Below are positions 1-64,000 of a stretch of DNA of 64,000 bases, piece by piece; the first letter of the stretch is position 1; every line of letters begins with the position of its first letter. Source of the DNA: Granulosicoccus sp. (GTDB taxonomy: Bacteria > Pseudomonadota > Gammaproteobacteria > Granulosicoccales > Granulosicoccaceae). Under the pieces are notes generated by a model. It saw only the letters and a list, made by a program, of their open reading frames with translations. It was not told the origin of the DNA and made no database searches. The position numbers and the translations under genes were made by a program. Where the stretch lies: positions 27,612-91,611 of the forward strand of contig JAHDGK010000007.1 in the NCBI GenBank assembly GCA_020627685.1, given 5' to 3'.

Positions 1-906
1 CCAGTCATCCATAGAGGGGGGGCTCTGCAGAGCAGGGCCGCTTCCGTCCAATACAAAATGTGCATGCCTGGTGGCAGCGCAGTTTGGAATCATCGCAACA
101 GGTTTTGAAGCCGCATGCGTCGGATGATCAAGAATTTTTACATCGACCACCGTGGTAAGCCCACCTAAACCCTGTGCACCGATGCCCAGAGCATTGACGG
201 CTTCGAATATTTCGAGCCGAAGCTCCTCGATGCGATTCTTTGGGCCGCGGTCCTTTAGTTGTTGTATATCAACAGGGGCCATCAAAGATTGCTTTGCAAG
301 CACAGCCGCTTTTTCTGCGGTTCCGCCTATGCCGAGTCCTAACATGCCGGGTGGGCACCAGCCCGCTCCCATAGTGGGTACGGTTTTAACGACCCAGTCA
401 ACGATGCTGTCGCTTGGGTTCAGCATGACCAGTTTGGATTTGTTTTCAGATCCTCCGCCTTTGGCTGCTATTTCGAACTCGACTTTGTCACCAGCCACGA
501 CCTCTGTATGGATAACAGCCGGCGTGTTATCGCCGGTATTTTTTCTGGCGCCGGCAGGGTCTGCGAGTATTGAGGCTCTTAATGTGTTGTCCGGATGAGT
601 GTATGCACGGCGAACGCCTTCGTTGATCATACTGGCCAGGTCAAGTTTGGCATCCCATTGGACGTCCATACCCACTTTGACAAATACGGTGACAATTCCG
701 GTGTCCTGGCATAACGGGCGTTTGCCTTCCGCGCACATGCGCGAATTGACCAGTATTTGCGCCATGGCATCTTTGGCGGCGGTGGATTCTTCGCGCTTCC
801 ATGCCTCATGCACCGCGTCAATATAGTCCTTAGGGTGGTAGTAGGACATGAACTGAAGGGCATCGCAAACGCTGTCGATCAGGTCGTCTTGGCGAATTAC
901 ACTCAT
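1..906 (-). CDS. Class I (Fe-S) fumarate hydratase, 5' part; runs off the left edge of the window
   Basis: Not in the ORF track because there is no stop in the window. Manual translation from ATG at 906 gives MSVIRQDDLIDSVCDALQFMSYYHP...RPLCQDTG...AAKGGGSENKS...GAGWCPPG, open to base 1. These are class I fumarase motifs. Confidence 0.9.
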   Translation of the reverse strand, partial: MSVIRQDDLIDSVCDALQFMSYYHPKDYIDAVHEAWKREESTAAKDAMAQILVNSRMCAEGKRPLCQDTGIVTVFVKVGMDVQWDAKLDLASMINEGVRRAYTHPDNTLRASILADPAGARKNTGDNTPAVIHTEVVAGDKVEFEIAAKGGGSENKSKLVMLNPSDSIVDWVVKTVPTMGAGWCPPGMLGLGIGGTAEKAAVLAKQSLMAPVDIQQLKDRGPKNRIEELRLEIFEAVNALGIGAQGLGGLTTVVDVKILDHPTHAASKPVAMIPNCAATRHAHFVLDGSGPALQSPPSMDDW

Positions 907-1017
907 TTATGTGGCTCACTGGTGATGTGAAAAGGAGATAAAAAAGTCACGAAATTCAAAACAATTATACGAGAGGCTTGACGGGTAGCAATCTATAAGG
1001 GCACTATTTACACCAAG

Positions 1018-1071
1018 ATGATCATATCCAACCTCAACATGCTCTTCATGGAACTGCGCTGGCGAAGCTGA
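1018..1071 (+). promoter_or_regulatory. Putative trp leader peptide (MIISNLNMLFMELRWRS) of a trpE attenuator
   Basis: Short ORF with an Arg-Trp-Arg end, 79 nt upstream of trpE, followed by a hairpin (about 1093-1116) and a T-rich stretch. Confidence 0.45.
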
Positions 1072-1150
1072 TCGACCGCATTTAACCGCCGCACTGGGGT
1101 TTCACCTAACCCTGGTTCAAGTTTCTAATTTTGTTGTGAGTTGACCTCCT

Positions 1151-2665
1151 ATGACCCCCGAAGATTTTGACCGCTATCGCGCGGAAGGGTACACACGTAT
1201 TCCATTGAGCTGCGAGCTCATAGCAGACCTTGAAAATCCCCTGTCCACCTTCAGGAAGGTGGCAGATCTGCCTTACACATTCCTATTTGAATCGGTGCAA
1301 GGCGGCGAAAAATGGGGACGCTACTCCATCATCGGATTGCCCGCCAAGACGATCTTGAGAGTGAGGGGTAAAAGCGTCTCGATTGAGCAGGACGGTGTGG
1401 AAGGTCCGGCTGAGCCAATTGAAGATCCATTGAGCTGGATAGAAGATTACCAGTCCCAATTTAATATTCCACAGGTCGAAGGCTTGCCGATTATCACCGG
1501 CGGTCTTGTCGGTTACTTTGGTTACGATACCGTTCGATTTGTTGAGCCGCGGTTGGGCGATAACCCGCATCCTGACCCCATCGATAATCCTGACATCCTG
1601 CTGATGGTGACAGATGAGCTGGTTGTTTTCGATAACCTCAGCGGCAAGCTGACTATCATCGTTCTAGTCGATCCCGCGCAGGCTGATGCCCGCTTAAAGG
1701 GCTTACGTCGAGTTGCTCAGTTGCACGACAAAATACGTGGCAGCTTACCGGCTACAAACAACGCTCACCAGGCGACTGCCGTCACTGAATCTGACTTTAA
1801 GAGTGGATTTACTGAAAAGGGCTACAAAGCCGCTGTTCGGAAAATCATCGACTACATCACTCAGGGCGAGTGCATGCAGGTGGTGCTTTCGCAACGATTG
1901 TCCATTCCATTTGCCGCACCCGCTTTAGATTTGTATCGTTCATTAAGAACGCTTAATCCGTCGCCGTATATGTTCTATCTGAATCTGGGAGATCACCAAG
2001 TGGTGGGTGCATCCCCTGAAATTCTGGTGCGCCTTGAGGATTCGGAAGTGACGGTCCGACCGCTGGCTGGAACACGTCCAAGAGGCGCTGATGAAGCCGA
2101 AGACTTGGCGCACGAAGCGTCTTTATTAAAAGACCCCAAAGAGTTGGCAGAGCACCTTATGCTGATAGATCTGGGGCGAAATGATATCGGACGAATCGCT
2201 GAAACCGGCTCGGTCAAAGTGACTGATAAATTCAGCATTGAACGCTACTCGCACGTCATGCATATCGTTTCGAATGTGGTTGGCAAGTTAAAACAAGGAA
2301 TGTCGCCAATGGATGTGCTGAGGGCAACGTTTCCAGCGGGCACATTGTCAGGCGCACCCAAAGTCCGCGCTATGGAAATTTTACAGGAGCTCGAACCTGT
2401 GAAGCGGGGTGTTTACTCGGGAGCCGTCGGTTATCTATCCTGGAACGGGAACATGGATACCGCAATAGCCATACGAACTGCTGTCATTAAAGACGGTACG
2501 CTGAATGTTCAGGCGGGCGCGGGTATTGTTTACGACTCTGATCCAGAAAGCGAATGGCAGGAAACACATGCCAAAGCGCGCGCTATTTTTCGCGCAGTCG
2601 CCATGGCAGAAGCAGGCCTTGATGCAAGACCATCGATGTTCGATGAATTAGAGGGGGAATCATAA
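1151..2665 (+). CDS. trpE: Anthranilate synthase component I
   Basis: [34 protein letters not shown] and [11 protein letters not shown] motifs; first gene of the trp operon. Confidence 0.97.
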
Positions 2666-3258
2666 TGTTGATTGTTATCGATAATTATGACTCGTTCACA
2701 TGGAACCTCGTACAGTACTCGGCGGAGCTGGGTTGCGACGTATCTGTTTATCGGAACGACAAAATAAGTTGTGATGAGCTTGCGGCGTTAAACCCGCAAT
2801 GCATCATGCTATCACCCGGTCCGGGTCGCCCTGAATCTGCTGGTGCCACTCTGGATATTCTGGAACGATTTAAGGGTGTTGTACCTATAATCGGTGTTTG
2901 TTTAGGTCATCAAAGTATCGGTCATCACTATGGCGGAAGTATCGTGTTGGCTACAGAAATTATGCACGGTAAGTTGTCAGACGTTTATCACAACAACACC
3001 GGTGTGTTTGAAGGGCTGCCAAACCCTTTCACTGCAACGCGTTATCATTCGCTCGTTATTGACCAGGCTAGCTTGCCAGACGAACTTGAGGTGACAGCAT
3101 GGACTCAGGATGCAAATGGATCACAAGAAGAGATCATGGGTGTGAAGCACAAGAATCTCTTGTTAGAAGGCGTGCAGTTTCATCCTGAATCGGTCAGCAG
3201 TGAACATGGGCACGCGATGTTAGCCAATTTTTTTAAACGCGCTGGGCTCTTGAGCTAG
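2665..3258 (+). CDS. trpG: Anthranilate synthase component II (glutamine amidotransferase)
   Basis: [20 protein letters not shown] and QFHPES motifs; 1-bp overlap with trpE. Confidence 0.96.
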
Positions 3259-3267
3259 GAGACAATC

Positions 3268-4293
3268 ATGAAAATTCAAGAGGCTTTAGGACAACTGCTC
3301 GCCCGGCAGGATCTGCAAGCTGATGACATGGAAGATGTCATGCGCCAGATTATGACCGGTGAAGCAACACCTTCTCAAATTGGTGGTTTCCTGGTTGCAC
3401 TTCGAATGAAGGGTGAGACTGTTGACGAAGTTGCGGCCGCCGCGGCCGTCATGCGCAGTCTGTCTGATGGTGTTGCCTTAAGCTTTGACAACGCTATCGA
3501 TATCGTAGGTACAGGTGGAGACTCTACTAGTACCTTTAACGTTTCCACTTGCAGTTCTGTGGTTGCAGCTGCAGCTGGGGCTAAAGTCGCTAAGCACGGT
3601 AATCGCTCTGTCTCCAGTAAATCAGGTGCTGCCGACCTGCTCGAGGAGGCTGGAGTCAATATTGACTTAACACCTGAGCAAGTGGCTGAGTGTGTCAGCA
3701 CAGTGGGTCTCGGATTCATGTTCGCACCCCGTCATCACAGCGCAATGAAACATGCTATCGGACCGCGCAGAGAGATGGCCGTACGCACCGTATTTAATTT
3801 ACTTGGCCCATTAACCAACCCAGCGGGTGCCCGCAGTCAACTGTTGGGCGTGTATGCGAAAGAGTGGGTTAGACCTATCGCCGAAGTATTAAAAAAACTG
3901 GGTAGTGACCATGTCATTGTGGTTCATGGCCATGATGGTATGGACGAAATCAGTATCAGTGGCCCAACTCAGGTCGCCCATTTACGCAATGGTGAAATCA
4001 CTGAATATGTCATCGAACCGTCACAGTTTGGATTGAAAAATTCCGACCTCAGCGAGATTAAAGTTGACGGTGCGGCGCAAAGTCTTGCCAAGATCCAGTC
4101 TGTTCTGGCAAATGAAGCTTCAGCAGCACGAGATATCGTGGTTCTGAATTCTGGTGCTGCTTTGTGCGTAGCAGGTGTGGCAGAGAGCATCGAAGACGGC
4201 GTCGCGTTGGCCGATGCCGCAATCAGTAGTGGAGCTGCTCAAACTAAGCTCGCGGAGTTGGTGCAGGTTTCTCAAGGATTTAAAGCAGAGTAA
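3268..4293 (+). CDS. trpD: Anthranilate phosphoribosyltransferase
   Basis: [38 protein letters not shown] and HGHDGMDE motifs. Confidence 0.97.
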
Positions 4294-4297
4294 AACA

Positions 4298-5098
4298 ATG
4301 GCCACTGATGTCCCGGATATTCTCAAGCGCATCATAGCGCGCAAGCACGAAGAGATTCGTGAAAGAAGCGCGTCTGTATCTATCGATGTTTTACTTGATC
4401 AGGCTGCATCAGCGGATAGTCCAAGAGGTTTTACCGAATCTATCAATCGCAAATTGGCTGCAGGTGATGCGGCTGTCATTGCTGAAGTTAAAAAAGCATC
4501 GCCCAGTAAAGGGGTGCTTCGGGATCCCTTTGACCCTGCAGATATAGCCAAAAGTTATGAGGCCGGAGGGGCCGCCTGTTTATCGGTGCTGACCGATAAA
4601 GATTTCTTTCAAGGCAGTGAAGCTGCTCTTCAAGCGGCGCGAGCTGCCTGTAACTTACCGGTTATTCGAAAAGACTTCATCGTCGACCCGTATCAGGTAG
4701 CAGAGGCGCGAGCCATTGGTGCTGACTGTATCCTGCTAATTGCTGCTGCCCTGGATGATCAACAGATGCACGGTCTTTATCAACAAGCTGTAGAGCTTGG
4801 TATGGATGTGTTGGTCGAGGTGCATGATGCAACTGAATTGCAAAGAAGTCTTGCAATGAATCCGATGTTGTTGGGAATTAACAACCGCGATTTACGAACG
4901 TTTGATGTCACCCTGGACACAACAATAGATTTGTTGGATCAAATACCTTCCAGTACACGGGTAGTGACAGAGAGCGGCATACTCAATACGCAGGATGTTC
5001 AGCGTATGCGTCAAGCTGACGTGCATGCTTTTCTGGTCGGTGAGGCTTTTATGCGGGCTGATGATCCCGGTACAGCCTTGAAAGAGATGTTCTCTTAG
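4298..5098 (+). CDS. trpC: Indole-3-glycerol phosphate synthase
   Basis: [29 protein letters not shown] and ESGI motifs. Start moved to the ATG at 4298, just after the trpD stop. Confidence 0.96.
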
Positions 5099-5111
5099 TA
5101 ACGAATTAGGT

Positions 5112-5137
5112 GCGGATCACCCAAGTGGGTGATCTGC
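5112..5137. terminator. Hairpin between convergent trpC and crp
   Basis: GCGGATCACCC-AAGT-GGGTGATCTGC, 11-bp stem with one G-U pair. Confidence 0.6.
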
Positions 5138-5176
5138 CGCACGCCTTCGTATCGTTCTAAAACAGTACTCGCCGGT

Positions 5177-5815
5177 TTAGCGAGTACCGTAAATGACCAT
5201 CGTCTTGCCGCGGGCATGTATTAAGCCACGGTCTTCCAGTTCTTTGAGCACGCGTCCAACCATTTCTCTCGAACAGCCAACGATGCGAGCAATTTCCTGA
5301 CGGGTGATGCGAATTTGCATTCCATCGGGGTGTGTAATCGCGTCTGGCATCTTTGCAAGATCAAGTAGTGTTGACGCTACGCGACCGGTAACATCCAAGA
5401 ACGCTAAGTCGCGTACTTTGATACTGGTCTTACGCAACCTTGAAGCCATTTGAGTGGTCAGAGCGTAGAGCAGATCTGGCTGATCAGCGGCCAGACGTCG
5501 AAATTGATCGTAGTTCATCTCAGCAAGTTCACACTTAGTGCGGGCAACAACCCAAGCACTACGCTGAGAGTTTTCATCGAATAAGCCCATTTCGCCGAAG
5601 AAGTCGCCTGCACTTAAGTAGGCTAGAACGATTTCTCGTCCGTCATCATCTTCAATGACTACACTGACAGAACCGTCAAGAATGTAGTACAACGTTTCAG
5701 GCACATCACCGTGATGAATGATGGTCGTTTTTGCCGGGTACTGTCTTCGGTGACTGCTTCTTAAAAACAGATCCAACCATTCAACAGGTGGCGGTACGAT
5801 ACGAGGCGCCAGCAT
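5177..5815 (-). CDS. crp: cAMP receptor protein, Crp/Vfr/Clp type
   Basis: cNMP-binding [10 protein letters not shown]...[16 protein letters not shown] and [25 protein letters not shown]. Likely start is the ATG at 5815. Confidence 0.93.
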
Positions 5816-5982
5816 TATATGTTTCTCCGTACTCAAAGTTTGCGCAAGAACCGGATAGGTCTGGGTAGGCCTTCCAGTCTGTTTTTGTCTAACGTCAAAC
5901 ATTGATCGGCGGAACTTTTAAATTCTTCAATGGAAGAGGCGCCATTTCGCATGTCCAAAATTGAACACAGAGGAAAGTAACG

Positions 5983-6399
5983 TTGCACGCGCGAGTTAAA
6001 TGGCTTGATCATATGAGCTTCGTTGGTGAGTCCGGTAGTGGTCACTCAGTCGTACTTGATGGGTCACCGGAACACGGTGGGCGAAATTTAGGCGTTAGGC
6101 CAATGGAAATGGTCCTATTAGGACTCGGTGGCTGCACCGCCTTTGATGTCGTGCTGATGTTGCAAAAGTCCCGCCAGAACGTGATTGATGTGGAGGTAAG
6201 CCTTGATGCAGTGCGGGCTGCGGAGATTCCTCAAGTGTTTACTGAGATAAAAGCGCACTTCAAAATCTGGGGCAAAGAGCTCAGTGCCAAGCACGTGGAG
6301 AGGGCAGTTAACCTCTCGGCAGATAAGTATTGTTCCGCGACAAAAATGCTCGAAAAGAGCGCGGAGATTACCTATAGCTGGGAAATAATCGAGAGCTGA
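5983..6399 (+). CDS. OsmC/YhfA family protein
   Basis: RPMEMVLLGLGGCT...DV and KYCS motifs; conserved position divergent from crp. Confidence 0.88.
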   Translation: MHARVKWLDHMSFVGESGSGHSVVLDGSPEHGGRNLGVRPMEMVLLGLGGCTAFDVVLMLQKSRQNVIDVEVSLDAVRAAEIPQVFTEIKAHFKIWGKELSAKHVERAVNLSADKYCSATKMLEKSAEITYSWEIIES

Positions 6400-6724
6400 C
6401 GTGGTTTTTCAACCGTTTTTGAGCAGCTTGATACGGCGGAATTCTCGTTGAAAGTTTGACGCCTAACGGTTACCGCATGCGGTATTGGAAGAAAGGCAAA
6501 AGGTTGACGACCTGACTAGCCAATATGTTAGCCGGAATGTCGTGAAAGGTTAAAAGGTGAGTCAGTTCCCAAAAACGTCTTGGTCGGGTTAAACCGAGTT
6601 GACTCGTTTAAATAGGAAATAGCCATGCAGTTAGTGTCAGTTATTTGCCGAAAAGCAGGTGCTGACGGTCTTTAGCAAGACTTTGAGGCATTTTTTTTAA
6701 TTAAATTTGATTTCTGAGGAGAAG

Positions 6725-6740
6725 TGGCCTGCCGATTGCA
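6725..6740 (+). promoter_or_regulatory. Sigma54 (-24/-12) promoter candidate
   Basis: TGGCCTGCCGATTGCA has GG-N10-GC spacing matching TGGCACG-N4-TTGCW, and is preceded by an AT-rich tract (about 6691-6713). Confidence 0.55.
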
Positions 6741-6750
6741 ACATCTCTGG

Positions 6751-6829
6751 CACGCAAGTGTAGTTTTCTCCTCCATCATCCCAAAGGATGTTTAATCAGC
6801 GCAATCTTCGGATCGCGCTGTTTTTTTTT
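6751..6829 (+). ncRNA. Candidate ~80-nt small RNA with anti-SD motif
   Basis: Lies between the sigma54 box and an intrinsic terminator. Predicted GCAA-tetraloop hairpin, single-stranded UUUUCUCCUCC, CAUCC/GGAUG hairpin and a cUUCGg-capped terminator; no ORF. Confidence 0.5.
6797..6829 (+). terminator. Rho-independent terminator with no coding gene immediately upstream
   Basis: CAGCGC-A-ATC-TTCG-GAT-C-GCGCTG followed by T9. Confidence 0.8.
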
Positions 6830-6943
6830 GTAAACTACTGATTTAAATAGTAGTTCAATCTTCAGACGTCTTGAGTCAGAAGCTGGGGAGTGTGTCACAT
6901 TGGTCACAACACCCAATCAATCGATGAAATGTTTACCTGAGAG

Positions 6944-6972
6944 TTGAGCTTCGGCAAAACCTGCTTTACAAT
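6944..6972 (+). promoter_or_regulatory. Sigma70 promoter of rplM-rpsI
   Basis: TTGAGC-17 nt-TACAAT followed by a GC-rich discriminator (GGCGGGC). Confidence 0.7.
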
Positions 6973-7015
6973 GGCGGGCTTAGTTTCGAACATGCCCTAC
7001 CGAGATACCCCCATA

Positions 7016-7453
7016 GTGAACAAGACTACCCTTAGCGCAAAACCTGCAGAGGTTAAACGTGAATGGTTCGTTATCGATGCTGAAGGCAAGACGCTCGGTA
7101 ACGTAGCAACCGAATGCGCACTCCGTTTACGCGGAAAGCACAAGGCGACATACACGCCACACGTTGATACAGGCGACTACATGGTCGTTATCAATGCAGC
7201 CAAAGTTGTCGTTACCGGCAACAAGGCCAAGAACAAGATGTACCACCACCATACTGGTTACATCGGTAACCTTAAGTCAACCAATTTCGAGAAGCTGCAG
7301 CAGACTCACCCTGAGCGCATCATCGAGTTGGCTGTAAAAGGCATGCTCCCAAAGAATCCTCTGGGTCGTGCTATGTACAGCAAGCTTCGTGTGTTCGCTG
7401 ATGCAAACCATACGCATCAGGCTCAGCAGCCACAGCCTCTGGAGCTCAAATAA
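7016..7453 (+). CDS. rplM: 50S ribosomal protein L13
   Basis: [31 protein letters not shown] and [10 protein letters not shown] motifs. Likely GTG start at 7016, downstream of the promoter. Confidence 0.97.
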
Positions 7454-7845
7454 TGGCAGCACAACAGTACTACGGGACTGGCCGACGTAAGTCGTCAACC
7501 GCTCGCGTATTCATGAATTCAGGTAGTGGCAAAATTATCGTTAACGATAAGCCTCTCGATGAGTACTTTGGTCGAAAGACAGCTCACATGATTGTTCGCC
7601 AGCCACTTGAGCGTACAGAGACGTTGTCAAACTTCGATTTCAAGATCACTGTTAAAGGCGGTGGTGGTAGCGGGCAAGCCGGTGCTATCCGTTTGGGTAT
7701 CTCTCGCGCTCTGTTAGCTTATGACGAATCCTTACGCTCACCGTTACGTGGCGCAGGTTTCCTAACCCGCGACGCTCGTGAAGTTGAACGTAAGAAAGTC
7801 GGCCTGCGTAAAGCACGTAAAGCCACTCAGTACTCTAAGCGTTAA
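7453..7845 (+). CDS. rpsI: 30S ribosomal protein S9
   Basis: [27 protein letters not shown] and [17 protein letters not shown] motifs. Confidence 0.98.
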
Positions 7846-7876
7846 TATTGCTTGCGCCTTTTGGCGTGTTAGCAGT

Positions 7877-7908
7877 AAAAAAGCCCCGCACAGTCGGGGC
7901 TTTTTTTT
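7877..7908 (+). terminator. Intrinsic terminator after rpsI
   Basis: AAAAAAGCCCCG-CACAGT-CGGGGCTTTTTTTT. Confidence 0.88.
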
Positions 7909-8021
7909 GTCCGGGGAATACGATCGACTGCTGGTAGCGTACAAACAGTGAACCTGCGTCCAAGGTTTTTCGTTGTAAATTATCCTTATACATTTGCGTC
8001 AATAAGTGTACTGTTTACGTC

Positions 8022-11000
8022 ATGAATGCACCGTTGGCTAGCGCCCCATTAGATCTCCCGCCAAAACAACTTCGGGAGATTCCCTACAACTACACCTCGT
8101 TCTCGGATCGTGAGATTACTCTGCGATATTTGGGCGAAGAAGGGTGGCGGCTGATTCAAAGTCTGCGCGACCAGCGTAGAACCGGGCAATCAGCGCGAAT
8201 GTTGTTTGAAGTGTTGGGCGATATCTGGGTTATTGATCGCAACCCCTTCATTCAGGAAGACATGTTGACCAACCGTCGTCGGCGCGATGCGCTGGTCGGT
8301 GCGCTTGGTCACCGCGTCAGTCAAATTGTCGACCGCCAGTCCGGTGATGAGCGAGTCGATACTCTGATAAAGCTCGCCAATTCAGCTATTCAGGATTTCC
8401 AGACACGCCTAACCGACATGCAGGCGTATCGAAAAACCGTTCGCCAGGCAATGCGAGGCGTCACGCACCCGGACAACATTCGATTCGATGGTCTTTCCCG
8501 TGTGTCTCACGTAACAGATGCAACGGACTGGAGGGTAGAACTGCCGTTCGTCGTTATCACGCCAGATACCGAGCGCGAGTTGCCGGCTATCGTAAAAAAG
8601 TGCATTGAGTTGTCATTGACTATTGTGCCAAGAGGAGGCGGTACCGGGTATACGGGCGGCGCTATTCCCTTGCATGCGCGAACAGCGGTTATCAATATCG
8701 AAAAGCTCGATGCCAGAGCGCCCATTGAGCACACGACACTTGCGGCTACTGATGAGTACCCTGAGCGACAGGTGCATACAATCAAGGTTGAATCTGGCGT
8801 CGTCACTCGGAGGGTGTCTGAAGATGCATCTGCAAAAGGATTAGCGTTTGCGGTGGATCCCACTTCTCAAGATGCCTCTACCATTGGCGGCAATATAGCC
8901 ATGAACGCCGGTGGCAAAAAAGCGGTCATTTGGGGAACAACCCTGGACAACTTATTGTCTTGGCGCATGGTAGATCCTAATGGCCACTGGCTAGATGTAG
9001 AAAGGATTGACCACAACTTAGGAAAAATTCACTTACAGGAGTCGGTGCGTTTCAAAGTGACTCGTAGCGATGCTGAGAGTGGCGCCTTAATAGGAGAGCC
9101 CTGGGTTATCGATGCAGCCGGCTCGAGTTTGCGCCAGCAAGGTCTTGGCAAAGACGTTACGGATAAATTTTTAGGTGGTTTACCCGGTGTGCAGAAGGAA
9201 GGCTGCGATGGGTTGATCACGTCGGCAGTATTCATCCTGCATCGCATGCCGGACAATATCCGAACGGTTTGTATGGAGTTCTACGGAAAGGATCTACGGC
9301 AGGCCGTGCTGGGTATCACGGAGGTTAAAGACTACATAGACAACACTGACGGTATTGAGCTGGCTGGCCTGGAACATCTCGATGATCGGTATATCAAGGC
9401 TGTTAAGTACAGTGCCAAGGCTGCAAGAGGCGAGCTACCCAAGATGTTGTTGCTGGCAGATATTGTTAGTGATGATGCAGACTTGGTTGGGCGTGTTGCA
9501 TCCGGCGTGGTTCGTCTGGTTAATAAGCGCGGAGCGGAAGGGTTTATTGCTGTCAGCGCTGAAGCTCGAAGTCAGTTTTGGGCTGCACGCTCCCGCACAG
9601 CTGCGATAGCCGCGCACACTAATGCGTTTAAGATCAATGAAGATGTTGTTATACCGCTTTCGCGATTGGCTGATTACAGTGAAGGCATCGAGCGAATAAA
9701 CATTGAGCATGCACTGAGTAACAAACTCATGATGCTTGAGCATGTACGCCAGTTGCTGCGAAGCGGGGAAGGAGAATCCCTGGCTGCGGTGGGGTTGGAT
9801 GACAGTGATGAAACGAAAACCATTGTCCGCGATAGTCTTGATGCAGCGCTTGAGGTGCTCGACGGAACTTACCAGCGCTGGAGTGAACTCTATGAGCAAT
9901 TGCAAGCCTCCGATGAGGCTTTTCTAGAAGCCTTAAGAGAATCGAGAGAGCCAGTTGAGGCTGACACTTGTGTGCTTGCTCTGCTAAGGCGAGATGATGT
10001 CATCTCGTATCGAGCGTCTGTTGAAAAACCCTTAAAAGAGCGCTTTTCCGGTAACCGATATGTTCGGCTTTGTAAGCGAATAGACGAGATCCATGCGAAA
10101 TGGCGCCCGCAGCGTTTGTTTACTGCACTTCATATGCATGCAGGCGACGGGAACATACATACCAACATTCCTGTTAACTCCAATGACTACACGATGCTGC
10201 AGCAAGCTGAAGGTATTGTTGAACGAGTTATGGAGTTAGCCACGTTGCTCGGTGGGGTAATTTCGGGTGAACACGGCATTGGTCTGACGAAAATAAAGTA
10301 CATGGACCAGTCAGTCATTAATGCCTTTGCTGACTATAAATCCGAAGTTGACCCTAATGGTCACTTCAATAAAGGCAAATTGATGCCAGGCTCAAGTCTT
10401 GAGAATGCTTACACGCCGTCGCTTAGATTAGTACAGCAAGAAGCGCTGATTCTTGAGCAAAGCGAACTAGGATCACTGAACGATAGCATTAAAGATTGCT
10501 TGCGCTGCGGCAAGTGCAAACCTGTGTGTGCGACTCACTCGCCGGGTGCAAATTTACTGTACTCCCCGCGCAACAAAGTGCTTGGCACAGGGCTGATTAT
10601 CGAAGCCTTCTTATATGAAGAGCAGACAAGACGAGGTCTCTCTATTCGTCATTTTGATGAGATGAACGATATTGCGGACCACTGTACGGTTTGCCACAAG
10701 TGTTTGACGCCGTGTCCGGTAGATATTGATTTTGGCGAAGTCTCTATCACCATGCGAAAAATCCTGGGCGATCGCGGTCAAAAGAATTTCAATCTGGGCA
10801 CGAAAATGTCCATGGCTTTTTTGAATGTAAAAGATCCTGCCACGATTAAAGTGATGCGAAAAGGCATGATCGAATGGGGATTCAAGGCTCAGAGAACCGC
10901 TAATGAAGTGGTAGGGCGGCTGCCTAAAGTAGTGAATGCCAAAAGTGAGCCTCGAAACACCAATGGCGGAACTCCTCCGATTGAGCAGGTCGTGCATTTT

Positions 11001-11915
11001 GTAAACCGAAAGCTACCGGGCAAGTCAATGTTGCCTGCCAAAACCACTCGAGCTTTGTTAGGAATAGAAAATAAGGAATACGTACCTATCATCCGTGATC
11101 CGGAAAAAGCGACCGAAGACAGCGAGGCTGTGTTTTATTTTCCTGGGTGTGGTTCGGAGCGCTTGTTCAGTCAGGTTGGTTTAGCCACCTTGGCCATGCT
11201 TTACGATACGGGAAGTAAAACGGTACTCCCGCCGGGTTACCTGTGTTGTGGTTATCCTCAAACGTCCAGCGGCGATGTGGATAAAGGTAAGCAAATAACC
11301 ACCGAGAACAGGGTCTTGTTTCATCGTGTTGCGAACACGCTTAATTATCTAGATATAAAGACCGTTATTGTGTCCTGCGGTACGTGCATGGATCAATTGC
11401 TCAAATACGAGTTTGGACAAATATTTCCAGATTGCAGGTTGCTGGACATACATGAATATTTGATGGAAAAAAACTACTCGCTGGACGGGGTGAGCGGTGA
11501 ACACTACGTTTACCACGACCCATGTCATAGCCCCATGAAAACCTATCAGCCTATGCAGGTTACCGAAGCATTATTAGGTAAAAGCGTGACTGAGTCGGAC
11601 AGGTGCTGCGGTGAATCTGGAACCTTCGCAGTATCCCGACCTGATATCGCAACACAGGTACGTCAGCGAAAAGCTCAGGAGTTGCAAGCCAACCTTGCCG
11701 CTAACAATGTGGCCTCCGGAGACTTATCGCATAGTGTGAAAATGATGACGTCTTGTCCGGCTTGTGTGCAGGGGCTTAGCCGATATAAAGACGAGACGGG
11801 AATGGATACGGATTACATCGTTGTCGAGCTGGCCAAAGGGCTCTTTGGTGAAAACTGGGCTAACGAATTCGTAGATCGTGCGAACGATGGTGGTGTGGAA
11901 CAAGTACTCTTATAA
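8022..11915 (+). CDS. Large FAD-linked/(4Fe-4S) oxidoreductase (GlcD-like FAD domain + ferredoxin + GlpC/CCG domains; DUF3683-type N-terminus)
   Basis: REIPYNYTSFSDREI N-terminus, PRGGGTGYTGG FAD motif, HAGDGNIH, SGEHGIG, CLRCGKCKPVC, CTVCHKCLTPC and CCG motifs. Confidence 0.85.
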   Translation: MNAPLASAPLDLPPKQLREIPYNYTSFSDREITLRYLGEEGWRLIQSLRDQRRTGQSARMLFEVLGDIWVIDRNPFIQEDMLTNRRRRDALVGALGHRVSQIVDRQSGDERVDTLIKLANSAIQDFQTRLTDMQAYRKTVRQAMRGVTHPDNIRFDGLSRVSHVTDATDWRVELPFVVITPDTERELPAIVKKCIELSLTIVPRGGGTGYTGGAIPLHARTAVINIEKLDARAPIEHTTLAATDEYPERQVHTIKVESGVVTRRVSEDASAKGLAFAVDPTSQDASTIGGNIAMNAGGKKAVIWGTTLDNLLSWRMVDPNGHWLDVERIDHNLGKIHLQESVRFKVTRSDAESGALIGEPWVIDAAGSSLRQQGLGKDVTDKFLGGLPGVQKEGCDGLITSAVFILHRMPDNIRTVCMEFYGKDLRQAVLGITEVKDYIDNTDGIELAGLEHLDDRYIKAVKYSAKAARGELPKMLLLADIVSDDADLVGRVASGVVRLVNKRGAEGFIAVSAEARSQFWAARSRTAAIAAHTNAFKINEDVVIPLSRLADYSEGIERINIEHALSNKLMMLEHVRQLLRSGEGESLAAVGLDDSDETKTIVRDSLDAALEVLDGTYQRWSELYEQLQASDEAFLEALRESREPVEADTCVLALLRRDDVISYRASVEKPLKERFSGNRYVRLCKRIDEIHAKWRPQRLFTALHMHAGDGNIHTNIPVNSNDYTMLQQAEGIVERVMELATLLGGVISGEHGIGLTKIKYMDQSVINAFADYKSEVDPNGHFNKGKLMPGSSLENAYTPSLRLVQQEALILEQSELGSLNDSIKDCLRCGKCKPVCATHSPGANLLYSPRNKVLGTGLIIEAFLYEEQTRRGLSIRHFDEMNDIADHCTVCHKCLTPCPVDIDFGEVSITMRKILGDRGQKNFNLGTKMSMAFLNVKDPATIKVMRKGMIEWGFKAQRTANEVVGRLPKVVNAKSEPRNTNGGTPPIEQVVHFVNRKLPGKSMLPAKTTRALLGIENKEYVPIIRDPEKATEDSEAVFYFPGCGSERLFSQVGLATLAMLYDTGSKTVLPPGYLCCGYPQTSSGDVDKGKQITTENRVLFHRVANTLNYLDIKTVIVSCGTCMDQLLKYEFGQIFPDCRLLDIHEYLMEKNYSLDGVSGEHYVYHDPCHSPMKTYQPMQVTEALLGKSVTESDRCCGESGTFAVSRPDIATQVRQRKAQELQANLAANNVASGDLSHSVKMMTSCPACVQGLSRYKDETGMDTDYIVVELAKGLFGENWANEFVDRANDGGVEQVLL

Positions 11916-11921
11916 GACAGT

Positions 11922-11963
11922 TGTCAGTTCATGCGGCTGTTTACACAGCTGCATGAACTGACA
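11922..11963. terminator. Long hairpin between convergent genes
   Basis: TGTCAGTTCATGCGGCTG-TTTACA-CAGCTGCATGAACTGACA, 18-bp stem with one G-U pair. Confidence 0.7.
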
Positions 11964-11970
11964 TTGTTGA

Positions 11971-13281
11971 CTACGGTCTGTCGAATATCGAGCCAGACGT
12001 TGGGCTGAGTAGTTTGTGGTACAGCTTGCCAGCCGACACATCAGTCATGCTAGACAGAAAATCGGCAATTGCGCGATAGCCGCATTCTTCGTATTGTTCG
12101 TAAACGGCTACCGGTAAAAGCCGTTTAGGGTTGGCAGCGAAAATTTCAAAGAGTCGTACGACCACGCGTTGCCCTTTGTATTGCAGCATTTGCAATTCAG
12201 GGCGAAATATCACGTCGCGCATAACAAAGTCTTTTATCAGAAGTAAGATTTTATAGGCCATGCTTTCCATGCGAACCTGTAGGCGAAGCAGATCTGCTTC
12301 AAAGCCGTCTTGCTCATCAATATAAATACTGCGTATGAGGTAACCGACCAGACGGCTGATAGCGTGTTTACGGTCTTTCGCAGAAGAGCTGAACAATAAC
12401 TGATTGAACTCATCCATCCGGTCATTAACGGGGTTTGAATCAAAAGATTCAAGCACGGCAACGACTTTTTCCTGCCAAGCTTCGCGATCGACTAAACCTA
12501 ACGCTAATGCATCCTCCAGATCATGTACACCATAGGCAATGTCATCAGCCAGCTCCATGATGCTGGTGTCAAAGCACTTGTATTTTGTTTTCGCATGGCC
12601 GGGCTTTGGGCGTTCAAGCGATAAAAACCGGCTTCGGTCTTCTTCTGAGAAAGGTTCGAGTAGCCAATCGAGCACATCGCGTTCTGCATCGTATATGCAC
12701 TTGGGTGGAGACCAGTGATCGATGTTCAGAGAGTTTTCGTTTTCAACGGGAATGTACTCACAGACTTCAGAATAAAATGCCGGGTACTTGATTGTGCCAA
12801 GCATCGTTCTTCGCGTCAGATCGAGTCCGCAGGAGGGGGAGTATTCGCCTAGTCTTGCCAGTATCCTTAGGGTTTGGCCGTTTGCTTCGAATCCGCCGTG
12901 GTCGCGCATCATGGTATTCATAGCTACTTCTCCACCATGCCCGAATGGCGAGTGGCCGATATCGTGGGCCAGGCAAATGGCTTCTATCAAGCTGAAGGAG
13001 GGAATGAGATCAACATGCGCCTCATTGCTTTTCTGATCACGCAGCCATTCGCAAATGCCAGAACCCACTTGCGCAACTTCCAAGGAGTGGGTCAGTCGTG
13101 TTCTGTAAAAATCGGACTCCCCCAGTCCCAGGACTTGCGTTTTGGACTGTAGGCTTCGAAAGGATGCACTGTGAATTATTCGTGCACGATCTCGTTGATA
13201 CTGACTATCCTGGCCGGTGCTGTTGAAGCCGCGGCTCGGATTGCGTTCTAACTCCGATCGACGCTCTAGCCATACACTCAA
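11971..13281 (-). CDS. dgt: dGTP triphosphohydrolase family HD protein
   Basis: RDRARIIHSASFRSLQSKTQV, RTRLTHSLEVAQ, HDIGH.PFGHGGE, FEANGQT and ADDIAYGVHDLED motifs; AAGGAG RBS before the TTG start. Confidence 0.9.
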   Translation of the reverse strand: MSVWLERRSELERNPSRGFNSTGQDSQYQRDRARIIHSASFRSLQSKTQVLGLGESDFYRTRLTHSLEVAQVGSGICEWLRDQKSNEAHVDLIPSFSLIEAICLAHDIGHSPFGHGGEVAMNTMMRDHGGFEANGQTLRILARLGEYSPSCGLDLTRRTMLGTIKYPAFYSEVCEYIPVENENSLNIDHWSPPKCIYDAERDVLDWLLEPFSEEDRSRFLSLERPKPGHAKTKYKCFDTSIMELADDIAYGVHDLEDALALGLVDREAWQEKVVAVLESFDSNPVNDRMDEFNQLLFSSSAKDRKHAISRLVGYLIRSIYIDEQDGFEADLLRLQVRMESMAYKILLLIKDFVMRDVIFRPELQMLQYKGQRVVVRLFEIFAANPKRLLPVAVYEQYEECGYRAIADFLSSMTDVSAGKLYHKLLSPTSGSIFDRP

Positions 13282-13628
13282 CTTATCTTCTCCTTACGGT
13301 AATCATTCACTGAATGCTACACCTGGTTGTTGGGCTTTACCTGTAACCCATCTATCAATAAAGGGGCCAGATAACGGCTAAGTTTAGGGTATTGTGCGCG
13401 TCAGGGTGAGAATTGATATTTGTTAGTTTCTTCACCCACTATTATAGATCCGGTTATTACCTTAAGCCGTACGAAACCTTAGATGATCAGCGAGGTCTAC
13501 AGGTTCGAATGCCCGCAAATCGGGCAGTCGAGAAAAAATTTTGCGTGTTGCAAAATGTATCAATTTATAAGGCTGTGTTCACGTAGCATTCCACAGTTAA
13601 AGACGTTTACGAAACTGCAAAAAATATA

Positions 13629-14567
13629 ATGGCTAGAAAACCAAGGATTCACTTCTCAGGCGCTGTGTACCACGTCATTCTCAAAGGCTTGGAAAATCAG
13701 GCCATATTTAAGGGCGTGTCAGATCGTCGTGCATGGGAAGTTCTGGTAGGAGAGGGTTCTGCGCGTTTTGACCACACCATAATTGCTTACTGTTGGGCTA
13801 AAGACCACGTTCAGATGGCTGTTAAGGTGGGCGATGTACCATTGTCCAAAGTCATGCAGAATTTGTCTTTTCGTTACACCAGATACTTCAACAAGCAACA
13901 TAAAAGAAGCGGGCCGCTGTTCCATGGCCGTTACAAGGCAATTCTTATTGATGAAGATCAATACCTAAACGATCTTGTTCGATTCATTCATAACAACCCT
14001 GTTAGATCAAAAGTATCCAAAGACGCCTCGAGTGCGAAGTGGACCAGCCACGCGGCGTATATGGGAACTGAAGAGCACTCTTGGCTAAGTACAAGTCCCG
14101 TACTCAGCACGTTCGGAAAAACATCTAAAACAGCAAAGAACGCTTTTGCCCGCTTTGTCGATGCCGGTAAGGATGAAACCGAGCGCACCGATTTGGTGCG
14201 AGGTTCCGAAGGTGGTCGCGTATTGGGCGACAAGAAGTTTGTAAAGAAGGCGTTGAAGCCTGTAAAAGTTGCTCCTGCTCCAATGACAGAAAACCAATTG
14301 GTCAAGCGTGTGTGCCGCGAAGAAGGAATAAAAGAGCTTGCGCTAAAAAGCGAAAGTCGGGCACGAAGAGAGAGTCAGATCAGGCAGTCCATTACGTATC
14401 TCGCAATGGAACTCAATATTGCAACTCTGACGGCAATGGCCGATCGATTTAATCGCGATCTAACGACGATGAGTCGGAACCAACGCTACTTCAGGGACAA
14501 GCTTGCTGAAGATCGTGATTTACAGAAACACGTGAAGCAGTTGCGCAAAAAAGTTCTTGCCGGCTGA
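13629..14567 (+). CDS. Y1 (IS200/RAYT-like) transposase-fold protein with C-terminal DnaA-C-like HTH; predicted catalytically inactive
   Basis: MARKPRI...YHVILKG...LSFRYTRYFN...LFHGRYKAILID...NPVR is colinear with Y1_Tnp proteins, but the motifs read HVQ and RFIHNNP. The C-terminal RVCREEG...YLAMEL...FNRDLTTM region resembles DnaA domain IV. Confidence 0.8.
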   Translation: MARKPRIHFSGAVYHVILKGLENQAIFKGVSDRRAWEVLVGEGSARFDHTIIAYCWAKDHVQMAVKVGDVPLSKVMQNLSFRYTRYFNKQHKRSGPLFHGRYKAILIDEDQYLNDLVRFIHNNPVRSKVSKDASSAKWTSHAAYMGTEEHSWLSTSPVLSTFGKTSKTAKNAFARFVDAGKDETERTDLVRGSEGGRVLGDKKFVKKALKPVKVAPAPMTENQLVKRVCREEGIKELALKSESRARRESQIRQSITYLAMELNIATLTAMADRFNRDLTTMSRNQRYFRDKLAEDRDLQKHVKQLRKKVLAG

Positions 14568-15096
14568 ATCGACTCCGGTGTCATCGGTACAAAACGAATG
14601 GCTAGATGTCGTTGATGAAAACGACAAGGTAGTGGGGCGGGCGACCCGTCAAGAGGTTCATAAGGACAACCTCATACATCGGTCCGCGCATATCCTTTTA
14701 CTCAATTCAAAAGATCAAATTTTCGTACAACTCCGGAGTCTTTCAAAAGACAATAGCGCGGGCCTCTGGGACACCAGTGCAGCTGGTCATGTTGATAGCG
14801 GCGAGAGTTACCTGCAATGCGCCGTCAGGGAGTTAGCGGAAGAGCTAGGAGTTGTGTTGTCTGCAGACGATTTAATCCCCGTCGGTCGATTGCCACCGGA
14901 AAGTAGCAACGGCTTTGAATTTACCCAGATCTACACGGCACGCTCTGATCAGCCCTTGACTCTTCAGGCCGAAGAAATCGACGATGGTCGCTGGGTGAGC
15001 GCTGACCAACTCGATCGTTGGATTTCAGAAGACAGGGCGGCTTTTACTGACACCTTCCTCACCATTTGGGCAAATGTGAAGCCCGGTACACAGTAA
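14557..15096 (+). CDS. Nudix hydrolase (IPP-isomerase/YfcD-like)
   Basis: LDVVDENDKVVG, HRSAHILL, WDTSAAGHV and Nudix box GESYLQCAVRELAEELG; overlaps the upstream gene by 11 bp. Confidence 0.85.
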   Translation: MPAESTPVSSVQNEWLDVVDENDKVVGRATRQEVHKDNLIHRSAHILLLNSKDQIFVQLRSLSKDNSAGLWDTSAAGHVDSGESYLQCAVRELAEELGVVLSADDLIPVGRLPPESSNGFEFTQIYTARSDQPLTLQAEEIDDGRWVSADQLDRWISEDRAAFTDTFLTIWANVKPGTQ

Positions 15097-15240
15097 ACCA
15101 CCGACTGCGAACGGCTTTAGTTCGTCCAGTGACGGGTGCCTCTGGTACCAAAGCGGTAAAGTGTCTGTAGGTCGAGTTGGCTTGGGTTTTTTGCTACAAG
15201 TATCTCGGACGTTCCCTTTAACAAGCTGAGGTATTTCCAA

Positions 15241-17697
15241 GTGTCTGAATCGCTTCCGAACAAGGCAAGTGCGGTCATTATCGGGGGAGGAGTGACCGGC
15301 GCCAGTGTCGCTTACCACCTGGCCAAATTAGGTTGGGAAGATGTCGTTTTGCTTGAGCGAAAACAGTTTGCCTGTGGCACAACGTGGCATGCTGCCGGCC
15401 TGATCGGGACAGTTCGGGCCAACGAGAGCCACGCCCGTCTCACCGAATACTCCATGCGTCTCTTGCACGATCTGGAGGTTGAGACCGGCCAGTCCACAGG
15501 TTTTCGGCAAGTAGGAAGTCTCTCTATAGCCCACAGTGAAGCTCGTTGGGAGGAGCTTCGTCGGGTTGCTGCCATGAACAATGCTTTCAATGTCACGCGG
15601 GTCGATTCGGTCACGCCTGAAGAAATAGGAGCGTTATTCCCGCTGGTTGATACGTCCGGGCTTATTGGAGGCACGTTTGTCGAACACGATGGCAAGGGCA
15701 ACCCTATCGAAATTACGACCGCATTCATCAAAGGCGCTAGAATGCGTGGCGCAAAATGCATAGAAGGCATTCGAGTTGATGACGTGCTCATCGAGAACAA
15801 GCGTGTCAAAGGTGTGGTTACCGATCAAGGCACCATTGCGACAGACTTTGTCGTCAACTGCGGCGGAATGTGGGCCCGAGAGTTAGGACAACGTAGTGGT
15901 GTGAATATTCCTTTGCACGCCTGCGAACACTACTACGCAGTCACTGAAAAGCATGATCTGGTAACACCTGACTTGCCTGTCCTGCGAGATCACGACAAGT
16001 GCGTTTACATTAAAGAAGACGCTGGAGGTTTACTGGTCGGTGCCTTTGAGAAAAAAGCGTTGGCCTGGGGCCAGAACGGGATACCGGAAGACTTCTCGTT
16101 TGATGAGCTTCCCGGTCATATGGAAGAGCAGCTAATGCCTGTTCTCGAAGACGCCATGATACGAGTGCCGATGTTGAGTGATGTCGGTTGGCGCAGTTTT
16201 TTCTGTGGACCGGAATCCTTCACGCCCGATGATCAATTCCATGTCGGTGAAGCACCCGAGGTTCAAGGCTACTTCGTTGCTGCAGGTCTCAACTCTGTGG
16301 GCATTCAAAGTTCAGGTGGTATTGGAAAAGTGTGTGCCGAATGGATGCATCACGGTCACTCGCCATTGGACCTTTGGGGCAATGATATCCGCCGTATGTA
16401 TCCGTTTATGGGAACACAGGCTTTCGCTGCCGAGCGTGCTGAAGAATCATTGGGACTACTCTACGAGCGACACTATCCCTTCCGTCAATTTGAAACAGGC
16501 CGTAACGCACGACTCTCACCCATTCATCAGCGCTTAACAGAGCATAATGCGTGCTTTGGCCAGGTTGCTGGCTGGGAGCGTCCTAACTGGTTTGCACCAG
16601 AAGGCGTTGAGCCTAAATACGAATACAGTTTCGGCAGACAGAACTGGTTTGATTATTCAGCTCAAGAACATGCGGCTGCACGCAATTCGGTTGCCTTGTT
16701 CGATCAATCCAGTTTCTCTAAATATCTCGTTCAGGGCCGCGATGCGGTGTCCGTTTTACAACGCATATGCACAGCCGATATCGATGTTAGTGCTGAGAAA
16801 ATTGTGTACACACACTGGCTCAATGAGCGAGGCGGCATCGAGGCAGACCTAACTGTCACGCGTCTTGCGGAAACTGAATTCATGGTCATTAGCGGTGCAG
16901 CAACCACGCATAAGGATCTCGATTGGCTGCGGCGACATATCGGTGCAGACGATTTTTGCACGGTCACTGATGTCACTAATCAATATGCCGTATTCGGCGT
17001 TATGGGACCAAACAGCCGGGCGATGCTTGAACCACTGCTTAACCTAGATTTATCGAACGACGCATTTCCGTTCGGTCGCAGTGTCAATGGGGAGCTGGGT
17101 TATGCGCCTATCCGAGTCACTCGAGTGTCGTTTGTCGGTGAGCTGGGTTGGGAGTTGTGTGTCCCAACTGATATGGCGGTACCTACCTTTGATCGTCTCT
17201 GGGCGGCGGGGCAAGCGCACGGTCTGCAGCTCGCAGGCTTGCACGCTCTGGATAGCTGCAGGATAGAAAAGAAATTTTTGCACTTCGGTCATGATGTTGC
17301 AGATGAAGACACGCCTCTAGAGGCCGGTGTGGGTTTTGTTTGTGCGATGGACAAGTCCATTCCTTTCATTGGTCATGATGCTATTGCTCGTCAGAAAGAC
17401 AGTAAGTCTCATCTGAATAAACGTCTGGTTCAATTTGTCCTGAAAGATCCTGAGCCGCTGTTCTACCACCACGAGCCAATCGTTATGAATGGTCAGTGTG
17501 TCGGTTATCTAACCTCGGGCAATTATGGGCATACCCTGGGCGCGTCTGTAGGCCTTGGCTATGTAAAAAGTTCTGATCCGGTTACCACAGATTGGCTAGC
17601 GTCACAGCAGTGGCAGATTGACGTGGGTGGACAAATGTTTGACGCAGAGGCCTCTCTGCGCGCAGCTTACGACCCTGCTGGCGAGCGTATGAGGTAG
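15241..17697 (+). CDS. GcvT-family FAD-dependent dehydrogenase (dimethylglycine/sarcosine dehydrogenase-like)
   Basis: IIGGGVTG.S.AYHLAK, GTTWHAAGL, GPESFTPD, GWERPNWF and a folate-binding C-terminal domain (VSFVGELGWEL, RIEK). Confidence 0.88.
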   Translation: MSESLPNKASAVIIGGGVTGASVAYHLAKLGWEDVVLLERKQFACGTTWHAAGLIGTVRANESHARLTEYSMRLLHDLEVETGQSTGFRQVGSLSIAHSEARWEELRRVAAMNNAFNVTRVDSVTPEEIGALFPLVDTSGLIGGTFVEHDGKGNPIEITTAFIKGARMRGAKCIEGIRVDDVLIENKRVKGVVTDQGTIATDFVVNCGGMWARELGQRSGVNIPLHACEHYYAVTEKHDLVTPDLPVLRDHDKCVYIKEDAGGLLVGAFEKKALAWGQNGIPEDFSFDELPGHMEEQLMPVLEDAMIRVPMLSDVGWRSFFCGPESFTPDDQFHVGEAPEVQGYFVAAGLNSVGIQSSGGIGKVCAEWMHHGHSPLDLWGNDIRRMYPFMGTQAFAAERAEESLGLLYERHYPFRQFETGRNARLSPIHQRLTEHNACFGQVAGWERPNWFAPEGVEPKYEYSFGRQNWFDYSAQEHAAARNSVALFDQSSFSKYLVQGRDAVSVLQRICTADIDVSAEKIVYTHWLNERGGIEADLTVTRLAETEFMVISGAATTHKDLDWLRRHIGADDFCTVTDVTNQYAVFGVMGPNSRAMLEPLLNLDLSNDAFPFGRSVNGELGYAPIRVTRVSFVGELGWELCVPTDMAVPTFDRLWAAGQAHGLQLAGLHALDSCRIEKKFLHFGHDVADEDTPLEAGVGFVCAMDKSIPFIGHDAIARQKDSKSHLNKRLVQFVLKDPEPLFYHHEPIVMNGQCVGYLTSGNYGHTLGASVGLGYVKSSDPVTTDWLASQQWQIDVGGQMFDAEASLRAAYDPAGERMR

Positions 17698-17718
17698 GGC
17701 ACAACGCCTTATTCTTGT

Positions 17719-17748
17719 TTCCAGCCAGCCCCCTTTTGCTGGCTGGAA
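17719..17748 (+). terminator. Hairpin after the GcvT-family gene
   Basis: TTCCAGCCAGC-N8-GCTGGCTGGAA. Confidence 0.45.
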
Positions 17749-17795
17749 CATCCCGTGCTTGAAATGAGCCTCTTCGTAGGCTATTCACTGTCGGT

Positions 17796-18344
17796 ATGCA
17801 GATAATTGACACAGCGCTGGATTCAGTAAAAATTATTGAACCCAAAGTATTCGGTGATGACCGGGGATTCTTCATGGAATCCTGGAATCAGCAAATGTTT
17901 GAGGAGCATGGTTTGCCCACGACATTTGTACAGGATAATCACAGCCGGTCTTCTCAGGGTGTGCTTCGAGGCCTTCACTATCAAATAAAGAATGCACAGG
18001 GAAAGCTTGTGCGTGTCACCAGTGGAGAGGTCTTTGATGTCGCGGTTGATATGCGAAAGTCTTCCAAGCAATTCGGTCAATGGGTGGGTGTATTGCTCTC
18101 TGAATCCAACAAGCGCCAATTATGGGTGCCTGCAGGCTTTGCTCATGGCTTTTACGTTGTTTCAGAATCTGCAGACTTTCAATACAAGTGCACAGAATAC
18201 TACTCGCCTGAGTATGAACGAAGCTTGATCTGGAATGACCCGGCAGTTGGAATCGACTGGCCTTTGATCAATGGCACCGAGCCCTTGCTCGCAGCAAAAG
18301 ATGCAGACGGACTTCTTCTGGCTCAGTGCGATACATTTGACTAA
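17796..18344 (+). CDS. rfbC: dTDP-4-dehydrorhamnose 3,5-epimerase
   Basis: FGDDRGFFMES, QDNHSRS..GVLRGLHYQ, QGKLVRV and LWVPAGFAHGF motifs. Confidence 0.96.
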   Translation: MQIIDTALDSVKIIEPKVFGDDRGFFMESWNQQMFEEHGLPTTFVQDNHSRSSQGVLRGLHYQIKNAQGKLVRVTSGEVFDVAVDMRKSSKQFGQWVGVLLSESNKRQLWVPAGFAHGFYVVSESADFQYKCTEYYSPEYERSLIWNDPAVGIDWPLINGTEPLLAAKDADGLLLAQCDTFD

Positions 18345-19204
18345 TGAATGTCTTTATAACCGGTAGTGCCAGCGGGCAACTTCACTGGGAGTTGCTAAGA
18401 ACACAGCCAGCACACGTTAATCTGCTCACCGTCGCCGAGCGTTTGGACATCACGGATCGCGAGCGGGTGCTAAGTGAGCTTCGCCAACTTGCACCGGATG
18501 TCATCATCAATGCCGCGGCCTATACGGCGGTGGATAAAGCCGAAACAGAGCAAGAGATGGCGGCTGCAGTCAATACCGATGCGGTTGAGACTCTCTCAAT
18601 AGCGGCGTCTGAATTAAATGCACATCTGATTCATGTCTCGACAGATTTTGTCTTTGGCAAAGGAGACGGTTCACCGTTTGTTGAAAACTCTGATGTTGAT
18701 CCCGTCAGTGTTTATGGAAAAACGAAGTTGGCCGGTGAACGAATTTTGGCTGAAAACAATCCTGATTCATCGCTGGTTGTACGCACCGCGTGGGTGTATT
18801 CCTCCCACGGTGCCAATTTTGTGAAAACCATGCTTCGTTTGATGAAGGAGCGTGGCGAAGTAGGCGTCATAGCCGATCAAATTGGAAGCCCCACTTGGGC
18901 AAACTCATTGGCGCGTGCGCTATGGGTTGCCGCCGAAAAACGCTCAGCGGGCGTCATGCATTGGACCGGGGCAGGTGCGGCCAGCTGGTACGATTTTGCC
19001 GTCGCCATTGCAGAAGAGGCTCGGAGCATGGGATTGCTGGAGGCCGACGCTACTGTCAATCCGCTTACCACTGAACAATATCCGACACCTGCGGCTCGAC
19101 CGCACTACAGTGTTTTAGAGCTTACTCATACGTGGGAACGCCTAGGCATCAAATCTGCACATTGGCGAGAGGATCTACGCACAATGCTTAAGGAGCTCAT
19201 GTGA
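18344..19204 (+). CDS. rfbD: dTDP-4-dehydrorhamnose reductase
   Basis: NAAAYTAVDKAE, STDFVF, YGKTKLAGE, NFVKTML, DQIGSPT and YPTPAARP motifs. Confidence 0.95.
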   Translation: MNVFITGSASGQLHWELLRTQPAHVNLLTVAERLDITDRERVLSELRQLAPDVIINAAAYTAVDKAETEQEMAAAVNTDAVETLSIAASELNAHLIHVSTDFVFGKGDGSPFVENSDVDPVSVYGKTKLAGERILAENNPDSSLVVRTAWVYSSHGANFVKTMLRLMKERGEVGVIADQIGSPTWANSLARALWVAAEKRSAGVMHWTGAGAASWYDFAVAIAEEARSMGLLEADATVNPLTTEQYPTPAARPHYSVLELTHTWERLGIKSAHWREDLRTMLKELM

Positions 19205-20280
19205 GACGTATGCTGGTTACCGGCGCAGCCGGATTTATAGGTGCCAATTTTGTTCGCTATTGGCTAGACACTTATCCCGATGACATTATTGTTGTTGTCG
19301 ATGCTATGACGTACGCCGGTAATCGTGCCAACTTAGAAGGTATCTTGTCGGAGCGTTGTTCATTGGTTGAGTGCGACATCAATGAAACTGAAACGATGAA
19401 ACAGCTGCTGCGTGAGCACAAGCTTACGACAGTGGTGCATTTTGCCGCCGAGAGTCATGTCGATCGATCAATCGAAGGGCCTGATGCATTTATTGAAGCC
19501 AATATCCTGGGTACTCACAGTCTTCTCAAAGCTGCCAGAGCTGTATGGCAGACGGAAGGCTTAGCACCGGATGAGCACAGATTTCATCACGTCTCAACCG
19601 ATGAGGTTTATGGCACACTCAGTATGGAAGATCCGGCATTTACTGAAACAACAGCTTATGCCCCTAATTCGCCATATTCTGCGAGTAAAGCGGCATCTGA
19701 TTTCCTAGTGCGTTCTTATCATCACACGTATGGCTTGAATGTCACGACCAGTAATTGTTCGAATAACTATGGCCCGTACCATTTTCCCGAAAAGCTGATT
19801 CCACTGATTATTATTAACTTGCTTCATGGCAAGGCCTTGCCCATCTATGGTGATGGTAAAAACATCCGCGATTGGTTATACGTCGAAGATCATGCTCGGG
19901 GTATTGAGAAAGTACTTAATAAAGGGCAGATAGGCGAAACGTACAACATTGGAGGTGTCAATGAATGGACCAACATTGATATCGTCAATTTGATTTGTAA
20001 GCTTATGGATAACCGGTTTGCTGATAACGCAAATCTTCAAAGTGCTTATCCCGATTGTCCTGCCTCTAAACAGCAGCAGTGTGACTCACTGATTACGTAT
20101 GTCACCGACAGGGCCGGCCATGACTTTCGCTATGCCATAGATACGCAGCGTATCCGCGATGAGCTCGGCTACGAACCCGCGGTGTCGTTTGAAGTGGGAA
20201 TAGAAAAGACCTTGGATTGGTACTTGGACAACCCAACGTGGTGGCAATCAGTCTTAGACGGTAGCTACAGAACCGCGTAA
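19201..20280 (+). CDS. rfbB: dTDP-glucose 4,6-dehydratase
   Basis: TGAAGFIG, HFAAESHVDRSI, HHVSTDEVYG, PYSASKA and RDWLYVEDH motifs. Confidence 0.96.
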   Translation: MRRMLVTGAAGFIGANFVRYWLDTYPDDIIVVVDAMTYAGNRANLEGILSERCSLVECDINETETMKQLLREHKLTTVVHFAAESHVDRSIEGPDAFIEANILGTHSLLKAARAVWQTEGLAPDEHRFHHVSTDEVYGTLSMEDPAFTETTAYAPNSPYSASKAASDFLVRSYHHTYGLNVTTSNCSNNYGPYHFPEKLIPLIIINLLHGKALPIYGDGKNIRDWLYVEDHARGIEKVLNKGQIGETYNIGGVNEWTNIDIVNLICKLMDNRFADNANLQSAYPDCPASKQQQCDSLITYVTDRAGHDFRYAIDTQRIRDELGYEPAVSFEVGIEKTLDWYLDNPTWWQSVLDGSYRTA

Positions 20281-20298
20281 TTGCTAAACCGCATTTAC

Positions 20299-20320
20299 GG
20301 GCATCGCTTGTGCGATGCCC
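20299..20320. terminator. Hairpin between convergent rfbB and chrR
   Basis: GGGCATCGC-TTGT-GCGATGCCC. Confidence 0.6.
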
Positions 20321-20326
20321 TTGATT

Positions 20327-20986
20327 CTAGATTCCGACGAAAGGTTGCATAATTTTGCCGAACAACCCGTTGTACTTAACAGGGGAGTGCGAGGCGATTA
20401 ACGCGATACAAGGCTCATCCGTGTCGACGACCGGTTGATGGGCAACTTCTCCATCCAAGTCTGCAATATCGCCGGCTTTGAACCTTCCGATTTCATCTTG
20501 ATAAGAGCCCTTAACGACATAGGTGAGCTCTCTATCGTTATGAGAGTGAGCGCTTAAAACAACACCCGGCGCCAAGTGCAGGAGCTTGAAAGCTCCCATT
20601 CTTCGATGTTGTTCGCTGAGATTGATTTGTTTGATGCCAGGGGCGATTCGGCGCCAATCCAATTCGTCCAGTTCTGCGGGGAGAAACTGAGCCAATGGTC
20701 TGGGAACATCTTTGAATGAGCGCTTGGGCTGCGGCGTGACCTTTGGCGCATGAGAGCCGGATAACAGGCTCGCTTGCTTGAGTAATTGCTCAGGTGTTTG
20801 CGCCATGGGCGCTGCTTCGAACTGATCGAACATTTCTCCGCCGATTTGATCGGCGAGAGTCGCTCTGTCCCGGCAATGCTGGCAAACCGTCAAGTGGCAA
20901 GCCACAAGTGTTTCCATCGCCACGCTAAGGCTGCCGACCGAATAGTCTTGAAGGGTTTCATCGGTCAAATGATGCGACACGCTCAT
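20327..20986 (-). CDS. chrR: ChrR-family anti-sigma factor (zinc anti-sigma domain + cupin)
   Basis: HHLTDETLQDYSVG...CHLTVCQHC zinc-binding motif and HSH..RELTYVVKGSYQDE cupin; directly downstream of the ECF sigma gene. Confidence 0.92.
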   Translation of the reverse strand: MSVSHHLTDETLQDYSVGSLSVAMETLVACHLTVCQHCRDRATLADQIGGEMFDQFEAAPMAQTPEQLLKQASLLSGSHAPKVTPQPKRSFKDVPRPLAQFLPAELDELDWRRIAPGIKQINLSEQHRRMGAFKLLHLAPGVVLSAHSHNDRELTYVVKGSYQDEIGRFKAGDIADLDGEVAHQPVVDTDEPCIALIASHSPVKYNGLFGKIMQPFVGI

Positions 20987-21017
20987 ACAATACTCACTTT
21001 ACTGTTTTGTTGGCTCA

Positions 21018-21632
21018 TTACAGGTTTCCGCCATCGCTTTGCAGACTAATCCTTACGGCTTGCATGGCGAGTCGGATTCTTGATTTAACGGTGCCAATCG
21101 GAAGATCTAACCATTTGGCAATGGCACCGTGGCTCTGGCCACGGAAATACGATAAATGCATGACCTGCCGCTGCTCATGCGGCAATTTTTCTAAAGCTTC
21201 GTTCAAGCGGACAGCTGCCTGCTCATCATCGACGTACTTTTCCTGCGAGTCAGATTCTGTGTTGTCGACATCGAGCATTTCGTCGTCCAGTTCCACCTCG
21301 ATTCGGGAGTTCCCGCGAAGGTAGTCAATACGCCGGTTTCTGGCAATGGTGAAAAGCCACGTGCTGGCAGCGGCTTTTGCAGGGTCATAGCTCTCAGCTC
21401 GCCGCCAGACGGTGATCATAATCTCCTGGGTCAGTTCTTCGGAGATCTCCTCCGTCATGCCTTTCCCCATGAGGAACGACTTCACGCGGCCGGCGTAGTA
21501 GCTGTAGACGTCGGCAAACGCAGCTTCGTCCTTGCGTTCCCCGATAGCGACCAGATTGTCACCCATGCGTTTACGCAAGGCGGCCGCATCGTCATTGCGC
21601 TGCTTCGGTTGAGTTGTTGCTGAAGTATTCAT
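21018..21632 (-). CDS. rpoE: ECF sigma factor, ChrR-associated sigmaE type
   Basis: Region 2 (EELTQEIMITVWRRAESYDP.KA.ASTWLFTIARNRRID) and region 4 (LPIGTVKSRIRLA); paired with chrR. Confidence 0.92.
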   Translation of the reverse strand: MNTSATTQPKQRNDDAAALRKRMGDNLVAIGERKDEAAFADVYSYYAGRVKSFLMGKGMTEEISEELTQEIMITVWRRAESYDPAKAAASTWLFTIARNRRIDYLRGNSRIEVELDDEMLDVDNTESDSQEKYVDDEQAAVRLNEALEKLPHEQRQVMHLSYFRGQSHGAIAKWLDLPIGTVKSRIRLAMQAVRISLQSDGGNL

Positions 21633-21644
21633 GCTTATTTAGTC

Positions 21645-21671
21645 ATACGCTACTTAAAATCGCGTGGATCT
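21645..21671 (-). promoter_or_regulatory. SigmaE(ChrR)-type promoter for rpoE-chrR
   Basis: Minus strand reads AGATCC-N15-GCGTAT, matching the TGATCC...CGTA type recognised by this sigma group. Confidence 0.65.
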
Positions 21672-21696
21672 GATCTTTATGCATTCTGCCTGCGTA
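21671..21696 (+). promoter_or_regulatory. SigmaE(ChrR)-type promoter for the FAD-oxidoreductase/DUF1365/cfa operon
   Basis: TGATCT-N15-GCGTA on the plus strand. Confidence 0.65.
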
Positions 21697-21737
21697 GCAT
21701 TTTACTGTGTTCAACACGATAGAGTAGACTCTTCGCC

Positions 21738-23081
21738 ATGATTCAAGATCGCAGATTGCATATAGTTGTTGTCGGCAGCGGGGCGGCCGGATTATCGGCA
21801 GCTTGGCTTCTGTCAAAGCGGCACCGCGTCACGTTATTGGAAAAAGATGACCGTCTGGGCGGGCATGCCCACACAGCAACGGTCCCAGGCGATGAGGGGC
21901 GAAAAATCGATACCGGCTTTATTGTTTACAACGAGCCCAGCTACCCCAATCTCACCGAATGGTTCAAAACCATGAACGTGGCCACAGAAGACAGCGATAT
22001 GTCGTTTGCGGTTTCCAGAGACAGCGGAAGGTTCGAATATGCCGGCGGACCTGCGCTAGGATTGCTTGCGCAGAGAACCATGCCCTTCAAGCCGAGATTC
22101 TGGCGGATGCTCAAGGATCTCCTGAGGTTCTACCGCGAAGCGCCAAACAATATCCCTGAAAATTCGGAATTGTCGCTGGGGGATTATTTGCAGCAGCAAG
22201 GCTATTCGAGGGACTTCATACAGGATCATTTACTGCCGTTTGGTGCGGCGATTTGGTCGACATCAAAAACCCGTATGCTCGACTATCCGGCAGCCTCCTT
22301 TATCCGCTTTTGCGAGAACCATGGGCTACTTAAAATAACCGATCGCCCACAATGGCGTACGGTCACGGGTGGCAGCGAACAGTACGTGAATGCCGTAAAA
22401 CAATCATTGGGCGAGGACTCCGTTGTTGTTAATTTTGCGGTGAGCAGTATTGAGCGTCACGATGATCACGTGGTCGTTCGAGACCGAGCGGGGCAGGAGA
22501 TAAGTGCTGATCATGTTGTCATAGCCGCACACGCCGATCAGGCGCTTGAATGTCTAGAGACGCCGACTAACGATGAAATAAAATTACTTTCAACATTTGA
22601 ATATGAATCGAATCTGGCCATTCTTCATACGGATACCAGTGTGATGCCGAAGCGACGCCGGGCGTGGTGTAGCTGGAACTATGTTGAAGATACGGGTGAT
22701 GATCATTCACAGGTTTCCCTGAGTTATTGGATGAATAAACTGCAGAACATAGACTCTGATACTCAGTACATGGTGACGCTCAATCCGTCAGTGCCCCCGC
22801 CGGCAGAGACTATTCTGCGTACTCAGGTATATCAACACCCCATCTTTACTGCCGAAACCTGGGATGCCCAGCAAGCTCTGTGGTCGTTGCAGGGTAAAAA
22901 CAGAACCTGGTTTTGCGGAAGCTACTTCGGCTCAGGATTCCATGAAGATGCCGTGCAAGCCGGGTTTGCAGTTGCAGAACAATTGGGTGGTTTGCAAAGA
23001 CCCTGGCAGGTGGATAATCCTTCGGGCCGCATTGTCGTACCAGCGCCCATCCTGAGTGAAGTACGCAAGGCTGCCGCGTGA
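21738..23081 (+). CDS. FAD-dependent amine-oxidase-fold oxidoreductase (UfaD/RSP1091-like)
   Basis: VVGSGAAGLSAAW, RLGGHAHT, DTGFIVYNEPSYPNL, DMSF and FCGSYFGSGFHED motifs; operon with DUF1365 and cfa-like genes. Confidence 0.85.
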   Translation: MIQDRRLHIVVVGSGAAGLSAAWLLSKRHRVTLLEKDDRLGGHAHTATVPGDEGRKIDTGFIVYNEPSYPNLTEWFKTMNVATEDSDMSFAVSRDSGRFEYAGGPALGLLAQRTMPFKPRFWRMLKDLLRFYREAPNNIPENSELSLGDYLQQQGYSRDFIQDHLLPFGAAIWSTSKTRMLDYPAASFIRFCENHGLLKITDRPQWRTVTGGSEQYVNAVKQSLGEDSVVVNFAVSSIERHDDHVVVRDRAGQEISADHVVIAAHADQALECLETPTNDEIKLLSTFEYESNLAILHTDTSVMPKRRRAWCSWNYVEDTGDDHSQVSLSYWMNKLQNIDSDTQYMVTLNPSVPPPAETILRTQVYQHPIFTAETWDAQQALWSLQGKNRTWFCGSYFGSGFHEDAVQAGFAVAEQLGGLQRPWQVDNPSGRIVVPAPILSEVRKAAA

Positions 23082-23836
23082 GATTTAAGAGTTGTCTTTA
23101 CTCCGGGCAGGTTTTCCATCGAAGAAACCGACCCAAGCAACACGTGTTGAAGTATTCCGTTTTTACGTTGTTGCTTGATTTGTCCGAAGTTGAGTCACTG
23201 GATTCCTCGCTTTGGCTGTTCTCGCATAATCGATTCAATCTGTTCGGATTCCACGATACCGATTTTGGAGAGCTTGAAGATGAGCCTCTTGTTGGTTACG
23301 TTAATCGAAAGCTGTCTGAGGCGGGCATCGAAAAATCTCCATCGCGTGTCTTGTTGAGTTGCTATCCCCGAATACTCGGTTTCGTCTTCAATCCTCTGAG
23401 CTTGTTTTATTGTCTGGACTCCGACGGGAACTGCTTCGCGGTAGTTCACGAGGTTCATAATACGTTCGGTGAGAGGCACGCCTATGTACTGCCGGTATCC
23501 ACTGACGCGCAATCGTCAGAGTGGATAAACCAATCTGCTGATAAAGAGCTTTTTGTATCGCCATTTGCGCACATGAAAATGTCCTATCAGTTCCGTCTTA
23601 ACCAGCCGGATGAACGGCAGGTCATCGTAATAAGAGCTAACGATGAAGACGGATTACTGATAACAGCCAGTTATACAGCGAGTAAGCAGGAACTGACAGC
23701 CTCACGTTTGTTAAAATTTTTTATGGTGTTTCCGTTGCTGAGTGCAAAGGTTGTTCTTGGTATTCACTGGGAAGCACTTCGACTCTATATCAAAGGCGTT
23801 CCTTGGTTTAAGCACCAGCCTAAGGGTTCCAGCTAG
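23078..23836 (+). CDS. DUF1365 family protein (UfaO/RSP1090-like)
   Basis: GQVFHRR.RPKQH, PRILGFVFNPLS.FYC, EVHNTFGERH.Y and K...VSPF motifs; GTGA overlap with the upstream gene. Confidence 0.88.
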   Translation: MRFKSCLYSGQVFHRRNRPKQHVLKYSVFTLLLDLSEVESLDSSLWLFSHNRFNLFGFHDTDFGELEDEPLVGYVNRKLSEAGIEKSPSRVLLSCYPRILGFVFNPLSLFYCLDSDGNCFAVVHEVHNTFGERHAYVLPVSTDAQSSEWINQSADKELFVSPFAHMKMSYQFRLNQPDERQVIVIRANDEDGLLITASYTASKQELTASRLLKFFMVFPLLSAKVVLGIHWEALRLYIKGVPWFKHQPKGSS

Positions 23837-23868
23837 AACACAATATAACGCCACCAAATTACATCACA

Positions 23869-25122
23869 ATGTCTGAGTTAGAAAACCAACCTATTGGCCC
23901 GTCTATGCCGTTAGCCTATCGCTTACAGCAGAGTCTGGGCAGTATCATCGGGCGCAGATTCGATCGGCTGCTCGATGGTATTTCCGAGGGACAGCTGAGT
24001 GTCACCTGGCCTGACGGGCACATTTCACGTCACGGTAATGCTCACGATGATCCTTCGCAGAACGCCCACATCGTGCTTAATAATTTTAAGCCGATCAAAC
24101 AGATGATTCACTCGGGTGAAAACGGATTTGCCGAAAGCTATTTAAGAGGTGATTGGAGTACGGACAGTCTACGAAATTTGTTTACGGTCATCATGAATAA
24201 TGAGGACGCGGTCTCCGCTATGACAACCGGTGGAAAATTTTCGCGTGTGATGAATGTGCTACGGCATGGTCGTAACCGAAATTCAGTGGAAGGCAGTCAA
24301 CGCAACATCGAATTTCATTACGATCTTGGCAACGACTTTTACCGCCTATGGCTTGACCCTTCCATGAGTTATTCTTCGGCATTATTCAGCGACGATGAAT
24401 CACTTGAGAGCGCACAAGACTCGAAACTCATGCGGGTTGTTAATGCGCTCACTCCGAAACCCGATGCGCGAGTGCTGGAGATAGGATGTGGTTGGGGTGC
24501 CATGGCTAAAAAACTAGCGGATGAAACAGCCTGCCACGTTGAAGGTATTTCCTTGTCACATGAACAACTCAGTTACGCTCGTGAAAATAACAGCATCGTG
24601 AAGAACGAGCAATCAAGAGGTAGCACTGAATTCCGCCATCAGGACTACAGGCATGTGGAAGGTAAATATGACCACATCGTTTCCATAGAAATGTTTGAAG
24701 CCGTAGGCGAACAGTATTGGTCTACCTATTTTGCAAAACTCAATGAGCTGCTAGAGCAGGGTGGAACAGCCTTGCTACAAGTCATTACCATTGCTGAAGA
24801 TCGATTCGACGAATATCGTGCCAGTCCTGATTTTATTCAGCGCTATATTTTCCCGGGCGGAATGCTCCCGAGCAAAACCCATTTAAAAGAATTGATAGAC
24901 AATGCCGGTTTCGAATTGGTCGACACAGAATGGTTTGGTCAAAGTTATGCCATAACCCTAGAGCGTTGGCGTGAGCGATTTGAACAAGTCGCCAGAGAAG
25001 TTCAATCACAAGGGTTTGATGAACGTTTTATGCGTATGTGGCGTTATTATTTGAGTTATTGTGAAACCGGGTTCAAGTTTGAGCGAACGGATGTCGGTCA
25101 GCTGTTGTTATGTAAAAAATAG
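23869..25122 (+). CDS. cfa: Cyclopropane-fatty-acid synthase-family SAM methyltransferase (CfaS/UfaM-like)
   Basis: NI.FHYDLGNDFY.LWLDPSM.YSSA, VLEIGCGWG, SIEMFEAVG, FIQRYIFPGG and W.YYLSYCE motifs. Confidence 0.9.
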   Translation: MSELENQPIGPSMPLAYRLQQSLGSIIGRRFDRLLDGISEGQLSVTWPDGHISRHGNAHDDPSQNAHIVLNNFKPIKQMIHSGENGFAESYLRGDWSTDSLRNLFTVIMNNEDAVSAMTTGGKFSRVMNVLRHGRNRNSVEGSQRNIEFHYDLGNDFYRLWLDPSMSYSSALFSDDESLESAQDSKLMRVVNALTPKPDARVLEIGCGWGAMAKKLADETACHVEGISLSHEQLSYARENNSIVKNEQSRGSTEFRHQDYRHVEGKYDHIVSIEMFEAVGEQYWSTYFAKLNELLEQGGTALLQVITIAEDRFDEYRASPDFIQRYIFPGGMLPSKTHLKELIDNAGFELVDTEWFGQSYAITLERWRERFEQVAREVQSQGFDERFMRMWRYYLSYCETGFKFERTDVGQLLLCKK

Positions 25123-25163
25123 TTTCCGGCACGCTTGCGCTAGGAAATTATCGCTGCAGTATT

Positions 25164-27176
25164 TTATTCAGTTAGCAATGCAGCGACTTGCTGCCTAATG
25201 CTTTTCTCCTGAGCGCGACTAGATAATCCACTCTCATACTTCAATGGGGTATGACGGCGAATCCCCAAACGACAAATGGCAGCAAAGGTGTCGTGGGCAC
25301 TTCGATACCCTTTGACAAATTGATTCAATAACCGCAGGTCACTCTCTGGCACTTGTTCTGGCAGATCATGCTGATACGGTGAGGAGTTTGCGAATCGTTC
25401 ACGCCAGAGTTGATTATCGGTGTGAATATCGATAGCCGTCTGCAACACAGTGCTTATATCATCGCTATTCGATTTTAAAACTGCACTTGATGGCAGTGCG
25501 GTTCTTGGGTTTTTTCTAAACCCTTCATGAAACTCCTTATACCCGTTGCTCTGCCAAAAATTAACACTCACTGGGTCCTTGGTGAAGCTGGCGCCGATAG
25601 CGTCGATTCGCTCATCGCTGTTCACCGATGACAACAGGTGATGTTCTATCGCGTTTAAAAGTTTCGAACCCAGCCCGATTCTCCTGAAATTTTCGTGTAC
25701 CGAGATTCGTGTAACCCGTGCCAGTCGCTTTGACAAAGGCAATGAATTATTTGCGCATTGGGCCAGAAGTTGAGCGAGTAAATGGTGAGGTAAACGTCTC
25801 TGCTTATCAACGATAGCGCTATGAAGGGAGGCTTCAATTGCCGGTTCGATGCTCACGATAGCCACCGCGATAATGTCTGTAGCGTTGGTCGATTTCAATG
25901 CCCAGATTTGAATGTCAGGCCCGTCTAGCAGATGCTGTAGGTCTTTTACATTGGTTTGATAATGGGTATCGCGCAATAGTCCGTAGACGTTCTGCAATAA
26001 TTCTTCTGAGCTTGCTAAGGAACTCTGTTCTATTTGTACGAAATGAACACTGCTCTCTTCCAAGTCGTAAGGGGCTTGCTGCTGGATGTCGTCGTTTGAG
26101 CTTCCTCCTTTGGAGGAATTGAGAACCAGCCGGTCGATAAAATTTTCTATAGGATCGTTTTTACGCCATCGCCATGGATGAGCAGGGCTTAAATACAAAG
26201 GGCTGTCAAACGCTTCGCGCAGTTGTTTTGAAAAACGAGTTTGAAACGCACGGCCTGCGCTTTCATATCCTTCGACGGTTGTGCAGAAAACTAATTTGTC
26301 GTGCTTAAGTAGCAGCTCATGTAATACCTGGATCGGCAAGTTTGCGGCTTCATCCACCAGAACCACTTGATTGTCCTTGAGCGGTATCGCCGCTGCTGTT
26401 TGGAAATAACGGGTACTGGAATGGTCGGTCTGTCGATGAAACGACGTAAGGGCTGTTTTGTTGAGAGCAGTTACACTGTAGGTACCGGCCGATGCGTGAA
26501 TTCGGTTGGCAATTCTTGCCAAAAGTGATGTTTTGCCTCGACCTCTTTTGCCGACGATTGAAACGCAAGCCCTGTCAGAATTCGTCAGATGGTCATAAGC
26601 CTCTTTTAACAATCGATCCTGTTCTTCTGATGCTGATTTGGCGGGGTTTGGTGTGAATTTGTTATCCGTTGTTTTATGCGCTGCGGGCATTGGCATTGTC
26701 GAAGCCGAAGCGTCCTCACTGACCTGCACCAGAACGATCTGCTCCGGGTGGTTGTGTTCGGCCTTATAAAGAAGTTTTTTGAATCGTTCGCTGAAATGGC
26801 TTGTATTGAAATCTTCTACCCTGCCTGTGCTATCGAACTTCTCTGCCTGCTGGGGTAGTGCAAGAACGAGGGTTCCCCCGTGAGTTAAGGTTCCGGCTAA
26901 AGCGGCCAGCAGGCCTGCATCCATCGGTTCATTGACCGCATGAGCCAGTATTTCGTGTTCTTGTCCTAAAAGTGCCGAGATTTGATCGGCTCGATCGGCC
27001 AATGTGTCTGCCGGGATGAATTTGATCTGAGCACTATGCGCGAAGGTTTCCAGCCAAAGCGGCGGCGCCATTTCGATGACGATCAGCACTCGATGTGGGT
27101 TACGGCAATCAGTTGTGAATCGATTGTCTATAATCTGGGCTAGATCACCCCGATTGCTGACAATTTGGCGTGACAT
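25164..27176 (-). CDS. tmcA: tRNA(Met) cytidine acetyltransferase TmcA-like (helicase + GNAT)
   Basis: ALAGTLTHGG, Walker A GKRGRGKT, VDEAA, FCTTVEGYE..GR.F, HYQTNVKDL and RISVH..FRR.GLGS motifs. Confidence 0.8.
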   Translation of the reverse strand: MSRQIVSNRGDLAQIIDNRFTTDCRNPHRVLIVIEMAPPLWLETFAHSAQIKFIPADTLADRADQISALLGQEHEILAHAVNEPMDAGLLAALAGTLTHGGTLVLALPQQAEKFDSTGRVEDFNTSHFSERFKKLLYKAEHNHPEQIVLVQVSEDASASTMPMPAAHKTTDNKFTPNPAKSASEEQDRLLKEAYDHLTNSDRACVSIVGKRGRGKTSLLARIANRIHASAGTYSVTALNKTALTSFHRQTDHSSTRYFQTAAAIPLKDNQVVLVDEAANLPIQVLHELLLKHDKLVFCTTVEGYESAGRAFQTRFSKQLREAFDSPLYLSPAHPWRWRKNDPIENFIDRLVLNSSKGGSSNDDIQQQAPYDLEESSVHFVQIEQSSLASSEELLQNVYGLLRDTHYQTNVKDLQHLLDGPDIQIWALKSTNATDIIAVAIVSIEPAIEASLHSAIVDKQRRLPHHLLAQLLAQCANNSLPLSKRLARVTRISVHENFRRIGLGSKLLNAIEHHLLSSVNSDERIDAIGASFTKDPVSVNFWQSNGYKEFHEGFRKNPRTALPSSAVLKSNSDDISTVLQTAIDIHTDNQLWRERFANSSPYQHDLPEQVPESDLRLLNQFVKGYRSAHDTFAAICRLGIRRHTPLKYESGLSSRAQEKSIRQQVAALLTE

Positions 27177-27881
27177 AATTGTTTTTGCTTCACATGTAAA
27201 CGGTCATTTATTGCGTAGACTACAATCATCGAAAGTGTGGTGACTTTCGTTATTCCTCCTCCAAGTGGTATTGAGGCATGGAGCCCACGGCGGCCAAGGA
27301 CGGCCAATTTTTTCAGCTGAAGCCGCGCTGATCATCTCCAGAAATTACATTTAATCCGGCCAAGGTGAGTAGTCTACACCGGCGGGTTCATCGATTTCCT
27401 CTCTGTCTCGTTAGCCGTATCCCGATCCTGGAAATTAATTTGTGTTCCTCTATACAGTTGGCACGGTGGATTGACGATTCAGTAGGGCGGCTTGCTGCAA
27501 CACGGTGACTTATTTCGCTATTGCAATAGTTTCGCGGTTTGTCTTAATTGTTAACAATTTCATAGAGATAAATATTCATATTCACGCTATGTTCACTCTG
27601 CTCGGTTTAATCTTTCCTAACTAACATTGAAATAAACCACCCATTGACTAACATTCGCAGTTGCGTGGCCTTTAACGTAGAAAAATCACAGCGATCGATC
27701 GCTTCCTTCGGGGGCTCTTTACAAGACCCGCAACGAAGCAAAGGTTTGTCTTTGCCGGATATTAATATTCTGAGCATTAGTGGTTGATGAGCCGGTGCTT
27801 CGTTGGGGCGCCAAAAGTAAGTTTCAGACTCTGCACCGATTCGTCGGTGTGGTACTAATAATTCAATAACGAGGATCAATT

Positions 27882-28976
27882 ATGATCAAGAAGTACTTTG
27901 CACTCAGTCTTGTAACAGCGAGTATCGTAATTGCAGGTTGTTCATCAGACGATAACAACACGACTACAACTCCGACTCCGACTGATCCTGCGGCCACACC
28001 AGGTGTGGGTGGAACGGCTTTCGATAGCATTGCCAACTCCCCTGATCACAACACTTTGGAAACAGCCATCACGACAGCAGGTCTGGCTGATGCTCTAGAC
28101 AACCCGGCAAACGCCTTCACTATTTTCGCACCAACTGACGCTGCCTTCACAGCGCTAGACAATGACGGTGACGATGCCACATTGACAACAGCTCAGTTGC
28201 TCGAAGAAGCTAACCGTGCTCAACTCGTTCGTATTCTTCAGTATCACGTCATCTCTGGTGATGTGTCTTCAACTGCGGTCAGCCAACTTATTACTGATGC
28301 CGGTGATGGTGCAGCAACAGCGAACACCCTTTTGGTTGATGGCGCAACAACTCAGGTTCTGACATTTACATCCAGCGATGCACCTTCCGGTGTATCTGTA
28401 AACAACGTCGGTATCGATACAGTAGATGTCATTCCTGCTGACCAGGAATCTACTCAAGGCCGCGTACACGTTATCGGTTCACTGCTGACTCCTCCAGCGG
28501 CTCCAGATGGTAATACTGACGGAACAACTGACGGTACGACTGATGGCACAACCGACGGTACTACTGACGGCACAACTGATGGAACCACTGACGGTACAAC
28601 GGGTGGTGGCACAGGTGGAGCGGCTCAGACGGCTCTTGAAAATGCGGGTACTTACTCAACATTCCTGTCTACATTCGGTGCTGCATACGGCCTGCAGAAG
28701 CTAGACCTGGCTGAAGATGGTGATCCATGGACAATCTTCGCGCCTACTGATGCGGCTCTAGGTGGTGCGGCTTTGACTGTCAACGATCACATTGCAACGG
28801 GTAACAAGTTGACTCCAGCGGCTCTGCTTGCTGCAGGAACGTTCACCTCTTTCACGGGTAACAGCTACGCAGTGGGTGGAACCGAAGCTGCTCTGACAGT
28901 TGGCGGATTCCCTGTCTCTGTTGTTGGTGATGGCGGTGCGTCAATCACTTACTCTATCGGTGGTGTACTTCAGTAA
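27882..28976 (+). CDS. Fasciclin (FAS1)-domain lipoprotein
   Basis: Lipobox VIAGC; FTIFAPTDAAF...ILQYHVI and a second WTIFAPTDAA domain, joined by a DGTT-repeat linker. Confidence 0.85.
   Translation: MIKKYFALSLVTASIVIAGCSSDDNNTTTTPTPTDPAATPGVGGTAFDSIANSPDHNTLETAITTAGLADALDNPANAFTIFAPTDAAFTALDNDGDDATLTTAQLLEEANRAQLVRILQYHVISGDVSSTAVSQLITDAGDGAATANTLLVDGATTQVLTFTSSDAPSGVSVNNVGIDTVDVIPADQESTQGRVHVIGSLLTPPAAPDGNTDGTTDGTTDGTTDGTTDGTTDGTTDGTTGGGTGGAAQTALENAGTYSTFLSTFGAAYGLQKLDLAEDGDPWTIFAPTDAALGGAALTVNDHIATGNKLTPAALLAAGTFTSFTGNSYAVGGTEAALTVGGFPVSVVGDGGASITYSIGGVLQ
28506..28601 (+). repeat. Eight 12-bp coding tandem repeats (DGNT + 7x DGTT)
   Basis: GAY-GGN-ACN-ACN units diverged at synonymous positions, inside the fasciclin gene. 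Confidence 0.95.
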
Positions 28977-29077
28977 AACCGACTCACCCGAATCGGACTC
29001 CATTGCTGGTAGTCTGATATACAACGGGAGCAAACGGTCCACTCAGTCTGCCTTTATGGTGTTCTGAAGTGTTATAG

Positions 29078-29110
29078 AAGCCGGAGAATCGCGTGATTCT
29101 CCGGCTTTTT
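29078..29110 (+). terminator. Intrinsic terminator after the fasciclin gene
   Basis: AAGCCGGAGAATC-GCGT-GATTCTCCGGCTT followed by a T run. Confidence 0.85.
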
Positions 29111-29149
29111 TGTTTGTGTTGTTAACTTTTGAATCTGCAGAATGCTTTT

Positions 29150-30316
29150 ATGACTATTCAAATCAATAGCCAGTTCGATGGTGGAAATATCGAAGTCGTC
29201 GAATGCCGTGACGGTGCTCCCGTTAAGCTAGCGATTAGGCAGGACACATCTTCAGAGTTCTATCAGTGGTTCTTTTTCAGCGTGTCGGGCTTGTCCGGGC
29301 AAGAATGCCGATTCGAGATTGTGAATGCAGGGCAGTCTTCATATGCCAAGGGCTGGGAAGGCTATGATGTTGTGACGTCTCAGGATAGACATCACTGGTA
29401 CCGAACACCGTGTGAGTATGAGGGCGGCGTCCTGTCATGGGACGTGAACACAGATGCAGATGTAGTCTGGTTTGCCTATTTCGCACCGTACACCTTAGAT
29501 CAGCATGCAGATTTAATCGCTGCGGCTGCCTGTGCTAATGGGGTGGAGTACCAGAGTTTAGGGCTTACCCATCAAGGCCGGCGCATAGATTATTTGAAAG
29601 TTGCTGCGCTGCCAACGGAATCCATGAATGACCCGGTCAATCAGGCGCGTTCAAAGTTATGGGTCATTGCTAGGCAGCATCCTGGTGAGCCAATGGCAGA
29701 ATGGTGGATGGAGGGTTTTCTCGATCGCCTCCTTGATGAAGATGACGCAACGAGTCGGGCCTTGCGTCAGTTAGCGGATGTACATGTGGTTCCGAATATG
29801 AATCCGGATGGAAGCTTTCTTGGAAACTTGCGAACCAACTCTCTTGGGGTCAATTTGAATCGTGAATGGGATGCCCCGAGTATGGAGCGCAGCCCTGAGG
29901 TATATCTGGTTAAACAGAAAATGACTGAGACGGGAATTGATTTAGCGTTAGACGTGCATGGTGATGAGGCTCTGCCTTACAACTTCATAGCCGGCACTGA
30001 AGGTTTGAGCAGTTGGAATGAAGAAAAAAATGCAAGGCTCATCGCTTTCAAACAAACCTGGAGCGCGCTAAATCCGGATTTCCAAACAGCACATGGCTAT
30101 CCGCGAACACCCCAGGGCAAGGCGAATATGTCAGTGTGCAGTAGTCAGCTGGCCCATAGCTTTAATTGTCTAGCCATGACGTTGGAAATGCCGTTTAAGG
30201 ATACGGCCGATACACCTCGGCCGCATACTGGGTGGTCTCCTGAACGCAGTATGCGTTTAGGAGCCTCGTTTGTTGATATGGCTTATCTGGCGTTGACTGA
30301 CAAGCTTCTTAGCTAA
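29150..30316 (+). CDS. M14-family zinc carboxypeptidase (cytosolic carboxypeptidase-like)
   Basis: INSQFDGGNI, YQWFFF, AYFAPY, ARQHPGE, PNMNPDG, NLNREW, DVHGDE and TLEMPFKD motifs. Confidence 0.88.
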   Translation: MTIQINSQFDGGNIEVVECRDGAPVKLAIRQDTSSEFYQWFFFSVSGLSGQECRFEIVNAGQSSYAKGWEGYDVVTSQDRHHWYRTPCEYEGGVLSWDVNTDADVVWFAYFAPYTLDQHADLIAAAACANGVEYQSLGLTHQGRRIDYLKVAALPTESMNDPVNQARSKLWVIARQHPGEPMAEWWMEGFLDRLLDEDDATSRALRQLADVHVVPNMNPDGSFLGNLRTNSLGVNLNREWDAPSMERSPEVYLVKQKMTETGIDLALDVHGDEALPYNFIAGTEGLSSWNEEKNARLIAFKQTWSALNPDFQTAHGYPRTPQGKANMSVCSSQLAHSFNCLAMTLEMPFKDTADTPRPHTGWSPERSMRLGASFVDMAYLALTDKLLS

Positions 30317-30321
30317 GCAGT

Positions 30322-31800
30322 TTATTGAAACGCTGTTTCAAAAAAGCTTCGAAGTTTTCTTGAATGAAGTCGTTCAGATTTCATCTCACTCATTTTGCTC
30401 AAAGCCAACATACCGATTTCAAGGTGTTGGGCCACTTGGTTTTGATAAAACTCAGATGCCATACCAGGCAGTTTGAGTTCACCTTGCAAGGGTTTGTCAG
30501 ACACGCAAAGCAGTGTGCCGTAGGGCACCCTGAGACGAAACCCGTTAGCTGCGATGGTGGCAGACTCCATATCCAGCGCTATGGCTCTGGATTGAGATAG
30601 TCGTCTTACCGGTTCGCGCTGATCCTGCAACTCCCAGTTTCTATTGTCGATAGATGCCACGGTTCCGGTGCGCATGACTCTCTTTAACTCATAGCCGTTT
30701 AATCCGGTAACCTCAGCTACAGCACCTTCCAGCGCTTGTTGAACTTCGGCTAAGGCAGGTACAGGGACCCACACGGGTATGTCAGCATCAAGCACTTTGT
30801 CCTCACGAACGTAGGCATGCGCTAATACGTAGTCTCCGAGTTCCTGGCTATTTCGAAGGCCCGCACAGTGTCCCAACATAAGCCAAGCATGGGGTCTTAG
30901 TACTGCGATATGGTCCGTAATAGTCTTGGCATTTGATGGGCCAACTCCGATGTTGACCAATGTGATGCCTGAACCGTTTCGTGCTTTAAGGTGGTATGTG
31001 GGCATCTGCGGTTGGCGCGGCGGGGCACTGCCTTCGCTAGGTGCATCGTCGCCACTCTGTGTAATAACGTTGCCGGGTTCTACGAACGAGTCGTAGTTAG
31101 AGTCCCCGGAGCTCATCATAGTTCTAGCTATGCGGCAAAATTCGTCGATGTAAAATTGATAGTTAGTAAACAGAACATAATTTTGAAAGTGTTCTGGTTT
31201 AGTGGCTGTGTAGTGAACCAGACGGTGCAGTGAGTAATCGATTCTCTGTGCCGGGAAAGGTGCAAGAGGCATGGGTAAACCTGGTTCGATCTCTTGCGTG
31301 CCGTTGACAATGTAGTCGTTGACTTGAGCTATGTCGGGTACGTCGAAGGCATCGCGAAGTGCAGTCGTTATTTTCTGCGGTCGTCTCACCGCTAGAGATG
31401 ACCCGGATTCTAAGGCGAAATGCAGTGGGATAGGTACATCTGATTCTGCTATTTCTATCGGCTGATCGTGGTTATCGATGAGCAACTTGAGTTGGTGGGT
31501 AAGGTAGCCGCGGAATAGGGCAGGTTGGGTAATCGTTGTTGTATACAAGCCTGGTTGATCGACATGACCGTACGAGAGTCTTGAGTCAACGCGGGCGTAG
31601 GTGGTATTTCTGAAACGCACTTCCGGGTAGTAGACACGGACCTTGTGCTCGGGTTGTTCGCCTTCCAGGTAATTGGCAAAGGCTTGCCTTAGGAAGAGGG
31701 TATTTCGGTCGTAGAGTTCGACCAGACATTGCACCGCATCGGCGGCTGACGTGAACCGTTTCGGCTCTTGTAGGGGTGGGGTTGTAAATGTATCGCCCAT
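30322..31800 (-). CDS. amn: AMP nucleosidase
   Basis: RIDYSLHRL.HYT, LFTNYQFY, QMPTYHL, NIGVGPSNAKTITDH, WLMLGHCAGL, DMESAT and LCVSDKPL motifs. Confidence 0.95.
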   Translation of the reverse strand: MGDTFTTPPLQEPKRFTSAADAVQCLVELYDRNTLFLRQAFANYLEGEQPEHKVRVYYPEVRFRNTTYARVDSRLSYGHVDQPGLYTTTITQPALFRGYLTHQLKLLIDNHDQPIEIAESDVPIPLHFALESGSSLAVRRPQKITTALRDAFDVPDIAQVNDYIVNGTQEIEPGLPMPLAPFPAQRIDYSLHRLVHYTATKPEHFQNYVLFTNYQFYIDEFCRIARTMMSSGDSNYDSFVEPGNVITQSGDDAPSEGSAPPRQPQMPTYHLKARNGSGITLVNIGVGPSNAKTITDHIAVLRPHAWLMLGHCAGLRNSQELGDYVLAHAYVREDKVLDADIPVWVPVPALAEVQQALEGAVAEVTGLNGYELKRVMRTGTVASIDNRNWELQDQREPVRRLSQSRAIALDMESATIAANGFRLRVPYGTLLCVSDKPLQGELKLPGMASEFYQNQVAQHLEIGMLALSKMSEMKSERLHSRKLRSFFETAFQ

Positions 31801-31844
31801 CTTATCTCCGATTGAATTCTGGAGTAGGGTAACACAACCTATAG

Positions 31845-33059
31845 TTACTGATCTCGGTACTTTAGATAACCGAGCGACAAAAGTGCTGCGATGACATAGC
31901 CATATTGAAGAATTTTTATATCATCCACTGGCAGGAGTTGGACGGTGATGCAGGTGAGAAGAAAGAATATACCTAAGTAGGCTTGCGAGCTATAGCTCTT
32001 AATGAGCAGGTAATTGACAGCCCCCGTCTTCCGGGCGACGTCAAAAAAGCGTTTATTAAACGCGAGCCGGAAAAAGGATGAGCAAAAGGTTAGCAGTATC
32101 AATGAGACCAGATATCCTGCACCTTCCGCGTTCTCATCGAGCGTAAAGCGCAGAAGCCACGAACCGGCATATAGCCAGCAAGCTGCGGTGTAAACCCTTG
32201 TTACCGCTAGTTGATCAATGCGGTTTTTAATTAAGTAGAACAGGGCCGCAAACACGACAGCCAACAATACAACAGCTACACCTAGGCGGCTAAAGTCCTG
32301 GTCAACGACTAGGAACAGAGACAGAGTCCAGAAATGACTCTCCAAGTAAAGAAAAATACCATCCAGTGCGAAAGTACTTTTCGAGCCGTGAGTATCTGTG
32401 TAAGTCAGGCTTTGCCGAAGGGACATGCTTGAATTGTCGTCTGGAAGGCGGCTGTAAGCTTTGCTCGCCAAATAACTGTAGCTTGCGAAACTCACACCTG
32501 CCGATAGCGCAAGCAACCAGAGGAAGCCACCAAAATCGAGCAACAGGCCTCCCAGCAATATGCCGACTTTTAAAAAGACGGTGACGAAAATCTGAAAATT
32601 GCCATATTGCTTTCCCGTGTTGTTGCCTGCCAACTGTTGTAAAAACAGACTGCGTTGTGTTGTCCAGAAAAAAGCGTTGTACGCACCATTGGCAATTCCC
32701 AAAACTGTCATGGCAACGAAAATACTGCCAAGCGGTTTTGCTGCAGTTGAGTCACCTGTATCAAACAAGGCGCTGCCGGGAATCGTCGTGAACCATCCGG
32801 CACATCCAACCAGCGCCAGCTCGAACACGAAGGTCAGCAGTAATAGATTTTTGGGTTGAAGTTGGCGCCATGCGTGTTGCCATGGTCTCAATGCGGCAAC
32901 GAAGCTCAGTCCCGACACACCGATTAGTAGAGACAGTCCCTCCAAGCCAACGCCATGCTGCCATAAAAAGACAGGCAGAAAAAACGGCAGCAAGCCAATA
33001 AGAAGGGAGTGTGCCCCAAGAAATTGGTAAAAGAATAGGGGGCTGCGTTCAGTGTTCAA
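31845..33059 (-). CDS. MFS-like multi-pass membrane transporter
   Basis: 404 aa with about 12 hydrophobic segments in two halves; 6-bp gap after the upstream ATP-grasp gene. Confidence 0.7.
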   Translation of the reverse strand: MNTERSPLFFYQFLGAHSLLIGLLPFFLPVFLWQHGVGLEGLSLLIGVSGLSFVAALRPWQHAWRQLQPKNLLLLTFVFELALVGCAGWFTTIPGSALFDTGDSTAAKPLGSIFVAMTVLGIANGAYNAFFWTTQRSLFLQQLAGNNTGKQYGNFQIFVTVFLKVGILLGGLLLDFGGFLWLLALSAGVSFASYSYLASKAYSRLPDDNSSMSLRQSLTYTDTHGSKSTFALDGIFLYLESHFWTLSLFLVVDQDFSRLGVAVVLLAVVFAALFYLIKNRIDQLAVTRVYTAACWLYAGSWLLRFTLDENAEGAGYLVSLILLTFCSSFFRLAFNKRFFDVARKTGAVNYLLIKSYSSQAYLGIFFLLTCITVQLLPVDDIKILQYGYVIAALLSLGYLKYRDQ

Positions 33060-33065
33060 TACAGC

Positions 33066-33974
33066 TTAAAACGTGTCTGAATCGGCAACGACTAGTGAAT
33101 CCATTTCGTTATAGAACGCATCCAGATCTTCGGCTTCGCCGTAGCGTGGGACGCTATGCATTCGAGTGTAGGGGCGTGAGTTAACTTCCAGGAAAATACA
33201 ACCCTGTTTGCGATAGTCTGTCTCAATACCTTTCTCAAAGATGACATCGATGCCGAACAGTTTGGCATCGAATGCTTTGATCACTTTTAGGAAAAGTTCT
33301 CTGTTGGCAGCGGGGATCGTGGTCTGATCAATTATTTCAACAACACCGCCTGGAGCGAGGGCGACACGGTTAAATGTGTAGATTCTTTCACCGGCGGCTG
33401 GAACACTTTCAAGTGTTAAACCTTGCTTGGCCAAGTAATCGATAGTTTGTTGGGATTGAGCAATCGGGTAGATTGTCGGAAATAAGCCCATTGATTCGCG
33501 GATAGTATTCTCAGCCTGTATCAGGGAGGCGATGGAGTCTTTGCCGTTTCCATCTACAAACGGCGGGTAGCGACGTATTACTGAGACAAGTTCATCAGGT
33601 GTTGCCAATACACGATAGTTCGCGCCAAGCAGATACTGCTCAACGATGCTGCTAGGCCACCAGACTTTGACCCAGAGTGCTGCTTTCCAGAGTTCCCGGT
33701 AGTTGCGAATGGGGAAGTGGCTGCCTCGCGAGAATCCGCTGACATTCGGCTTAATGCAAAGAGGGAAGCCATGTTCCTTGGCAAACTTGTGTGCAGTCCA
33801 CGGGTTGATGAACAACGTGCCCTTTGCATGCGGAATATCATGCTTGGCGAACATTTCGCGAGCTTGACGCTTCGAACGACTCGCTTTGCGAACCTGCAGA
33901 GAATTGTAATTGCTGCAGCCAGCCATGTACTTCTGGCTGACCCATTTGTAGACGAGCGTTTTAATGGATTTCAC
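33066..33974 (-). CDS. Stand-alone ATP-grasp ligase, cyanophycin-synthetase/GshF-like
   Basis: GFPLCIKPNVSGFSRG, IVEQYL.G.NYRV, P.VDGNGKDSI.SLI..EN, FGIDVI and LEVNSRP motifs; lacks the Mur-ligase half of true CphA. Confidence 0.8.
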   Translation of the reverse strand: MKSIKTLVYKWVSQKYMAGCSNYNSLQVRKASRSKRQAREMFAKHDIPHAKGTLFINPWTAHKFAKEHGFPLCIKPNVSGFSRGSHFPIRNYRELWKAALWVKVWWPSSIVEQYLLGANYRVLATPDELVSVIRRYPPFVDGNGKDSIASLIQAENTIRESMGLFPTIYPIAQSQQTIDYLAKQGLTLESVPAAGERIYTFNRVALAPGGVVEIIDQTTIPAANRELFLKVIKAFDAKLFGIDVIFEKGIETDYRKQGCIFLEVNSRPYTRMHSVPRYGEAEDLDAFYNEMDSLVVADSDTF

Positions 33975-34843
33975 GATGGTATGTGGCGCTCGCCGATCTT
34001 AGCTATGTCAGAAGTGTGTTCAGAGTTGGCTTGTTCAGCTTTACCGCGTCCGTACAGCATCATGCGGGTAAAAATAGGGTGTTTTACATCAGCAGGTTTG
34101 ATGAGCTTGGTTGCGTGAGCCAGACTCATCATTGACGTTCTGATGAACCGCCAACGTTCTGCCCAGCTGTAGGTCTCGTCCAACAAGTTGATAGGCATGG
34201 GTAAGAACAGGTTGATCTCAATGACGTGGAATTTCCCCGCTACGAGATCTTCGTTGGAATCGGCACGGACGCTCATTCGGCTGATACCAAACTGGCCGAT
34301 TTCGGAAAGATAACCAGCCAGCTTTTGTTGTTCGGCAGCAGAGAACTGACTGGTCACATCGGAATAGCGAGTAAACCGGTTGTATTTGCTGTTGATCGGG
34401 AAGTCTTCGCTATCGTTGATTGCCTCGGTGATGGTGAAGACATCGTGGGAATCGTCGTTTCGGTCGGCATCGATACTAAAGAGTTCGAATTCTCGCTGGC
34501 CAGGTGCTGCTTCCTGCAACAAATACCGTTGAGGTTGCTGCTTGAGCCGCGCACGAAGCGTCATTAATTGTGATGCATCATCGGCTCTGTGAATGCCGTG
34601 AGCATTTTGTCCCCACTCAGGCTTGAGAAAAACCGGGTAGCTTGTCGGGGTCAGTGCTTCGGTGTCGATGGTCTGCTGAAGTCGCCACCGCGTTGGGATG
34701 AGCTCGTCGGTGAGCAGCTTGGAGAACACGCCTTGTTCGGCCGAAAAGTAGCGAGCGTTCAATTGCCAGTATCGCCAGGGCGCCGTGGCTATACGCGCAC
34801 AGCTGGCGATGTAGGTCAGAACCATGATGATCGTGATGTGCAT
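33971..34843 (-). CDS. Divergent ATP-grasp-fold protein
   Basis: YPVFLKPEWGQNAHGIHR, YLLQEAAPG.REF and FHVIEIN motifs; GTGA overlap with the next gene. Confidence 0.65.
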   Translation of the reverse strand: MHITIIMVLTYIASCARIATAPWRYWQLNARYFSAEQGVFSKLLTDELIPTRWRLQQTIDTEALTPTSYPVFLKPEWGQNAHGIHRADDASQLMTLRARLKQQPQRYLLQEAAPGQREFELFSIDADRNDDSHDVFTITEAINDSEDFPINSKYNRFTRYSDVTSQFSAAEQQKLAGYLSEIGQFGISRMSVRADSNEDLVAGKFHVIEINLFLPMPINLLDETYSWAERWRFIRTSMMSLAHATKLIKPADVKHPIFTRMMLYGRGKAEQANSEHTSDIAKIGERHIPS

Positions 34844-35034
34844 GACGTCCTACTGCCTACTCCATAAACCGTACAGGGGCATACCCACAACTCCCTATAT
34901 TACCGCGACATGTGGCCTTGCTGCTACTGCCCTGTGGGTTAGAACCTTGCAATCTAGTTACCCGGAAAAGAGGGATATAGCGCTTGTGAACCAGAAAATT
35001 ACGGAAGGTTCCCAATTTGCCTATGTAGGATAGT

Positions 35035-35592
35035 TTATGGAGCGCTGATGGTCAGCTCTCCACCGGTTTGTTTGAGCTCAAAATATCGAAGAAAGCTCAT
35101 TCCGAGTAGGGCTACATCACCATTCATGCCCGGATTGACATGCGCCGGCACGTTTTTCATCGTGAATGGTCCGATTGAGACCTCATCGAGCTCTGTTGCA
35201 TAAACAGTGACTTCTCCATTGGCTGTTTGAACCGGATAGCTTCGGCCCCGAGTCAAGTTAAGTCTGTCTGCAACAAGTATCGGAATGCTGATCTGTGATG
35301 CGCCGGTGTCCACGAGAAATTCAACCGGCTCACCGTTGGCGCTACCAGCAAGTGCATACTGGCCGTATCGATCGGATTTCAAAACGAGCTCTGGCGTTCC
35401 ATCAGCCGAGGTATTCCAATAAGGTTTGGACGCATTCGAGCGAGCAGTGAGCCATTGGTTAGCCAATAAACTCCCGCCCAGAAGCAACATTAGCCAGAGC
35501 AGGGCGATCATCCAACCCCCGATTGCACCGGCTGCATCTGGCGGTAGCTGCTCCGGATCGTCGTCTGAATTATTTTGGGGCGTGTTTTCCAT
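35035..35592 (-). CDS. Clan AA retropepsin-like aspartic protease with N-terminal TM segment
   Basis: FLVDTGAS catalytic motif, V.TANG and ALLGMSFL. Confidence 0.9.
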   Translation of the reverse strand: MENTPQNNSDDDPEQLPPDAAGAIGGWMIALLWLMLLLGGSLLANQWLTARSNASKPYWNTSADGTPELVLKSDRYGQYALAGSANGEPVEFLVDTGASQISIPILVADRLNLTRGRSYPVQTANGEVTVYATELDEVSIGPFTMKNVPAHVNPGMNGDVALLGMSFLRYFELKQTGGELTISAP

Positions 35593-35914
35593 AATTTTTT
35601 GACAATATTTGCAGGCTTTTCGGTCGGTTAACGTTAATAGGTCGATATACCTGCGGAATAAGCCTTGCTATATGACATGACCATCCCAAAATTGGGTAGA
35701 ATTGCGGGTTTACTGCGTCAGGCACCTAGTTTGGTCCGTTTCACGGTGAAGGTGGTTCCTTAATCCGGCTCTTGCAAGTTTAGCTTGGGTACAAAATGAG
35801 GAGCGGCTCTTCCCAAAGATCGGGTCAGAGGGGTGCTTTGTCCGTTTTTCAGCAAGGCAACGTCCGGATAACCGCATATTACCGGGCCTTTTTTCCCAGA
35901 GCGTGAGCATCAAG

Positions 35915-37999
35915 ATGACTGACCTTTCCAACTACCGCAACATCGGCATATTTGCCCACGTTGATGCGGGCAAGACCACAACCACAGAGCGTATTCTCAA
36001 GCTCACGGGCAAAATTCATAAAACCGGTGAAGTTCACGATGGTGAAGCTACCACCGATTTCATGGATCAGGAACAAGAACGAGGCATAACCATCCAGTCG
36101 GCTGCGACCAGCTGTGAGTGGGACGGCCATCGCTTCAACATCATCGATACACCGGGACACGTTGACTTCACTATCGAAGTTTACCGTTCTTTGAAAGTAC
36201 TCGACGGCGGCGTCGGTGTTTTCTGTGGTTCGGGTGGTGTAGAGCCTCAATCAGAAACAAACTGGCGTTACGCCAACGAGTCTGAAGTTGCTCGTTGTAT
36301 TTTCGTCAACAAGCTGGATCGTATGGGCGCTGATTTCTATCGCGTTGTCGGCCAGATTAAAGACGTTCTTGCTGCTCGCCCATTAGTTATGACTCTGCCA
36401 ATCGGTACAGAAGATGATTTCACAGGCGTTGTCGATGTCCTGACTCAAAAAGCATGGATCTGGGATAACTCAGGTGATCCGGCTGCATACACTCTGTCTG
36501 ACATTCCAGAAGACATGGTTGAAATTGCGGCTAAGTACCGTGAAGAGCTGGTTGAAAGCGCACTTGAAATGGACGATGACGCCATGGAGCGTTATTTTGA
36601 AGGTGAAGAGCCAGATATCGAAACACTGCAAAAGTGCATTCGTAAAGGCACCATCGATCTAGTCTGGTTCCCGACTTTCTGTGGTTCAGCGTTCAAGAAC
36701 AAAGGCATCCAGCCTATGCTGGACGGCGTGGTTTCTTACTTGCCCAGCCCGACTGAAGTTAAGCCACAGCCGGAAGTTGATCTTGAAGGTAACGAGACGG
36801 GTGAATTCGCCATCGTTGATGCGAGCCGTCCTTTACGTGCGCTTGCATTCAAGATCATGGACGACCGTTACGGTGCGTTGACGTTTATCCGCATTTACTC
36901 CGGAAAAATTGCAAAAGGCGACACCGTTATGAATACGTTTACCGGTAAAACGGAGCGTATTGGTCGGATCGTGGAAATGCATGCTGACTCTCGTGAAGAG
37001 CTCGATTCTGCTCAAGCCGGTGACATCGTTGCCGTACTGGGTATGAAAAATGTTCAGACAGGGCATACGCTTGCTGATGCTAAGAACCCTGCGACTCTGG
37101 AACCTATGGTATTCCCGGATCCGGTTATCTCTATCTCTGTGTCTCCAATCGACAAAGCAGGTACCGAAAAGCTTGGCGTTGCTATCGGTAAGATGGTTGC
37201 AGAAGATCCGTCCTTCCGCGTTATGACTGATGAAGAAAGTGGCGAAACCATTCTTATGGGAATGGGCGAGCTGCACTTGGACATCAAGATCGACATTCTG
37301 AAGCGTACTCACGGTGTAGAAGTTGAAGTGGGTAAGCCTCAGGTGGCGTATCGCGAAACAATCACTCAGCCTATCGAAGATACCTACACTCACAAGAAGC
37401 AGTCAGGTGGTTCCGGTCAATACGGTCGTATCGACTACACTATCGAGCCTGCAGATCCGGGTACAGGGTTTGAATTCGAATCGAAGGTTACTGGTGGTAA
37501 CGTTCCTCGCGAATACTGGCCTGCTGTTGAAAAGGGCTTCAAGATGTCTATGGAAGAAGGCGTTCTTGCCGGCTATCCATTACTCGACTTCCGCGTTGTT
37601 CTGAATGACGGTGCGTTCCACGCAGTTGACTCCAGCGCTCTGGCGTTTGAAATTGCTGCAAAGGGTGCTTACCGTCAGTCAATTCCAAAAGCGGGTCCTC
37701 AGATCATTGAACCTGTCATGAAGGTTGATGTGTTTACACCTGATGATCACGTCGGTGATGTTATCGGTGACTTGAACCGTCGTCGTGGCATGATCAAGTC
37801 GCAGGAGCCAGGTGCTACTGGTGTACGCATCAAGGCAGACGTACCGTTGTCAGAAATGTTTGGTTACATCGGTGACCTACGCACGATGACATCCGGTCGT
37901 GGTCAGTTCTCAATGGAATTCAGTCACTACAGTCAGTGTCCGAAGAACGTTGCAGACGTTGTAATCAAAGAAGCCCAAGAGCGTAAAGCTGCTAAGTAA
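35915..37999 (+). CDS. fusA: Elongation factor G, stand-alone copy outside the str operon
   Basis: [37 protein letters not shown] and GGSGQYG motifs; no rpsL/rpsG/tuf neighbours. Confidence 0.93.
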
Positions 38000-38018
38000 T
38001 TCCGCTTAAAGGTCATTG

Positions 38019-38049
38019 AAAAAAGGCGCTCACTGAGCGCCTTTTTTTT
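38019..38049 (+). terminator. Bidirectional intrinsic terminator after fusA
   Basis: AAAAAAGGCGCTCA-C-TGAGCGCCTTTTTTTT. Confidence 0.88.
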
Positions 38050-38163
38050 GTCTGAAATATCACTTCAAAAAGTCTTGATTCGCGGGTATAAAAAAACCGC
38101 TACAGCTCAAATGAACGGTAGCGGTAAGGGGTCGGGGTCATTACTGATTGGTTTTTTTAACCC

Positions 38164-39804
38164 CTAGTCACGCCGTGTTACAACCACCTCCGGTGCGAGA
38201 ATGCCGGTTCCCATTAAGCTGGGGTTCTGCCATGTGTTGTCACTGCCAGAAGGAGAGAACCAGGCCCACTTTGCATCCCGTACTCCGGAATCGTCATCAT
38301 CGTTGTATTGAACATCGATTCCAAAACGCTCTCCGACGCCTAAGCCGACAGATGCTAAGTTAATTCTTATTTCGTAATAAGTGCTGTGGTTCCAGTCCGT
38401 TGCCATCCCACGGCTGGAGCAGTAGTTGGAGATCATTCCGGGTGCGGAGTTTGAACCGTCAACTTGTGCGTCATCAGCATCGTCCTGGTATCGGAATAAT
38501 CGTTGGAAATCATCCAAGCCGTAGTTGATCTGTTTGTCGTCCCCGATATCCAAAAAGACTTCCACGCTGTCGTCATGCCAGATGTCTGTGGAGTCGCTCC
38601 AACGCTGTGCTGGCTGCTCACGGCCGATTTTCACGAGAATGTATAAATACTCTCCGTCGTGCATTGCTCGCCAGTAGCTGTAGTCGCGGTTACTCTGATC
38701 GGTCAGAATGTCGTAAGGGTCATCAATCAGATGGTCGATGCCTAAATAATTACCTCGGCTATCAGAGCGCGCAGCTGCCTGCCATTCCCACCAGCCAAAG
38801 GCCCCGTCAATGACAGGTGCGTTGGAGGTGAAGGGAATACCGACAACAGAGTTGTCCTGATCATCGGGAATGCCATTGTTGTCATCATCCGGGTCAGCAT
38901 TATCGCCGATTCCGTCACCGTCATTGTCGTTGTGTTCGGTCGGGTCATAGATGAAGGCATCATCGCGATCCGGGTAACCGTCACCATCGGTGTCTTCGTT
39001 GCCGGTGATATTTGGATTTGATGGCTGGGGGTCTTCCAAATCGATGGTGCCATCGCCGTCATCATCATCGTCGACGCTGTTGCCCAGGCCGTCTAAATCA
39101 AGATCCAGGCTCTCGTTCGGGTCTAGCGGAAACCTGTCGTCAACATCCAGAATAGAGTCGTTGTCATCGTCTCGATCTTCATTGTCTCCAAGGCCATCGC
39201 CATCGGTATCTCTGAACTCGTTAGGGTTGAGAGGGAATGCATCGATAGCGTCACGAACACCATCGTTGTCATCGTCACTGTCTGAATCGTTGGCTAAACC
39301 ATCACCATCAAAATCTTCACTCACCGAGTTTGGCGAAGTACCTCTTTCCAGCTCAGCTATGTTGGTAAATCCATCGCTGTCAGAATCAAAGTTGGTATCG
39401 AAGAGTTGTGGCGGAATAGCAAACGTTAACTCTGCCGCATCGGTCTGAACACTGGATTGAGCTGACGCCAGTATCAGAGTGTCTGATGCGCGTTGGACGC
39501 GAAGAAAAAGCGGATAGTTGCGGTTGCTTGGCAGGGCGATACTCGCTGAATACTCTCCATCGGCACCGTCCATGGTGACGCTATCACCGCCGGCGGTCAC
39601 GATTACCTCAATAGCGTCTGTGATGTTCTGCATGCGACTGGGTAGGCTGACTCGGAGCCGTACGTCAGACATCACAGTTATCGCTCCATCATCTGCCCTT
39701 GGTGCGGCAGCACTACTTCCTCCACCGCCGCAAGCTGTGAGCATTAGGGTGCTGGCTACGACTAGCGCGCAGCTGGTCAAGGGAAATTGTTTGAGTCGCT
39801 TCAT
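38164..39804 (-). CDS. Lipoprotein with thrombospondin-type-3-like Ca-binding repeats and a C-terminal CBM9/DOMON-like sugar-binding domain
   Basis: Start at MKRLKQF with lipobox LTAC; many DxDxDG..D..D.FP repeats; C-terminal PVIDG...W, AMHDGEYLY, DDSVEVFLD, YYEIRI and GIDVQYNDDD motifs. Confidence 0.8.
   Translation of the reverse strand: MKRLKQFPLTSCALVVASTLMLTACGGGGSSAAAPRADDGAITVMSDVRLRVSLPSRMQNITDAIEVIVTAGGDSVTMDGADGEYSASIALPSNRNYPLFLRVQRASDTLILASAQSSVQTDAAELTFAIPPQLFDTNFDSDSDGFTNIAELERGTSPNSVSEDFDGDGLANDSDSDDDNDGVRDAIDAFPLNPNEFRDTDGDGLGDNEDRDDDNDSILDVDDRFPLDPNESLDLDLDGLGNSVDDDDDGDGTIDLEDPQPSNPNITGNEDTDGDGYPDRDDAFIYDPTEHNDNDGDGIGDNADPDDDNNGIPDDQDNSVVGIPFTSNAPVIDGAFGWWEWQAAARSDSRGNYLGIDHLIDDPYDILTDQSNRDYSYWRAMHDGEYLYILVKIGREQPAQRWSDSTDIWHDDSVEVFLDIGDDKQINYGLDDFQRLFRYQDDADDAQVDGSNSAPGMISNYCSSRGMATDWNHSTYYEIRINLASVGLGVGERFGIDVQYNDDDDSGVRDAKWAWFSPSGSDNTWQNPSLMGTGILAPEVVVTRRD
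38850..39395 (-). repeat. Asp-rich coding repeats (TSP3-like)
   Basis: Repeated DTDGDG/DDDNDG...DAFP units in the translation; boundaries approximate. Confidence 0.8.
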
Positions 39805-39912
39805 CGTAAAACCATCCAATTGGCAATGCTTCATTTGCCAACTAGTTTGGTGATATATGCACATCCCTGCGCTTTAAAGAGACCGCTTTGATTCGGTAAA
39901 AAGACCGGAGGC

Positions 39913-40962
39913 TTATATTTCTATGAGCTCTGCTTTAAGTGCTTTTGCAACGGCATGCATTCTGTTTGCAGCATCCAGCTTTTTGGTCGCATTGCGCAAA
40001 TGATAAATAATGGTGCTTTCGCTGATACCCAGTATTTGGCTCATTTCCCAGGAAGTTTTGCCTTTGGCTGCCCATTGCAGACAGTCTCTTTCACGCGTGC
40101 TGACAACGCTGTCAGTGCCAGGCAGCATTGTTTTAGTTATGTCTCTAACGCTGTTACGAGTTTCGACCGTGGGCACCAGTAGTTTTGAATCGCTCTCTTT
40201 AGAGGGAGCCAGGCGAACCCCGTTTATTTGATTAATCAGGCGGGTGGCGGCGAATTTACCCAACGCTGCCAGTGGTAAATAGATGGTGCTAAGACCCGGT
40301 GTGCTCTGGCTCGCCGCGTCTATATCGCCACAACCCAGAATAGATACATCGTTAGGCACTCTTATGCTTTGTTCTTTGCAGGCTGCCATTGCACCCAAAG
40401 CCATGATGTCGTGATGAAAAAACACGGCCGTGGGTTGGATTTTTTTAGATAGCAAAATGCGCATAGCATGTGCGCCGCCTTTAAATGAAAAGGGGGCTTC
40501 GATAGTTTCAAGGCTGACGTTTCGCCAAAGCGGTTTATCGGTTTGTTTAAGAAAGCCTTCAGTGCGGTGCTGTGTGCTGAACCGATGCTGAGGTCCGGTC
40601 ACCACAGCAATTTGTCGATGGCCCTGGCTAATAAGGTGTTCGGCTGCAATGCTGCCGACGTGTACATTGTGCAGGTTTGCTAAAACCACATGCTGACGGG
40701 TGCTCATCAGTCGAGCCAGCGAATCATTATCGAGGTATTCGGACGTCATGAGCAGGCCGTCGCAATCGCTCCGGCTCAACGTTTCCCAGGCGTAGCGTTC
40801 TTCAGACTCAGACGTACCCGAGGATACAACCAGGGTGGAGAATCCGTGTGACTCGCAAGTGCGTACCGCCGCGTCTACCATGGCGGCATGGTTAGCATCT
40901 CCGAGAACTTCGGCCATGATGCCGATTCGTCTTCGATGTAGTGGAACGGTCAGACTATCCAT
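39913..40962 (-). CDS. Chimeric regulator: LacI/GalR-type ligand-binding domain + C-terminal LuxR-type HTH
   Basis: LacI core motifs (HLISQGHRQIAVVTGP, RTEGF, PTAVF..HDIMALGAM, VPNDVSILGCGD, PGLSTI) with no N-terminal LacI HTH; ends with RERDCLQWAAKGKTSWEMSQILGISESTIIYHLRNATKKLDAANRMHAVAKAL. Confidence 0.85.
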   Translation of the reverse strand: MDSLTVPLHRRRIGIMAEVLGDANHAAMVDAAVRTCESHGFSTLVVSSGTSESEERYAWETLSRSDCDGLLMTSEYLDNDSLARLMSTRQHVVLANLHNVHVGSIAAEHLISQGHRQIAVVTGPQHRFSTQHRTEGFLKQTDKPLWRNVSLETIEAPFSFKGGAHAMRILLSKKIQPTAVFFHHDIMALGAMAACKEQSIRVPNDVSILGCGDIDAASQSTPGLSTIYLPLAALGKFAATRLINQINGVRLAPSKESDSKLLVPTVETRNSVRDITKTMLPGTDSVVSTRERDCLQWAAKGKTSWEMSQILGISESTIIYHLRNATKKLDAANRMHAVAKALKAELIEI

Positions 40963-41178
40963 TTTAACGTGGGCTTCCTGCTTAGCGAACTTGTCTAATT
41001 GGATTAAATATCGATCAATATCTGGACTATTGACACCTAGTGTTTTGGTTAAAAATCGAGCTTCATATTAAGCATACGGGCGAAAGCATAAAATTTTTTT
41101 CATTTTTTAGGCTCCGACACACTGTCAGCATGCAAATGCTGCCGTCTGGACGTGTAGGATAACGTCTTTGTATACCAT

Positions 41179-42174
41179 TTGACTGCATCCATGCTCGACT
41201 CGACACAAAACGATACGTTAGTTAGTGCCCCTATGCCCGATACGACTGTGTCGGTGAGAGAAACATTTGGCCTCGATGTAGATCTGCAAGTACCCGCATA
41301 CTCAGTCCGGACTGATCGGGTGCCAGATATCGATCCCTCCTACCTGTTTGATTTTCGCACCACGATGGCCATTCTTGCAGGCTTCTCGAACGATTGGCGT
41401 GTGCTTATTTCCGGGTTTCACGGTACGGGAAAATCGACGCATATCGAACAAGTCGCAGCTCGTCTCAACTGGCCGTGTTTACGCATAAATTTGGATAGCC
41501 ATGTCAGCCGAATCGATTTAATCGGTAAAGATGCCATCGTATTGAAAGAGGGGAAACAAGTTACCGAATTTCAGGACGGCATTCTTCCCTGGGCCTATCA
41601 ACGAAACGTCGCACTGGTTTTCGATGAATATGATGCGGGCCGCCCAGACGTCATGTTTGTTATCCAGCGAGTCTTGGAAAGTGCTGGACAGCTGACATTG
41701 CTGGACCAAAGTCGTGTTATCAAGCCTCATCCTGCGTTCCGTTTTTTCGCAACTGCCAATACTGTTGGTTTGGGCGACACGACGGGTCTCTACCATGGCA
41801 CGCAGCAGATCAACCAGGCGCAGATGGATCGTTGGTCAATCACGACCATTCTGAATTACCTGCCAGCCGAGCAAGAGTGCAAAGTAGTTTTGGCGAAAGC
41901 GCCTCACTTACAAAACCCGGAAGGGGAGAAGCTGGTTGCGCAAATGGTCTCATTGGCTGGCCTTACGCGAAACGCATTCCGCAATGGCGACCTGGCAACT
42001 GTGATGAGTCCTCGAACGGTTATTACCTGGACGCAGAACATAACGTTCTTTAAAGATGTCGGCTTGGCGTTTGAACTCGTCTTCGTTAACAAGTGTGATC
42101 CTGCTGAACGAGCGCTCATTGCCGAGTTGTATCAGCGTGTATTCGGTGAGGAGCTGAAGGACATTGACGGCTGA
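41179..42174 (+). CDS. cobS: CobS-type AAA+ ATPase (cobaltochelatase CobS family)
   Basis: [50 protein letters not shown] and MSPRTVITW motifs. Start codon uncertain. Confidence 0.92.
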
Positions 42175-44101
42175 TAAGCATCAACGATTTAGTGATGTCC
42201 GACCTTTAGACAGTCTTGTCGGGGCCGACGGTAGTGTTCCCGCCCCGCAAGGTAGCGACGGGTTTGGTGTGCGTGCTGCGTTTAAGCAATCTACGGGTGC
42301 CTGCGCACGTGCGATAGCTAAAGACACGTCTATCGATATCACGTTTGATGAAAAGGCCGAAGAAGTTTCAGGTATGGTGTTGCCGGCTATTCCCGATGAC
42401 GCAACAGCATTGGAACGTCAGCAAACTCGCGGTCGCAGTGATGCAATAGCATTACATAAACAGCATCATGATCCTTCTACGCATGCGCGCTATCAGCCTG
42501 CTACCGATACGTCGCAGCGTTTGCACGCAATGGCCGAGCAAACTCGTGTAGAGCTGCTCGGTAGTAACGAATTCGAAGGCATTGGTCGTAACCTGGATGC
42601 AGCCTTAGACGGTCGCTATCAATTACTCCTCGACACGATTGCCAAACCGGCCATACCGCTCGGCGATGCTGAACCTCGACTTGGAATAGACCATGCCCTG
42701 ACACTTTATCTGCGGGAAAAACTGGGTACTCGGCCACTGCCACCCAGTGCATCCGATGCGCTGTCTGATTGGCGTGGCTGGTTGGAAGATGATGTTGCAG
42801 AAAAATTTAATGATGCTGATTTTAAACTGGATGATCAGGCAAGTTTTGCGCGCTCTTTAGGTCAGTTACTTCGCTCATTAGACATTGATGATGGTGAGAC
42901 TGCCGAGAACCCTGAAGATTTTGGCGATGAGAACGACACACCGGAAGAATCGCAAAGCCCCGAAGACGATTCCGATGCGGGCGAGTCCGATAGCACATCC
43001 ATGCAGGACGACGGGGAGTCGGAAACGGTTGATGATGAAGGCAGTGCTGAAGAGGCGAGTGACACGGTAGAACCCGATGATGACCAGCCTGAGCGCTCAT
43101 CGGAGAACCCGGGTAGTGAATGGCGCACGACCGCTGGAGAAGCGAACCGACGTTCCATCAACGATTATCATATTTACACAAAAGAATTCGACGAAGTCAT
43201 TCGCCCATTGGACCTGTGCGACTCGGAAGAGCTTACGCGCCTAAGGCAAACTCTCGATTCACATTTGGGTGACCTGCAACGCTCCATTGGTAAGTTTGCG
43301 AATCGTTTGCAGAGAGTGCTTATGGCACAGCAAACACGCTCATGGGAATTCGATTTAGAAGAGGGTCAGCTGGATACTGCAAGGTTAACGCGTGTGCTTA
43401 CTGAGCCCATGATGCCGCTAACTTTCAAGCAGGAATCTGAAACGCCGTTTCGCGACACGGTTGTAACCTTGCTGCTGGATAACTCCGGCTCTATGCATGG
43501 TCGTTCTATTCGAGTAGCTGCTGTTTGTGCGGATATTCTCTCGGCAACATTAGAGCGATGTGGCGTGCGAGTGGAGATCCTTGGATTCACAACTGGTGCA
43601 TGGAAAGGGGGTAAGGCCCGCGAGCGTTGGGTCGCTGCCGGTTACCCACCAAACCCGGGAAGATTAAACGATCTACGCCATATCATTTACAAATCAGCTG
43701 ACACGCCTTGGCGTCAATCACGGCGTAACTTAGGCCTCATGATGCGTAAAGGTCTGCTGAAAGAGAACATCGATGGTGAAGCTTTGCAATGGGCTCACTC
43801 GCGTTTGTTGCAGCGCACGGAGCAGCGCAGAATTCTCATGATGATTTCTGACGGCGCGCCTATCGATGATTCAACGCTTTCTACCAATCCCGGTCGTTTC
43901 TTAGAGAAACATCTGCGACATGTGATTGCGCAAATTGAACGTCAAGATGAAGTCGAGTTGGTTGCTGTGGGAATAGGCCATGATGTTCGGCAATACTATG
44001 CAAAAGCCACTACCATCCATGATGTATCACAGCTTGCAGATGTCATGTCTAGTCAGCTGGTGGAGTTGTTTTCAACCAGCCGTTCCGGGCAGCCTCGTTA
44101 A
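42164..44101 (+). CDS. cobT: CobT-type protein with acidic linker and C-terminal vWA domain
   Basis: [43 protein letters not shown] and MISDGAP.DDSTLS motifs. Confidence 0.92.
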
Positions 44102-44753
44102 AAATATCATTGGCCATTTGCCACAACGCATCTGAGCCACCGGAAATTTGCGAACAGCGGGTTTGTACCTGTTCTAACGTCACTTGGAAATCCGGCCAGG
44201 TCCCGCCATTATTCAACGCGTTTAACAGTACCGGTTGTAGGCGATCAACCGCTTTAGCGAAACGCGCGTCCGGCGTGTTGGCTTCTTCAAATTCGTCCCA
44301 GATTTGCCGGAGTAAATTGGCTTGGTCTTCGGGTAGCAATCCGAAGAGGCGGGTAGCGGCCGCCTGCTCAATCGCCTGAATGTCAGGGTTTTGATTGGCG
44401 GCATGCAAGGGGACGTCTCCTGCATCTATCTCTACGATGTCATGCACCATGAGCATGAATACAACGCGTTCAACATCAACCGGTTCGTTCGCATGTTCGG
44501 CCAAAATTCGGGCAAACAGGGTCAGGTGCCAGGAATGCTCGGCACTGTTTTCAAATCGCTCTCCAGATACCAGTCGGCTGGCGCGGTTGATCGATTTTAA
44601 TCCGTCAATGGCCAGCAGAAATTCAATTTGCTGACCCAGCCGATCGGGCAAGGCAGACATCCATCCGGGTTTCGTGCAGCTGTCGGTGTTCGAGGACACC
44701 ATCTTGTCGTTCCCAACTTCCGCTGCATTGCCCGTGGAATCGTTGCTCATCAT
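44049..44753 (-). CDS. HD-domain hydrolase (YGK1/HDDC2-like 5'-deoxynucleotidase family)
   Basis: [30 protein letters not shown] and EARF-like [13 protein letters not shown]. Start placed downstream of the RutR box (44753 or 44750). Confidence 0.75.
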
Positions 44754-44758
44754 AAAAA

Positions 44759-44774
44759 TTGACCATTTGGAAAA
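44759..44774. promoter_or_regulatory. RutR-type operator (imperfect) upstream of preT
   Basis: TTGACCA-TT-TGGAAAA, two mismatches to TTGACCAnnTGGTCAA. Confidence 0.6.
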
Positions 44775-44825
44775 AAATTGCTTTAATCCAAGCATACCAG
44801 TGGTAGCTCTAGGAGTCCCAAAGCA

Positions 44826-46127
44826 ATGGCGAACCGGAATTTTGAACAGCTCCAGCAGGATTTACATCCGCCTCTGAGCCGGCATGAGGCGAGTGTAGAG
44901 TCTGATCGATGCTATTTTTGCTTTGATGCACCGTGTGTGACAGCGTGTCCCACCGGTATCGATATCCCTTTGTTTATTCGTCAAATTGGTACGGACAATC
45001 CGAAAGGGTCGGCAAGAACCATTTTTAATGAAAATATTCTCGGGGGTATGTGCGCCCGCGTTTGCCCAACCGAAACCCTTTGCGAGCAAGCCTGTGTAAG
45101 AAATACCGCCGAAGATAACCCTGTGCGTATTGGTGAGCTGCAGCGTTATTCAACTGACCACTTGATGGCAACCGGCGAGCAACCATTCAAACGGGCCGCA
45201 GTCACCGGGAAAAAAGTGGCAGTAGTCGGGGCAGGGCCAGCAGGTTTAGCTTGTGCACATCGGCTTGCCATGTACGGTCACGATGTTGATATCTACGATG
45301 CTAATGAGAAAGCGGGCGGCCTCAATGAGTACGGTATCGCCGCATACAAAACCGTCGATGAGTTTGCGCAGGCGGAAGTTGAATACATCTTGGGTATTGG
45401 TGGCATCACGTTAAAACAGAATCAAATATTGGGTGCAGACATTAGCCTTAGCGGGCTTAAAAATGACTACGATGCTGTTTTTGTCGGAATTGGATTGGGT
45501 GCTGTCAACAGTTTAGGGGTCGATGGTGAAGACGAAGAGGGTGTCGTTGACGCGGTCGACTTTATTTCTCAATTACGCCAATGTGAAGACTATGCAACTC
45601 TGGATGTGGCCAAGCGCACTGTAGTGATTGGCGGTGGTATGACTGCTGTCGATGCTGCTGTACAAACTAAAATGCTCGGCGGCGAAGAAGTCACATTGGT
45701 TTACCGGCGCGGCGAAGAGCGCATGAACGCCAGTCAATTCGAGCAAGATTTAGCTAAGGTCAATGGCGTTGTTTTGCGCACCTGGTTACAACCGCTGCGA
45801 ATTTTGAGTAACGATGGAGCTGTGTCAGGCGTTGAGTTTGCCAAGATGTCTGTGGTTGATGGCGTTTACGGACCATCGGGCGAGACGGTGACCCTGCCGT
45901 GTGAGCGAGTGCTCAGTGCTATCGGGCAAGCGTTTGATAACGCCGATGATGCGGTGCAATTAGCCTTAGAGAATGGTCGCATAAGCGTTAACCATGAGCG
46001 CCAAACATCCGATGAAAAAGTATGGGCAGGTGGCGATTGCATTGCTGGCGGAGAAGACTTAACGGTAGCTGCGGTTCAGGATGGCAAGCTTGCCGCAGAA
46101 TCCATTCACACAGCGTTAAAGGGGTAG
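44826..46127 (+). CDS. preT: Dihydropyrimidine dehydrogenase subunit A (GltD-like)
   Basis: RCYFCFDAPC..ACPT.IDIP, GGMCARVCP, VVGAGPAGLACA and IGGGMTAVDAA motifs. Confidence 0.92.
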   Translation: MANRNFEQLQQDLHPPLSRHEASVESDRCYFCFDAPCVTACPTGIDIPLFIRQIGTDNPKGSARTIFNENILGGMCARVCPTETLCEQACVRNTAEDNPVRIGELQRYSTDHLMATGEQPFKRAAVTGKKVAVVGAGPAGLACAHRLAMYGHDVDIYDANEKAGGLNEYGIAAYKTVDEFAQAEVEYILGIGGITLKQNQILGADISLSGLKNDYDAVFVGIGLGAVNSLGVDGEDEEGVVDAVDFISQLRQCEDYATLDVAKRTVVIGGGMTAVDAAVQTKMLGGEEVTLVYRRGEERMNASQFEQDLAKVNGVVLRTWLQPLRILSNDGAVSGVEFAKMSVVDGVYGPSGETVTLPCERVLSAIGQAFDNADDAVQLALENGRISVNHERQTSDEKVWAGGDCIAGGEDLTVAAVQDGKLAAESIHTALKG

Positions 46128-46131
46128 GCAA

Positions 46132-47430
46132 ATGGCTGATCTAAGCAGTGAATTTCTTGGCATAAAATCTCCCAACCCTTTCTGGCTGGCATCGGCGCCG
46201 CCAACAGATAAAGAACTTAACGTTGTCAGAGCGTTTGAAGCGGGCTGGGGTGGTGTTGTCTGGAAAACACTGGGTGAAGACCCGAACATCGTGAATGTAA
46301 ACGGTCCCCGATACGGCGCTATTCATTCAAGTGACAGAACGCTTATCGGATTGAACAACATCGAACTGATAACCGATCGCCCGTTGCAAATTAACTTAGA
46401 TGAAATTACGCGAGTTAAACGCAATTGGCCCGACAGAGCCGTTGTTGTTTCCTTAATGGTCCCCTGTGAAGAGCAAAACTGGAAAGACATTCTCAAGAAA
46501 GTAGAGGACACCGGTGCCGATGGAGTTGAACTTAACTTTGGATGTCCTCACGGCATGTCTGAGCGCGGTATGGGAGCTGCAGTCGGTCAGGTGCCGGAAT
46601 ACATCCAAATGGTTGCTCAGTGGTGTAAGCAGCATACGCACATGCCTGTGATTGTGAAGTTGACGCCGAATATCACCGATATAAGAGCCCCCGCTAGAGC
46701 AGCTAAAGAGGGTGGGGCTGACGCTGTATCGTTGATCAATACAATCAGCTCTATTATCAGCGTTAATCTGGAGACTATGTCACCAGAGCCTTCTATAGAC
46801 GGTTGGGGCTCGCATGGCGGATATTGTGGTCCAGCTGTCAAACCGATTGCACTGAACATGGTGGCTGAAATTGCGCGGGACTCCGATACAGCAGGGATAC
46901 CGATCTCAGGGATTGGAGGCGTTACCACTTGGCGAGATGCGGCTGAATTTCTGGCTTTAGGTGCCAGCAACGTACAGGTGTGTACCGCGGCCATGACTTA
47001 CGGTTTTCGAATCATTGAAGAATTAACTCAAGGATTGTCTAACTGGATGGATGAGAGTGGTTATAAATCTGTTAACGACATTGTCGGTAAAGCTACGCCC
47101 AATGTTAAGGACTGGCAGAATTTGAACCTTAACTACATCAGTAAAGCCGTTATCGATCAGGATTTATGTATCCAGTGTGGCCGTTGTCATATCGTTTGCG
47201 AAGACACCTCGCATCAGGCAATTACTTCAATTGTCGATGGTAAGCGTAAATTCGAAGTCATTGATGAAGAATGCGTAGGGTGCAATTTATGTGTAAGCGT
47301 GTGCCCTGTTGAAAATTGTATCTCTATGGAGCAAATGACATCAGGTGTTGATCCGCGCACGAATGTGCCAATAAGCTCCGAGTATGCAAATTGGACGACT
47401 CACCCTAACAATCCATCGGCCCAACGCTGA
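46132..47430 (+). CDS. preA: Dihydropyrimidine dehydrogenase subunit B
   Basis: NPFWLASAPPT, GLNNIELI, ELNFGCPHGMSERGMG, KLTPN, HGGYCGPAVKPIAL and two C-terminal 4Fe-4S motifs. Confidence 0.95.
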   Translation: MADLSSEFLGIKSPNPFWLASAPPTDKELNVVRAFEAGWGGVVWKTLGEDPNIVNVNGPRYGAIHSSDRTLIGLNNIELITDRPLQINLDEITRVKRNWPDRAVVVSLMVPCEEQNWKDILKKVEDTGADGVELNFGCPHGMSERGMGAAVGQVPEYIQMVAQWCKQHTHMPVIVKLTPNITDIRAPARAAKEGGADAVSLINTISSIISVNLETMSPEPSIDGWGSHGGYCGPAVKPIALNMVAEIARDSDTAGIPISGIGGVTTWRDAAEFLALGASNVQVCTAAMTYGFRIIEELTQGLSNWMDESGYKSVNDIVGKATPNVKDWQNLNLNYISKAVIDQDLCIQCGRCHIVCEDTSHQAITSIVDGKRKFEVIDEECVGCNLCVSVCPVENCISMEQMTSGVDPRTNVPISSEYANWTTHPNNPSAQR

Positions 47431-47966
47431 TACTTTTCGGTAAGGGTCAGGCTTGCCATAGCAGGACTGGTTGATGGAAGCGTGAAAACCCGGATAGCTT
47501 CTGAGGTTTTCGGGTAGGGTGGTTTATCAAGCATTGCTACTGCACGTGGCAGAGTAGGTTCAATGTGTCTTTTAAAAAGCACCTGTGCGGTACGCCCGTT
47601 GCAAATAATGCGCTCAAGCGCTGCATGTCTTGCAACAAGCCCTGCAATATCATTGGCTACCTCGGTGGATCTTTTAATTTTACTGTCAAGGCTGCCGGGC
47701 CTATCGCAGCTGGCTAAAACATCCCACAGAGCAATGCCATGTTTTTTTATTAACGCGCAACGCTTTTCGTAGTTCAAGCGGGTGACAGATTCAAACGAGA
47801 CAGGTGTTTGCGAGACATGCGCCAAGAGAATCGGCCAAAGTGCATTACGTGGGTGCGCGTAGTATTCAACGGCGTTGAGAGATGCCTGGCCAGGCATGGT
47901 GCCTAATATCAGCGTATGAACGTGAGTGCCCTCTACAGGCACGAAAGAAACGGCGTGTTCGCTCAT
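47400..47966 (-). CDS. Uracil-DNA-glycosylase superfamily member, hypoxanthine/deoxyinosine DNA glycosylase-like
   Basis: LILGTMPG.ASL...YYAHPRN.LW, IALWDVL..C.R.GSLDS.I, NG..A and LPSTSPA motifs. Confidence 0.85.
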   Translation of the reverse strand: MSEHAVSFVPVEGTHVHTLILGTMPGQASLNAVEYYAHPRNALWPILLAHVSQTPVSFESVTRLNYEKRCALIKKHGIALWDVLASCDRPGSLDSKIKRSTEVANDIAGLVARHAALERIICNGRTAQVLFKRHIEPTLPRAVAMLDKPPYPKTSEAIRVFTLPSTSPAMASLTLTEKYQRWADGLLG

Positions 47967-48012
47967 GGCGTATTAGTGAAAGTGCAGGGGCGTTGTTCTG
48001 ACTGACATCTGT

Positions 48013-48636
48013 TCAGGGTTTCAAACCTCGAGTCAGCAAGAGTTTCAGCGTTTTTTCTGCATCTGCAAATAGCTCGTCTTCGCTCTCTTGAGTTAGAGCA
48101 TTAATTTGCGGTGAAAAATCGGCGTAGTGTTGAGTGCTTGACCAGATAAAAAACAGTAGGTGCAGCGGTGAGACGGGGGCGAGTTTTCCATGATCAATCC
48201 ATTGCTGGATTATCTGACATTTACTCATCACGAGATTTTTAAGTTCGTTTTCCAAAAACGGCCGAATAATAGGGGCGCCCTGTAATATTTCGTTGGCGAA
48301 TAGGCGTGATGCCAAGGGTTCCTGCTGCGAAAAACGGAGTTTTTGCAAAGCATATTTCCAAAGTTCTTCGATCGGGTCACCGTCAGGGTTTAATTCATCG
48401 AGCGGGTCCAGCCAAATCCCCAGTGTCTGTTCGAGAACAGCGGTATAGATATCCTGTTTTTTATTGAAGTAATAGAGGACATTCGCCTTTGACATACCGG
48501 CCGAACCGGCAATTTGATCAACAGTTGCGCCACGATAGCCATTAGCCGAGAAAACGTCCATCGCAGCGCGTATTATTCGGGCTTCGTTCTGCGCTTGGAT
48601 TCGAGTTCGTTTTCGTGGAACATCTGAGTGAGTCAA
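48013..48636 (-). CDS. rutR: TetR-family regulator RutR/PydR
   Basis: TRIQ...[34 protein letters not shown] and [13 protein letters not shown] motifs. TTG start at 48636 chosen because the longer ORF would cover the RutR box. Confidence 0.88.
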
Positions 48637-48653
48637 TTCGTTGCTCGCAATTG

Positions 48654-48669
48654 TTGACCAGATGGTCAA
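48654..48669. promoter_or_regulatory. Perfect RutR box between rutR and mmsA
   Basis: TTGACCA-GA-TGGTCAA. Confidence 0.88.
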
Positions 48670-48725
48670 GATACGATAGCGTGCATTCAATAACAAGCAG
48701 TAATAGATCTGGTGTCCTTCTCAAG

Positions 48726-50210
48726 ATGATTAATAATTTTATAGGTGGAAAGCTAGTAGCTTCCCAAAGCGGTCGTTCTCAACCGGTGTACAACCCTGCA
48801 ACCGGGGAAGCGATTGATGAGCTTGGGCTCAGTACCACCGATGAAGTCAATGCAGCTGTTGCCAATGCTGCAGAGGCCTTTCCGGCATGGTCTGCGACGC
48901 CACCGTTAAAGCGCGCCGCTATCATGTTCCGTTTCAATGAGTTATTGATTAAAAATGCGGATGCAGTTGCCCGGGAAATCTCCCGAGAGCATGGTAAAAC
49001 CCACGATGATGCCTTGGGCGAAGTGCAGCGGGGGCGTGAGGTTGTTGAATTTGTCTGCGGTATTCCTCAGTTGCTCAAAGGCGAGTTCTCAAGAAATGTA
49101 GGTCCACAGATCGACTCTTGGTCTGATCGTCAGGCGCTGGGTGTCTGCGCTGGCATCACACCGTTCAATTTCCCCGCAATGGTGCCTTTGTGGATGTACC
49201 CGGTTGCCATCGCCTGCGGTAACACCTTTGTACTGAAGCCTTCCGAAAGAGACCCGTCCGCGGTCATGATGGTGGCTGATCTTCTGCATCAGGCAGGTCT
49301 ACCTGAAGGTGTTCTGAACGTTGTCCACGGCGATAAAGAAGCCGTTGATGCCTTACTGGATAATCCGCAGGTGCAGGCCATCAGCTTCGTTGGCTCAACA
49401 CCTATCGCCGAATACGTCTATCACCGCGGTACTCAAGCCGGAAAGCGCGTTCAGGCACTCGGCGGTGCGAAGAACCACATGGTCGTTATGCCCGATGCAG
49501 ATATGGATCAGGCTGTCGATGCGCTCATGGGAGCCGGTTTTGGTTCAGCAGGCGAGCGATGCATGGCTATTTCTGTAGCGGTGCCGGTTGGCGAAGAGAC
49601 TGCTGATCGTCTGGTTGAAGCGCTACGACCTCGAGTCGAGGCACTGCGTATCGGTCCTGCAGATGACCCTGATGCTGAAATGGGGCCGGTTATTACCGCA
49701 GCTGCTAAAGAAAAAATCACCTCACTCATTAATTCAGGTGTAGAGGCGGGTGCCGATCTTGTTGTTGATGGGCGTGATGTCACTCTGCAAGGATATGAAA
49801 ACGGCTATTTCCTGGGCGGTACCTTATTTGACAAGGTGACCACCGACATGCAGATCTACCAAGAAGAAATCTTCGGGCCGGTTTTATCGGTGGTTCGTGC
49901 CAATGATTACAACGAAGCGGTCACCATGATTAACGACCATGAGTATGGCAACGGCACAGCTATTTTTACCCGTGATGGTGACGCGGCTCGCTCGTTTGCA
50001 GACAGCATTCAAGTGGGTATGGTTGGCGTCAACGTCCCGATACCAGTACCTGTGGCTTATCACAGTTTCGGCGGCTGGAAGCGTTCACTGTTTGGTGATC
50101 ATTCCATTTACGGACCGGAAGGTGTTCACTTTTATACACGACTTAAAACCGTAACCAGTCGTTGGCCTACAGGCATAAAGTCGGGCGCAGTCTTTACCTT
50201 TCCTACCTAG
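48726..50210 (+). CDS. mmsA: CoA-acylating (methyl)malonate-semialdehyde dehydrogenase
   Basis: [46 protein letters not shown] and [10 protein letters not shown] motifs; ATG start at 48726. Confidence 0.93.
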
Positions 50211-50295
50211 TATTGACGTTCGCCGTAGGTTGGTAAATACAATTGTGGCACCGTACGTTTGAGCAATTCTAACGTGTAACTAGCGAGAGCAGGAT

Positions 50296-51543
50296 ATGGC
50301 GATAACCAGCAACATGCGAATCAACAGCGAGCGTCTTTGGGACTCGCTAATGGAGATGGCAAAGATTGGTCCTGGTATCGCTGGTGGAAACAATCGGCAA
50401 ACTTTGACCGATGAAGATGCTGAAGGGCGTCGATTGTTTGAGCGTTGGTGTACCGATGCCGGGCTCACCATGGGGCTCGATAAGATGGGTACGATGTTCG
50501 CCCGTCGGGAAGGGACTGATCCGGATGCATTGCCTGTGTATGTTGGCAGTCATCTGGACACCCAACCCACGGGCGGAAAGTACGATGGCGTTCTTGGTGT
50601 TCTTGGTGGTCTTGAAATCATTCGTCAATTGAACGATATGAACATCAAGACTAAACATCCTATCGTGGTGGTTAACTTCACCAATGAGGAAGGTACTCGC
50701 TTTGCACCCGCCATGGTGGCCTCGGGTGTATTTGCCGGTATGCACACATTAGATTGGGCCTACGCTCGTGAAGACGCAGAAGGTAAAACCTTAGGCGATG
50801 AACTTAAACGCGTTGGCTACCTCGGTGATGAAGAAGTCGGTGATCGAAAGATGCATGCGTTTTTCGAATTGCATATCGAACAAGGTCCCATCCTCGAAAA
50901 AGAAGAGAAAGATATTGGCGTCGTGACTCATGGCCAGGGCTTGAAATGGCTTGAAGTTACCTTGATCGGAAAAGAGAGTCATACCGGGTCGACACCAATG
51001 CCAATGAGGGTCAACGCAGGTCTTGGGATGGCTCGTATGACTGAGTTAGTCAATGAGATTGCACTGAGCCACGCACCGAATGCCGTGGGCGCGATAGGCC
51101 ATTGCGATGTCTACCCGAACTCTCGAAATATCATCCCTGGCAAAGTTGTTTTCACCGTCGATTTTCGTCATCCCGATAAAGCGGTTATTAGTGATATGGA
51201 AACCCGGTTTCGTGCCGGTGTTAAAGAAATATCTGAAGGTATCGGGCTACAGCATTCAATCGAGCAGGTCGGTGGGTTTGATCCGGTAGAGTTTGATGAA
51301 AACTGTGTGTCGGCTGTTCGGGCTGCTGCTAATCGCCTTGGCTATAGCCACCGCGATTTAGTCTCAGGAGCGGGTCACGACGCGTGTTGGATTAATCGCG
51401 TCGCTCCAACGGCTATGGTGATGTGTCCGTGCGTAGATGGCCTATCGCATAACGAGGCTGAAGAAATATCACCAGAGTGGGCAGCTGCCGGTACTAATGT
51501 ACTTTTCCATGCTGTTGTTGAAACCGCCCAGATCGTCGATTGA
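50296..51543 (+). CDS. pydC: Beta-ureidopropionase / N-carbamoyl-amino-acid hydrolase (M20)
   Basis: GSHLDTQPTGGKYDGVLGV, NEEGTRF, ELHIEQGP, SGAGHDA and GLSHNEAE motifs; located in the pyrimidine cluster. Confidence 0.88.
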   Translation: MAITSNMRINSERLWDSLMEMAKIGPGIAGGNNRQTLTDEDAEGRRLFERWCTDAGLTMGLDKMGTMFARREGTDPDALPVYVGSHLDTQPTGGKYDGVLGVLGGLEIIRQLNDMNIKTKHPIVVVNFTNEEGTRFAPAMVASGVFAGMHTLDWAYAREDAEGKTLGDELKRVGYLGDEEVGDRKMHAFFELHIEQGPILEKEEKDIGVVTHGQGLKWLEVTLIGKESHTGSTPMPMRVNAGLGMARMTELVNEIALSHAPNAVGAIGHCDVYPNSRNIIPGKVVFTVDFRHPDKAVISDMETRFRAGVKEISEGIGLQHSIEQVGGFDPVEFDENCVSAVRAAANRLGYSHRDLVSGAGHDACWINRVAPTAMVMCPCVDGLSHNEAEEISPEWAAAGTNVLFHAVVETAQIVD

Positions 51544-51588
51544 GAATTTTATAGAGTACGTTTAAGTCACTGAAAATTAGGAGAGACC

Positions 51589-53043
51589 ATGAGCAAGGTT
51601 ATCAAAGGTGGAACGGTCGTTACCGCTGATAGAAGCTACGTTGCCGATGTGAAAATCGACAAGGGCGTTATTGTTGAAATTGGTCAAAACCTGAGCGGAG
51701 ACGAAACACTCGATGCTTCAGGCTGCTTTGTCATGCCCGGTGGTATCGATCCGCATACTCATCTGGAAATGCCGTTTATGGGCACCTACTCAAGCGATGA
51801 CTTTGAGTCAGGTACACGAGCAGCCTTGTCCGGTGGTACCACTATGGTCGTGGATTTCTGCTTACCTGCGCCGGGGCAGTCATTAATTGAAGCCCGGCAA
51901 ATGTGGGATAACAAAACATCCAGAGCATCCTGTGATTTCTCTTTTCATATGGCCATCACCTGGTGGGACAAACAAGTGTTTGAAGAGATGGCAACCGTCG
52001 TCGACAGTGGTATTAATACATTCAAACACTTCATGGCCTACAAAGGCGCGTTGATGGTCAACGATGAAGAGATGTATTCATCCTTTCAGCGTTGTTCAGC
52101 GCTAGGCGCTATGCCTATGGTGCATGCAGAAAACGGTGATGTTGTATCTCAACTGCAACAGAGCCTGATGGCCGATGGCAACAACGGCCCTGAAGCGCAT
52201 GCTTATTCACGCCCGCCGCAAGTTGAAGGGGAGGCCGTCAACCGCGCAATCATGATCGCCGATATGGCTGGTGTTCCTTTGTATGTCGTGCACGTTTCCT
52301 GTGAAGAAGCCCACGAGGCCATCCGGCGATCACGGCAGAATGGAAAACGTGTGTTTGGTGAACCGTTGGTTCAGCATTTGACCCTTGATGAGTCTGAGTA
52401 CGCACACCCAGATTGGGACCATGCGGCACGTCGTGTCATGTCACCTCCGTTCAGAAGTGCCGTACATCAGGATTCGTTGTGGGCAGGGCTCGCTGCCGGA
52501 AGTCTGCAGGTGGTCGCAACGGATCATTGTGCTTTTACAACCGATCAAAAACGCATGGGTATCGGTGACTTCACTAAGATCCCCAACGGTACCGGTGGGT
52601 TGGAAGATAGATTGTCCGTACTCTGGACTAGAGGCGTAAACACGGGGCGTCTGACCATGAACGAGTTTGTCGGGGTCACGTCCACCAACATTGCGAAAAT
52701 ATTGAATATGTACCCTAAAAAGGGTGCCATCTTAGAAGGAGCTGATGCGGATATTGTCGTTTGGGATCCAGAGCGTAAGAAGACCATAAGCGCAGAGAAG
52801 CAGCAGTCGGCCATCGATTACAACGTCTTTGAAGGCTTTGAGCTGACAGGACTTCCACGCTTCACGCTTACCCGTGGAAAGTTAGTCGTAAAAGAAGATG
52901 AGGTTAATACCGAGGAGGGTCACGGAAAATTTGTCGCTCGTGATGCTTTCCCTGCCGTTAATCGTGCGTTGTCACAATGGAAAGAACTAACGGCTCCGCA
53001 TCCTGTTATGCGTGACCCGTCAAAAATGCCTGCAGGTGTCTGA
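51589..53043 (+). CDS. hydA: Dihydropyrimidinase
   Basis: PGGIDPHTH, FKHFMAYK, VHAENG, HAYSRP, VMSPPFR, TDHC and IPNGTGGLE motifs. Confidence 0.94.
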   Translation: MSKVIKGGTVVTADRSYVADVKIDKGVIVEIGQNLSGDETLDASGCFVMPGGIDPHTHLEMPFMGTYSSDDFESGTRAALSGGTTMVVDFCLPAPGQSLIEARQMWDNKTSRASCDFSFHMAITWWDKQVFEEMATVVDSGINTFKHFMAYKGALMVNDEEMYSSFQRCSALGAMPMVHAENGDVVSQLQQSLMADGNNGPEAHAYSRPPQVEGEAVNRAIMIADMAGVPLYVVHVSCEEAHEAIRRSRQNGKRVFGEPLVQHLTLDESEYAHPDWDHAARRVMSPPFRSAVHQDSLWAGLAAGSLQVVATDHCAFTTDQKRMGIGDFTKIPNGTGGLEDRLSVLWTRGVNTGRLTMNEFVGVTSTNIAKILNMYPKKGAILEGADADIVVWDPERKKTISAEKQQSAIDYNVFEGFELTGLPRFTLTRGKLVVKEDEVNTEEGHGKFVARDAFPAVNRALSQWKELTAPHPVMRDPSKMPAGV

Positions 53044-53854
53044 TCTCTTGAGCAATAATTCTCAACAAACAGAGTCTGTTATTAACGTTAACAATTTGTC
53101 GTTAACGTTTCCCACCAGTGATGGTGATGTTCACGCCTTAAGCGAGATTGATCTGACCATTAATCGAGGCGATTTTGTCTCGTTTATTGGTCCTTCCGGT
53201 TGTGGAAAAACAACGCTGCTGAGAGTCATTGCTGATCTTGAGCAAGCTACGTCCGGCTCTATTGATGTAAATGGTATGACGCCTCATGAGGCTCGTCTGG
53301 CCCGTGCCTATGGGTATGTGTTTCAGGCAGCGTCTTTATATCCATGGCGCACTATTTCAAAGAACGTTGCGTTACCGTTGGAGATCATGGGACTAGATGC
53401 TGCGGTTATTCGTGAGCGGGTCAGAAAGAATATGGAGCTAGTCGATTTAGCGGGCTTCGAGAAGAAATACCCATGGCAGTTATCCGGGGGGATGCAGCAA
53501 AGGGCCTCAATTGCTCGCGCGCTTGCCGTCGAGCCCGATTTACTGCTCATGGATGAACCTTTTGGAGCACTAGACGAAATTGTTCGCGATCATCTAAACG
53601 AACAACTGTTGAAGCTTTGGGCACAGACCAATAAGACGGTTGTTTTCGTCACTCACTCGATCCCTGAAGCGGTATACCTATCCAATCGCATTGTGGTCAT
53701 GTCGCCTAGGCCGGGTCGGATTCACGATGTTATCGAAAGTAATCTGCCGCGAGATAGAGAACTGTCCATTCGAGAAACACCCGAATTCTTAACGTTGGCA
53801 AATCGCGTCCGCGACGGACTCAGGGCAGGGCATAGCTACGATGAGGTTGCATGA
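53012..53854 (+). CDS. ABC transporter ATP-binding subunit (NitT/TauT type)
   Basis: GPSGCGKTT, LSGGMQQR, LLMDEPFGALD and VTHS motifs. Start uncertain. Confidence 0.93.
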   Translation: MTRQKCLQVSDLLSNNSQQTESVINVNNLSLTFPTSDGDVHALSEIDLTINRGDFVSFIGPSGCGKTTLLRVIADLEQATSGSIDVNGMTPHEARLARAYGYVFQAASLYPWRTISKNVALPLEIMGLDAAVIRERVRKNMELVDLAGFEKKYPWQLSGGMQQRASIARALAVEPDLLLMDEPFGALDEIVRDHLNEQLLKLWAQTNKTVVFVTHSIPEAVYLSNRIVVMSPRPGRIHDVIESNLPRDRELSIRETPEFLTLANRVRDGLRAGHSYDEVA

Positions 53855-53930
53855 TGATGCTCATGGCTGTCGTGCATGAGGTTGTGAACAAGCTGCACTT
53901 CGCTAAGCTTTTTCAAGCAGGTTCGGCCCA

Positions 53931-54824
53931 GTGAAAAAATCTGCTTTCTTTCCTATTGTCGTTGTTGTCGCTGCCATCGTCCTTCTTTGGTATGTATTTA
54001 CGGTTGTGATGAATTTAGCGTGGGAAAAGAGCGTTGCCGAGAGAGCCGGCACGACACCTTCCTTCACAACGATGGTTAGTAATACTATGCAGCAGGAGCG
54101 TCCGGTATTGCCGGCGCCGCATCAGGTGGTTGAAGAAATCATCAACACTACGTTCAAGAAAAAAATCACGTCTAAACGCAGTTTGATTTATCACGCTCAG
54201 ATCACACTGTCGTCATCCATGTTAGGTTTTTTAATGGGAACCTTGCTTGGAATCGTGTTGGCCGTTGCCATTGTCTACAACGAGGCGCTTAACAAAAGCT
54301 TGATGCCCTGGATTATTGCGTCACAGACTATTCCCATTCTGGCAATAGCACCCATGATCATCGTCGTTTTAAATGCGATCGGTGTTCAGGGGCTACTGCC
54401 CAAAGCTTTTATCTCTATGTACTTAAGTTTTTTTCCCATTGTTGTGGGAATGGTAAAGGGTCTTAATTCACCGGAGCGTAGCCACCTGGATTTAATGCAT
54501 ACATACAATGCGTCAGCAGTGCAGACGTTTTTCAAGTTGAGATTGCCGACCTCCTTGCCCTACCTGTTTACCAGTATGAAAATTGCCGTGGCTATTTCAT
54601 TGGTTGGTGCCATTGTTGCGGAGTTACCAACAGGTGCTGTTGCAGGTCTTGGCGCGCGTTTGCTAGCCGGTTCTTACTACGGTCAGACAATACAAATCTG
54701 GTCGGCCTTGGTTGTTGCATCAATACTGGCTGCGACGCTTGTCATGTTGGTAGGCCTGGTGGGTGAGTGGGTCAACCGCCGAATGGGACTGGCGCAAAGT
54801 AATTCCTCTGGAGGCACTCTCTAG
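53931..54824 (+). CDS. ABC transporter permease (NitT/TauT type)
   Basis: SQTIPILAIAP, EAA-like loop FFKLRLP.SLPYLF and GAIVAE; hydrophobic helices. Confidence 0.9.
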   Translation: MKKSAFFPIVVVVAAIVLLWYVFTVVMNLAWEKSVAERAGTTPSFTTMVSNTMQQERPVLPAPHQVVEEIINTTFKKKITSKRSLIYHAQITLSSSMLGFLMGTLLGIVLAVAIVYNEALNKSLMPWIIASQTIPILAIAPMIIVVLNAIGVQGLLPKAFISMYLSFFPIVVGMVKGLNSPERSHLDLMHTYNASAVQTFFKLRLPTSLPYLFTSMKIAVAISLVGAIVAELPTGAVAGLGARLLAGSYYGQTIQIWSALVVASILAATLVMLVGLVGEWVNRRMGLAQSNSSGGTL

Positions 54825-55985
54825 ATGAATACAAACGCCGCTCAAACCGTCATTGCCGGCAACGCGAATGCAACTGATCAATTAGTCACACCCGTGAAAT
54901 ACCGATTTATGGAACGCGCTTTATTGTCGTGTGCCGGTGTGGTTAGTCTTCTCAGTTTAGTGTTGGGTGGCAAAATTTGGTTGGCTGCTGTTTTGCTTGT
55001 TGCCGCGTACGCTTCATTTAGAGTAATACCTCAATCGCGATTAACAGCTGCTGTAGCAACAGGTGTTGCATCCTTGCTGGCCGCTTACGTTTTATTGGGT
55101 CAGGTGAATATTGCTGAGAGCCGACAACCTTTAGGTTTTTGGTTTCAGGTTATTGCCGCATGGTTGTTGGCCTGGATGTGTGTTGAGCAATTGTCGGCTA
55201 TCAAAACATTATCCCGCTCGTACGCGGGTCTGCTTAACATCATCATTCCGGTTTTATTTGGCGTGTGGCTACTACTACTGTGGGAGTTGCTGACGCAAGG
55301 TTTTAATGTGCCGCAGGTTTTGTTGCCCGCGCCTAGTCTCATAGCTGAACGTTTTGTTAGCTCGCCGCATATACTCTGGGCAGACTTTCAGCAAACCTTC
55401 TTAAAAGCGGTGTTAATTGGCTATGCCATCGGATGTGGCGCCGGTTTTGTGGTTGCCATTCTTATTGATCGTTCCCCTTTTTTGCAGCGCGGATTGTTGC
55501 CTATAGGGAATCTGGTATCGGCACTGCCTATAGTGGGTGTCGCACCGATCATGGTGATGTGGTTTGGTTTTGACTGGCCATCTAAAGCTGCTGTGGTCAT
55601 TATCATGACTTTTTTCCCCATGCTGGTAAATACCGTTGCGGGTCTTTCTGCTGCGACACCTATGCAGCATGATTTAATGAAAACCTACGCTGCAAGTTAT
55701 TGGCAAAGTTTGTTCAAGCTGCGTTTACCGGAAGCATTGCCGTTTATTTTTAACGCGCTGAAAATTAATTCAACTCTGGCCATGATTGGCGCTATTGTCG
55801 CCGAATTTTTCGGCACGCCGACGGTGGGTATGGGGTTTAGAATTTCCACGGAAGTAGGGCGCATGAACGTGGATATGGTTTGGGCTGAAATCGCGGTCGC
55901 GGCGGTTGCAGGCTCATTGTTTTATGGTGCTGTTGCACTGACAGAGAGGGTGTTTACCTTTTGGCATCCATCCATTAGGGGTTAA
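54825..55985 (+). CDS. ABC transporter permease (NitT/TauT type) with extra N-terminal TM segments
   Basis: LPIVGVAPI, FFPMLVNT, KLRLPEALPFIF and GAIVAEF motifs. Confidence 0.9.
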   Translation: MNTNAAQTVIAGNANATDQLVTPVKYRFMERALLSCAGVVSLLSLVLGGKIWLAAVLLVAAYASFRVIPQSRLTAAVATGVASLLAAYVLLGQVNIAESRQPLGFWFQVIAAWLLAWMCVEQLSAIKTLSRSYAGLLNIIIPVLFGVWLLLLWELLTQGFNVPQVLLPAPSLIAERFVSSPHILWADFQQTFLKAVLIGYAIGCGAGFVVAILIDRSPFLQRGLLPIGNLVSALPIVGVAPIMVMWFGFDWPSKAAVVIIMTFFPMLVNTVAGLSAATPMQHDLMKTYAASYWQSLFKLRLPEALPFIFNALKINSTLAMIGAIVAEFFGTPTVGMGFRISTEVGRMNVDMVWAEIAVAAVAGSLFYGAVALTERVFTFWHPSIRG

Positions 55986-56015
55986 TCACTCCAATTAGCT
56001 AAAGGAGAATGTTGC

Positions 56016-57020
56016 ATGAAGAAACTGATACGAGGAGCAGGGCTTGCAGTCATCGGTACCGTACTGGGTAGTGCCTCGCTCAATGCTGTAGCTGCCGACG
56101 ATGTGACCTTGCAATTAAAATGGGTAACGCAAGGACAGTTTGCGGGTTACTACGTCGCACAAGACAAGGGCTTTTACGACGAAGCTGATCTAAACGTCAC
56201 CATCAAGCCAGGTGGGCCCGATATTGCCCCTCCGCAGGTCATTGCGGGTGGTGGTGCGGATGTCATCGTCGATTGGATGCCGTCGGCTCTGGCGAGTCGA
56301 GAGAAAGGTGTACCGCTAGTCAACATTGCGCAGCCGTTTAAACGCTCCGGCATGATGCTGACATGCCGAAAAGAAACAGGAATTACGTCGCCGGAAGATT
56401 TTCGTGGCCGAACCTTGGGCGTGTGGTTTTTCGGCAATGAATATCCTTTCCTGAGCTGGATGTCTTCACTGGGTATTCCAACCGAAGGTGGTGATGATGG
56501 TGTCACAGTCCTGAAGCAAGGCTTCAATGTTGATCCTTTATTGCAAAAGCAAGCAGACTGTATTTCTACTATGACCTACAACGAATACTGGCAGGTCATC
56601 GATGCCGGCATCCCGGAAGACCAACTGGTTGTATTCAAGTATGAAGACCAAGGTGTTTCTACCATGGAAGATGGTTTGTACGTGTTGGAAAAAAATCTGG
56701 CTGACGATGCGTTCGTCGATAAGATGGCTCGTTTCGTCGCGGCCAGCATGAAAGGGTGGGAATACGCGCGTGCTAACCCGGATGAGGCGGCTGATATCGT
56801 CTTAGAAAACGATGCCAGTGGTGCTCAAACTGAAAAGCACCAGCAACGCATGGTTCGTGAAATCAATAAGCTAACGGATGGCAGCGACGGATCACTTGAT
56901 GTGGCCGATTACGAGCGCACTGTTCAAACGCTGTTATCCGGTGGCTCCGATCCTGTTATCAGTAAGGAACCTGAAGGTGCCTGGTCAGCCGTTGTTATCG
57001 ACAAAGCACTAGCCATGTAA
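56016..57020 (+). CDS. ABC substrate-binding protein (NMT1/THI5-like), probably pyrimidine-binding
   Basis: Signal peptide, LQLKWV.Q.QFAGYYVA.DKGFY and PGGPDIAP; AAAGGAGA RBS. Confidence 0.9.
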   Translation: MKKLIRGAGLAVIGTVLGSASLNAVAADDVTLQLKWVTQGQFAGYYVAQDKGFYDEADLNVTIKPGGPDIAPPQVIAGGGADVIVDWMPSALASREKGVPLVNIAQPFKRSGMMLTCRKETGITSPEDFRGRTLGVWFFGNEYPFLSWMSSLGIPTEGGDDGVTVLKQGFNVDPLLQKQADCISTMTYNEYWQVIDAGIPEDQLVVFKYEDQGVSTMEDGLYVLEKNLADDAFVDKMARFVAASMKGWEYARANPDEAADIVLENDASGAQTEKHQQRMVREINKLTDGSDGSLDVADYERTVQTLLSGGSDPVISKEPEGAWSAVVIDKALAM

Positions 57021-57073
57021 TTGTGATGGGCGTACATTGTGCGCCCATTCTTTTGTTTTAGGTCGCGCCCCTT

Positions 57074-58300
57074 ATGGCGATTGCTGCCTCTCCGACCCCA
57101 AGCCCGGTCGTTCCTAGTATTGGCTTGGTGGTCGGAATTCTGGTGTTGGGTTCCAGCGTCAGTATTAGTTCAACCGATATGTACAGCCCAAGTCTGCCCG
57201 ACTTGGTGCGCTGGTTTGATACCAGTGCCACTAAAGTTAAGCTAACTATTAGCCTTAACATCCTGGCCTTTGGCATTGCACAGTTAATACACGGCCCTTT
57301 ATCGGATAGGTACGGGCGTAAGCCTGTGTTGGTTGTCTCCTTAGCGGCGGTAACTCTGCTCAGTCTTGCATGTGCAGCTGCCCAAACAATCGATCAGCTC
57401 ATTGTTGCTAGAATTCTGCTAGGGATTGCAGCAGCTGCGGAAGCTGTGGTCGGCCTTGCCATCATCAAAGATCTGTACACGGAAAAACAACAGGTTAAAG
57501 CGATGGCTTTGTTGGGCATGGTGATCGCGATTGCACCTGCTGCCGCACCTATTCTGGGCGGCTATATTCACGTGACCTGGGGATGGCAGGCGAATTTTTG
57601 GGTGATCAGTGGTATGGCACTGTTTACGTTATGCGTTGTTGTTCGTTTGCTTCCCGAATCGAAATCACCTGACGTCAATGCGCTGAAGCCGATAAATATT
57701 GTTAGTCGTTATCGCGCACTTGTCATAAATTCAGATTTTATGGTGCACTCGGCCATGTTGGGTGTATGCCTGGGCATGATGTTCATTTTCATCACTGCTG
57801 GCCCGTTCGTTATCATTGATCTTCTGAAAATTCCGGCAGATGAGTTCGGTTACTATCAGGCCAGTATTGTTTTAGCTTTTTTTCTAGGTAGTTTACTGGC
57901 ATCCCGATTGGCTGATCGATGGAACCCGTTCAGGCTAATGAATCTGGGTGTTCAACTGTTAATAGCCGGAACGGCCATGTTTGCCATCGTTATTTTCGCC
58001 GGCTACATGACACCGTTTACATTAACAGCAACCTACATGTTTATGGCGTTTGGTATGGGGCCGTTGTTTGCTGTTGCGCCAAGTCGAGCGCTTCGATCAA
58101 TCGAGGGAAATGCCGGTTCAGCCTCAGCAATGCTGAGTGGGATTGAGCAAACCACTGCCGGACTGGCAGCGGTTGCTGTAAGTGTCATGCATGATGGAAC
58201 GGCTCGTCCTATGGCCTATCTCACCGTTATCCTCGGCTTACTTTTGATGCTGTTGGTAAAAAGGTCAAAGCAGGAAGATAGAGTAAAAGCAAGTAGGTGA
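57074..58300 (+). CDS. Bcr/CflA-family MFS efflux transporter
   Basis: STDMYSPSLP, GPLSDRYGRKPVL and APAAAPILGG motifs; about 12 TM segments. Confidence 0.88.
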   Translation: MAIAASPTPSPVVPSIGLVVGILVLGSSVSISSTDMYSPSLPDLVRWFDTSATKVKLTISLNILAFGIAQLIHGPLSDRYGRKPVLVVSLAAVTLLSLACAAAQTIDQLIVARILLGIAAAAEAVVGLAIIKDLYTEKQQVKAMALLGMVIAIAPAAAPILGGYIHVTWGWQANFWVISGMALFTLCVVVRLLPESKSPDVNALKPINIVSRYRALVINSDFMVHSAMLGVCLGMMFIFITAGPFVIIDLLKIPADEFGYYQASIVLAFFLGSLLASRLADRWNPFRLMNLGVQLLIAGTAMFAIVIFAGYMTPFTLTATYMFMAFGMGPLFAVAPSRALRSIEGNAGSASAMLSGIEQTTAGLAAVAVSVMHDGTARPMAYLTVILGLLLMLLVKRSKQEDRVKASR

Positions 58301-58367
58301 GCAGTTGGTTAACTTATTTCAATGGAATAAGGATTGAACAACTGCTCACACGATCTACCTGCACGCT

Positions 58368-58877
58368 TTAAACTTCTTCTTGAACAGTCTCTTCGGCATC
58401 ACCATTCTTGAAGCCTTTTCCGTGGCGCTTGCCTTTAGCCTGCTTTTTTCCTTTCTTATCACCGCGATCTTTTTTCAATGAATCGAAGCCAGCTCGTTCT
58501 TCATCAGACAATACGCCATCTTGATTTACGTCTAACTGAAGTTCGACCGCAGCACGTCGTGCATCGCGGGCAGCGCGTCTTTCATCGCGAGACAATTCGC
58601 CATCGCCATCTGCATCAAATTCTAAAAGAGTTGCGTCGTATCGGGCATCTTTCATTGCGCGGCGTTCCATTCTAGACAGCTCACCGTTGCCATCAACATC
58701 ATAGGTTGCAAGCGTTTCAGCGCGGGCAGCATCGCGAATGGCAGTGATTTCTTCAGCGCTAATAACACCATCACCATTAGTATCCTGAAGTGCAGGCATT
58801 GCTGCGATGACAGAAAATGACAGAGCTGAACCGATCAGTGCTGGAATAATGCTTTTTTTGATAGTTGAAGTTTTCAT
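58368..58877 (-). CDS. Secreted EF-hand calcium-binding protein
   Basis: Signal peptide; four canonical loops DTNGDGVISAEE, DVDGNGELSRME, DADGDGELSRDE and DVNQDGVLSDEE; Lys-rich tail. Confidence 0.85.
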   Translation of the reverse strand: MKTSTIKKSIIPALIGSALSFSVIAAMPALQDTNGDGVISAEEITAIRDAARAETLATYDVDGNGELSRMERRAMKDARYDATLLEFDADGDGELSRDERRAARDARRAAVELQLDVNQDGVLSDEERAGFDSLKKDRGDKKGKKQAKGKRHGKGFKNGDAEETVQEEV

Positions 58878-58964
58878 AATGTTTCCGTGAGTTAAAACGA
58901 TGTTGTTCCGAAATTCTGTTTCAAATCAGTTTCTCGGTGTGAGTACATATCATCGGATTTAATC

Positions 58965-58981
58965 GTGTAAACATTGTGTAA
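58965..58981 (-). promoter_or_regulatory. Tandem direct repeat, candidate OmpR-family response-regulator site
   Basis: GTGTAA-ACATT-GTGTAA (11-bp period), about 90 bp upstream of the EF-hand gene. Confidence 0.45.
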
Positions 58982-59036
58982 GAAATAGGGAACAGTTGAT
59001 TGAATAGTGCAAAAGCCGCTTTTTTATGTAGCTATG

Positions 59037-59741
59037 CTATTCGTTTTCCAGTATCTCGAATTTATAACCGATCCCGTAGACAGAGTGAATATAACTAGTT
59101 GCCTCATCGACCGTTTCGAGTTTCTGCCTGAGTTTTTTGACGTGACTGTCTATGGTGCGATCACTGACTATTCGGTTGTCATCGTACATACGTCTCATTA
59201 GTTGAGCGCGATTGAATATTTGTCCAGGTCTCTCATGCATTGCGCCTAGTAGACGTAGCTCAACGGCGGTCAGAGGGCACACTTGCTCATTTATTCGCAC
59301 GCTTGCCGTTCCCTCATCAAAGACAAAAGAGCTGTCTGATGCTGTCTCAGGCGTGCTAGCGTCTGTGCCATTCTGCGGTGTAGTGCCTGTTCGTCGTAGT
59401 ACAGCTTTGACGCGAGCAACGACTTCTCTGGGGCTAAACGGCTTGCAAATGTAATCATCAGCACCGATTTCCAACCCTAGCAGCCGATCAATTTCTTGTG
59501 CTTTGGCTGTGAGCATGATGATAGGAACATTTGAATGCTTACGCAGTTCGCGGCAGATGCTCATGCCGTCTGTACCGGGTAACATTAAGTCCAGCAAAAT
59601 CAAATCGCCTGGGTTTTTCATAAGGCTGTCCAGAGCCTCACTTCCGTCATGATAAATTGACGTGTTGAAACCGTCGTTTTGTAAATAGTCCTTGAGTAGA
59701 TTTGCTAGTTTTGGCTCATCTTCAACAATGCTGATGTTCAT
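59037..59741 (-). CDS. OmpR-family response regulator (BaeR-like)
   Basis: VEDEPKLA, LILLDLMLPGTDG, LEIGADDYICKPFSPREVVARVKAVLRR and RTIDSHVKKLRQKL motifs. Confidence 0.92.
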   Translation of the reverse strand: MNISIVEDEPKLANLLKDYLQNDGFNTSIYHDGSEALDSLMKNPGDLILLDLMLPGTDGMSICRELRKHSNVPIIMLTAKAQEIDRLLGLEIGADDYICKPFSPREVVARVKAVLRRTGTTPQNGTDASTPETASDSSFVFDEGTASVRINEQVCPLTAVELRLLGAMHERPGQIFNRAQLMRRMYDDNRIVSDRTIDSHVKKLRQKLETVDEATSYIHSVYGIGYKFEILENE

Positions 59742-61189
59742 GTAGGATTGCTCGACTTTGAATCATGTAGCGGTATGAGTATTTCCAATTGCAAGCCACC
59801 CAAAGAAGAGTGACTGGCTGAGATTGAGCCGCGATGTGCGGTAATAATTTTTTCGACAATAGCCAGCCCAAGTCCTGCACCACCGTTGTTGCGATTCCTG
59901 GATTGCTCGGCGCGGAAAAGCGGATCGAAAAGCTGTGGTAAGTCTTCGTCAGCTAAACCGGGCCCAGAGTCATTCCATAGAATTTGTAGCTGGTCGTCCT
60001 GTTCTTGCAGCGTAATTTGTACGTGACCGTTATCGTCGGTATACCTAAGAGAGTTTTGTAAAATGTTATCCAGCATCTGCCCAAGGCGTTGGGTATCGCC
60101 GATAATTTCTGAATCGGCAGCGTTGCCTTCTAAATTAATAGAGATCCCATTTTCTACCCGATGAGTTTGTCCAGAGGAGATTCGCTCTTCAACAAGACGT
60201 TGTAACCGCATGGGGGCCATTTGGTATTCAAGCGCGCCGAGATCTGACAGCGATAGATCATGCAGGTCACTGATCAGCCGGCTAAGTCGCAGGGTTTCTG
60301 ATTGGAGAGAGCCTAGGGTATGAGAATCGAATGGACGAATGCCATCGTCAATCGCTTCAATCTCTCCTTGTAGAATAGCAACCGGGGTGCGCAACTCGTG
60401 CGATATTTCTGCAATCCATTTACGCCGGGCGGTACGACTTTGTTCAAGCGTCAAGGCGAGATGGTTTACATCTCGTGATAAGTCACCGAGCTCATCACGG
60501 CGGTTGGTTTGAACCCGCTGGTCAAAGTCCCCTCGACTGATCTCGCTGACAGCTTTACTGACGGTGAGAACAGGCTTCACGATTCTGGGCGCGATAATCG
60601 CCGCCAGAACGGCAGAGATAGCAACCATAAGTAAGGATACCCATGCCAGACTGCGTCGTTGCTGCTCAGCAAACACGCTCTCAAGTTGTCCTGGAAGCCC
60701 GTCGCTGACGATATAGCCGATGTATCCGACTACGGCATCATCGTAGTTAATCGGGAACCAGCTGAGTTCTCTATCGGTTCTTTCGCGACCGGCAACGACA
60801 GTCTTATCTTTGTCTACCAATACAAGTTGCGGAGGAGGGTGCTTTGAACGGTCACGGCCCTTGCCCGACTTTTGCTTTTTTCGCTCTGAAGTACCGGGCT
60901 GCTCTTGCGAGTTGTCGCGTCTTGATCCTTGTTTTGCAGATCCTCGCATGGCCAGCGCGCTGATGCGACGCCATTGATTGTCGTTATCTCGTATCCAATC
61001 CCAGTTTTCATTTTCAGAATACCCTTCCGCTAAGGAGTTTGAGAGTGATTCAAGAGCGCTGGTTTGGGATTGAGTAATATAATTGACGAAGCCACGCGAA
61101 AAACTCCATGTGTTAAACGCGTACAGACCGGCTATCAGCGTTGCGCTGGCCAGCAGTAAAATGATGAAAAGTTGGTATTTCAGCTTCAT
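59738..61189 (-). CDS. Sensor histidine kinase (BaeS-like)
   Basis: Two TM helices, HAMP domain, H-box ISHELRTP, N-box NSLRYT and G boxes DSGPG and GGAGLGL; ATGA overlap with the regulator. Confidence 0.92.
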   Translation of the reverse strand: MKLKYQLFIILLLASATLIAGLYAFNTWSFSRGFVNYITQSQTSALESLSNSLAEGYSENENWDWIRDNDNQWRRISALAMRGSAKQGSRRDNSQEQPGTSERKKQKSGKGRDRSKHPPPQLVLVDKDKTVVAGRERTDRELSWFPINYDDAVVGYIGYIVSDGLPGQLESVFAEQQRRSLAWVSLLMVAISAVLAAIIAPRIVKPVLTVSKAVSEISRGDFDQRVQTNRRDELGDLSRDVNHLALTLEQSRTARRKWIAEISHELRTPVAILQGEIEAIDDGIRPFDSHTLGSLQSETLRLSRLISDLHDLSLSDLGALEYQMAPMRLQRLVEERISSGQTHRVENGISINLEGNAADSEIIGDTQRLGQMLDNILQNSLRYTDDNGHVQITLQEQDDQLQILWNDSGPGLADEDLPQLFDPLFRAEQSRNRNNGGAGLGLAIVEKIITAHRGSISASHSSLGGLQLEILIPLHDSKSSNPT

Positions 61190-61331
61190 AGCTTACTTTA
61201 CGGCCAAAGCCTGAAAAATTCACGGTGTCTGATTCGAAAAACCGTTGAATTACTGATTCTTTGCACAATTGTACGGCGTGATTGGAGTCAATTGGTCCGT
61301 GACTGTTCAGCGGCGCATGCGTCAAGAGACA

Positions 61332-64000
61332 CTATTGCGGGGTTTGTCCGGTAAATTCTTCAAAGTAGCCATTGTCGTCAAGCAGCTGAACACGATAACT
61401 AAGCGAACTATCGTACACGGGTAAATCCACGATGGACGACGAGTATCTCCTTGCATAAATCAAGCTGCTGTCCGATTCATTAAACACTTTGACTATGGGT
61501 TCGGCAGTTGCCGCGACTCGGGGAATTAAAAAGCCTGAAGGTATTCGCCCGTCGTTAGCTGTCTGATCAATGGTGATCGGCCATCCGGGGTAGGGGGTAG
61601 CGGTAATGTCTGACGGGGAGCTATTCGCCGCCCATGCCTCAAACGTAAACTGCCTATTGGGTTTGTTAACTCGCACTATGCCGTAACCGATACCCAAGCT
61701 GTTTTTATCGACTTTGACTGAAGTGTCATAGCCATCATAGTAGACCGATGGATTTGCGGCAGCGAGAACGGTAATCAAATTACCGTGAATGTCACGGTAA
61801 GCGCCTAAGTTGTTCAGGTCTTTGTCACCGGGGCCATCCTCTTCGTTGAGTGGGTCCCATACCCGTGGAAATATATTAAGCATGGAAGGGCCTGCGAATT
61901 CGTATACAGCGTCGTCTTGATTCTCCACGCCATGCTTAAGAGACAGCCCTAAGTGTTGGTCGCCGCTGATGTGCGGTGCATAAGCTTTTCTCAATAAAGA
62001 TACAGCCTGGTCTCTGCCGGTTTTTGGCCAACCGTTTGAATCCCAGTCTCGTTTCAATTTCTTAAACCCCCGCCCGGAATGGGTTGTGCTCTGACTGAAC
62101 GGAGACTGAGACACTGCCAACTTCATGGACTGACCTGCCCAATCTTCAGCCCAGCTTTCTAGAAAGCGGTGTTGCCTTTCGCCCAGCAGTTGCTGATCCT
62201 CTAATGCCGTGAACGGGCCGGTTTTAAATTTTCGATCTTCAAGGACCGCTATGCCTACGCCACCATAGGTCAGGCTAGTAAAATAAACATTAATGCCTTG
62301 ATTTACCGGTGCACCATCGATCGGATCAGGAAGGCTGCCTGCCTGAGTGCGTTGTACCATGTTGACAAACGATGCCGGGTAAACGTAACCACCGTCTTCT
62401 TCGTTTTCCGCGCGGACGCCACTTTGGCCCCAGATGTTGCCTTGATAGACATCATGATCATCAGGCAGTACAAACGATGGCGTATTGCGCATGAGTTCTC
62501 TTGCCGACCAACCGAATTGAAACCACTTCCAAAGGTAGTCGGTCATCATGTCGGGGAGTTCTGTTTCTACAAGGCCGTTGGGGTCAAACTCATAAATTTG
62601 ATCACCAACGAAAGCGACCAGATGAGGGTCGTGTTCTAGCGAATTGTTTATCAATTCCTCGTGAGGGAACACGATTCGATCGCGAGTCCATGTAAATGGA
62701 TCGTTGAAGTTCTGTTGAATCCAACCTTCTGTTGCGCTGTTGGTTAAACCCGGTCTGCAGTTGTATAAACCGATAATGACTTCGGCTTCAGTAACAGGAT
62801 CTTTTTGAACAACACCATGAAAGTATGAATCGGTATCCGTGTCGGTGCGTGCCTGTGTCACCACGCGATACTGATAGCTATTCGCTGCGTCCCAGTTGTT
62901 GACGACGAAACGGGCAGTGAATGAGTCCGGGTCTATGGTGGCGGACGCAAGAGGATTCCATGCACCTTGCTGTAATACTTCAAGGGTGGGGTCAGCCATA
63001 TCGTCTGTACACAATGGTGGGTACTGTGCATTTAACGTTAGCGTGTCAATGTTAAGGGTATAACTGGCAAATAGAACAGGCCCAAATTCTCGGTCGGTTC
63101 GTTCGCGCAGCTTTGAACCCGCTCCCATCCAGTTATCAAACCAATGTGCGGTATCGCCCTCACCAGCCGTGGATACTAAAGCAATGTTTCCACGTAATCT
63201 GACTGCATCTATATTCGTTGTAGTGGATGTAACAACGTTATTGTCTTCGTCAAGTGCATAAACGTTGAGTGTGTAAAAGCCCTCTTGATGATACGTTCCA
63301 TCCAGCTGCAGTGAAGTACCCTGTGTGGCTTTTGCACTAGGCTTGCCTATGGCGAGAATTCGTTTATCAACACCGTTATCTCGTATGAAAACTTGTCCAA
63401 GGTTATTGATGCCAGCGACGATTCCGCCGTTATGACCGTGCCTGTTGTGAATCAGAGAAGCACTACGATAATCCATGTCTCCTCCAGCACCGATAAGAAA
63501 ACCGCTGTAGGAGCCATTGCCAGCTTTATTTACTGCGCCGGTATCTACGCTTAATGTGAAAGGAGCGGGGGCCTGTGAAAGTTCAGAGGTGATTCGATGG
63601 GTTGTACGTTGTGGCTGATATCGATTAGGCGCACGGGTTTCCAGACGCTCATTAACGACGTGCCAGTCTTGCAGTCGATTTGACCAGAAATGTCGCCCTG
63701 CCCATAGCCGGTTGCAGTGTTGGTCCCAGGTGTTAGTAAATATTATGTGTTCGCTATCAGCCGGATTAAAAAGACTGAGTTGAATCTCGTCAATAGATGC
63801 GACGGCTTCATCGCTCAAATTGCTGACACGCACACCCAGTTTTTTGCCTTCCCCCTCTGCATGTTGGCCGTAAGGACTGATCAGTTGCACGGCTTCCCAG
63901 TTGGGTTTGCCATTATCTATAAACAGGTGACGGGAATTGAGAACATCTAGTGAGTCATCTTCACCGACAGCAAGCACTTCAATTAATAAGTGAGCTTTTT
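61332..64000 (-). CDS. PhoD-like (alkaline phosphatase D) metallophosphatase with long N-terminal extension; 5' end outside the window
   Basis: FVGDQIYE, PDDHDVYQGN, EDRKFK and SGDQH motifs; the frame stays open from 63977 to the window edge. Confidence 0.75.
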   Translation of the reverse strand, partial: KAHLLIEVLAVGEDDSLDVLNSRHLFIDNGKPNWEAVQLISPYGQHAEGEGKKLGVRVSNLSDEAVASIDEIQLSLFNPADSEHIIFTNTWDQHCNRLWAGRHFWSNRLQDWHVVNERLETRAPNRYQPQRTTHRITSELSQAPAPFTLSVDTGAVNKAGNGSYSGFLIGAGGDMDYRSASLIHNRHGHNGGIVAGINNLGQVFIRDNGVDKRILAIGKPSAKATQGTSLQLDGTYHQEGFYTLNVYALDEDNNVVTSTTTNIDAVRLRGNIALVSTAGEGDTAHWFDNWMGAGSKLRERTDREFGPVLFASYTLNIDTLTLNAQYPPLCTDDMADPTLEVLQQGAWNPLASATIDPDSFTARFVVNNWDAANSYQYRVVTQARTDTDTDSYFHGVVQKDPVTEAEVIIGLYNCRPGLTNSATEGWIQQNFNDPFTWTRDRIVFPHEELINNSLEHDPHLVAFVGDQIYEFDPNGLVETELPDMMTDYLWKWFQFGWSARELMRNTPSFVLPDDHDVYQGNIWGQSGVRAENEEDGGYVYPASFVNMVQRTQAGSLPDPIDGAPVNQGINVYFTSLTYGGVGIAVLEDRKFKTGPFTALEDQQLLGERQHRFLESWAEDWAGQSMKLAVSQSPFSQSTTHSGRGFKKLKRDWDSNGWPKTGRDQAVSLLRKAYAPHISGDQHLGLSLKHGVENQDDAVYEFAGPSMLNIFPRVWDPLNEEDGPGDKDLNNLGAYRDIHGNLITVLAAANPSVYYDGYDTSVKVDKNSLGIGYGIVRVNKPNRQFTFEAWAANSSPSDITATPYPGWPITIDQTANDGRIPSGFLIPRVAATAEPIVKVFNESDSSLIYARRYSSSIVDLPVYDSSLSYRVQLLDDNGYFEEFTGQTPQ

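What the first reader, a model, noticed from the sequence alone, without database searches (positions are those of the whole stretch)
6725..6829. Candidate sigma54-dependent small RNA with an exposed anti-Shine-Dalgarno motif upstream of rplM
Seen: the 600-bp gap between osmC and rplM holds an intrinsic terminator (6797-6829, cUUCGg loop, T9) with no gene to terminate, because rplM has its own sigma70 promoter at 6944-6972. A well-spaced -24/-12 box at 6725-6740 predicts +1 near 6751, giving a ~80-nt RNA: a CAC-GCAA-GUG hairpin, single-stranded UAGUUUUCUCCUCC, a CAUCC-CAAA-GGAUG hairpin and the terminator. Established: Hfq-type sRNAs such as AbcR and GcvB use CU-rich seeds to pair with ribosome-binding sites, and sigma54-driven sRNAs exist (Qrr, NrsZ). 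Inference: an undescribed trans-acting sRNA, possibly nitrogen-responsive. UUCUCCU is complementary to AGGAGAA leaders, such as the one before the ABC substrate-binding gene at 56016. Alternative: a longer RNA in which GAGGAGAA (6716-6723) pairs with UUCUCCUC.
Basis: partly seen in the sequence, partly recalled or inferred. Interest (0 to 1): 0.62.

Follow-up and report, generated by a model that had tools for sequence, protein, structure and literature searches.

The report
Sigma54-driven anti-Shine-Dalgarno small RNA
This is a real, conserved gene for a roughly 80-base regulatory RNA in marine Granulosicoccus bacteria; it belongs to a known family of RNAs thought to silence genes by covering their ribosome-binding sites, but in this genus its ordinary promoter has been replaced by a sigma-54 one.

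Summary
Window 6725-6829 contains a TGGC-N7-TTGCA box, a short 5' hairpin, an unpaired GUUUUCUCCUCC tract, a second hairpin and a strong terminator with a U9 tail.

An RNA-only covariance model finds one copy in 40 of 48 Granulosicoccus genomes. It always lies between osmC and rplM-rpsI. 16 of the 18 modelled base pairs show compensatory changes.

All 40 copies carry the -24/-12 box just upstream, although the model did not include it. The rest of the upstream DNA cannot be aligned.

The RNA is not a new kind. Relatives score up to 47.1 bits against Rfam RF02278 (cut-off 50). RF02278 is the "toxic" or double-hairpin sRNA family: NcS27/bdhR1 in Burkholderia and S17 in Bordetella. Sub-threshold RF02278 hits occur in 108 of 400 sampled Gammaproteobacteria, mostly upstream of rplM, and the copies examined lack a sigma-54 box.

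The best reading is a positional orthologue of this anti-Shine-Dalgarno family whose promoter class has switched to sigma-54.

- No NtrC sites were found, so nitrogen control is unsupported.
- The activator and the targets are unresolved.

The parts
6725..6740 (+). Predicted sigma-54 (-24/-12) promoter, TGGCCTGCCGATTGCA
   Evidence: It matches the consensus at 10/12 positions with correct GG-N10-GC spacing. An equivalent box scores 9/12 or better in 40 of 40 genus loci found with an RNA-only model. The spacer varies while TGGC..G....TTGC stays fixed. rpoN is present in the genome.
6751..6829 (+). Predicted primary sRNA transcript, about 76-79 nt. The +1 is inferred as 12 nt downstream of the -12 C and is not mapped.
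   Evidence: The conserved block in relatives runs from 6718 to 6828. The covariance-model hit covers 6743-6830 at 81.8 bits. Predicted length is 74-82 nt in 38 of 40 loci.
6751..6760 (+). 5' mini-hairpin, CAC-GCAA-GUG
   Evidence: All 3 pairs show double changes, but only 76% of cells are paired. The hairpin is absent in some members (L094, L098, L102), where the seed starts about 7 nt from the predicted +1.
6763..6774 (+). Single-stranded seed GUUUUCUCCUCC (anti-Shine-Dalgarno, equivalent to "Site 1" of the family). The AG|UUUU junction is a possible RNase E site (inference).
   Evidence: It is invariant in the 15-sequence alignment. The unpaired probability is 0.9 or higher. It aligns to the 5' CU-rich site of RF02278.
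6777..6790 (+). Hairpin 2, CAUCC-CAAA-GGAUG. An alternative register is CAUC-AUCCCAAAG-GAUG.
   Evidence: 89% of cells are paired and 3 of 5 pairs show double changes. In most relatives the loop carries a second CU-rich motif, CUCCCUGA or UCCUCCU.
6791..6796 (+). U-rich linker UUUAAU before the terminator (inferred part of an Hfq-binding module)
   Evidence: A UU dinucleotide here is invariant (T49 and T50 of alignment A2). hfq is present in the genome. Hfq binding itself was not tested.
6797..6829 (+). Rho-independent terminator: 10-bp stem with one A-C mismatch, UUCG loop, U9 tail
   Evidence: All 10 pairs show compensatory changes and 97.4% of cells are paired.
6716..6724 (+). Purine-rich GAGGAGAAG box abutting the -24 element and complementary to the seed. 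Status is uncertain and it lies outside the predicted transcript.
   Evidence: Complementarity of 6 nt or more at this position occurs in 7 of 40 loci, against 1-2 of 40 in control windows. It is confined to one subclade.
6944..6972 (+). Separate sigma-70-type promoter of rplM-rpsI. This is context and not part of the sRNA.
   Evidence: TTGAGC-17-TACAAT. The same sequence recurs downstream of the terminator in relatives.

Best explanation
Window 6725-6829 encodes a trans-acting, probably Hfq-dependent small RNA of about 80 nt.

It is the Granulosicoccus orthologue of the double-hairpin anti-Shine-Dalgarno sRNAs known as toxic sRNA, NcS27/bdhR1 and S17 (Rfam RF02278 and its sub-threshold relatives). 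These lie upstream of rplM in many Gammaproteobacteria.

Its unpaired UUUUCUCCUCC tract pairs with GGAG-type ribosome-binding regions of several mRNAs and lowers their translation and stability. This step is inferred from the family's experimental record. Transporter solute-binding-protein genes are the likeliest class of target.

The special feature in this genus is the promoter. Transcription starts from a sigma-54 -24/-12 promoter instead of the sigma-70-type promoter seen elsewhere. The RNA would therefore be made only when one of the genome's few enhancer-binding proteins is active. Which protein, and in response to what signal, is unknown.

The same terminator probably also ends osmC transcripts.
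For: Shown here:
1. Conservation. An RNA-only covariance model finds one copy in 40 of 48 genus genomes, and in 26 of 30 high-quality ones. The window's genome has a single copy.
2. Structure. 91.7% of pair cells are paired and 16 of 18 pairs carry double changes. None of 500 shuffles reaches the observed values, and slid controls give 31-46% paired.
3. Promoter. The box was not in the model, yet it scores 9/12 or better in all 40 loci and 10/12 or better in 38. The 30 best out-of-genus family loci score 8/12 at most. The genome-wide background is 170 sites of 10/12 or better.
4. Upstream DNA. It cannot be aligned apart from this box.
5. Required factors. The genome has one rpoN, one hfq and five strong enhancer-binding proteins.
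6. Family link. RF02278 hits genus members at 24.5-47.1 bits (E = 1.9e-6 for L094) across its full length. No other Rfam family matches.
7. Orthology. The order vfr-osmC-sRNA-rplM-rpsI is kept in all 40 genus loci. It recurs in other families (L106, L120, L130). 22 of the 30 top out-of-genus loci lie upstream of rplM and/or rpsI on the same strand.
8. Seed accessibility. The unpaired probability is 0.9 or higher.

From the literature:
- Family members are expressed, Hfq-dependent and repress via RBS pairing. Targets include many transporters and a sigma-54 activator (PMC11722255).
- NcS27 overexpression slows growth (PMC5688073).
Against: - There is no expression evidence.
- No conserved upstream activator site was found, and there are no NtrC dyads.
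- In three relatives osmC ends about 100 nt upstream, which leaves little room for a UAS outside coding DNA.
- The window's own RNA scores only 22.2 bits against RF02278, and its hairpin-2 loop lacks the second CU-rich site.
- Target prediction is non-specific. The seed matches any strong SD. Top hits include rplC, ftsZ, ssb and clpB as well as solute-binding proteins.
- Perfect 11-mer complements are only about 1.4 times the reversed-pattern control.
- 8 of 48 genus genomes gave no hit, including one that is 100% complete.
Confidence: 0.72

Rival explanations
1. The sRNA is real, but the TGGC-N7-TTGC box is not a working sigma-54 promoter. The RNA would be made from an unrecognised sigma-70-type promoter, or by processing of osmC read-through. 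The box would be conserved for another reason, for example as a regulator binding site or as part of a precursor.
For: - No UAS or activator site was found.
- Family members elsewhere use sigma-70/sigma-A promoters and RNase E processing of a longer precursor (PMC11722255).
- osmC has no terminator of its own and ends about 100 nt upstream in L066, L068 and L070.
Against: - The conserved positions are exactly the sigma-54 consensus positions, while the spacer varies.
- The box sits at a near-constant 19-26 nt from the seed in 38 of 40 loci.
- No -35/-10 pair is conserved upstream.
- Nothing between osmC and the box is conserved, which is unexpected for a functional precursor.
Confidence: 0.15
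2. The region is a cis-acting leader or attenuator, or an insulator, of the rplM-rpsI ribosomal-protein operon. It would not be a trans-acting RNA.
For: Linkage to rplM-rpsI on the same strand is strict. It holds in all 40 genus loci and in 22 of the 30 top family loci from other gammaproteobacterial families.
Against: - A strong terminator (U9) is followed by a separate, conserved sigma-70 promoter for rplM.
- The rplM translation start region (CCGAGAUACCCCCAUAGUG) has no complementarity to the seed.
- No ribosomal leader family in Rfam matches.
- The Bordetella family member S17 lies between BP3151 and coq7, not upstream of rplM, and acts in trans (PMC11722255).
Confidence: 0.07
3. It is only the osmC terminator with fortuitous upstream motifs, or it encodes a small protein. 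Candidate ORFs are GTG 6724 to TAA 6793 (23 codons) on the plus strand, and the 35-aa and 46-aa ORFs on the minus strand.
For: It is the first terminator after osmC. Short ORFs overlap the region.
Against: - Conservation starts at the -24 box, 326 nt after the osmC stop, and not at osmC.
- A 12-nt tract is invariant with no third-position pattern.
- 1- and 2-nt indels between blocks break every reading frame.
- The candidate start codon is CTG in about half of the loci.
- Helices covary.
Confidence: 0.04

Closest known systems
Betaproteobacteria toxic small RNA (Rfam RF02278): double-hairpin sRNAs ncS03, ncS05, ncS27 and ncS62, also called bdhR1, of Burkholderia cenocepacia (PMC5688073, PMC4603805)
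   Same: - The layout matches: a 5' unpaired CUCCUCC site, a short hairpin (in most relatives with a second CU-rich loop), a GGUUU linker and a terminator hairpin with a U tail.
- The short form is about 60-70 nt.
- Full-length matches to the model reach 47.1 bits in the genus.
   Different: - The window copy scores 22.2 bits and no genus member reaches the 50-bit cut-off.
- The host is a gammaproteobacterium in the strict sense.
- There is one copy per genome rather than 3-5.
- The promoter is a sigma-54 box.
- There is an extra conserved U4-6 run 5' of the CU site.
- The window's hairpin loop is CAAA, not CU-rich.
S17/S17S of Bordetella pertussis (PMC11722255)
   Same: It belongs to the same family. 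In the cited study, unpaired Sites 1 and 2 pair with RBS regions, the RNA is Hfq-dependent, and many targets are transporters. The conserved AG|UUUU junction here could be the equivalent RNase E site (inference).
   Different: - S17 is made from a sigma-A promoter as a 190-nt precursor and is processed by RNase E.
- S17 lies between BP3151 and coq7, not upstream of rplM.
- S17 represses a sigma-54 activator. Here the RNA itself appears to be sigma-54-dependent, and no activator mRNA shows conserved complementarity.
Sigma-54-dependent sRNAs: Qrr1-5 (LuxO), NrsZ (NtrC; PMC4253122), GlmY (GlrR; PMC4152352), CrcZ (CbrB; PMC8871633)
   Same: Each is a small RNA gene behind a -24/-12 promoter, so RNA output reports the activity of one enhancer-binding protein.
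   Different: There is no sequence or structural relationship: no Rfam hit to any of them. Their activators and binding sites are known, whereas none could be identified here.
Neisseria NmsR/RcoF sibling sRNAs (RF02877), and the CU- or GU-rich RBS-masking sRNAs GcvB and AbcR
   Same: They have the same working principle: an exposed pyrimidine-rich seed masks the RBS of transporter and metabolic mRNAs.
   Different: There is only a weak chance-level hit (RF02877, 30.3 bits against a cut-off of 52, E = 0.73). The architectures differ.

Membership tests
Rfam RF02278 (toxic / double-hairpin sRNA; NcS27/bdhR1, S17) | Covariance-model score at or above the gathering cut-off (50 bits) | tested here: not met
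   The window scores 22.2 bits. Genus members score 24.5-47.1 bits, with the best E-value 1.9e-6. These are significant but sub-threshold.
Rfam RF02278 (toxic / double-hairpin sRNA; NcS27/bdhR1, S17) | Unpaired 5' CU-rich anti-SD site (Site 1) | tested here: met
   UCUCCUCC is invariant, unpaired with probability 0.9 or higher, and aligned to model positions 3-10.
Rfam RF02278 (toxic / double-hairpin sRNA; NcS27/bdhR1, S17) | First hairpin with a second CU-rich loop (Site 2) | tested here: inconclusive
   The hairpin is present and covaries. The loop is CU-rich (CUCCCUGA or UCCUCCU) in most relatives. In the window's best fold it is CAAA, and only the alternative register exposes AUCCC.
Rfam RF02278 (toxic / double-hairpin sRNA; NcS27/bdhR1, S17) | Second hairpin is a Rho-independent terminator with a U tail | tested here: met
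   10-bp stem plus U9. All pairs show compensatory changes.
Rfam RF02278 (toxic / double-hairpin sRNA; NcS27/bdhR1, S17) | Shared genomic position with other family-like copies (orthology) | tested here: met
   22 of the 30 best RF02278-like loci from other gammaproteobacterial families lie upstream of rplM and/or rpsI on the same strand. Three (L106, L120, L130) show the full vfr-osmC-sRNA-rplM-rpsI order.
Rfam RF02278 (toxic / double-hairpin sRNA; NcS27/bdhR1, S17) | Sigma-70/sigma-A promoter, with a short form released by RNase E processing | tested here: not met
   A sigma-54 box replaces the TTGACA-N17-TATTAG-type promoter seen in many out-of-genus loci. Processing cannot be tested with these tools.
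Rfam RF02278 (toxic / double-hairpin sRNA; NcS27/bdhR1, S17) | Hfq dependence, repression of RBS-complementary mRNAs, growth inhibition on overexpression | not testable with these tools
   hfq is present. No transcriptome or binding data could be reached.
Sigma-54-dependent promoter | GG and GC dinucleotides exactly 10 nt apart within TGGCACG-N4-TTGCW | tested here: met
   The window matches at 10/12. All 40 genus loci score 9-11/12.
Sigma-54-dependent promoter | rpoN and enhancer-binding proteins encoded in the genome | tested here: met
   One rpoN. Five strong Sigma54_activat proteins, one of them a bona fide NtrC.
Sigma-54-dependent promoter | Upstream activator sequence for an enhancer-binding protein | tested here: inconclusive
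   No motif is conserved across the genus within 300 bp. NtrC-dyad scores equal those of controls. A TGTGTTAGCYGG motif about 190-215 bp upstream occurs in one subclade only.
Sigma-54-dependent promoter | Mapped start 11-13 nt downstream of -12, and loss of the transcript in an rpoN mutant | not testable with these tools

The most novel reading that the evidence does not exclude
The RF02278-type anti-Shine-Dalgarno sRNA is not a betaproteobacterial speciality. It is an ancient, rplM-anchored locus spread across Gammaproteobacteria in the GTDB sense.

Granulosicoccus has rewired this orthologous locus from sigma-70 to sigma-54 control. Global masking of ribosome-binding sites, mainly of solute-uptake genes, would then be switched on by an enhancer-binding protein.

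Relatives in Bordetella and Burkholderia repress sigma-54 activators. The rewiring could therefore have turned a regulator of the sigma-54 regulon into one of its outputs or into a feedback element.
Probability: 0.3. Interest if true: 0.6.

Novelty: new variant of a known kind. Interest (0 to 1): 0.42.

Why it matters
It would be a clear case of an orthologous sRNA gene keeping its seed, fold and chromosomal position while exchanging its promoter class. That makes the evolution of sRNA regulatory wiring directly testable.

It also suggests that the "toxic sRNA" family is much broader than its Rfam threshold and name imply, and that it is physically tied to the rplM-rpsI ribosomal operon.

For Granulosicoccus, an abundant associate of kelp and seagrass, it names a likely global post-transcriptional brake on nutrient-uptake genes under the control of one of only about five sigma-54 activators.

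If the promoter proves inactive, what remains is an ordinary new member of a known family.

Tried and rejected
- **Rfam at gathering thresholds.** Nothing in the whole window.
- **Nitrogen/NtrC control.** A scan for TGCACC-N5-GGTGCA within 300 bp upstream of 40 loci gave scores no better than coding controls.
- **A shared UAS.** MAFFT alignment of 19 upstream regions shows nothing conserved except the -24/-12 box. The palindrome TACCGCATGCGGTA (6471-6484) is already broken in the 92%-identical relative.
- **The long-RNA alternative** (GAGGAGAA pairing with the seed). It shows only weak, subclade-limited enrichment.
- **Small-ORF reading.** Frames are broken by indels and start codons are inconsistent.
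- **Targets in the window's genome.**
  - Contiguous-complement and duplex-energy scans give generic strong-SD genes.
  - The only 12-mer perfect site in the genome (contig C62, upstream of a 104-aa ORF) is not conserved in the closest relative.
  - The proposed site at 56005-56011 is a 7-mer.
- **Feedback on sigma-54 activators.** No activator TIR has extended complementarity. The GAGGAGA at the NtrX-like gene (contig C7) is not conserved in 30 orthologues.
- **Genus-wide search for the perfect 11-mer complement.** 68 non-self sites against 48 for the reversed control. No single gene recurs across the genus.

Full report
**What is there.**
- TGGCCTGCCGATTGCA at 6725-6740
- CAC-GCAA-GUG at 6751-6760
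- UAGUUUUCUCCUCC at 6761-6774
- CAUCC-CAAA-GGAUG at 6777-6790
- a 10-bp terminator with a UUCG loop, one A-C mismatch and U9 at 6797-6829

RNAfold gives this structure at -21.8 kcal/mol with z = -2.78. The CU tract is unpaired with probability 0.9 or higher. The promoter scan finds rplM's own TTGAGC-17-TACAAT. It finds no other terminator between osmC and 6797, so the hairpin probably also ends osmC transcripts.

**Organism.** A pattern scan of about 185,000 species genomes for the box plus the seed returned 45 records. Fifteen are Granulosicoccus or Granulosicoccaceae, and the other 30 are scattered over unrelated phyla, as chance predicts. The window's genome is 4.9 Mb, with one rpoN, one hfq and five strong sigma-54 activators. 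One of the activators is a bona fide NtrC.

**Is it a conserved RNA gene?** BLASTN in relatives shows a conserved block that starts at about 6718 and stops at 6828. That span is the promoter through the terminator.

I built a covariance model from the transcribed part only. It finds one copy in 40 of 48 genus genomes and in 26 of 30 high-quality ones. The window's own genome has one copy.

On the 42-row model alignment:
- 91.7% of pair cells are paired, against 80.6% in shuffles and 31-46% when partners are slid.
- 16 of 18 pairs carry double changes.
- None of 500 shuffles reaches any observed measure.
- The terminator is 97.4% paired, with all 10 pairs compensated.
- Hairpin 2 is 89% paired.
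- The 3-bp 5' hairpin is 76% paired, and some members lack it.

This alignment was fitted to the model, so the counts lean towards the structure. The independent RNAalifold run on a MAFFT alignment already recovered the terminator, with five compensated pairs.

A 12-nt tract, GUUUUCUCCUCC, is invariant in the 15 closest sequences. Indels of 1-2 nt between blocks and inconsistent start codons exclude the overlapping short ORFs.

**Is the sigma-54 box real?** The model did not contain the box. Even so, all 40 primary hits have TGGC-N7-TTGC immediately upstream. Against TGGCACG-N4-TTGCW they score 9/12 (2 loci), 10/12 (22 loci) or 11/12 (16 loci).

The whole genome holds only 170 sites of 10/12 or better on both strands. 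That is about 0.002 expected per 110-bp window.

The spacer varies while the consensus positions are fixed. The predicted start lies 11-14 nt before the seed in 34 of 40 loci, and the predicted length is 74-82 nt in 38 of 40. Everything further upstream cannot be aligned.

This pattern is what a promoter predicts and not what a transcribed precursor predicts. I therefore rate sigma-54 dependence as likely. It remains inferred for three reasons:
- No activator site was found.
- NtrC-type dyads are absent.
- Transcriptome data were unreachable.

**What family is it?** Rfam gives nothing at gathering thresholds. With E-value reporting, the window hits RF02278 (Betaproteobacteria toxic sRNA) at 22.2 bits. 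Relatives reach 47.1 bits over the full model, with E = 1.9e-6.

RF02278 comprises the "double-hairpin" sRNAs ncS03, ncS05, ncS27 and ncS62 of Burkholderia cenocepacia. They are expressed, they carry CU-rich RBS-complementary sites, and overexpression attenuates growth (PMC5688073, PMC4603805). The family also includes the homologous S17 of Bordetella pertussis. S17 has a sigma-A promoter, is processed by RNase E to a 67-nt form and is Hfq-dependent. It represses a sigma-54 activator directly and is predicted to pair at or near the RBS of about 70 further genes, many of them transporters (PMC11722255).

I searched RF02278 over 400 genomes sampled evenly across the GTDB class. 108 genomes had hits at E of 1e-3 or better, and only 2 were above the cut-off.

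The 30 best loci share the consensus GACUCCUCCAUCCUCCUUUGGUGGUUU plus a terminator. None has a sigma-54 box, and many have TTGACA-N17-TATTAG. Twenty-two lie upstream of rplM and/or rpsI on the same strand. Three show the full vfr-osmC-sRNA-rplM-rpsI order. No other Rfam family covers them.

In Granulosicoccus the same order holds in every locus. The window's RNA is therefore best read as the positional orthologue of this widespread family, with its promoter class exchanged. A sister genus of the same family (G241) has two tandem copies without the box.

**Mechanism.** By analogy with S17 and NcS27, the exposed UUUUCUCCUCC would pair with GGAG-type ribosome-binding regions with help from Hfq. 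The U-rich linker plus the U9 tail form a typical Hfq module.

The conserved AG|UUUU junction fits the RNase E preference. It could yield a 66-nt form resembling S17S. This is inference only.

**Targets.** I could not pin down targets. Complementarity scans in the genome return generic strong-SD genes. Perfect 11-mer complements across the genus number 68, against 48 for a reversed control.

Among those at true start sites or 5' UTRs, several encode TRAP or ABC solute-binding proteins. That agrees with the family's known targets, but it is anecdotal.

Three specific ideas failed:
- The site at 56005-56011 is a 7-mer.
- The NtrX-like gene's GAGGAGA is not conserved.
- The anti-seed box at 6716-6724 is only weakly enriched.

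**Verdict.** The locus is a genuine sRNA gene of a known kind. It sits below the Rfam threshold and has a well-supported but untested sigma-54 promoter, which I found in none of the 30 out-of-genus family copies examined and saw reported in none of the papers read here.

Noticed in passing
L103-L132 (loci from 30 other gammaproteobacterial genomes): RF02278-like double-hairpin sRNAs are far more widespread than the Rfam cut-off shows. 108 of 400 sampled genomes have hits at E of 1e-3 or better, and only 2 exceed 50 bits. 22 of the top 30 sit just upstream of rplM and/or rpsI on the same strand. Many have a TTGACA-N17-TATTAG promoter and a 5' extension of about 35 nt.
   Followed up: partly
L166, L176, L180, L190 (minus strand of the GGAGGAGAAAA match; genomes G032, G013, G067, G025): These four genomes carry a second, sibling sRNA-like gene. 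It reads UUUAGUAUGG-UUUUUCUCCUCC-UGUAGUAC followed directly by a GGGCGCC...GCGCCC terminator and a U tract. The seed is the same as in the rplM-linked RNA, there is no sigma-54 box, and it is absent from the window's genome.
   Followed up: partly
G000 contig C91, about 1508-1640; also L145, L154, L170, L173: A TRAP-type solute-binding-protein gene (MKFTHLLGATALSA...) has a conserved, structured 5' UTR. A GGAGGAGAAAA box (GAGGAGA in the window's genome) lies 73 nt before the ATG. An internal CCUCC (CCUCU here) could pair either with that box or with the true SD, GGAGGAAC. This may be a switch that the sRNA could flip.
   Followed up: partly
window 6548-6580: GGTTAAAAGGTGAGTCAGTTCCCAAAAACG resembles GGTGAGCCAGTTCAAAAA. 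In other species (L084, L086, L087, L092) that sequence encodes the C-terminal tail of OsmC. Here it lies about 150 nt after the osmC stop, so it looks like a relic of a longer osmC.
   Followed up: no
window 6524-6536; L072, L074, L075, L077, L082, L089: A TGTGTTAGCYGG motif lies about 190-215 bp upstream of the -24 box in one subclade only. In four genomes it is followed by GTGTTACA 16 nt later. It could be an activator site, but it is not genus-wide.
   Followed up: no
L120 (G241, sister genus of the same family), minus strand 1370-1430 and 1501-1562: Two tandem RF02278-like copies (37.9 and 44.4 bits) lie between osmC and rplM without a sigma-54 box. The promoter switch is therefore specific to the genus Granulosicoccus.
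   Followed up: partly
L093 (G020) and L100 (G005): In two genus members the sigma-54 box lies about 23 nt further upstream. This predicts 104-105-nt RNAs with an extra 5' segment.
   Followed up: no

What the first reader, a model, noticed from the sequence alone, without database searches (positions are those of the whole stretch)
13629..14567. Intact but catalytically dead Y1/RAYT transposase with a DnaA-like HTH: candidate domesticated DNA-binding protein
Seen: the ORF follows the Y1 transposase fold motif by motif, without frameshifts or internal stops. The metal-binding HxH reads H60-V-Q62 (CAC GTT CAG, 13806-13814). The catalytic helix, normally R-Y-I-H-x-N-P, reads R-F119-I-H-N-N-P (TTC at 13983-13985). 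Neighbouring conserved positions also changed (usual LMxNHVH is WAKDHVQ; usual RGN is KGL). A DnaA-domain-IV-like HTH is retained at the C-terminus. No IS ends, tnpB or repeated REP palindromes are visible: the intergenic hairpins in the window are unrelated to each other. Established: HUH Y1 enzymes need the Tyr nucleophile and the HUH metal site to nick ssDNA; Q is tolerated in a few HUH Reps, but Tyr-to-Phe is the standard inactivating change. Inference: an exapted nuclease-dead hairpin/ssDNA- or dsDNA-binding factor, conceptually parallel to nuclease-dead TnpB regulators. I know of no description of such a family.
Basis: partly seen in the sequence, partly recalled or inferred. Interest (0 to 1): 0.72.

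Follow-up and report, generated by a model that had tools for sequence, protein, structure and literature searches.

The report
Dead transposase kept as DNA-binding protein
This gene descends from a DNA-cutting transposase but has lost its cutting residues and its transposon ends, while marine Granulosicoccus bacteria have kept it intact at one fixed chromosomal site, so it most likely now only binds DNA for the host.

Summary
ORF 13629-14567 (+) encodes 312 aa with a Y1/HUH transposase fold (closest structure TnpA_REP, 4ER8) plus a DnaA-domain-IV-type HTH. H60-V-Q62 replaces HuH, and F119 aligns with the catalytic Tyr115 of E. coli RayT.

The parent architecture is already described (TnpA_Y1 subclass 2.1.2, also called TIRYT). 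The inactive form is not.

- **Active relatives.** Relatives at 38-47% identity almost all keep a nine-residue active-site set (R19 N21 M57 N59 H60 H62 H96 Y119 N123). They sit between inverted repeats that begin GGGGTCAGGCTTG.
- **This gene's group.** None of the 120 closest homologues (56-100% identity) keeps the full set. Position 119 changes at least 13 times (Y/F/W/H). The repeats are gone.
- **Inheritance.** The gene sits next to a divergently transcribed dGTPase gene in every orthologous locus examined, down to 41% identity.
- **Selection.** dN/dS is 0.03-0.12 overall and at most 0.04 in the dead Y1 domain.
- **HTH.** The recognition helix is almost invariant, whereas it is highly variable in active relatives.

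Most likely this is a domesticated, non-cutting, sequence-specific DNA-binding protein. Its DNA target and its cellular role were not determined.

The parts
13629..14567 (+). Intact 312-aa ORF: a catalytically degenerate Y1/HUH fold, a linker and a DnaA-domain-IV-like HTH
   Evidence: dN/dS against L001 is 0.04.
13659..13997 (+). Y1 (HUH) transposase-like domain, residues 11-123
   Evidence: Pfam Y1_Tnp. Foldseek hits 4er8, IS608 and ISDra2 TnpA. hhalign to RayT. Domain dN/dS is 0.0-0.04 in close pairs.
13806..13814 (+). H60-V61-Q62 in place of the HuH metal-binding motif
   Evidence: Position 62 is Q in 102 and H in 14 of 120 close homologues. Position 60 is H in 96 of 120.
13983..13985 (+). 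F119 (TTC) at the position of the catalytic tyrosine (Y115 of E. coli RayT)
   Evidence: Y 91, F 20, W 8, H 1 among 120 homologues, with at least 13 changes on the tree.
13995..13997 (+). N123, the retained equivalent of metal ligand N119 of RayT. It is variable in the group.
   Evidence: N in 86 of 120; at least 20 changes on the tree.
14298..14474 (+). DnaA-domain-IV-like HTH domain (Pfam Bac_DnaA_C, residues 224-282)
14445..14495 (+). Recognition-helix segment R273-R289 (RFNRDLTTMSRNQRYFR), almost invariant across the degenerate group
   Evidence: At 40-50% overall identity this segment is 87% identical in the group against 32% in canonical relatives.
13282..13628 (.). Intergenic region shared with the divergent dGTPase gene. 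It presumably holds both promoters. No transposon-end relic was found.
   Evidence: Conserved GTTTAGGGYATTGTG lies about 100 nt from the dGTPase start in W, L001-L003 and L005. No tRNA or Rfam match.
11971..13281 (-). Divergently transcribed dGTP triphosphohydrolase gene. It is the one neighbour kept in every orthologous locus.
   Evidence: NCBIfam 'anti-phage dGTPase' 541.6 bits (cutoff 383) and PADLOC dGTPase 468.9 bits.
14557..15096 (+). Nudix hydrolase gene (YfcD/IDI-like, below the family cutoffs). Its ORF begins at or just after the stop of the Y1-HTH gene, so it is probably co-transcribed.
   Evidence: Present downstream in most orthologous loci, lost in L007 and L008, and separated in L010.

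Best explanation
The gene is a domesticated, non-catalytic descendant of a TIR-flanked Y1 (HUH) transposase-like gene that carries a C-terminal DnaA-domain-IV-type HTH (TnpA_Y1 subclass 2.1.2, also called TIRYT).

In the lineage leading to Granulosicoccus and its relatives, three things happened. The element lost both terminal inverted repeats. It lost the residues needed for metal binding and nucleophilic attack. It became fixed at one chromosomal site, divergent from a dGTPase gene and usually upstream of a Nudix gene.

The protein now binds DNA without cutting it. The HTH, whose recognition helix has become frozen, reads a fixed double-stranded motif. The strongly conserved but inactive Y1 fold supplies a second binding surface, for ssDNA, a hairpin or a protein partner. 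The most likely output is regulatory: control of its own operon and the divergent dGTPase promoter, or of a wider set of sites.

**Shown:** the fold, the loss of the active site, the loss of the TIRs, the synteny, the purifying selection and the frozen helix.

**Inferred:** DNA binding itself, the target sequence and the regulatory output.
For: **Fold and residue mapping.**

**Active-site loss.**
- Of 132 full-length representatives, 112 keep HuH+Y+N. The ones closest to the query do not.
- Nine positions conserved at 89-100% in 113 canonical representatives are lost in the degenerate set, while the structural core is kept.
- None of the 120 closest homologues keeps all nine. N21 and H96 are absent in all 120.
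- Catalytic positions change at about the median rate for the protein: position 119 at least 13 times, position 60 at least 12, position 123 at least 20.

**TIR loss.** The GGGTCAGGC core lies within 150 nt upstream in 50 of 53 canonical loci and in 2 of 33 degenerate loci. Fisher p = 1e-17, not corrected for phylogeny.

**Synteny.** The dGTPase gene lies immediately upstream and divergent in the window, L001-L008, L010 and L014, and in all 17 metagenome loci of the group that have an upstream flank.

**Selection.** For close pairs, dN/dS is 0.03-0.12 overall and 0.0-0.04 for the Y1 domain. Canonical relatives give 0.12-0.36.

**Recognition helix.** It is invariant in the group. At 40-50% overall identity it is 87% identical in the group against 32% in canonical relatives.

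**No mobility.** There is a single copy and there are no repeat families in the window.
Against: - No direct evidence of DNA binding exists, and no binding site was identified.
- Motif searches in the upstream regions gave only elements that could equally be -10 promoter boxes.
- HuQ motifs are functional in some HUH replication proteins (my own knowledge). About 75% of orthologues still carry Tyr, so residual nicking in HVQ-Y-N members cannot be excluded.
- The trees are neighbour-joining only.
- Clustering of degenerate sequences could be inflated by long-branch effects.
- The dGTPase adjacency sits inside a larger conserved block. It could reflect inheritance alone rather than a functional link.
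- Evidence for expression is one 151-nt RNA-seq contig.
Confidence: 0.72

Rival explanations
1. It is still an active HUH nuclease or transposase. It would use an altered metal site (HuQ) and another nucleophile, such as a different Tyr, Ser or water.
For: HuQ works in some HUH replication proteins (my own knowledge). N123 and H60 are kept in the window protein. Tyr is retained in 91 of 120 orthologues. The Y1 domain is under very strong constraint.
Against: - F119 sits at the nucleophile position. Y-to-F is the standard inactivating change, as in the ISDra2 Y132F structure 2XO6.
- No Tyr is specific to the group. Y14, Y102 and Y112 are equally conserved in intact relatives.
- H60, Q62 and N123 vary freely among orthologues, to R, S, F, Q, L, A or V.
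- N21 and H96 are lost in all 120.
- The cognate TIR substrate is gone.
Confidence: 0.06
2. It is a decaying remnant, a recent pseudogene-in-waiting, or an assembly or sequencing error.
For: Catalytic motifs are broken. One published survey treated such sequences as pseudogenes.
Against: - The ORF is intact and of constant length in more than 120 orthologues down to 41% identity.
- dN/dS is 0.03-0.12, similar to housekeeping neighbours.
- The same substitutions occur in independent assemblies and sequencing runs.
Confidence: 0.02
3. It is a non-catalytic factor linked to replication or ssDNA rather than a transcription factor. It would bind DnaA-box-like sites or fork or hairpin DNA through the two domains, modulating initiation or fork processes.
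For: - The HTH is a DnaA-domain-IV homologue.
- It keeps the equivalents of R399, D433 and T435 (my own mapping of the alignment onto E. coli DnaA numbering).
- Y1 enzymes act on lagging-strand ssDNA, and a DnaA-like domain was proposed to target forks (PMC6006769).
- A frozen recognition helix fits a universal host target.
Against: The equivalents of P423, H434 and H439 are changed to T, L and R, so a canonical DnaA box is unlikely to be the target. I did not search for DnaA boxes or an origin of replication. The whole Y1-HTH family shares the R at the H439 position.
Confidence: 0.15
4. It is a dedicated regulator or sensor for the adjacent anti-phage-type dGTPase. The dead Y1 domain would sense phage ssDNA or replication intermediates, and the HTH would control dGTPase expression.
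For: - The dGTPase adjacency is the only one kept in all orthologous loci while other neighbours change.
- The dGTPase scores above the cutoffs of the NCBIfam and PADLOC defence models.
- The two genes share a divergent promoter region.
Against: - The pair sits in a housekeeping block (rplM-rpsI ... DMGDH, rfbCD), not in a defence island.
- Other degenerate lineages sit next to recQ, TraG or TPMT instead.
- The protein matches no PADLOC model.
- The NCBIfam name covers a broad subfamily.
Confidence: 0.12

Closest known systems
TnpA_Y1 subclass 2.1.2 (Quentin et al. 2018, PMC6006769), equal to TIRYT/'TIRtron' genes (Di Nocera et al. 2013, PMC3733652) and RAYT group 1 (Bertels et al. 2017, PMC5581495)
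   Same: Same two-domain architecture of a Y1 core plus a Bac_DnaA_C-like HTH. It is about 310 aa long, 38-47% identical, with E-values of 1e-60 to 1e-87, and shares the N-terminal MARKPRIH and the core motifs GxLFxGRY and HxNP.
   Different: Described members all keep HuH and Tyr and are flanked by TIRs with GGGGWSAS. Here the active-site set is lost, the TIRs are absent, the locus is fixed and syntenic, and the HTH recognition helix is frozen. The function of the parent family itself has never been tested.
E. coli TnpA_REP / RayT (PDB 4ER8)
   Same: It is the best structural match for the N-terminal domain. It shares the class-2 'Y---NP' helix context and has low copy number like a domesticated gene.
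   Different: RayT is an active Mn2+-dependent nuclease with H59/H61/Y115/N119/H123. It is flanked by REPs and has no HTH domain. The query scores 37.5 bits against the NCBIfam cutoff of 80.
IS200/IS605 TnpA (IS608, ISDra2)
   Same: Same HUH/Y1 fold.
   Different: These are obligate dimers of about 150 aa with a Y---Q signature, subterminal hairpins, often tnpB, and many copies per genome. None of this applies here.
DnaA domain IV (PDB 1J1V, 3PVP)
   Same: The C-terminal 90 residues have the same fold (rmsd about 1.6 A) and the R-D-x-T-T signature.
   Different: There is no AAA+ domain or domains I-II (TIGR00362 scores 35 bits against a cutoff of 343.9). Three of the six DnaA-box contact residues are replaced (my own mapping on the alignment).
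TldR, the nuclease-dead TnpB-derived transcription factors (PMC10705468, listed)
   Same: Same evolutionary logic. An IS200/IS605-superfamily transposon protein loses its catalytic residues and its transposon context and is retained by the host as a DNA-binding factor.
   Different: TldR derives from a different protein (RuvC-type TnpB, not HUH TnpA), is RNA-guided, and its regulatory role has been shown experimentally. None of that is shown or expected here.

Membership tests
HUH / Y1 transposase superfamily (Pfam Y1_Tnp; TnpA_Y1 class 2) | Y1 fold: four-stranded sheet with helices, and an alpha-D helix carrying the nucleophile | tested here: met
   Pfam 40.4 bits above the cutoff of 23. Foldseek hits 4er8, 2a6o and 2xo6 at probability 1.00.
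HUH / Y1 transposase superfamily (Pfam Y1_Tnp; TnpA_Y1 class 2) | HuH metal-binding motif | tested here: not met
   H60-V-Q62. Q62 aligns with H61 of RayT.
HUH / Y1 transposase superfamily (Pfam Y1_Tnp; TnpA_Y1 class 2) | Catalytic Tyr in the class-2 'Y---NP' signature | tested here: not met
   The sequence reads F119-I-H-N-N123-P124. NP is kept but Tyr is replaced.
HUH / Y1 transposase superfamily (Pfam Y1_Tnp; TnpA_Y1 class 2) | Site-specific ssDNA cleavage and joining activity | not testable with these tools
   This needs a nicking or covalent-adduct assay.
TnpA_Y1 subclass 2.1.2 / TIRYT | Y1 core followed by a C-terminal Bac_DnaA_C/HTH domain, about 300-325 aa | tested here: met
TnpA_Y1 subclass 2.1.2 / TIRYT | Gene flanked by terminal inverted repeats (GGGGWSAS type) | tested here: not met
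   No flanking inverted repeat above shuffled controls in the window or in any orthologous locus. The TIR core is present upstream in 50 of 53 canonical loci and 2 of 33 degenerate loci. A weight-matrix (PWM) scan for a TIR relic was not significant.
TnpA_Y1 subclass 2.1.2 / TIRYT | HuH and catalytic Tyr conserved (stated for all described TIRYTs) | tested here: not met
REP-associated tyrosine transposase (RAYT; NCBIfam NF047646) | Score at or above the curated cutoff | tested here: not met
   37.5 bits against a cutoff of 80.
REP-associated tyrosine transposase (RAYT; NCBIfam NF047646) | Flanking REP/REPIN palindromes that recur in the genome | tested here: not met
   No repeat families in the 64 kb window and no flanking palindromes. 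The whole genome was not available.
IS200/IS605 insertion sequence | TnpA model cutoff, subterminal hairpins, tnpB partner, multiple copies | tested here: not met
   NF033573 scores 14.7 bits against a cutoff of 55. There is a single copy in the window and no ends.
DnaA | AAA+ domain III plus domain IV | tested here: not met
   Only domain IV matches. TIGR00362 scores 35 bits against a cutoff of 343.9.
DnaA | DnaA-box base-contact residues (R399, P423, D433, H434, T435, H439 of E. coli DnaA) | tested here: inconclusive
   The alignment gives R, T, D, L, T, R, so three of six are kept. The residue list is from my own knowledge of the 1J1V structure.
Domesticated nuclease-dead transposon proteins (a concept, e.g. 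TldR) | Loss of catalytic residues and of transposon ends, with vertical inheritance under purifying selection | tested here: met
Domesticated nuclease-dead transposon proteins (a concept, e.g. TldR) | Demonstrated host function, such as DNA binding or regulation | not testable with these tools
   This needs DAP-seq or ChIP-seq, a knockout and RNA-seq.

The most novel reading that the evidence does not exclude
The inactive HUH domain has been repurposed as a sensor of ssDNA or hairpins. On detecting phage or aberrant replication intermediates, the protein would switch the divergent anti-phage-type dGTPase (and the Nudix operon) on or off through its frozen DnaA-like HTH. That would be a transposase-derived regulatory arm for a nucleotide-depletion defence.
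Probability: 0.1. Interest if true: 0.85.

Novelty: new variant of a known kind. Interest (0 to 1): 0.62.

Why it matters
HUH/Y1 proteins of the RAYT type have been called domesticated mainly because of their copy number and inheritance. All described members still look like active nucleases, and none has a known host function.

This lineage gives a cleaner case. The same protein family exists in two states. One has an intact active site, its own inverted repeats and a fast-evolving DNA-recognition helix. The other has no active site, no repeats, a fixed locus, stronger purifying selection and a frozen helix.

That contrast does three things:
- It shows that the Y1 fold and the DnaA-like HTH are worth keeping without catalysis.
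- It offers a natural separation-of-function variant for working out what TIRYT-type proteins bind.
- It shows that surveys which discard HuH/Y-less sequences as pseudogenes miss a conserved gene family.

If the link to the neighbouring dGTPase is functional, it would also connect a transposase relic to control of the dNTP pool or to phage defence.

Tried and rejected
1. **TIR relic as operator.** By eye, GCGTCAGGGTGAGAATTG in the window's intergenic region resembled the canonical TIR. A weight-matrix scan of 26 orthologous intergenic regions gave only one hit at p = 0.01, so I rejected it as chance. The single near-match to the TIR core in the window (47443) lies inside an ORF and is at chance frequency.
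2. **Shared upstream motif.** Only GTTTAGGGYATTGTG (close species) and A(C/T)AATGCAAGT stand out. The second occurs as two copies about 88 bp apart in a sister subgroup and is not found in the window's intergenic region at one mismatch or fewer. Both look like -10 boxes, so neither can be called an operator.
3. **tRNA or ncRNA in the intergenic region.** A GGTTCGAAT-like stretch prompted this check. ARAGORN and Rfam found nothing.
4. **Promoter and terminator scan.** Uninformative.
5. **Substitute tyrosine.** Conservation shows that no Tyr is specific to the group.
6. **Expression.** Only one 151-nt RNA-seq contig lies inside the gene, and DNA contamination is possible.
7. **Defence and phage libraries.** No PADLOC hit, and only a marginal PHROG hit in the HTH.
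8. **Foreign origin.** GC content (0.45-0.49) is not clearly different from the flanks.
9. **Literature.** No paper in the searchable library describes an inactive Y1-DnaA_C lineage.
Full report
**1.

The ORF at 13629-14567 (+) is intact and encodes 312 aa.

Pfam finds Y1_Tnp at residues 11-123 and Bac_DnaA_C at residues 224-282, both above their gathering scores. The NCBIfam models for RAYT, IS200 TnpA and DnaA all fall far below their cutoffs.

An AlphaFold2 model built on 58 homologues has mean pLDDT 89.5. Foldseek's best hit for the N-terminal part is TnpA_REP (4er8_A), followed by IS608 and ISDra2 TnpA. The C-terminal part matches the DnaA DNA-binding domains 3pvp and 1j1v at about 1.6 A rmsd.

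A profile alignment to E. coli RayT maps H60 to H59, Q62 to H61, F119 to the catalytic Y115, and N123 to the metal ligand N119. The residue roles come from PMC3479197.

**2. The parent family is known; the inactive form is not**

Y1 proteins with a C-terminal DnaA-like HTH are TnpA_Y1 subclass 2.1.2 of Quentin et al. 2018. They are probably the same as the TIRYT/'TIRtron' genes of Di Nocera et al. 2013. In that paper's alignment of TIRYTs, HuH and Tyr are conserved in all, and the TIRs of many TIRYT genes share a GGGGWSAS motif. They also correspond to RAYT group 1 of Bertels et al. 2017.

Quentin et al. kept only sequences with HuH and Y for their tree and treated the rest as possible pseudogenes. 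I found no paper that describes an inactive lineage.

**3. Active-site loss affects the whole group**

The exhaustive representative search found 23,192 hits at E up to 1e-3 and 552 at E up to 1e-30. Of 132 full-length representatives, 112 carry HuH+Y+N. The representatives closest to the query instead read QIN, RIS, EAS, QAS, QIH, QAN or EVS at the HuH position.

I compared 113 canonical with 39 degenerate representatives. Nine positions are 89-100% conserved in the former and lost in the latter: R19, N21, M57, N59, H60, H62, H96 and N123, plus Y119 in part. A127 behaves the same way.

The structural core is kept in both sets: Y14, H15, G20, F27, D32, G95, F98, R101, Y112, R118, H121, P124, W138, S140, H141, Y144 and W152. 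No tyrosine is gained in the degenerate set.

Among the 120 closest homologues (56-100% identity):
- None has the full nine-residue set.
- N21 and H96 are absent from all 120.
- The window protein keeps only 2 of the 9.

On a neighbour-joining tree of these homologues, Fitch parsimony needs at least 13 changes at position 119 (Y 90, F 20, W 8, H 1). It needs at least 12 at position 60, 7 at position 62 and 20 at position 123. That is about the median rate for the protein. G95, F98, R101, Y102, H121 and P124 never change.

Phe is therefore not the defining feature. The window, L001 and L002 have F119, while their congeners L003-L005 have Y119.

In a tree built without the catalytic columns, most degenerate sequences fall together. 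A few are scattered elsewhere, which suggests further independent losses. This tree is neighbour-joining only, so the grouping is provisional.

**4. The transposon ends are gone**

A metagenome scan returned 80 loci. The 60 loci at 38-47% identity are nearly all canonical: 58 of 60 have HuH-Y-N and 56 of 60 have all nine residues.

These canonical genes are framed by inverted repeats. The left repeat reads GGGGTCAGGCTTG followed by two short tandem sub-repeats. It lies 42-54 nt upstream of the start codon in most loci (up to about 100 nt in three) and was found in 52 of 54 loci. An inverted copy lies downstream in 46 of 56.

The core GGGTCAGGC, allowing one mismatch, is found within 150 nt upstream in 50 of 53 canonical loci but in only 2 of 33 degenerate loci. 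Fisher p = 1e-17, not corrected for shared ancestry.

No degenerate locus, the window included, has a flanking inverted repeat above shuffled controls.

**5. Fixed locus, vertical inheritance and strong purifying selection**

The divergent dGTPase gene lies immediately upstream in all of these:
- The window and five genome loci, L001-L005.
- Three long contigs whose proteins read HVQ-F, HVQ-W and SAH-Y-E.
- Two distant orthologues at 47% and 41% identity, P0121 and P0128.
- All 17 metagenome loci of the group that have an upstream flank.

The wider block is largely conserved: OsmC, rplM, rpsI, an FAD-oxidase/Fe-S protein, then the dGTPase, this gene, Nudix, a dimethylglycine-dehydrogenase-like gene (DMGDH) and rfbCD. 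Every adjacency except the one with the dGTPase is broken at least once.

For pairs where dS is not saturated:

| Group | dN/dS, whole gene | dN/dS, Y1 domain |
|---|---|---|
| Degenerate group | 0.03-0.12 | 0.0-0.04 |
| Canonical pairs | 0.12-0.36 | 0.05-0.26 |

Values for the degenerate group are comparable to those of housekeeping neighbours.

The window holds one copy and no repeat families. GC content is unremarkable.

Other degenerate lineages lie in other chromosomal contexts: next to recQ, next to a TraG_N gene, and next to TPMT and RIO-kinase genes. All of these also lack TIRs.

**6. The HTH changed its evolutionary regime**

In canonical genes the recognition helix differs from lineage to lineage, in step with the sub-repeat type of their own TIRs. 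This is descriptive and is confounded by phylogeny.

In the degenerate group the segment R273-R289 (RFNRDLTTMSRNQRYFR) is almost invariant. At 40-50% overall identity it is 87% identical within the group and 32% identical among canonical proteins.

Mapped on the DnaA alignment, the equivalents of R399, D433 and T435 are kept. P423, H434 and H439 become T, L and R. A canonical DnaA box is therefore unlikely to be the target. This mapping uses my own knowledge of the 1J1V contacts.

**7. Interpretation**

The simplest reading is a TIRYT-type element that was immobilised and exapted. Catalysis and ends were lost, while the fold and the HTH were retained and tightened.

A frozen recognition helix fits a fixed host target, possibly several sites, rather than an element's own co-evolving ends. 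The very low dN/dS of the inactive Y1 domain shows that it still does something. Binding ssDNA, a hairpin or a partner protein are the obvious candidates.

I commit to 'a non-cutting, sequence-specific DNA-binding protein with a regulatory role' at about 0.7. I give about 0.3 to the more specific idea that it controls its own operon and the divergent dGTPase promoter.

The rivals are:
- Residual nuclease activity.
- Decay or sequencing error.
- A role at the replication origin or fork.
- A dedicated regulator or sensor for the dGTPase.

They are scored in the Rival explanations section. Decay is effectively excluded.

**8. What remains open**

- No binding site was identified.
- Expression evidence is minimal.
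- HVQ-Y-N orthologues might keep some activity.
- The phylogeny is neighbour-joining only.
- Whole genomes were not available to check for paralogues or dispersed TIRs.
- The dGTPase scores above the curated 'anti-phage dGTPase' cutoffs. It nevertheless sits in a housekeeping neighbourhood, so that label should be read with caution.

**9. Verdict**

The finding is a new variant of a known kind: a catalytically dead, domesticated branch of the Y1-DnaA_C (TIRYT) family. I found no description of it in the literature I could search.

Noticed in passing
window 11971-13281 (-): The divergent neighbour scores above the curated cutoffs of NCBIfam 'anti-phage deoxyguanosine triphosphatase' (541.6 bits against 383; 528.8 against 400) and matches the PADLOC dGTPase model (468.9 bits). 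It nevertheless lies in a conserved housekeeping block beside rplM-rpsI rather than in a defence island.
   Followed up: partly
L038-L097 (canonical relatives), 42-54 nt upstream of the start in most loci (up to about 100 nt in three) and 11-95 nt downstream of the stop: The TIRs of catalytically intact Y1-DnaA_C genes have a two-part layout. A conserved outer GGGGTCAGGCTTG is followed by two tandem 7-8 nt sub-repeats, for example TTGCAATGTTGCAAT, TTGAGTTATTGAGTTA or TTCCAAGTTGACAAGT. The sub-repeat type varies together with the HTH recognition helix. This suggests the Y1 domain reads the outer part and the HTH reads the sub-repeats.
   Followed up: partly
proteins P0143, P0187, P0138: Some family members carry one canonical Y1 domain followed by long arrays of DnaA_C-like HTH domains. 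P0143 has 12 in 1680 aa, P0187 has 7 in 1052 aa, and P0138 has 3 in 529 aa.
   Followed up: no
window 13380-13397; same relative position in L001, L002, L003, L005: A conserved non-coding element GTTTAGGGYATTGTG lies about 100 nt from the dGTPase start codon. It could be the dGTPase promoter or a binding site. It is only marginally above shuffled controls when all 11 loci are used.
   Followed up: partly
L025, L026, L029, L037 (both boxes at one mismatch or fewer); L007, L027, L028 (looser matches): A sister subgroup has two same-strand copies of A(C/T)AATGCAAGT about 88 bp apart, at roughly -50 and -140 from the start codon. Within the 4-17 kb loci they occur almost only there. They could be tandem -10 boxes or an operator pair. 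They are not found upstream of the window's gene at one mismatch or fewer.
   Followed up: partly
L045 (HFH-H-H), L043 (QLN-Y-A), L011, L013: Further degenerate members lie outside the dGTPase-linked group and in different contexts (TPMT/RIO kinase, TraG_N, recQ). L045 still has a TIR-like ACGTCAGGCTTGAATAATTGAGC upstream. Inactivation may therefore have happened more than once and at different times.
   Followed up: partly
L005 (JBLHWG010000006.1): This contig is labelled as a Halioglobus MAG. Its gene order and 75-91% protein identities match the Granulosicoccus loci, so it may be mis-binned or mislabelled.
   Followed up: no
window 14557-15096 (+): The downstream Nudix gene resembles YfcD and isopentenyl-diphosphate-isomerase-type Nudix proteins but falls below all curated cutoffs. 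Its start overlaps or abuts the stop codon of the Y1-HTH gene, which suggests translational coupling in several genomes.
   Followed up: partly
window 8022-11915 (+): A 1297-aa fusion protein (DUF3683, FAD-linked oxidase, 4Fe-4S and CCG domains, DUF3400) is conserved beside the dGTPase gene in most loci. It looks ordinary but is uncharacterised.
   Followed up: no

Follow-up and report, generated by a model that had tools for sequence, protein, structure and literature searches.

A LacI-type sensor core without the LacI HTH is joined to the DNA-binding tail of a quorum-sensing (QS) LuxR protein in a real, conserved gene of Granulosicoccus sp., located in the 64,000-nucleotide stretch of DNA analyzed here (the window). 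The family of fusion proteins to which its product belongs is rare, has been found so far only in Granulosicoccus/Granulosicoccaceae, and is apparently uncharacterized. We consider it likely that the regulator is a cytoplasmic one-component transcription factor, a member of a Granulosicoccus-restricted family of single fusion origin, which would act as a ligand-modulated dimer of the LuxR type.

Domain architecture and ligand pocket

The regulator gene begins with an ATG codon, and its parts are as follows.

39913..40962, minus strand: regulator gene, 349 residues, LacI-type effector core with a C-terminal LuxR/GerE HTH (ORF, Pfam, NCBIfam)
40135..40938, minus strand: PBP type-I core (LacI/PurR/RbsR-like), residues 9–276 (PurR alignment, PDB sequence matches, AF2 model)
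40672..40677, minus strand: codons 96–97, flanking a 12-residue deletion relative to canonical LacI cores and subfamily B, between VVLAN and LHN (gap in the PurR alignment, family alignment)
40108..40134, minus strand: inter-domain linker, residues 277–285, predicted to be flexible (low pLDDT, family variation)
39943..40107, minus strand: four-helix LuxR/GerE HTH of the QS LuxR type, residues 286–340 (GerE match, HTH tree)

The Pfam matches are Peripla_BP_3 at residues 107–271 (E 1e-31), Peripla_BP_1 at residues 26–252 (E 3e-13) and GerE (PF00196) at residues 286–340 (E 1.8e-16), all of them strong and not due to chance. Residues 9–276 align with PurR positions 58–335 (NCBIfam), and the regulator thus begins right after the HTH and hinge helix of the LacI family. 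The sequence-only reading had placed LacI/GalR effector motifs at residues about 10–275, in agreement with the Peripla_BP matches and this alignment. It had also described the N-terminal LacI HTH as absent and an upstream stop as lying within about 35 codons; no Pfam match to PF00356 (LacI HTH) was found in the ORF or in the extended stop-to-stop frame, which comprises 384 residues and is 35 codons longer than the ORF. The reading frame is free of internal stops, and the regulator has no Pfam match to the autoinducer-binding domain (PF03472) or to an AraC-family domain.

PDB sequence matches of the core were PurR (4e-30) and RbsR, both at about 26–28% identity, and the core is likely the sensor and dimerization module. 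The AlphaFold2 model, computed with the family alignment as input (pLDDT 91.2, pTM 0.76), has an alternating beta-alpha pattern that forms a two-lobed PBP core followed by four C-terminal helices, those of the HTH, at residues 289–343. In this model, pLDDT falls below 50 at linker residues 280–283, and the linker varies in both length and sequence in the alignment of the fusion family. Foldseek matched the model to the cores of RbsR, PurR and LacI (TMq 0.62–0.66), and no solved structure spanning both domains was among its matches. The predicted model thereby indicates that the two-lobed fold of the core is intact.

The fusion family forms a single clade in a tree of the cores (SH-aLRT 92), and canonical GalR/GalS/RbsR-like LacI proteins are its sister group. 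Within the family there are two subfamilies, A (support 100), to which the window protein belongs, and B (support 97). Members of subfamily B have the canonical LacI features, namely the Tyr/Phe pair, N-D, GYDD/GFDG, and the strand-loop-strand "NR...CVxxDN". In PurR structures, R190, D275 and Y73/F74 are ligand-pocket residues. Subfamily A has the 12-residue deletion at the strand-loop-strand region, as seen in both the PurR and the family alignments; the equivalent of D275 is replaced by Gly (GFDD to GCGD; G212 in the window protein), and the equivalents of Y73/F74 are Ser/Asn-Leu, with N24/H25 at these positions in the window protein. The equivalent of R190 is retained as R127, and other pocket-lining positions are also conserved within the subfamily. 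The loss of the conserved Asp and of the Tyr/Phe pair, together with the deletion, makes ligand binding by subfamily A uncertain; either a changed ligand or lost ligand binding is possible. Since the pocket is remodeled, a ligand need not be a sugar, and with this deletion and these lost residues the sugar, one of the ligands that the sequence-only reading had suggested, is an assumption.

The core of subfamily A might therefore bind no small molecule and be a mere dimerization scaffold for the LuxR HTH, in which case the regulator would be constitutive, or set by its expression level or by a partner protein. The core deletion, the missing Asp and aromatics, and a long stem branch to subfamily A in the core tree (0.85) are all in its favor. 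We nevertheless regard such a scaffold as rather unlikely. The core has a dN/dS of 0.13 in comparison with a 96%-identical ortholog, is confidently predicted to fold as an open two-lobed PBP, and conserves R127 and the other pocket-lining positions, and a remodeled pocket is as consistent with a change of ligand as with its loss. For the whole regulator dN/dS is 0.10 against the same ortholog, and the HTH has no non-synonymous changes at all (dN/dS 0). These ratios indicate that the fusion is under purifying selection.

The DNA-binding domain and its quorum-sensing context

Residues 271–344 of the regulator align with autoinducer-type LuxRs (the PA1136 family, SdiA, RhlR and CviR), and the HTH is 55–70% identical to those of autoinducer-binding LuxRs. 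A C-terminus of LuxR type had been claimed from the sequence, and with this alignment and the GerE match the description of the protein as a domain swap proved correct in each detail that was checked. E291, G301, H321, R323, N324 and K328 are invariant across the fusion family and L295 is nearly so; E291, L295 and G301 are the E-x3-L-x5-G triad of QS LuxRs. In an HTH tree the fusion HTHs cluster together inside the Autoind_bind LuxRs, a placement favored by the selection of the QS sequences for similarity to the query, and with an SH-aLRT of 95 they separate from the remaining GerE domains that the same genome encodes. The phylogeny against QS LuxRs that had been suggested along with the earlier reading thus sets the fusion HTHs among Autoind_bind proteins. 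As to a donor of the HTH, the nearest QS LuxRs (P0092 and P0096) do not come from Granulosicoccus loci.

The core tree and the HTH tree both fit a fusion that took place once, ahead of the diversification of the genus. A LacI-family ancestor resembling GalR, RbsR or PurR would have lost its N-terminal HTH and hinge and, in one event, acquired at its C-terminus a linker and a DNA-binding domain derived from a LuxR of the autoinducer type.

In the host genome, which is 99.5% complete, there is a single true Autoind_bind + GerE protein, an AHL-type LuxR solo of 276 residues (G000 contig C21, L004 871–1701). The HTH of this solo is 59% identical to that of the fusion, and the two have the H, R, N and K of the recognition helix (H-x-R-N-x3-K) in common. 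Since the DNA-contacting residues match, the two proteins may recognize similar boxes. No luxI was found in the host genome; the same search found luxI in 6 of 25 genomes of the genus, which makes the negative result meaningful. As to the term "LuxR-solo-like" that had been applied to the regulator, a protein lacking the autoinducer-binding domain is formally no LuxR solo.

One alternative, then, is that the fusion mainly interferes with QS LuxRs and gates the AHL response by a metabolite, either by occupying lux-type boxes or through mixed dimers formed via the common DNA-binding domain. The similarity of the two HTHs, with the same recognition-helix residues, and a host that carries a LuxR solo and no luxI, in a genus where luxI is present in 6 of 25 genomes, are compatible with it. 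Against this, the presence of the fusion does not track that of luxI across the genus, no lux-type box was found, and the argument is purely inferential; we consider interference very improbable. The palindromes that precede luxI in two genomes of the genus yielded no box that could be transferred to the fusion loci. Control of a LuxR-type regulon, as envisaged in the sequence-only reading, or of a QS regulon was not borne out by any operator or target.

Distribution and genomic locus

About 70 clusters of proteins with the Peripla_BP + GerE architecture, at 33–99% identity, were retrieved in a search of 5.8 billion proteins, and all named members are from Granulosicoccus. When phmmer was run exhaustively against 1.84 billion representative proteins, no more than 22 clusters fell below 1e-30, and about 20 of these are fusions over their full length. 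Matches at E <= 1e-25 occur in 22 of 37 Granulosicoccus genomes, most of them covering both domains and with up to five fusion copies per genome; 24 genomes of the class that belong to other families have none. When one genome was scanned for each of 185,579 species, full-length matches came solely from Granulosicoccus/Granulosicoccaceae, and matches outside the Granulosicoccaceae were confined to the last 60–90 residues of the regulator. No other match reached the HTH in a profile search of 400 Pseudomonadota genomes drawn evenly. Full-length matches come from isolates (e.g., strain 3-233) as well as MAGs, and the complete 7.78-Mb genome of G. antarcticus carries the fusion architecture.

That the fusion is an assembly chimera, a prospect raised with the sequence-only reading, or a frameshift artifact or a decaying pseudogene, has a negligible probability and we take it to be excluded by the presence of the architecture in about 70 clusters from independent assemblies (G. 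antarcticus and isolate 3-233 included), the synteny of the locus in at least nine genomes, isolates among them, the dN/dS of 0.10, the stop-free frame and the model pLDDT of 91. The other prospect raised there, that the architecture is common and already characterized, does not agree with the rarity of the family, and no description of a LacI core with a LuxR HTH was found in literature searches. A census of LuxR proteins in Actinobacteria mentions no LacI, periplasmic-binding or sugar-binding partner domain.

Some unusual arrangements were observed in these searches. At one locus (L040, G028:C3, 7802–12842) three subfamily-B regulators stand in tandem, and in front of both the second and the third lies a duplicated piece from the 3' end of the ubiD-like gene upstream; this looks like a recent segmental tandem amplification. 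In a metagenomic family member of 654 residues (P0121) a truncated core precedes a full core and GerE; the protein is a fusion with tandem cores or else the product of two gene calls that were merged. Two giant proteins, P0142 (3836 residues) and P0195 (2854 residues), are arrays of LuxR-type HTH domains and match the query HTH in 9 and 12 separate stretches, respectively.

In at least nine genomes including isolates, orthologs at 48–96% identity lie at the same place, with cobS-cobT on one side and an EF-G gene on the other, and the regulator is divergent from cobS at all orthologous loci examined. The EF-G paralog (window 35903–37999, plus strand) and a retropepsin-like aspartyl protease gene (window 35035–35592, minus strand) flank the regulator locus, and with a RimK-like ATP-grasp gene (33066–33974) they form a block that is syntenic across the genus. 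The features adjoining the regulator are listed below.

40963..41178, no strand assigned: divergent intergenic region between the regulator and cobS-cobT, holding the regulator's own promoter (conserved arrangement)
39869..39906, minus strand: element GGTyTTwTTACCG-N8-CGGTswCTTTAAwGCGC, between the regulator stop and the CBM9 gene (conservation across loci)
39816..39845, minus strand: inverted repeat TTGGCAA-N8-TTGCCAA, 12 nt upstream of the likely lipoprotein start
38164..39864, minus strand: lipoprotein gene on the same strand as the regulator, with TSP3-like Ca-binding repeats and CBM9 (CBM9_1 9e-26 and a weak TSP_3 match, Pfam)

The slot just downstream of the regulator varies among orthologs; it holds a CBM9 lipoprotein, an FG-GAP protein or a CMD protein, or nothing, and FG-GAP and CMD genes in this slot lie on the strand opposite to the regulator. 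The CBM9 lipoprotein gene, which stands there in the window and in three other lineages, is a candidate target of the regulator. Its true start is likely the ATG at 39804. The product carries the signal LTAC, many Asp-rich TSP3-like repeats and, at its C-terminal end, CBM9; it is probably a surface glycan-binding protein.

The element of about 38 bp at 39869–39906 is conserved in the window and at loci L095, L098 and L104, where the regulators are just 50–57% identical, and this conservation makes it, tentatively, the best candidate promoter or operator. Its ACCG-N8-CGGT core was considered as an operator and rejected, as it is not enriched genome-wide (79 found vs 68 expected). The TTGGCAA-N8-TTGCCAA repeat is present in the window and in the 96% relative only, being absent from L098 and L104, and might be a hairpin or an operator.

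On the cobS side, CGTGTAGGATAAC occurs at window 41151–41163 (plus strand), some 30 nt ahead of cobS. As an exact 13-mer it is found once per genome at the cobS locus, only in genomes with a regulator ortholog, with one extra copy elsewhere in genome G002. The core of the motif, GTGTAGGAT, is conserved in front of cobS in most of the genus, genomes without the regulator among them, and for this reason CGTGTAGGATAAC was ruled out as the operator of the regulator; it is probably a promoter element of cobS, resembling a -10 box. An apparent GRCGT-N8-ACGYC dyad at this motif is not consistently compensated. The 8-mer TGTAGGAT, which we take to be common to the cobS motif and the lux box of V. fischeri, is treated as a coincidental likeness.

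No dyad common to the divergent regions corresponding to 40963..41178 was found, nor were palindromes shared up- or downstream of 30 non-redundant family loci beyond the cobS motif. A search of 37900–41400 with Rfam gave nothing in the regulator gene or in the intergenic regions on either side of it; the four matches obtained, weak and below threshold, all fell at 37975–38083. Neighborhoods of the paralogs are heterogeneous (with, among others, an MFS_2 sugar transporter, an EndoU-like secreted protein, an aldehyde dehydrogenase, a TPP enzyme, and the housekeeping genes dnaN-recF-gyrB) and gave no clue to the ligand.

Proposed mechanism and comparison with known systems

We infer that the core dimerizes and binds a small molecule, these being the sensing steps of the mechanism that we favor for the ligand-modulated regulator. 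The two C-terminal HTHs would exit the same pole of the dimer, that of the C-subdomain, which in LacI carries the C-terminal oligomerization helix. They would then pair on a dyad of roughly 16–20 bp in the fashion of TraR and LuxR, and binding of the ligand would alter DNA binding or activation. By analogy with proteins of the LuxR type, the regulator is more likely an activator than a repressor. Allostery in LacI runs via the N-subdomains, whereas the DNA-binding domain of the regulator hangs from the C-subdomain. No ligand, operator or regulon was identified from the sequence, the dyad search over 30 family loci or the gene neighborhoods, and the variable downstream neighbor among orthologs is counted against the mechanism.

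The closest analogue is XylR of E. coli, to which the regulator is comparable without being a member of the same family. [quoted passage not shown] In XylR the DNA-binding domain contacts the sensor domain of the partner, and the ligand rearranges the dimer (PMC3561964). [quoted passage not shown] Unlike XylR, with its double AraC HTH, the regulator has a single LuxR/GerE HTH, and there is no sequence relationship between the two beyond the common fold. The antiparallel dimer and helix-to-strand switch of XylR are accordingly not to be assumed.

With QS LuxRs (LuxR, TraR, RhlR, SdiA and CviR) the regulator shares a homologous C-terminal linker and four-helix HTH, the conserved E/L/G triad and recognition-helix residues and, probably, by analogy, binding as a dimer to dyad boxes; unlike them, it has a LacI-type PBP sensor in place of PF03472. 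The effector core is homologous to that of the LacI/GalR repressors (PurR, RbsR, GalR/GalS and CytR), but these carry an N-terminal HTH and hinge helix that the regulator lacks, DNA binding is moved to the opposite pole, and subfamily A differs further in its 12-residue deletion and altered pocket. Exchange of the signal-binding domain for one that detects another chemical cue, with the LuxR HTH kept, is also seen in PluR and PauR of Photorhabdus, PAS4-LuxR solos which show that a LuxR HTH can be linked anew to a different kind of sensor (PMC4235431). These solos sense through PAS4 and not through a PBP/LacI core, and their lineage and origin are different.

In summary, what is new is a genus-restricted family that combines a LacI core with a LuxR HTH; domain-shuffled one-component regulators and the XylR precedent were known already. 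Domain shuffling in regulators is well known, so no general principle is changed. The family is a natural case of modular rewiring in one-component regulators, with a LacI-type sensor placed on a QS-type LuxR output at the opposite pole. After XylR, it offers a second independent test case of a PBP-fold sensor that controls a C-terminal DNA-binding domain, and the fusion could serve as a scaffold for biosensor design.

Granulosicoccus is a seaweed-associated genus and a dominant kelp epibiont, and the fusion may be one of the means by which it senses the surface of its host. A more speculative proposal, which we think improbable, is that the fusion, in a kelp-surface bacterium without an AHL synthase, reads a host or community metabolite through its remodeled pocket and acts on the lux-type boxes of the resident LuxR solo. 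If this were true, the metabolic cue and the quorum signals on which the bacterium eavesdrops would act on one regulon, such as that of surface glycan-binding proteins like the adjacent CBM9 lipoprotein.
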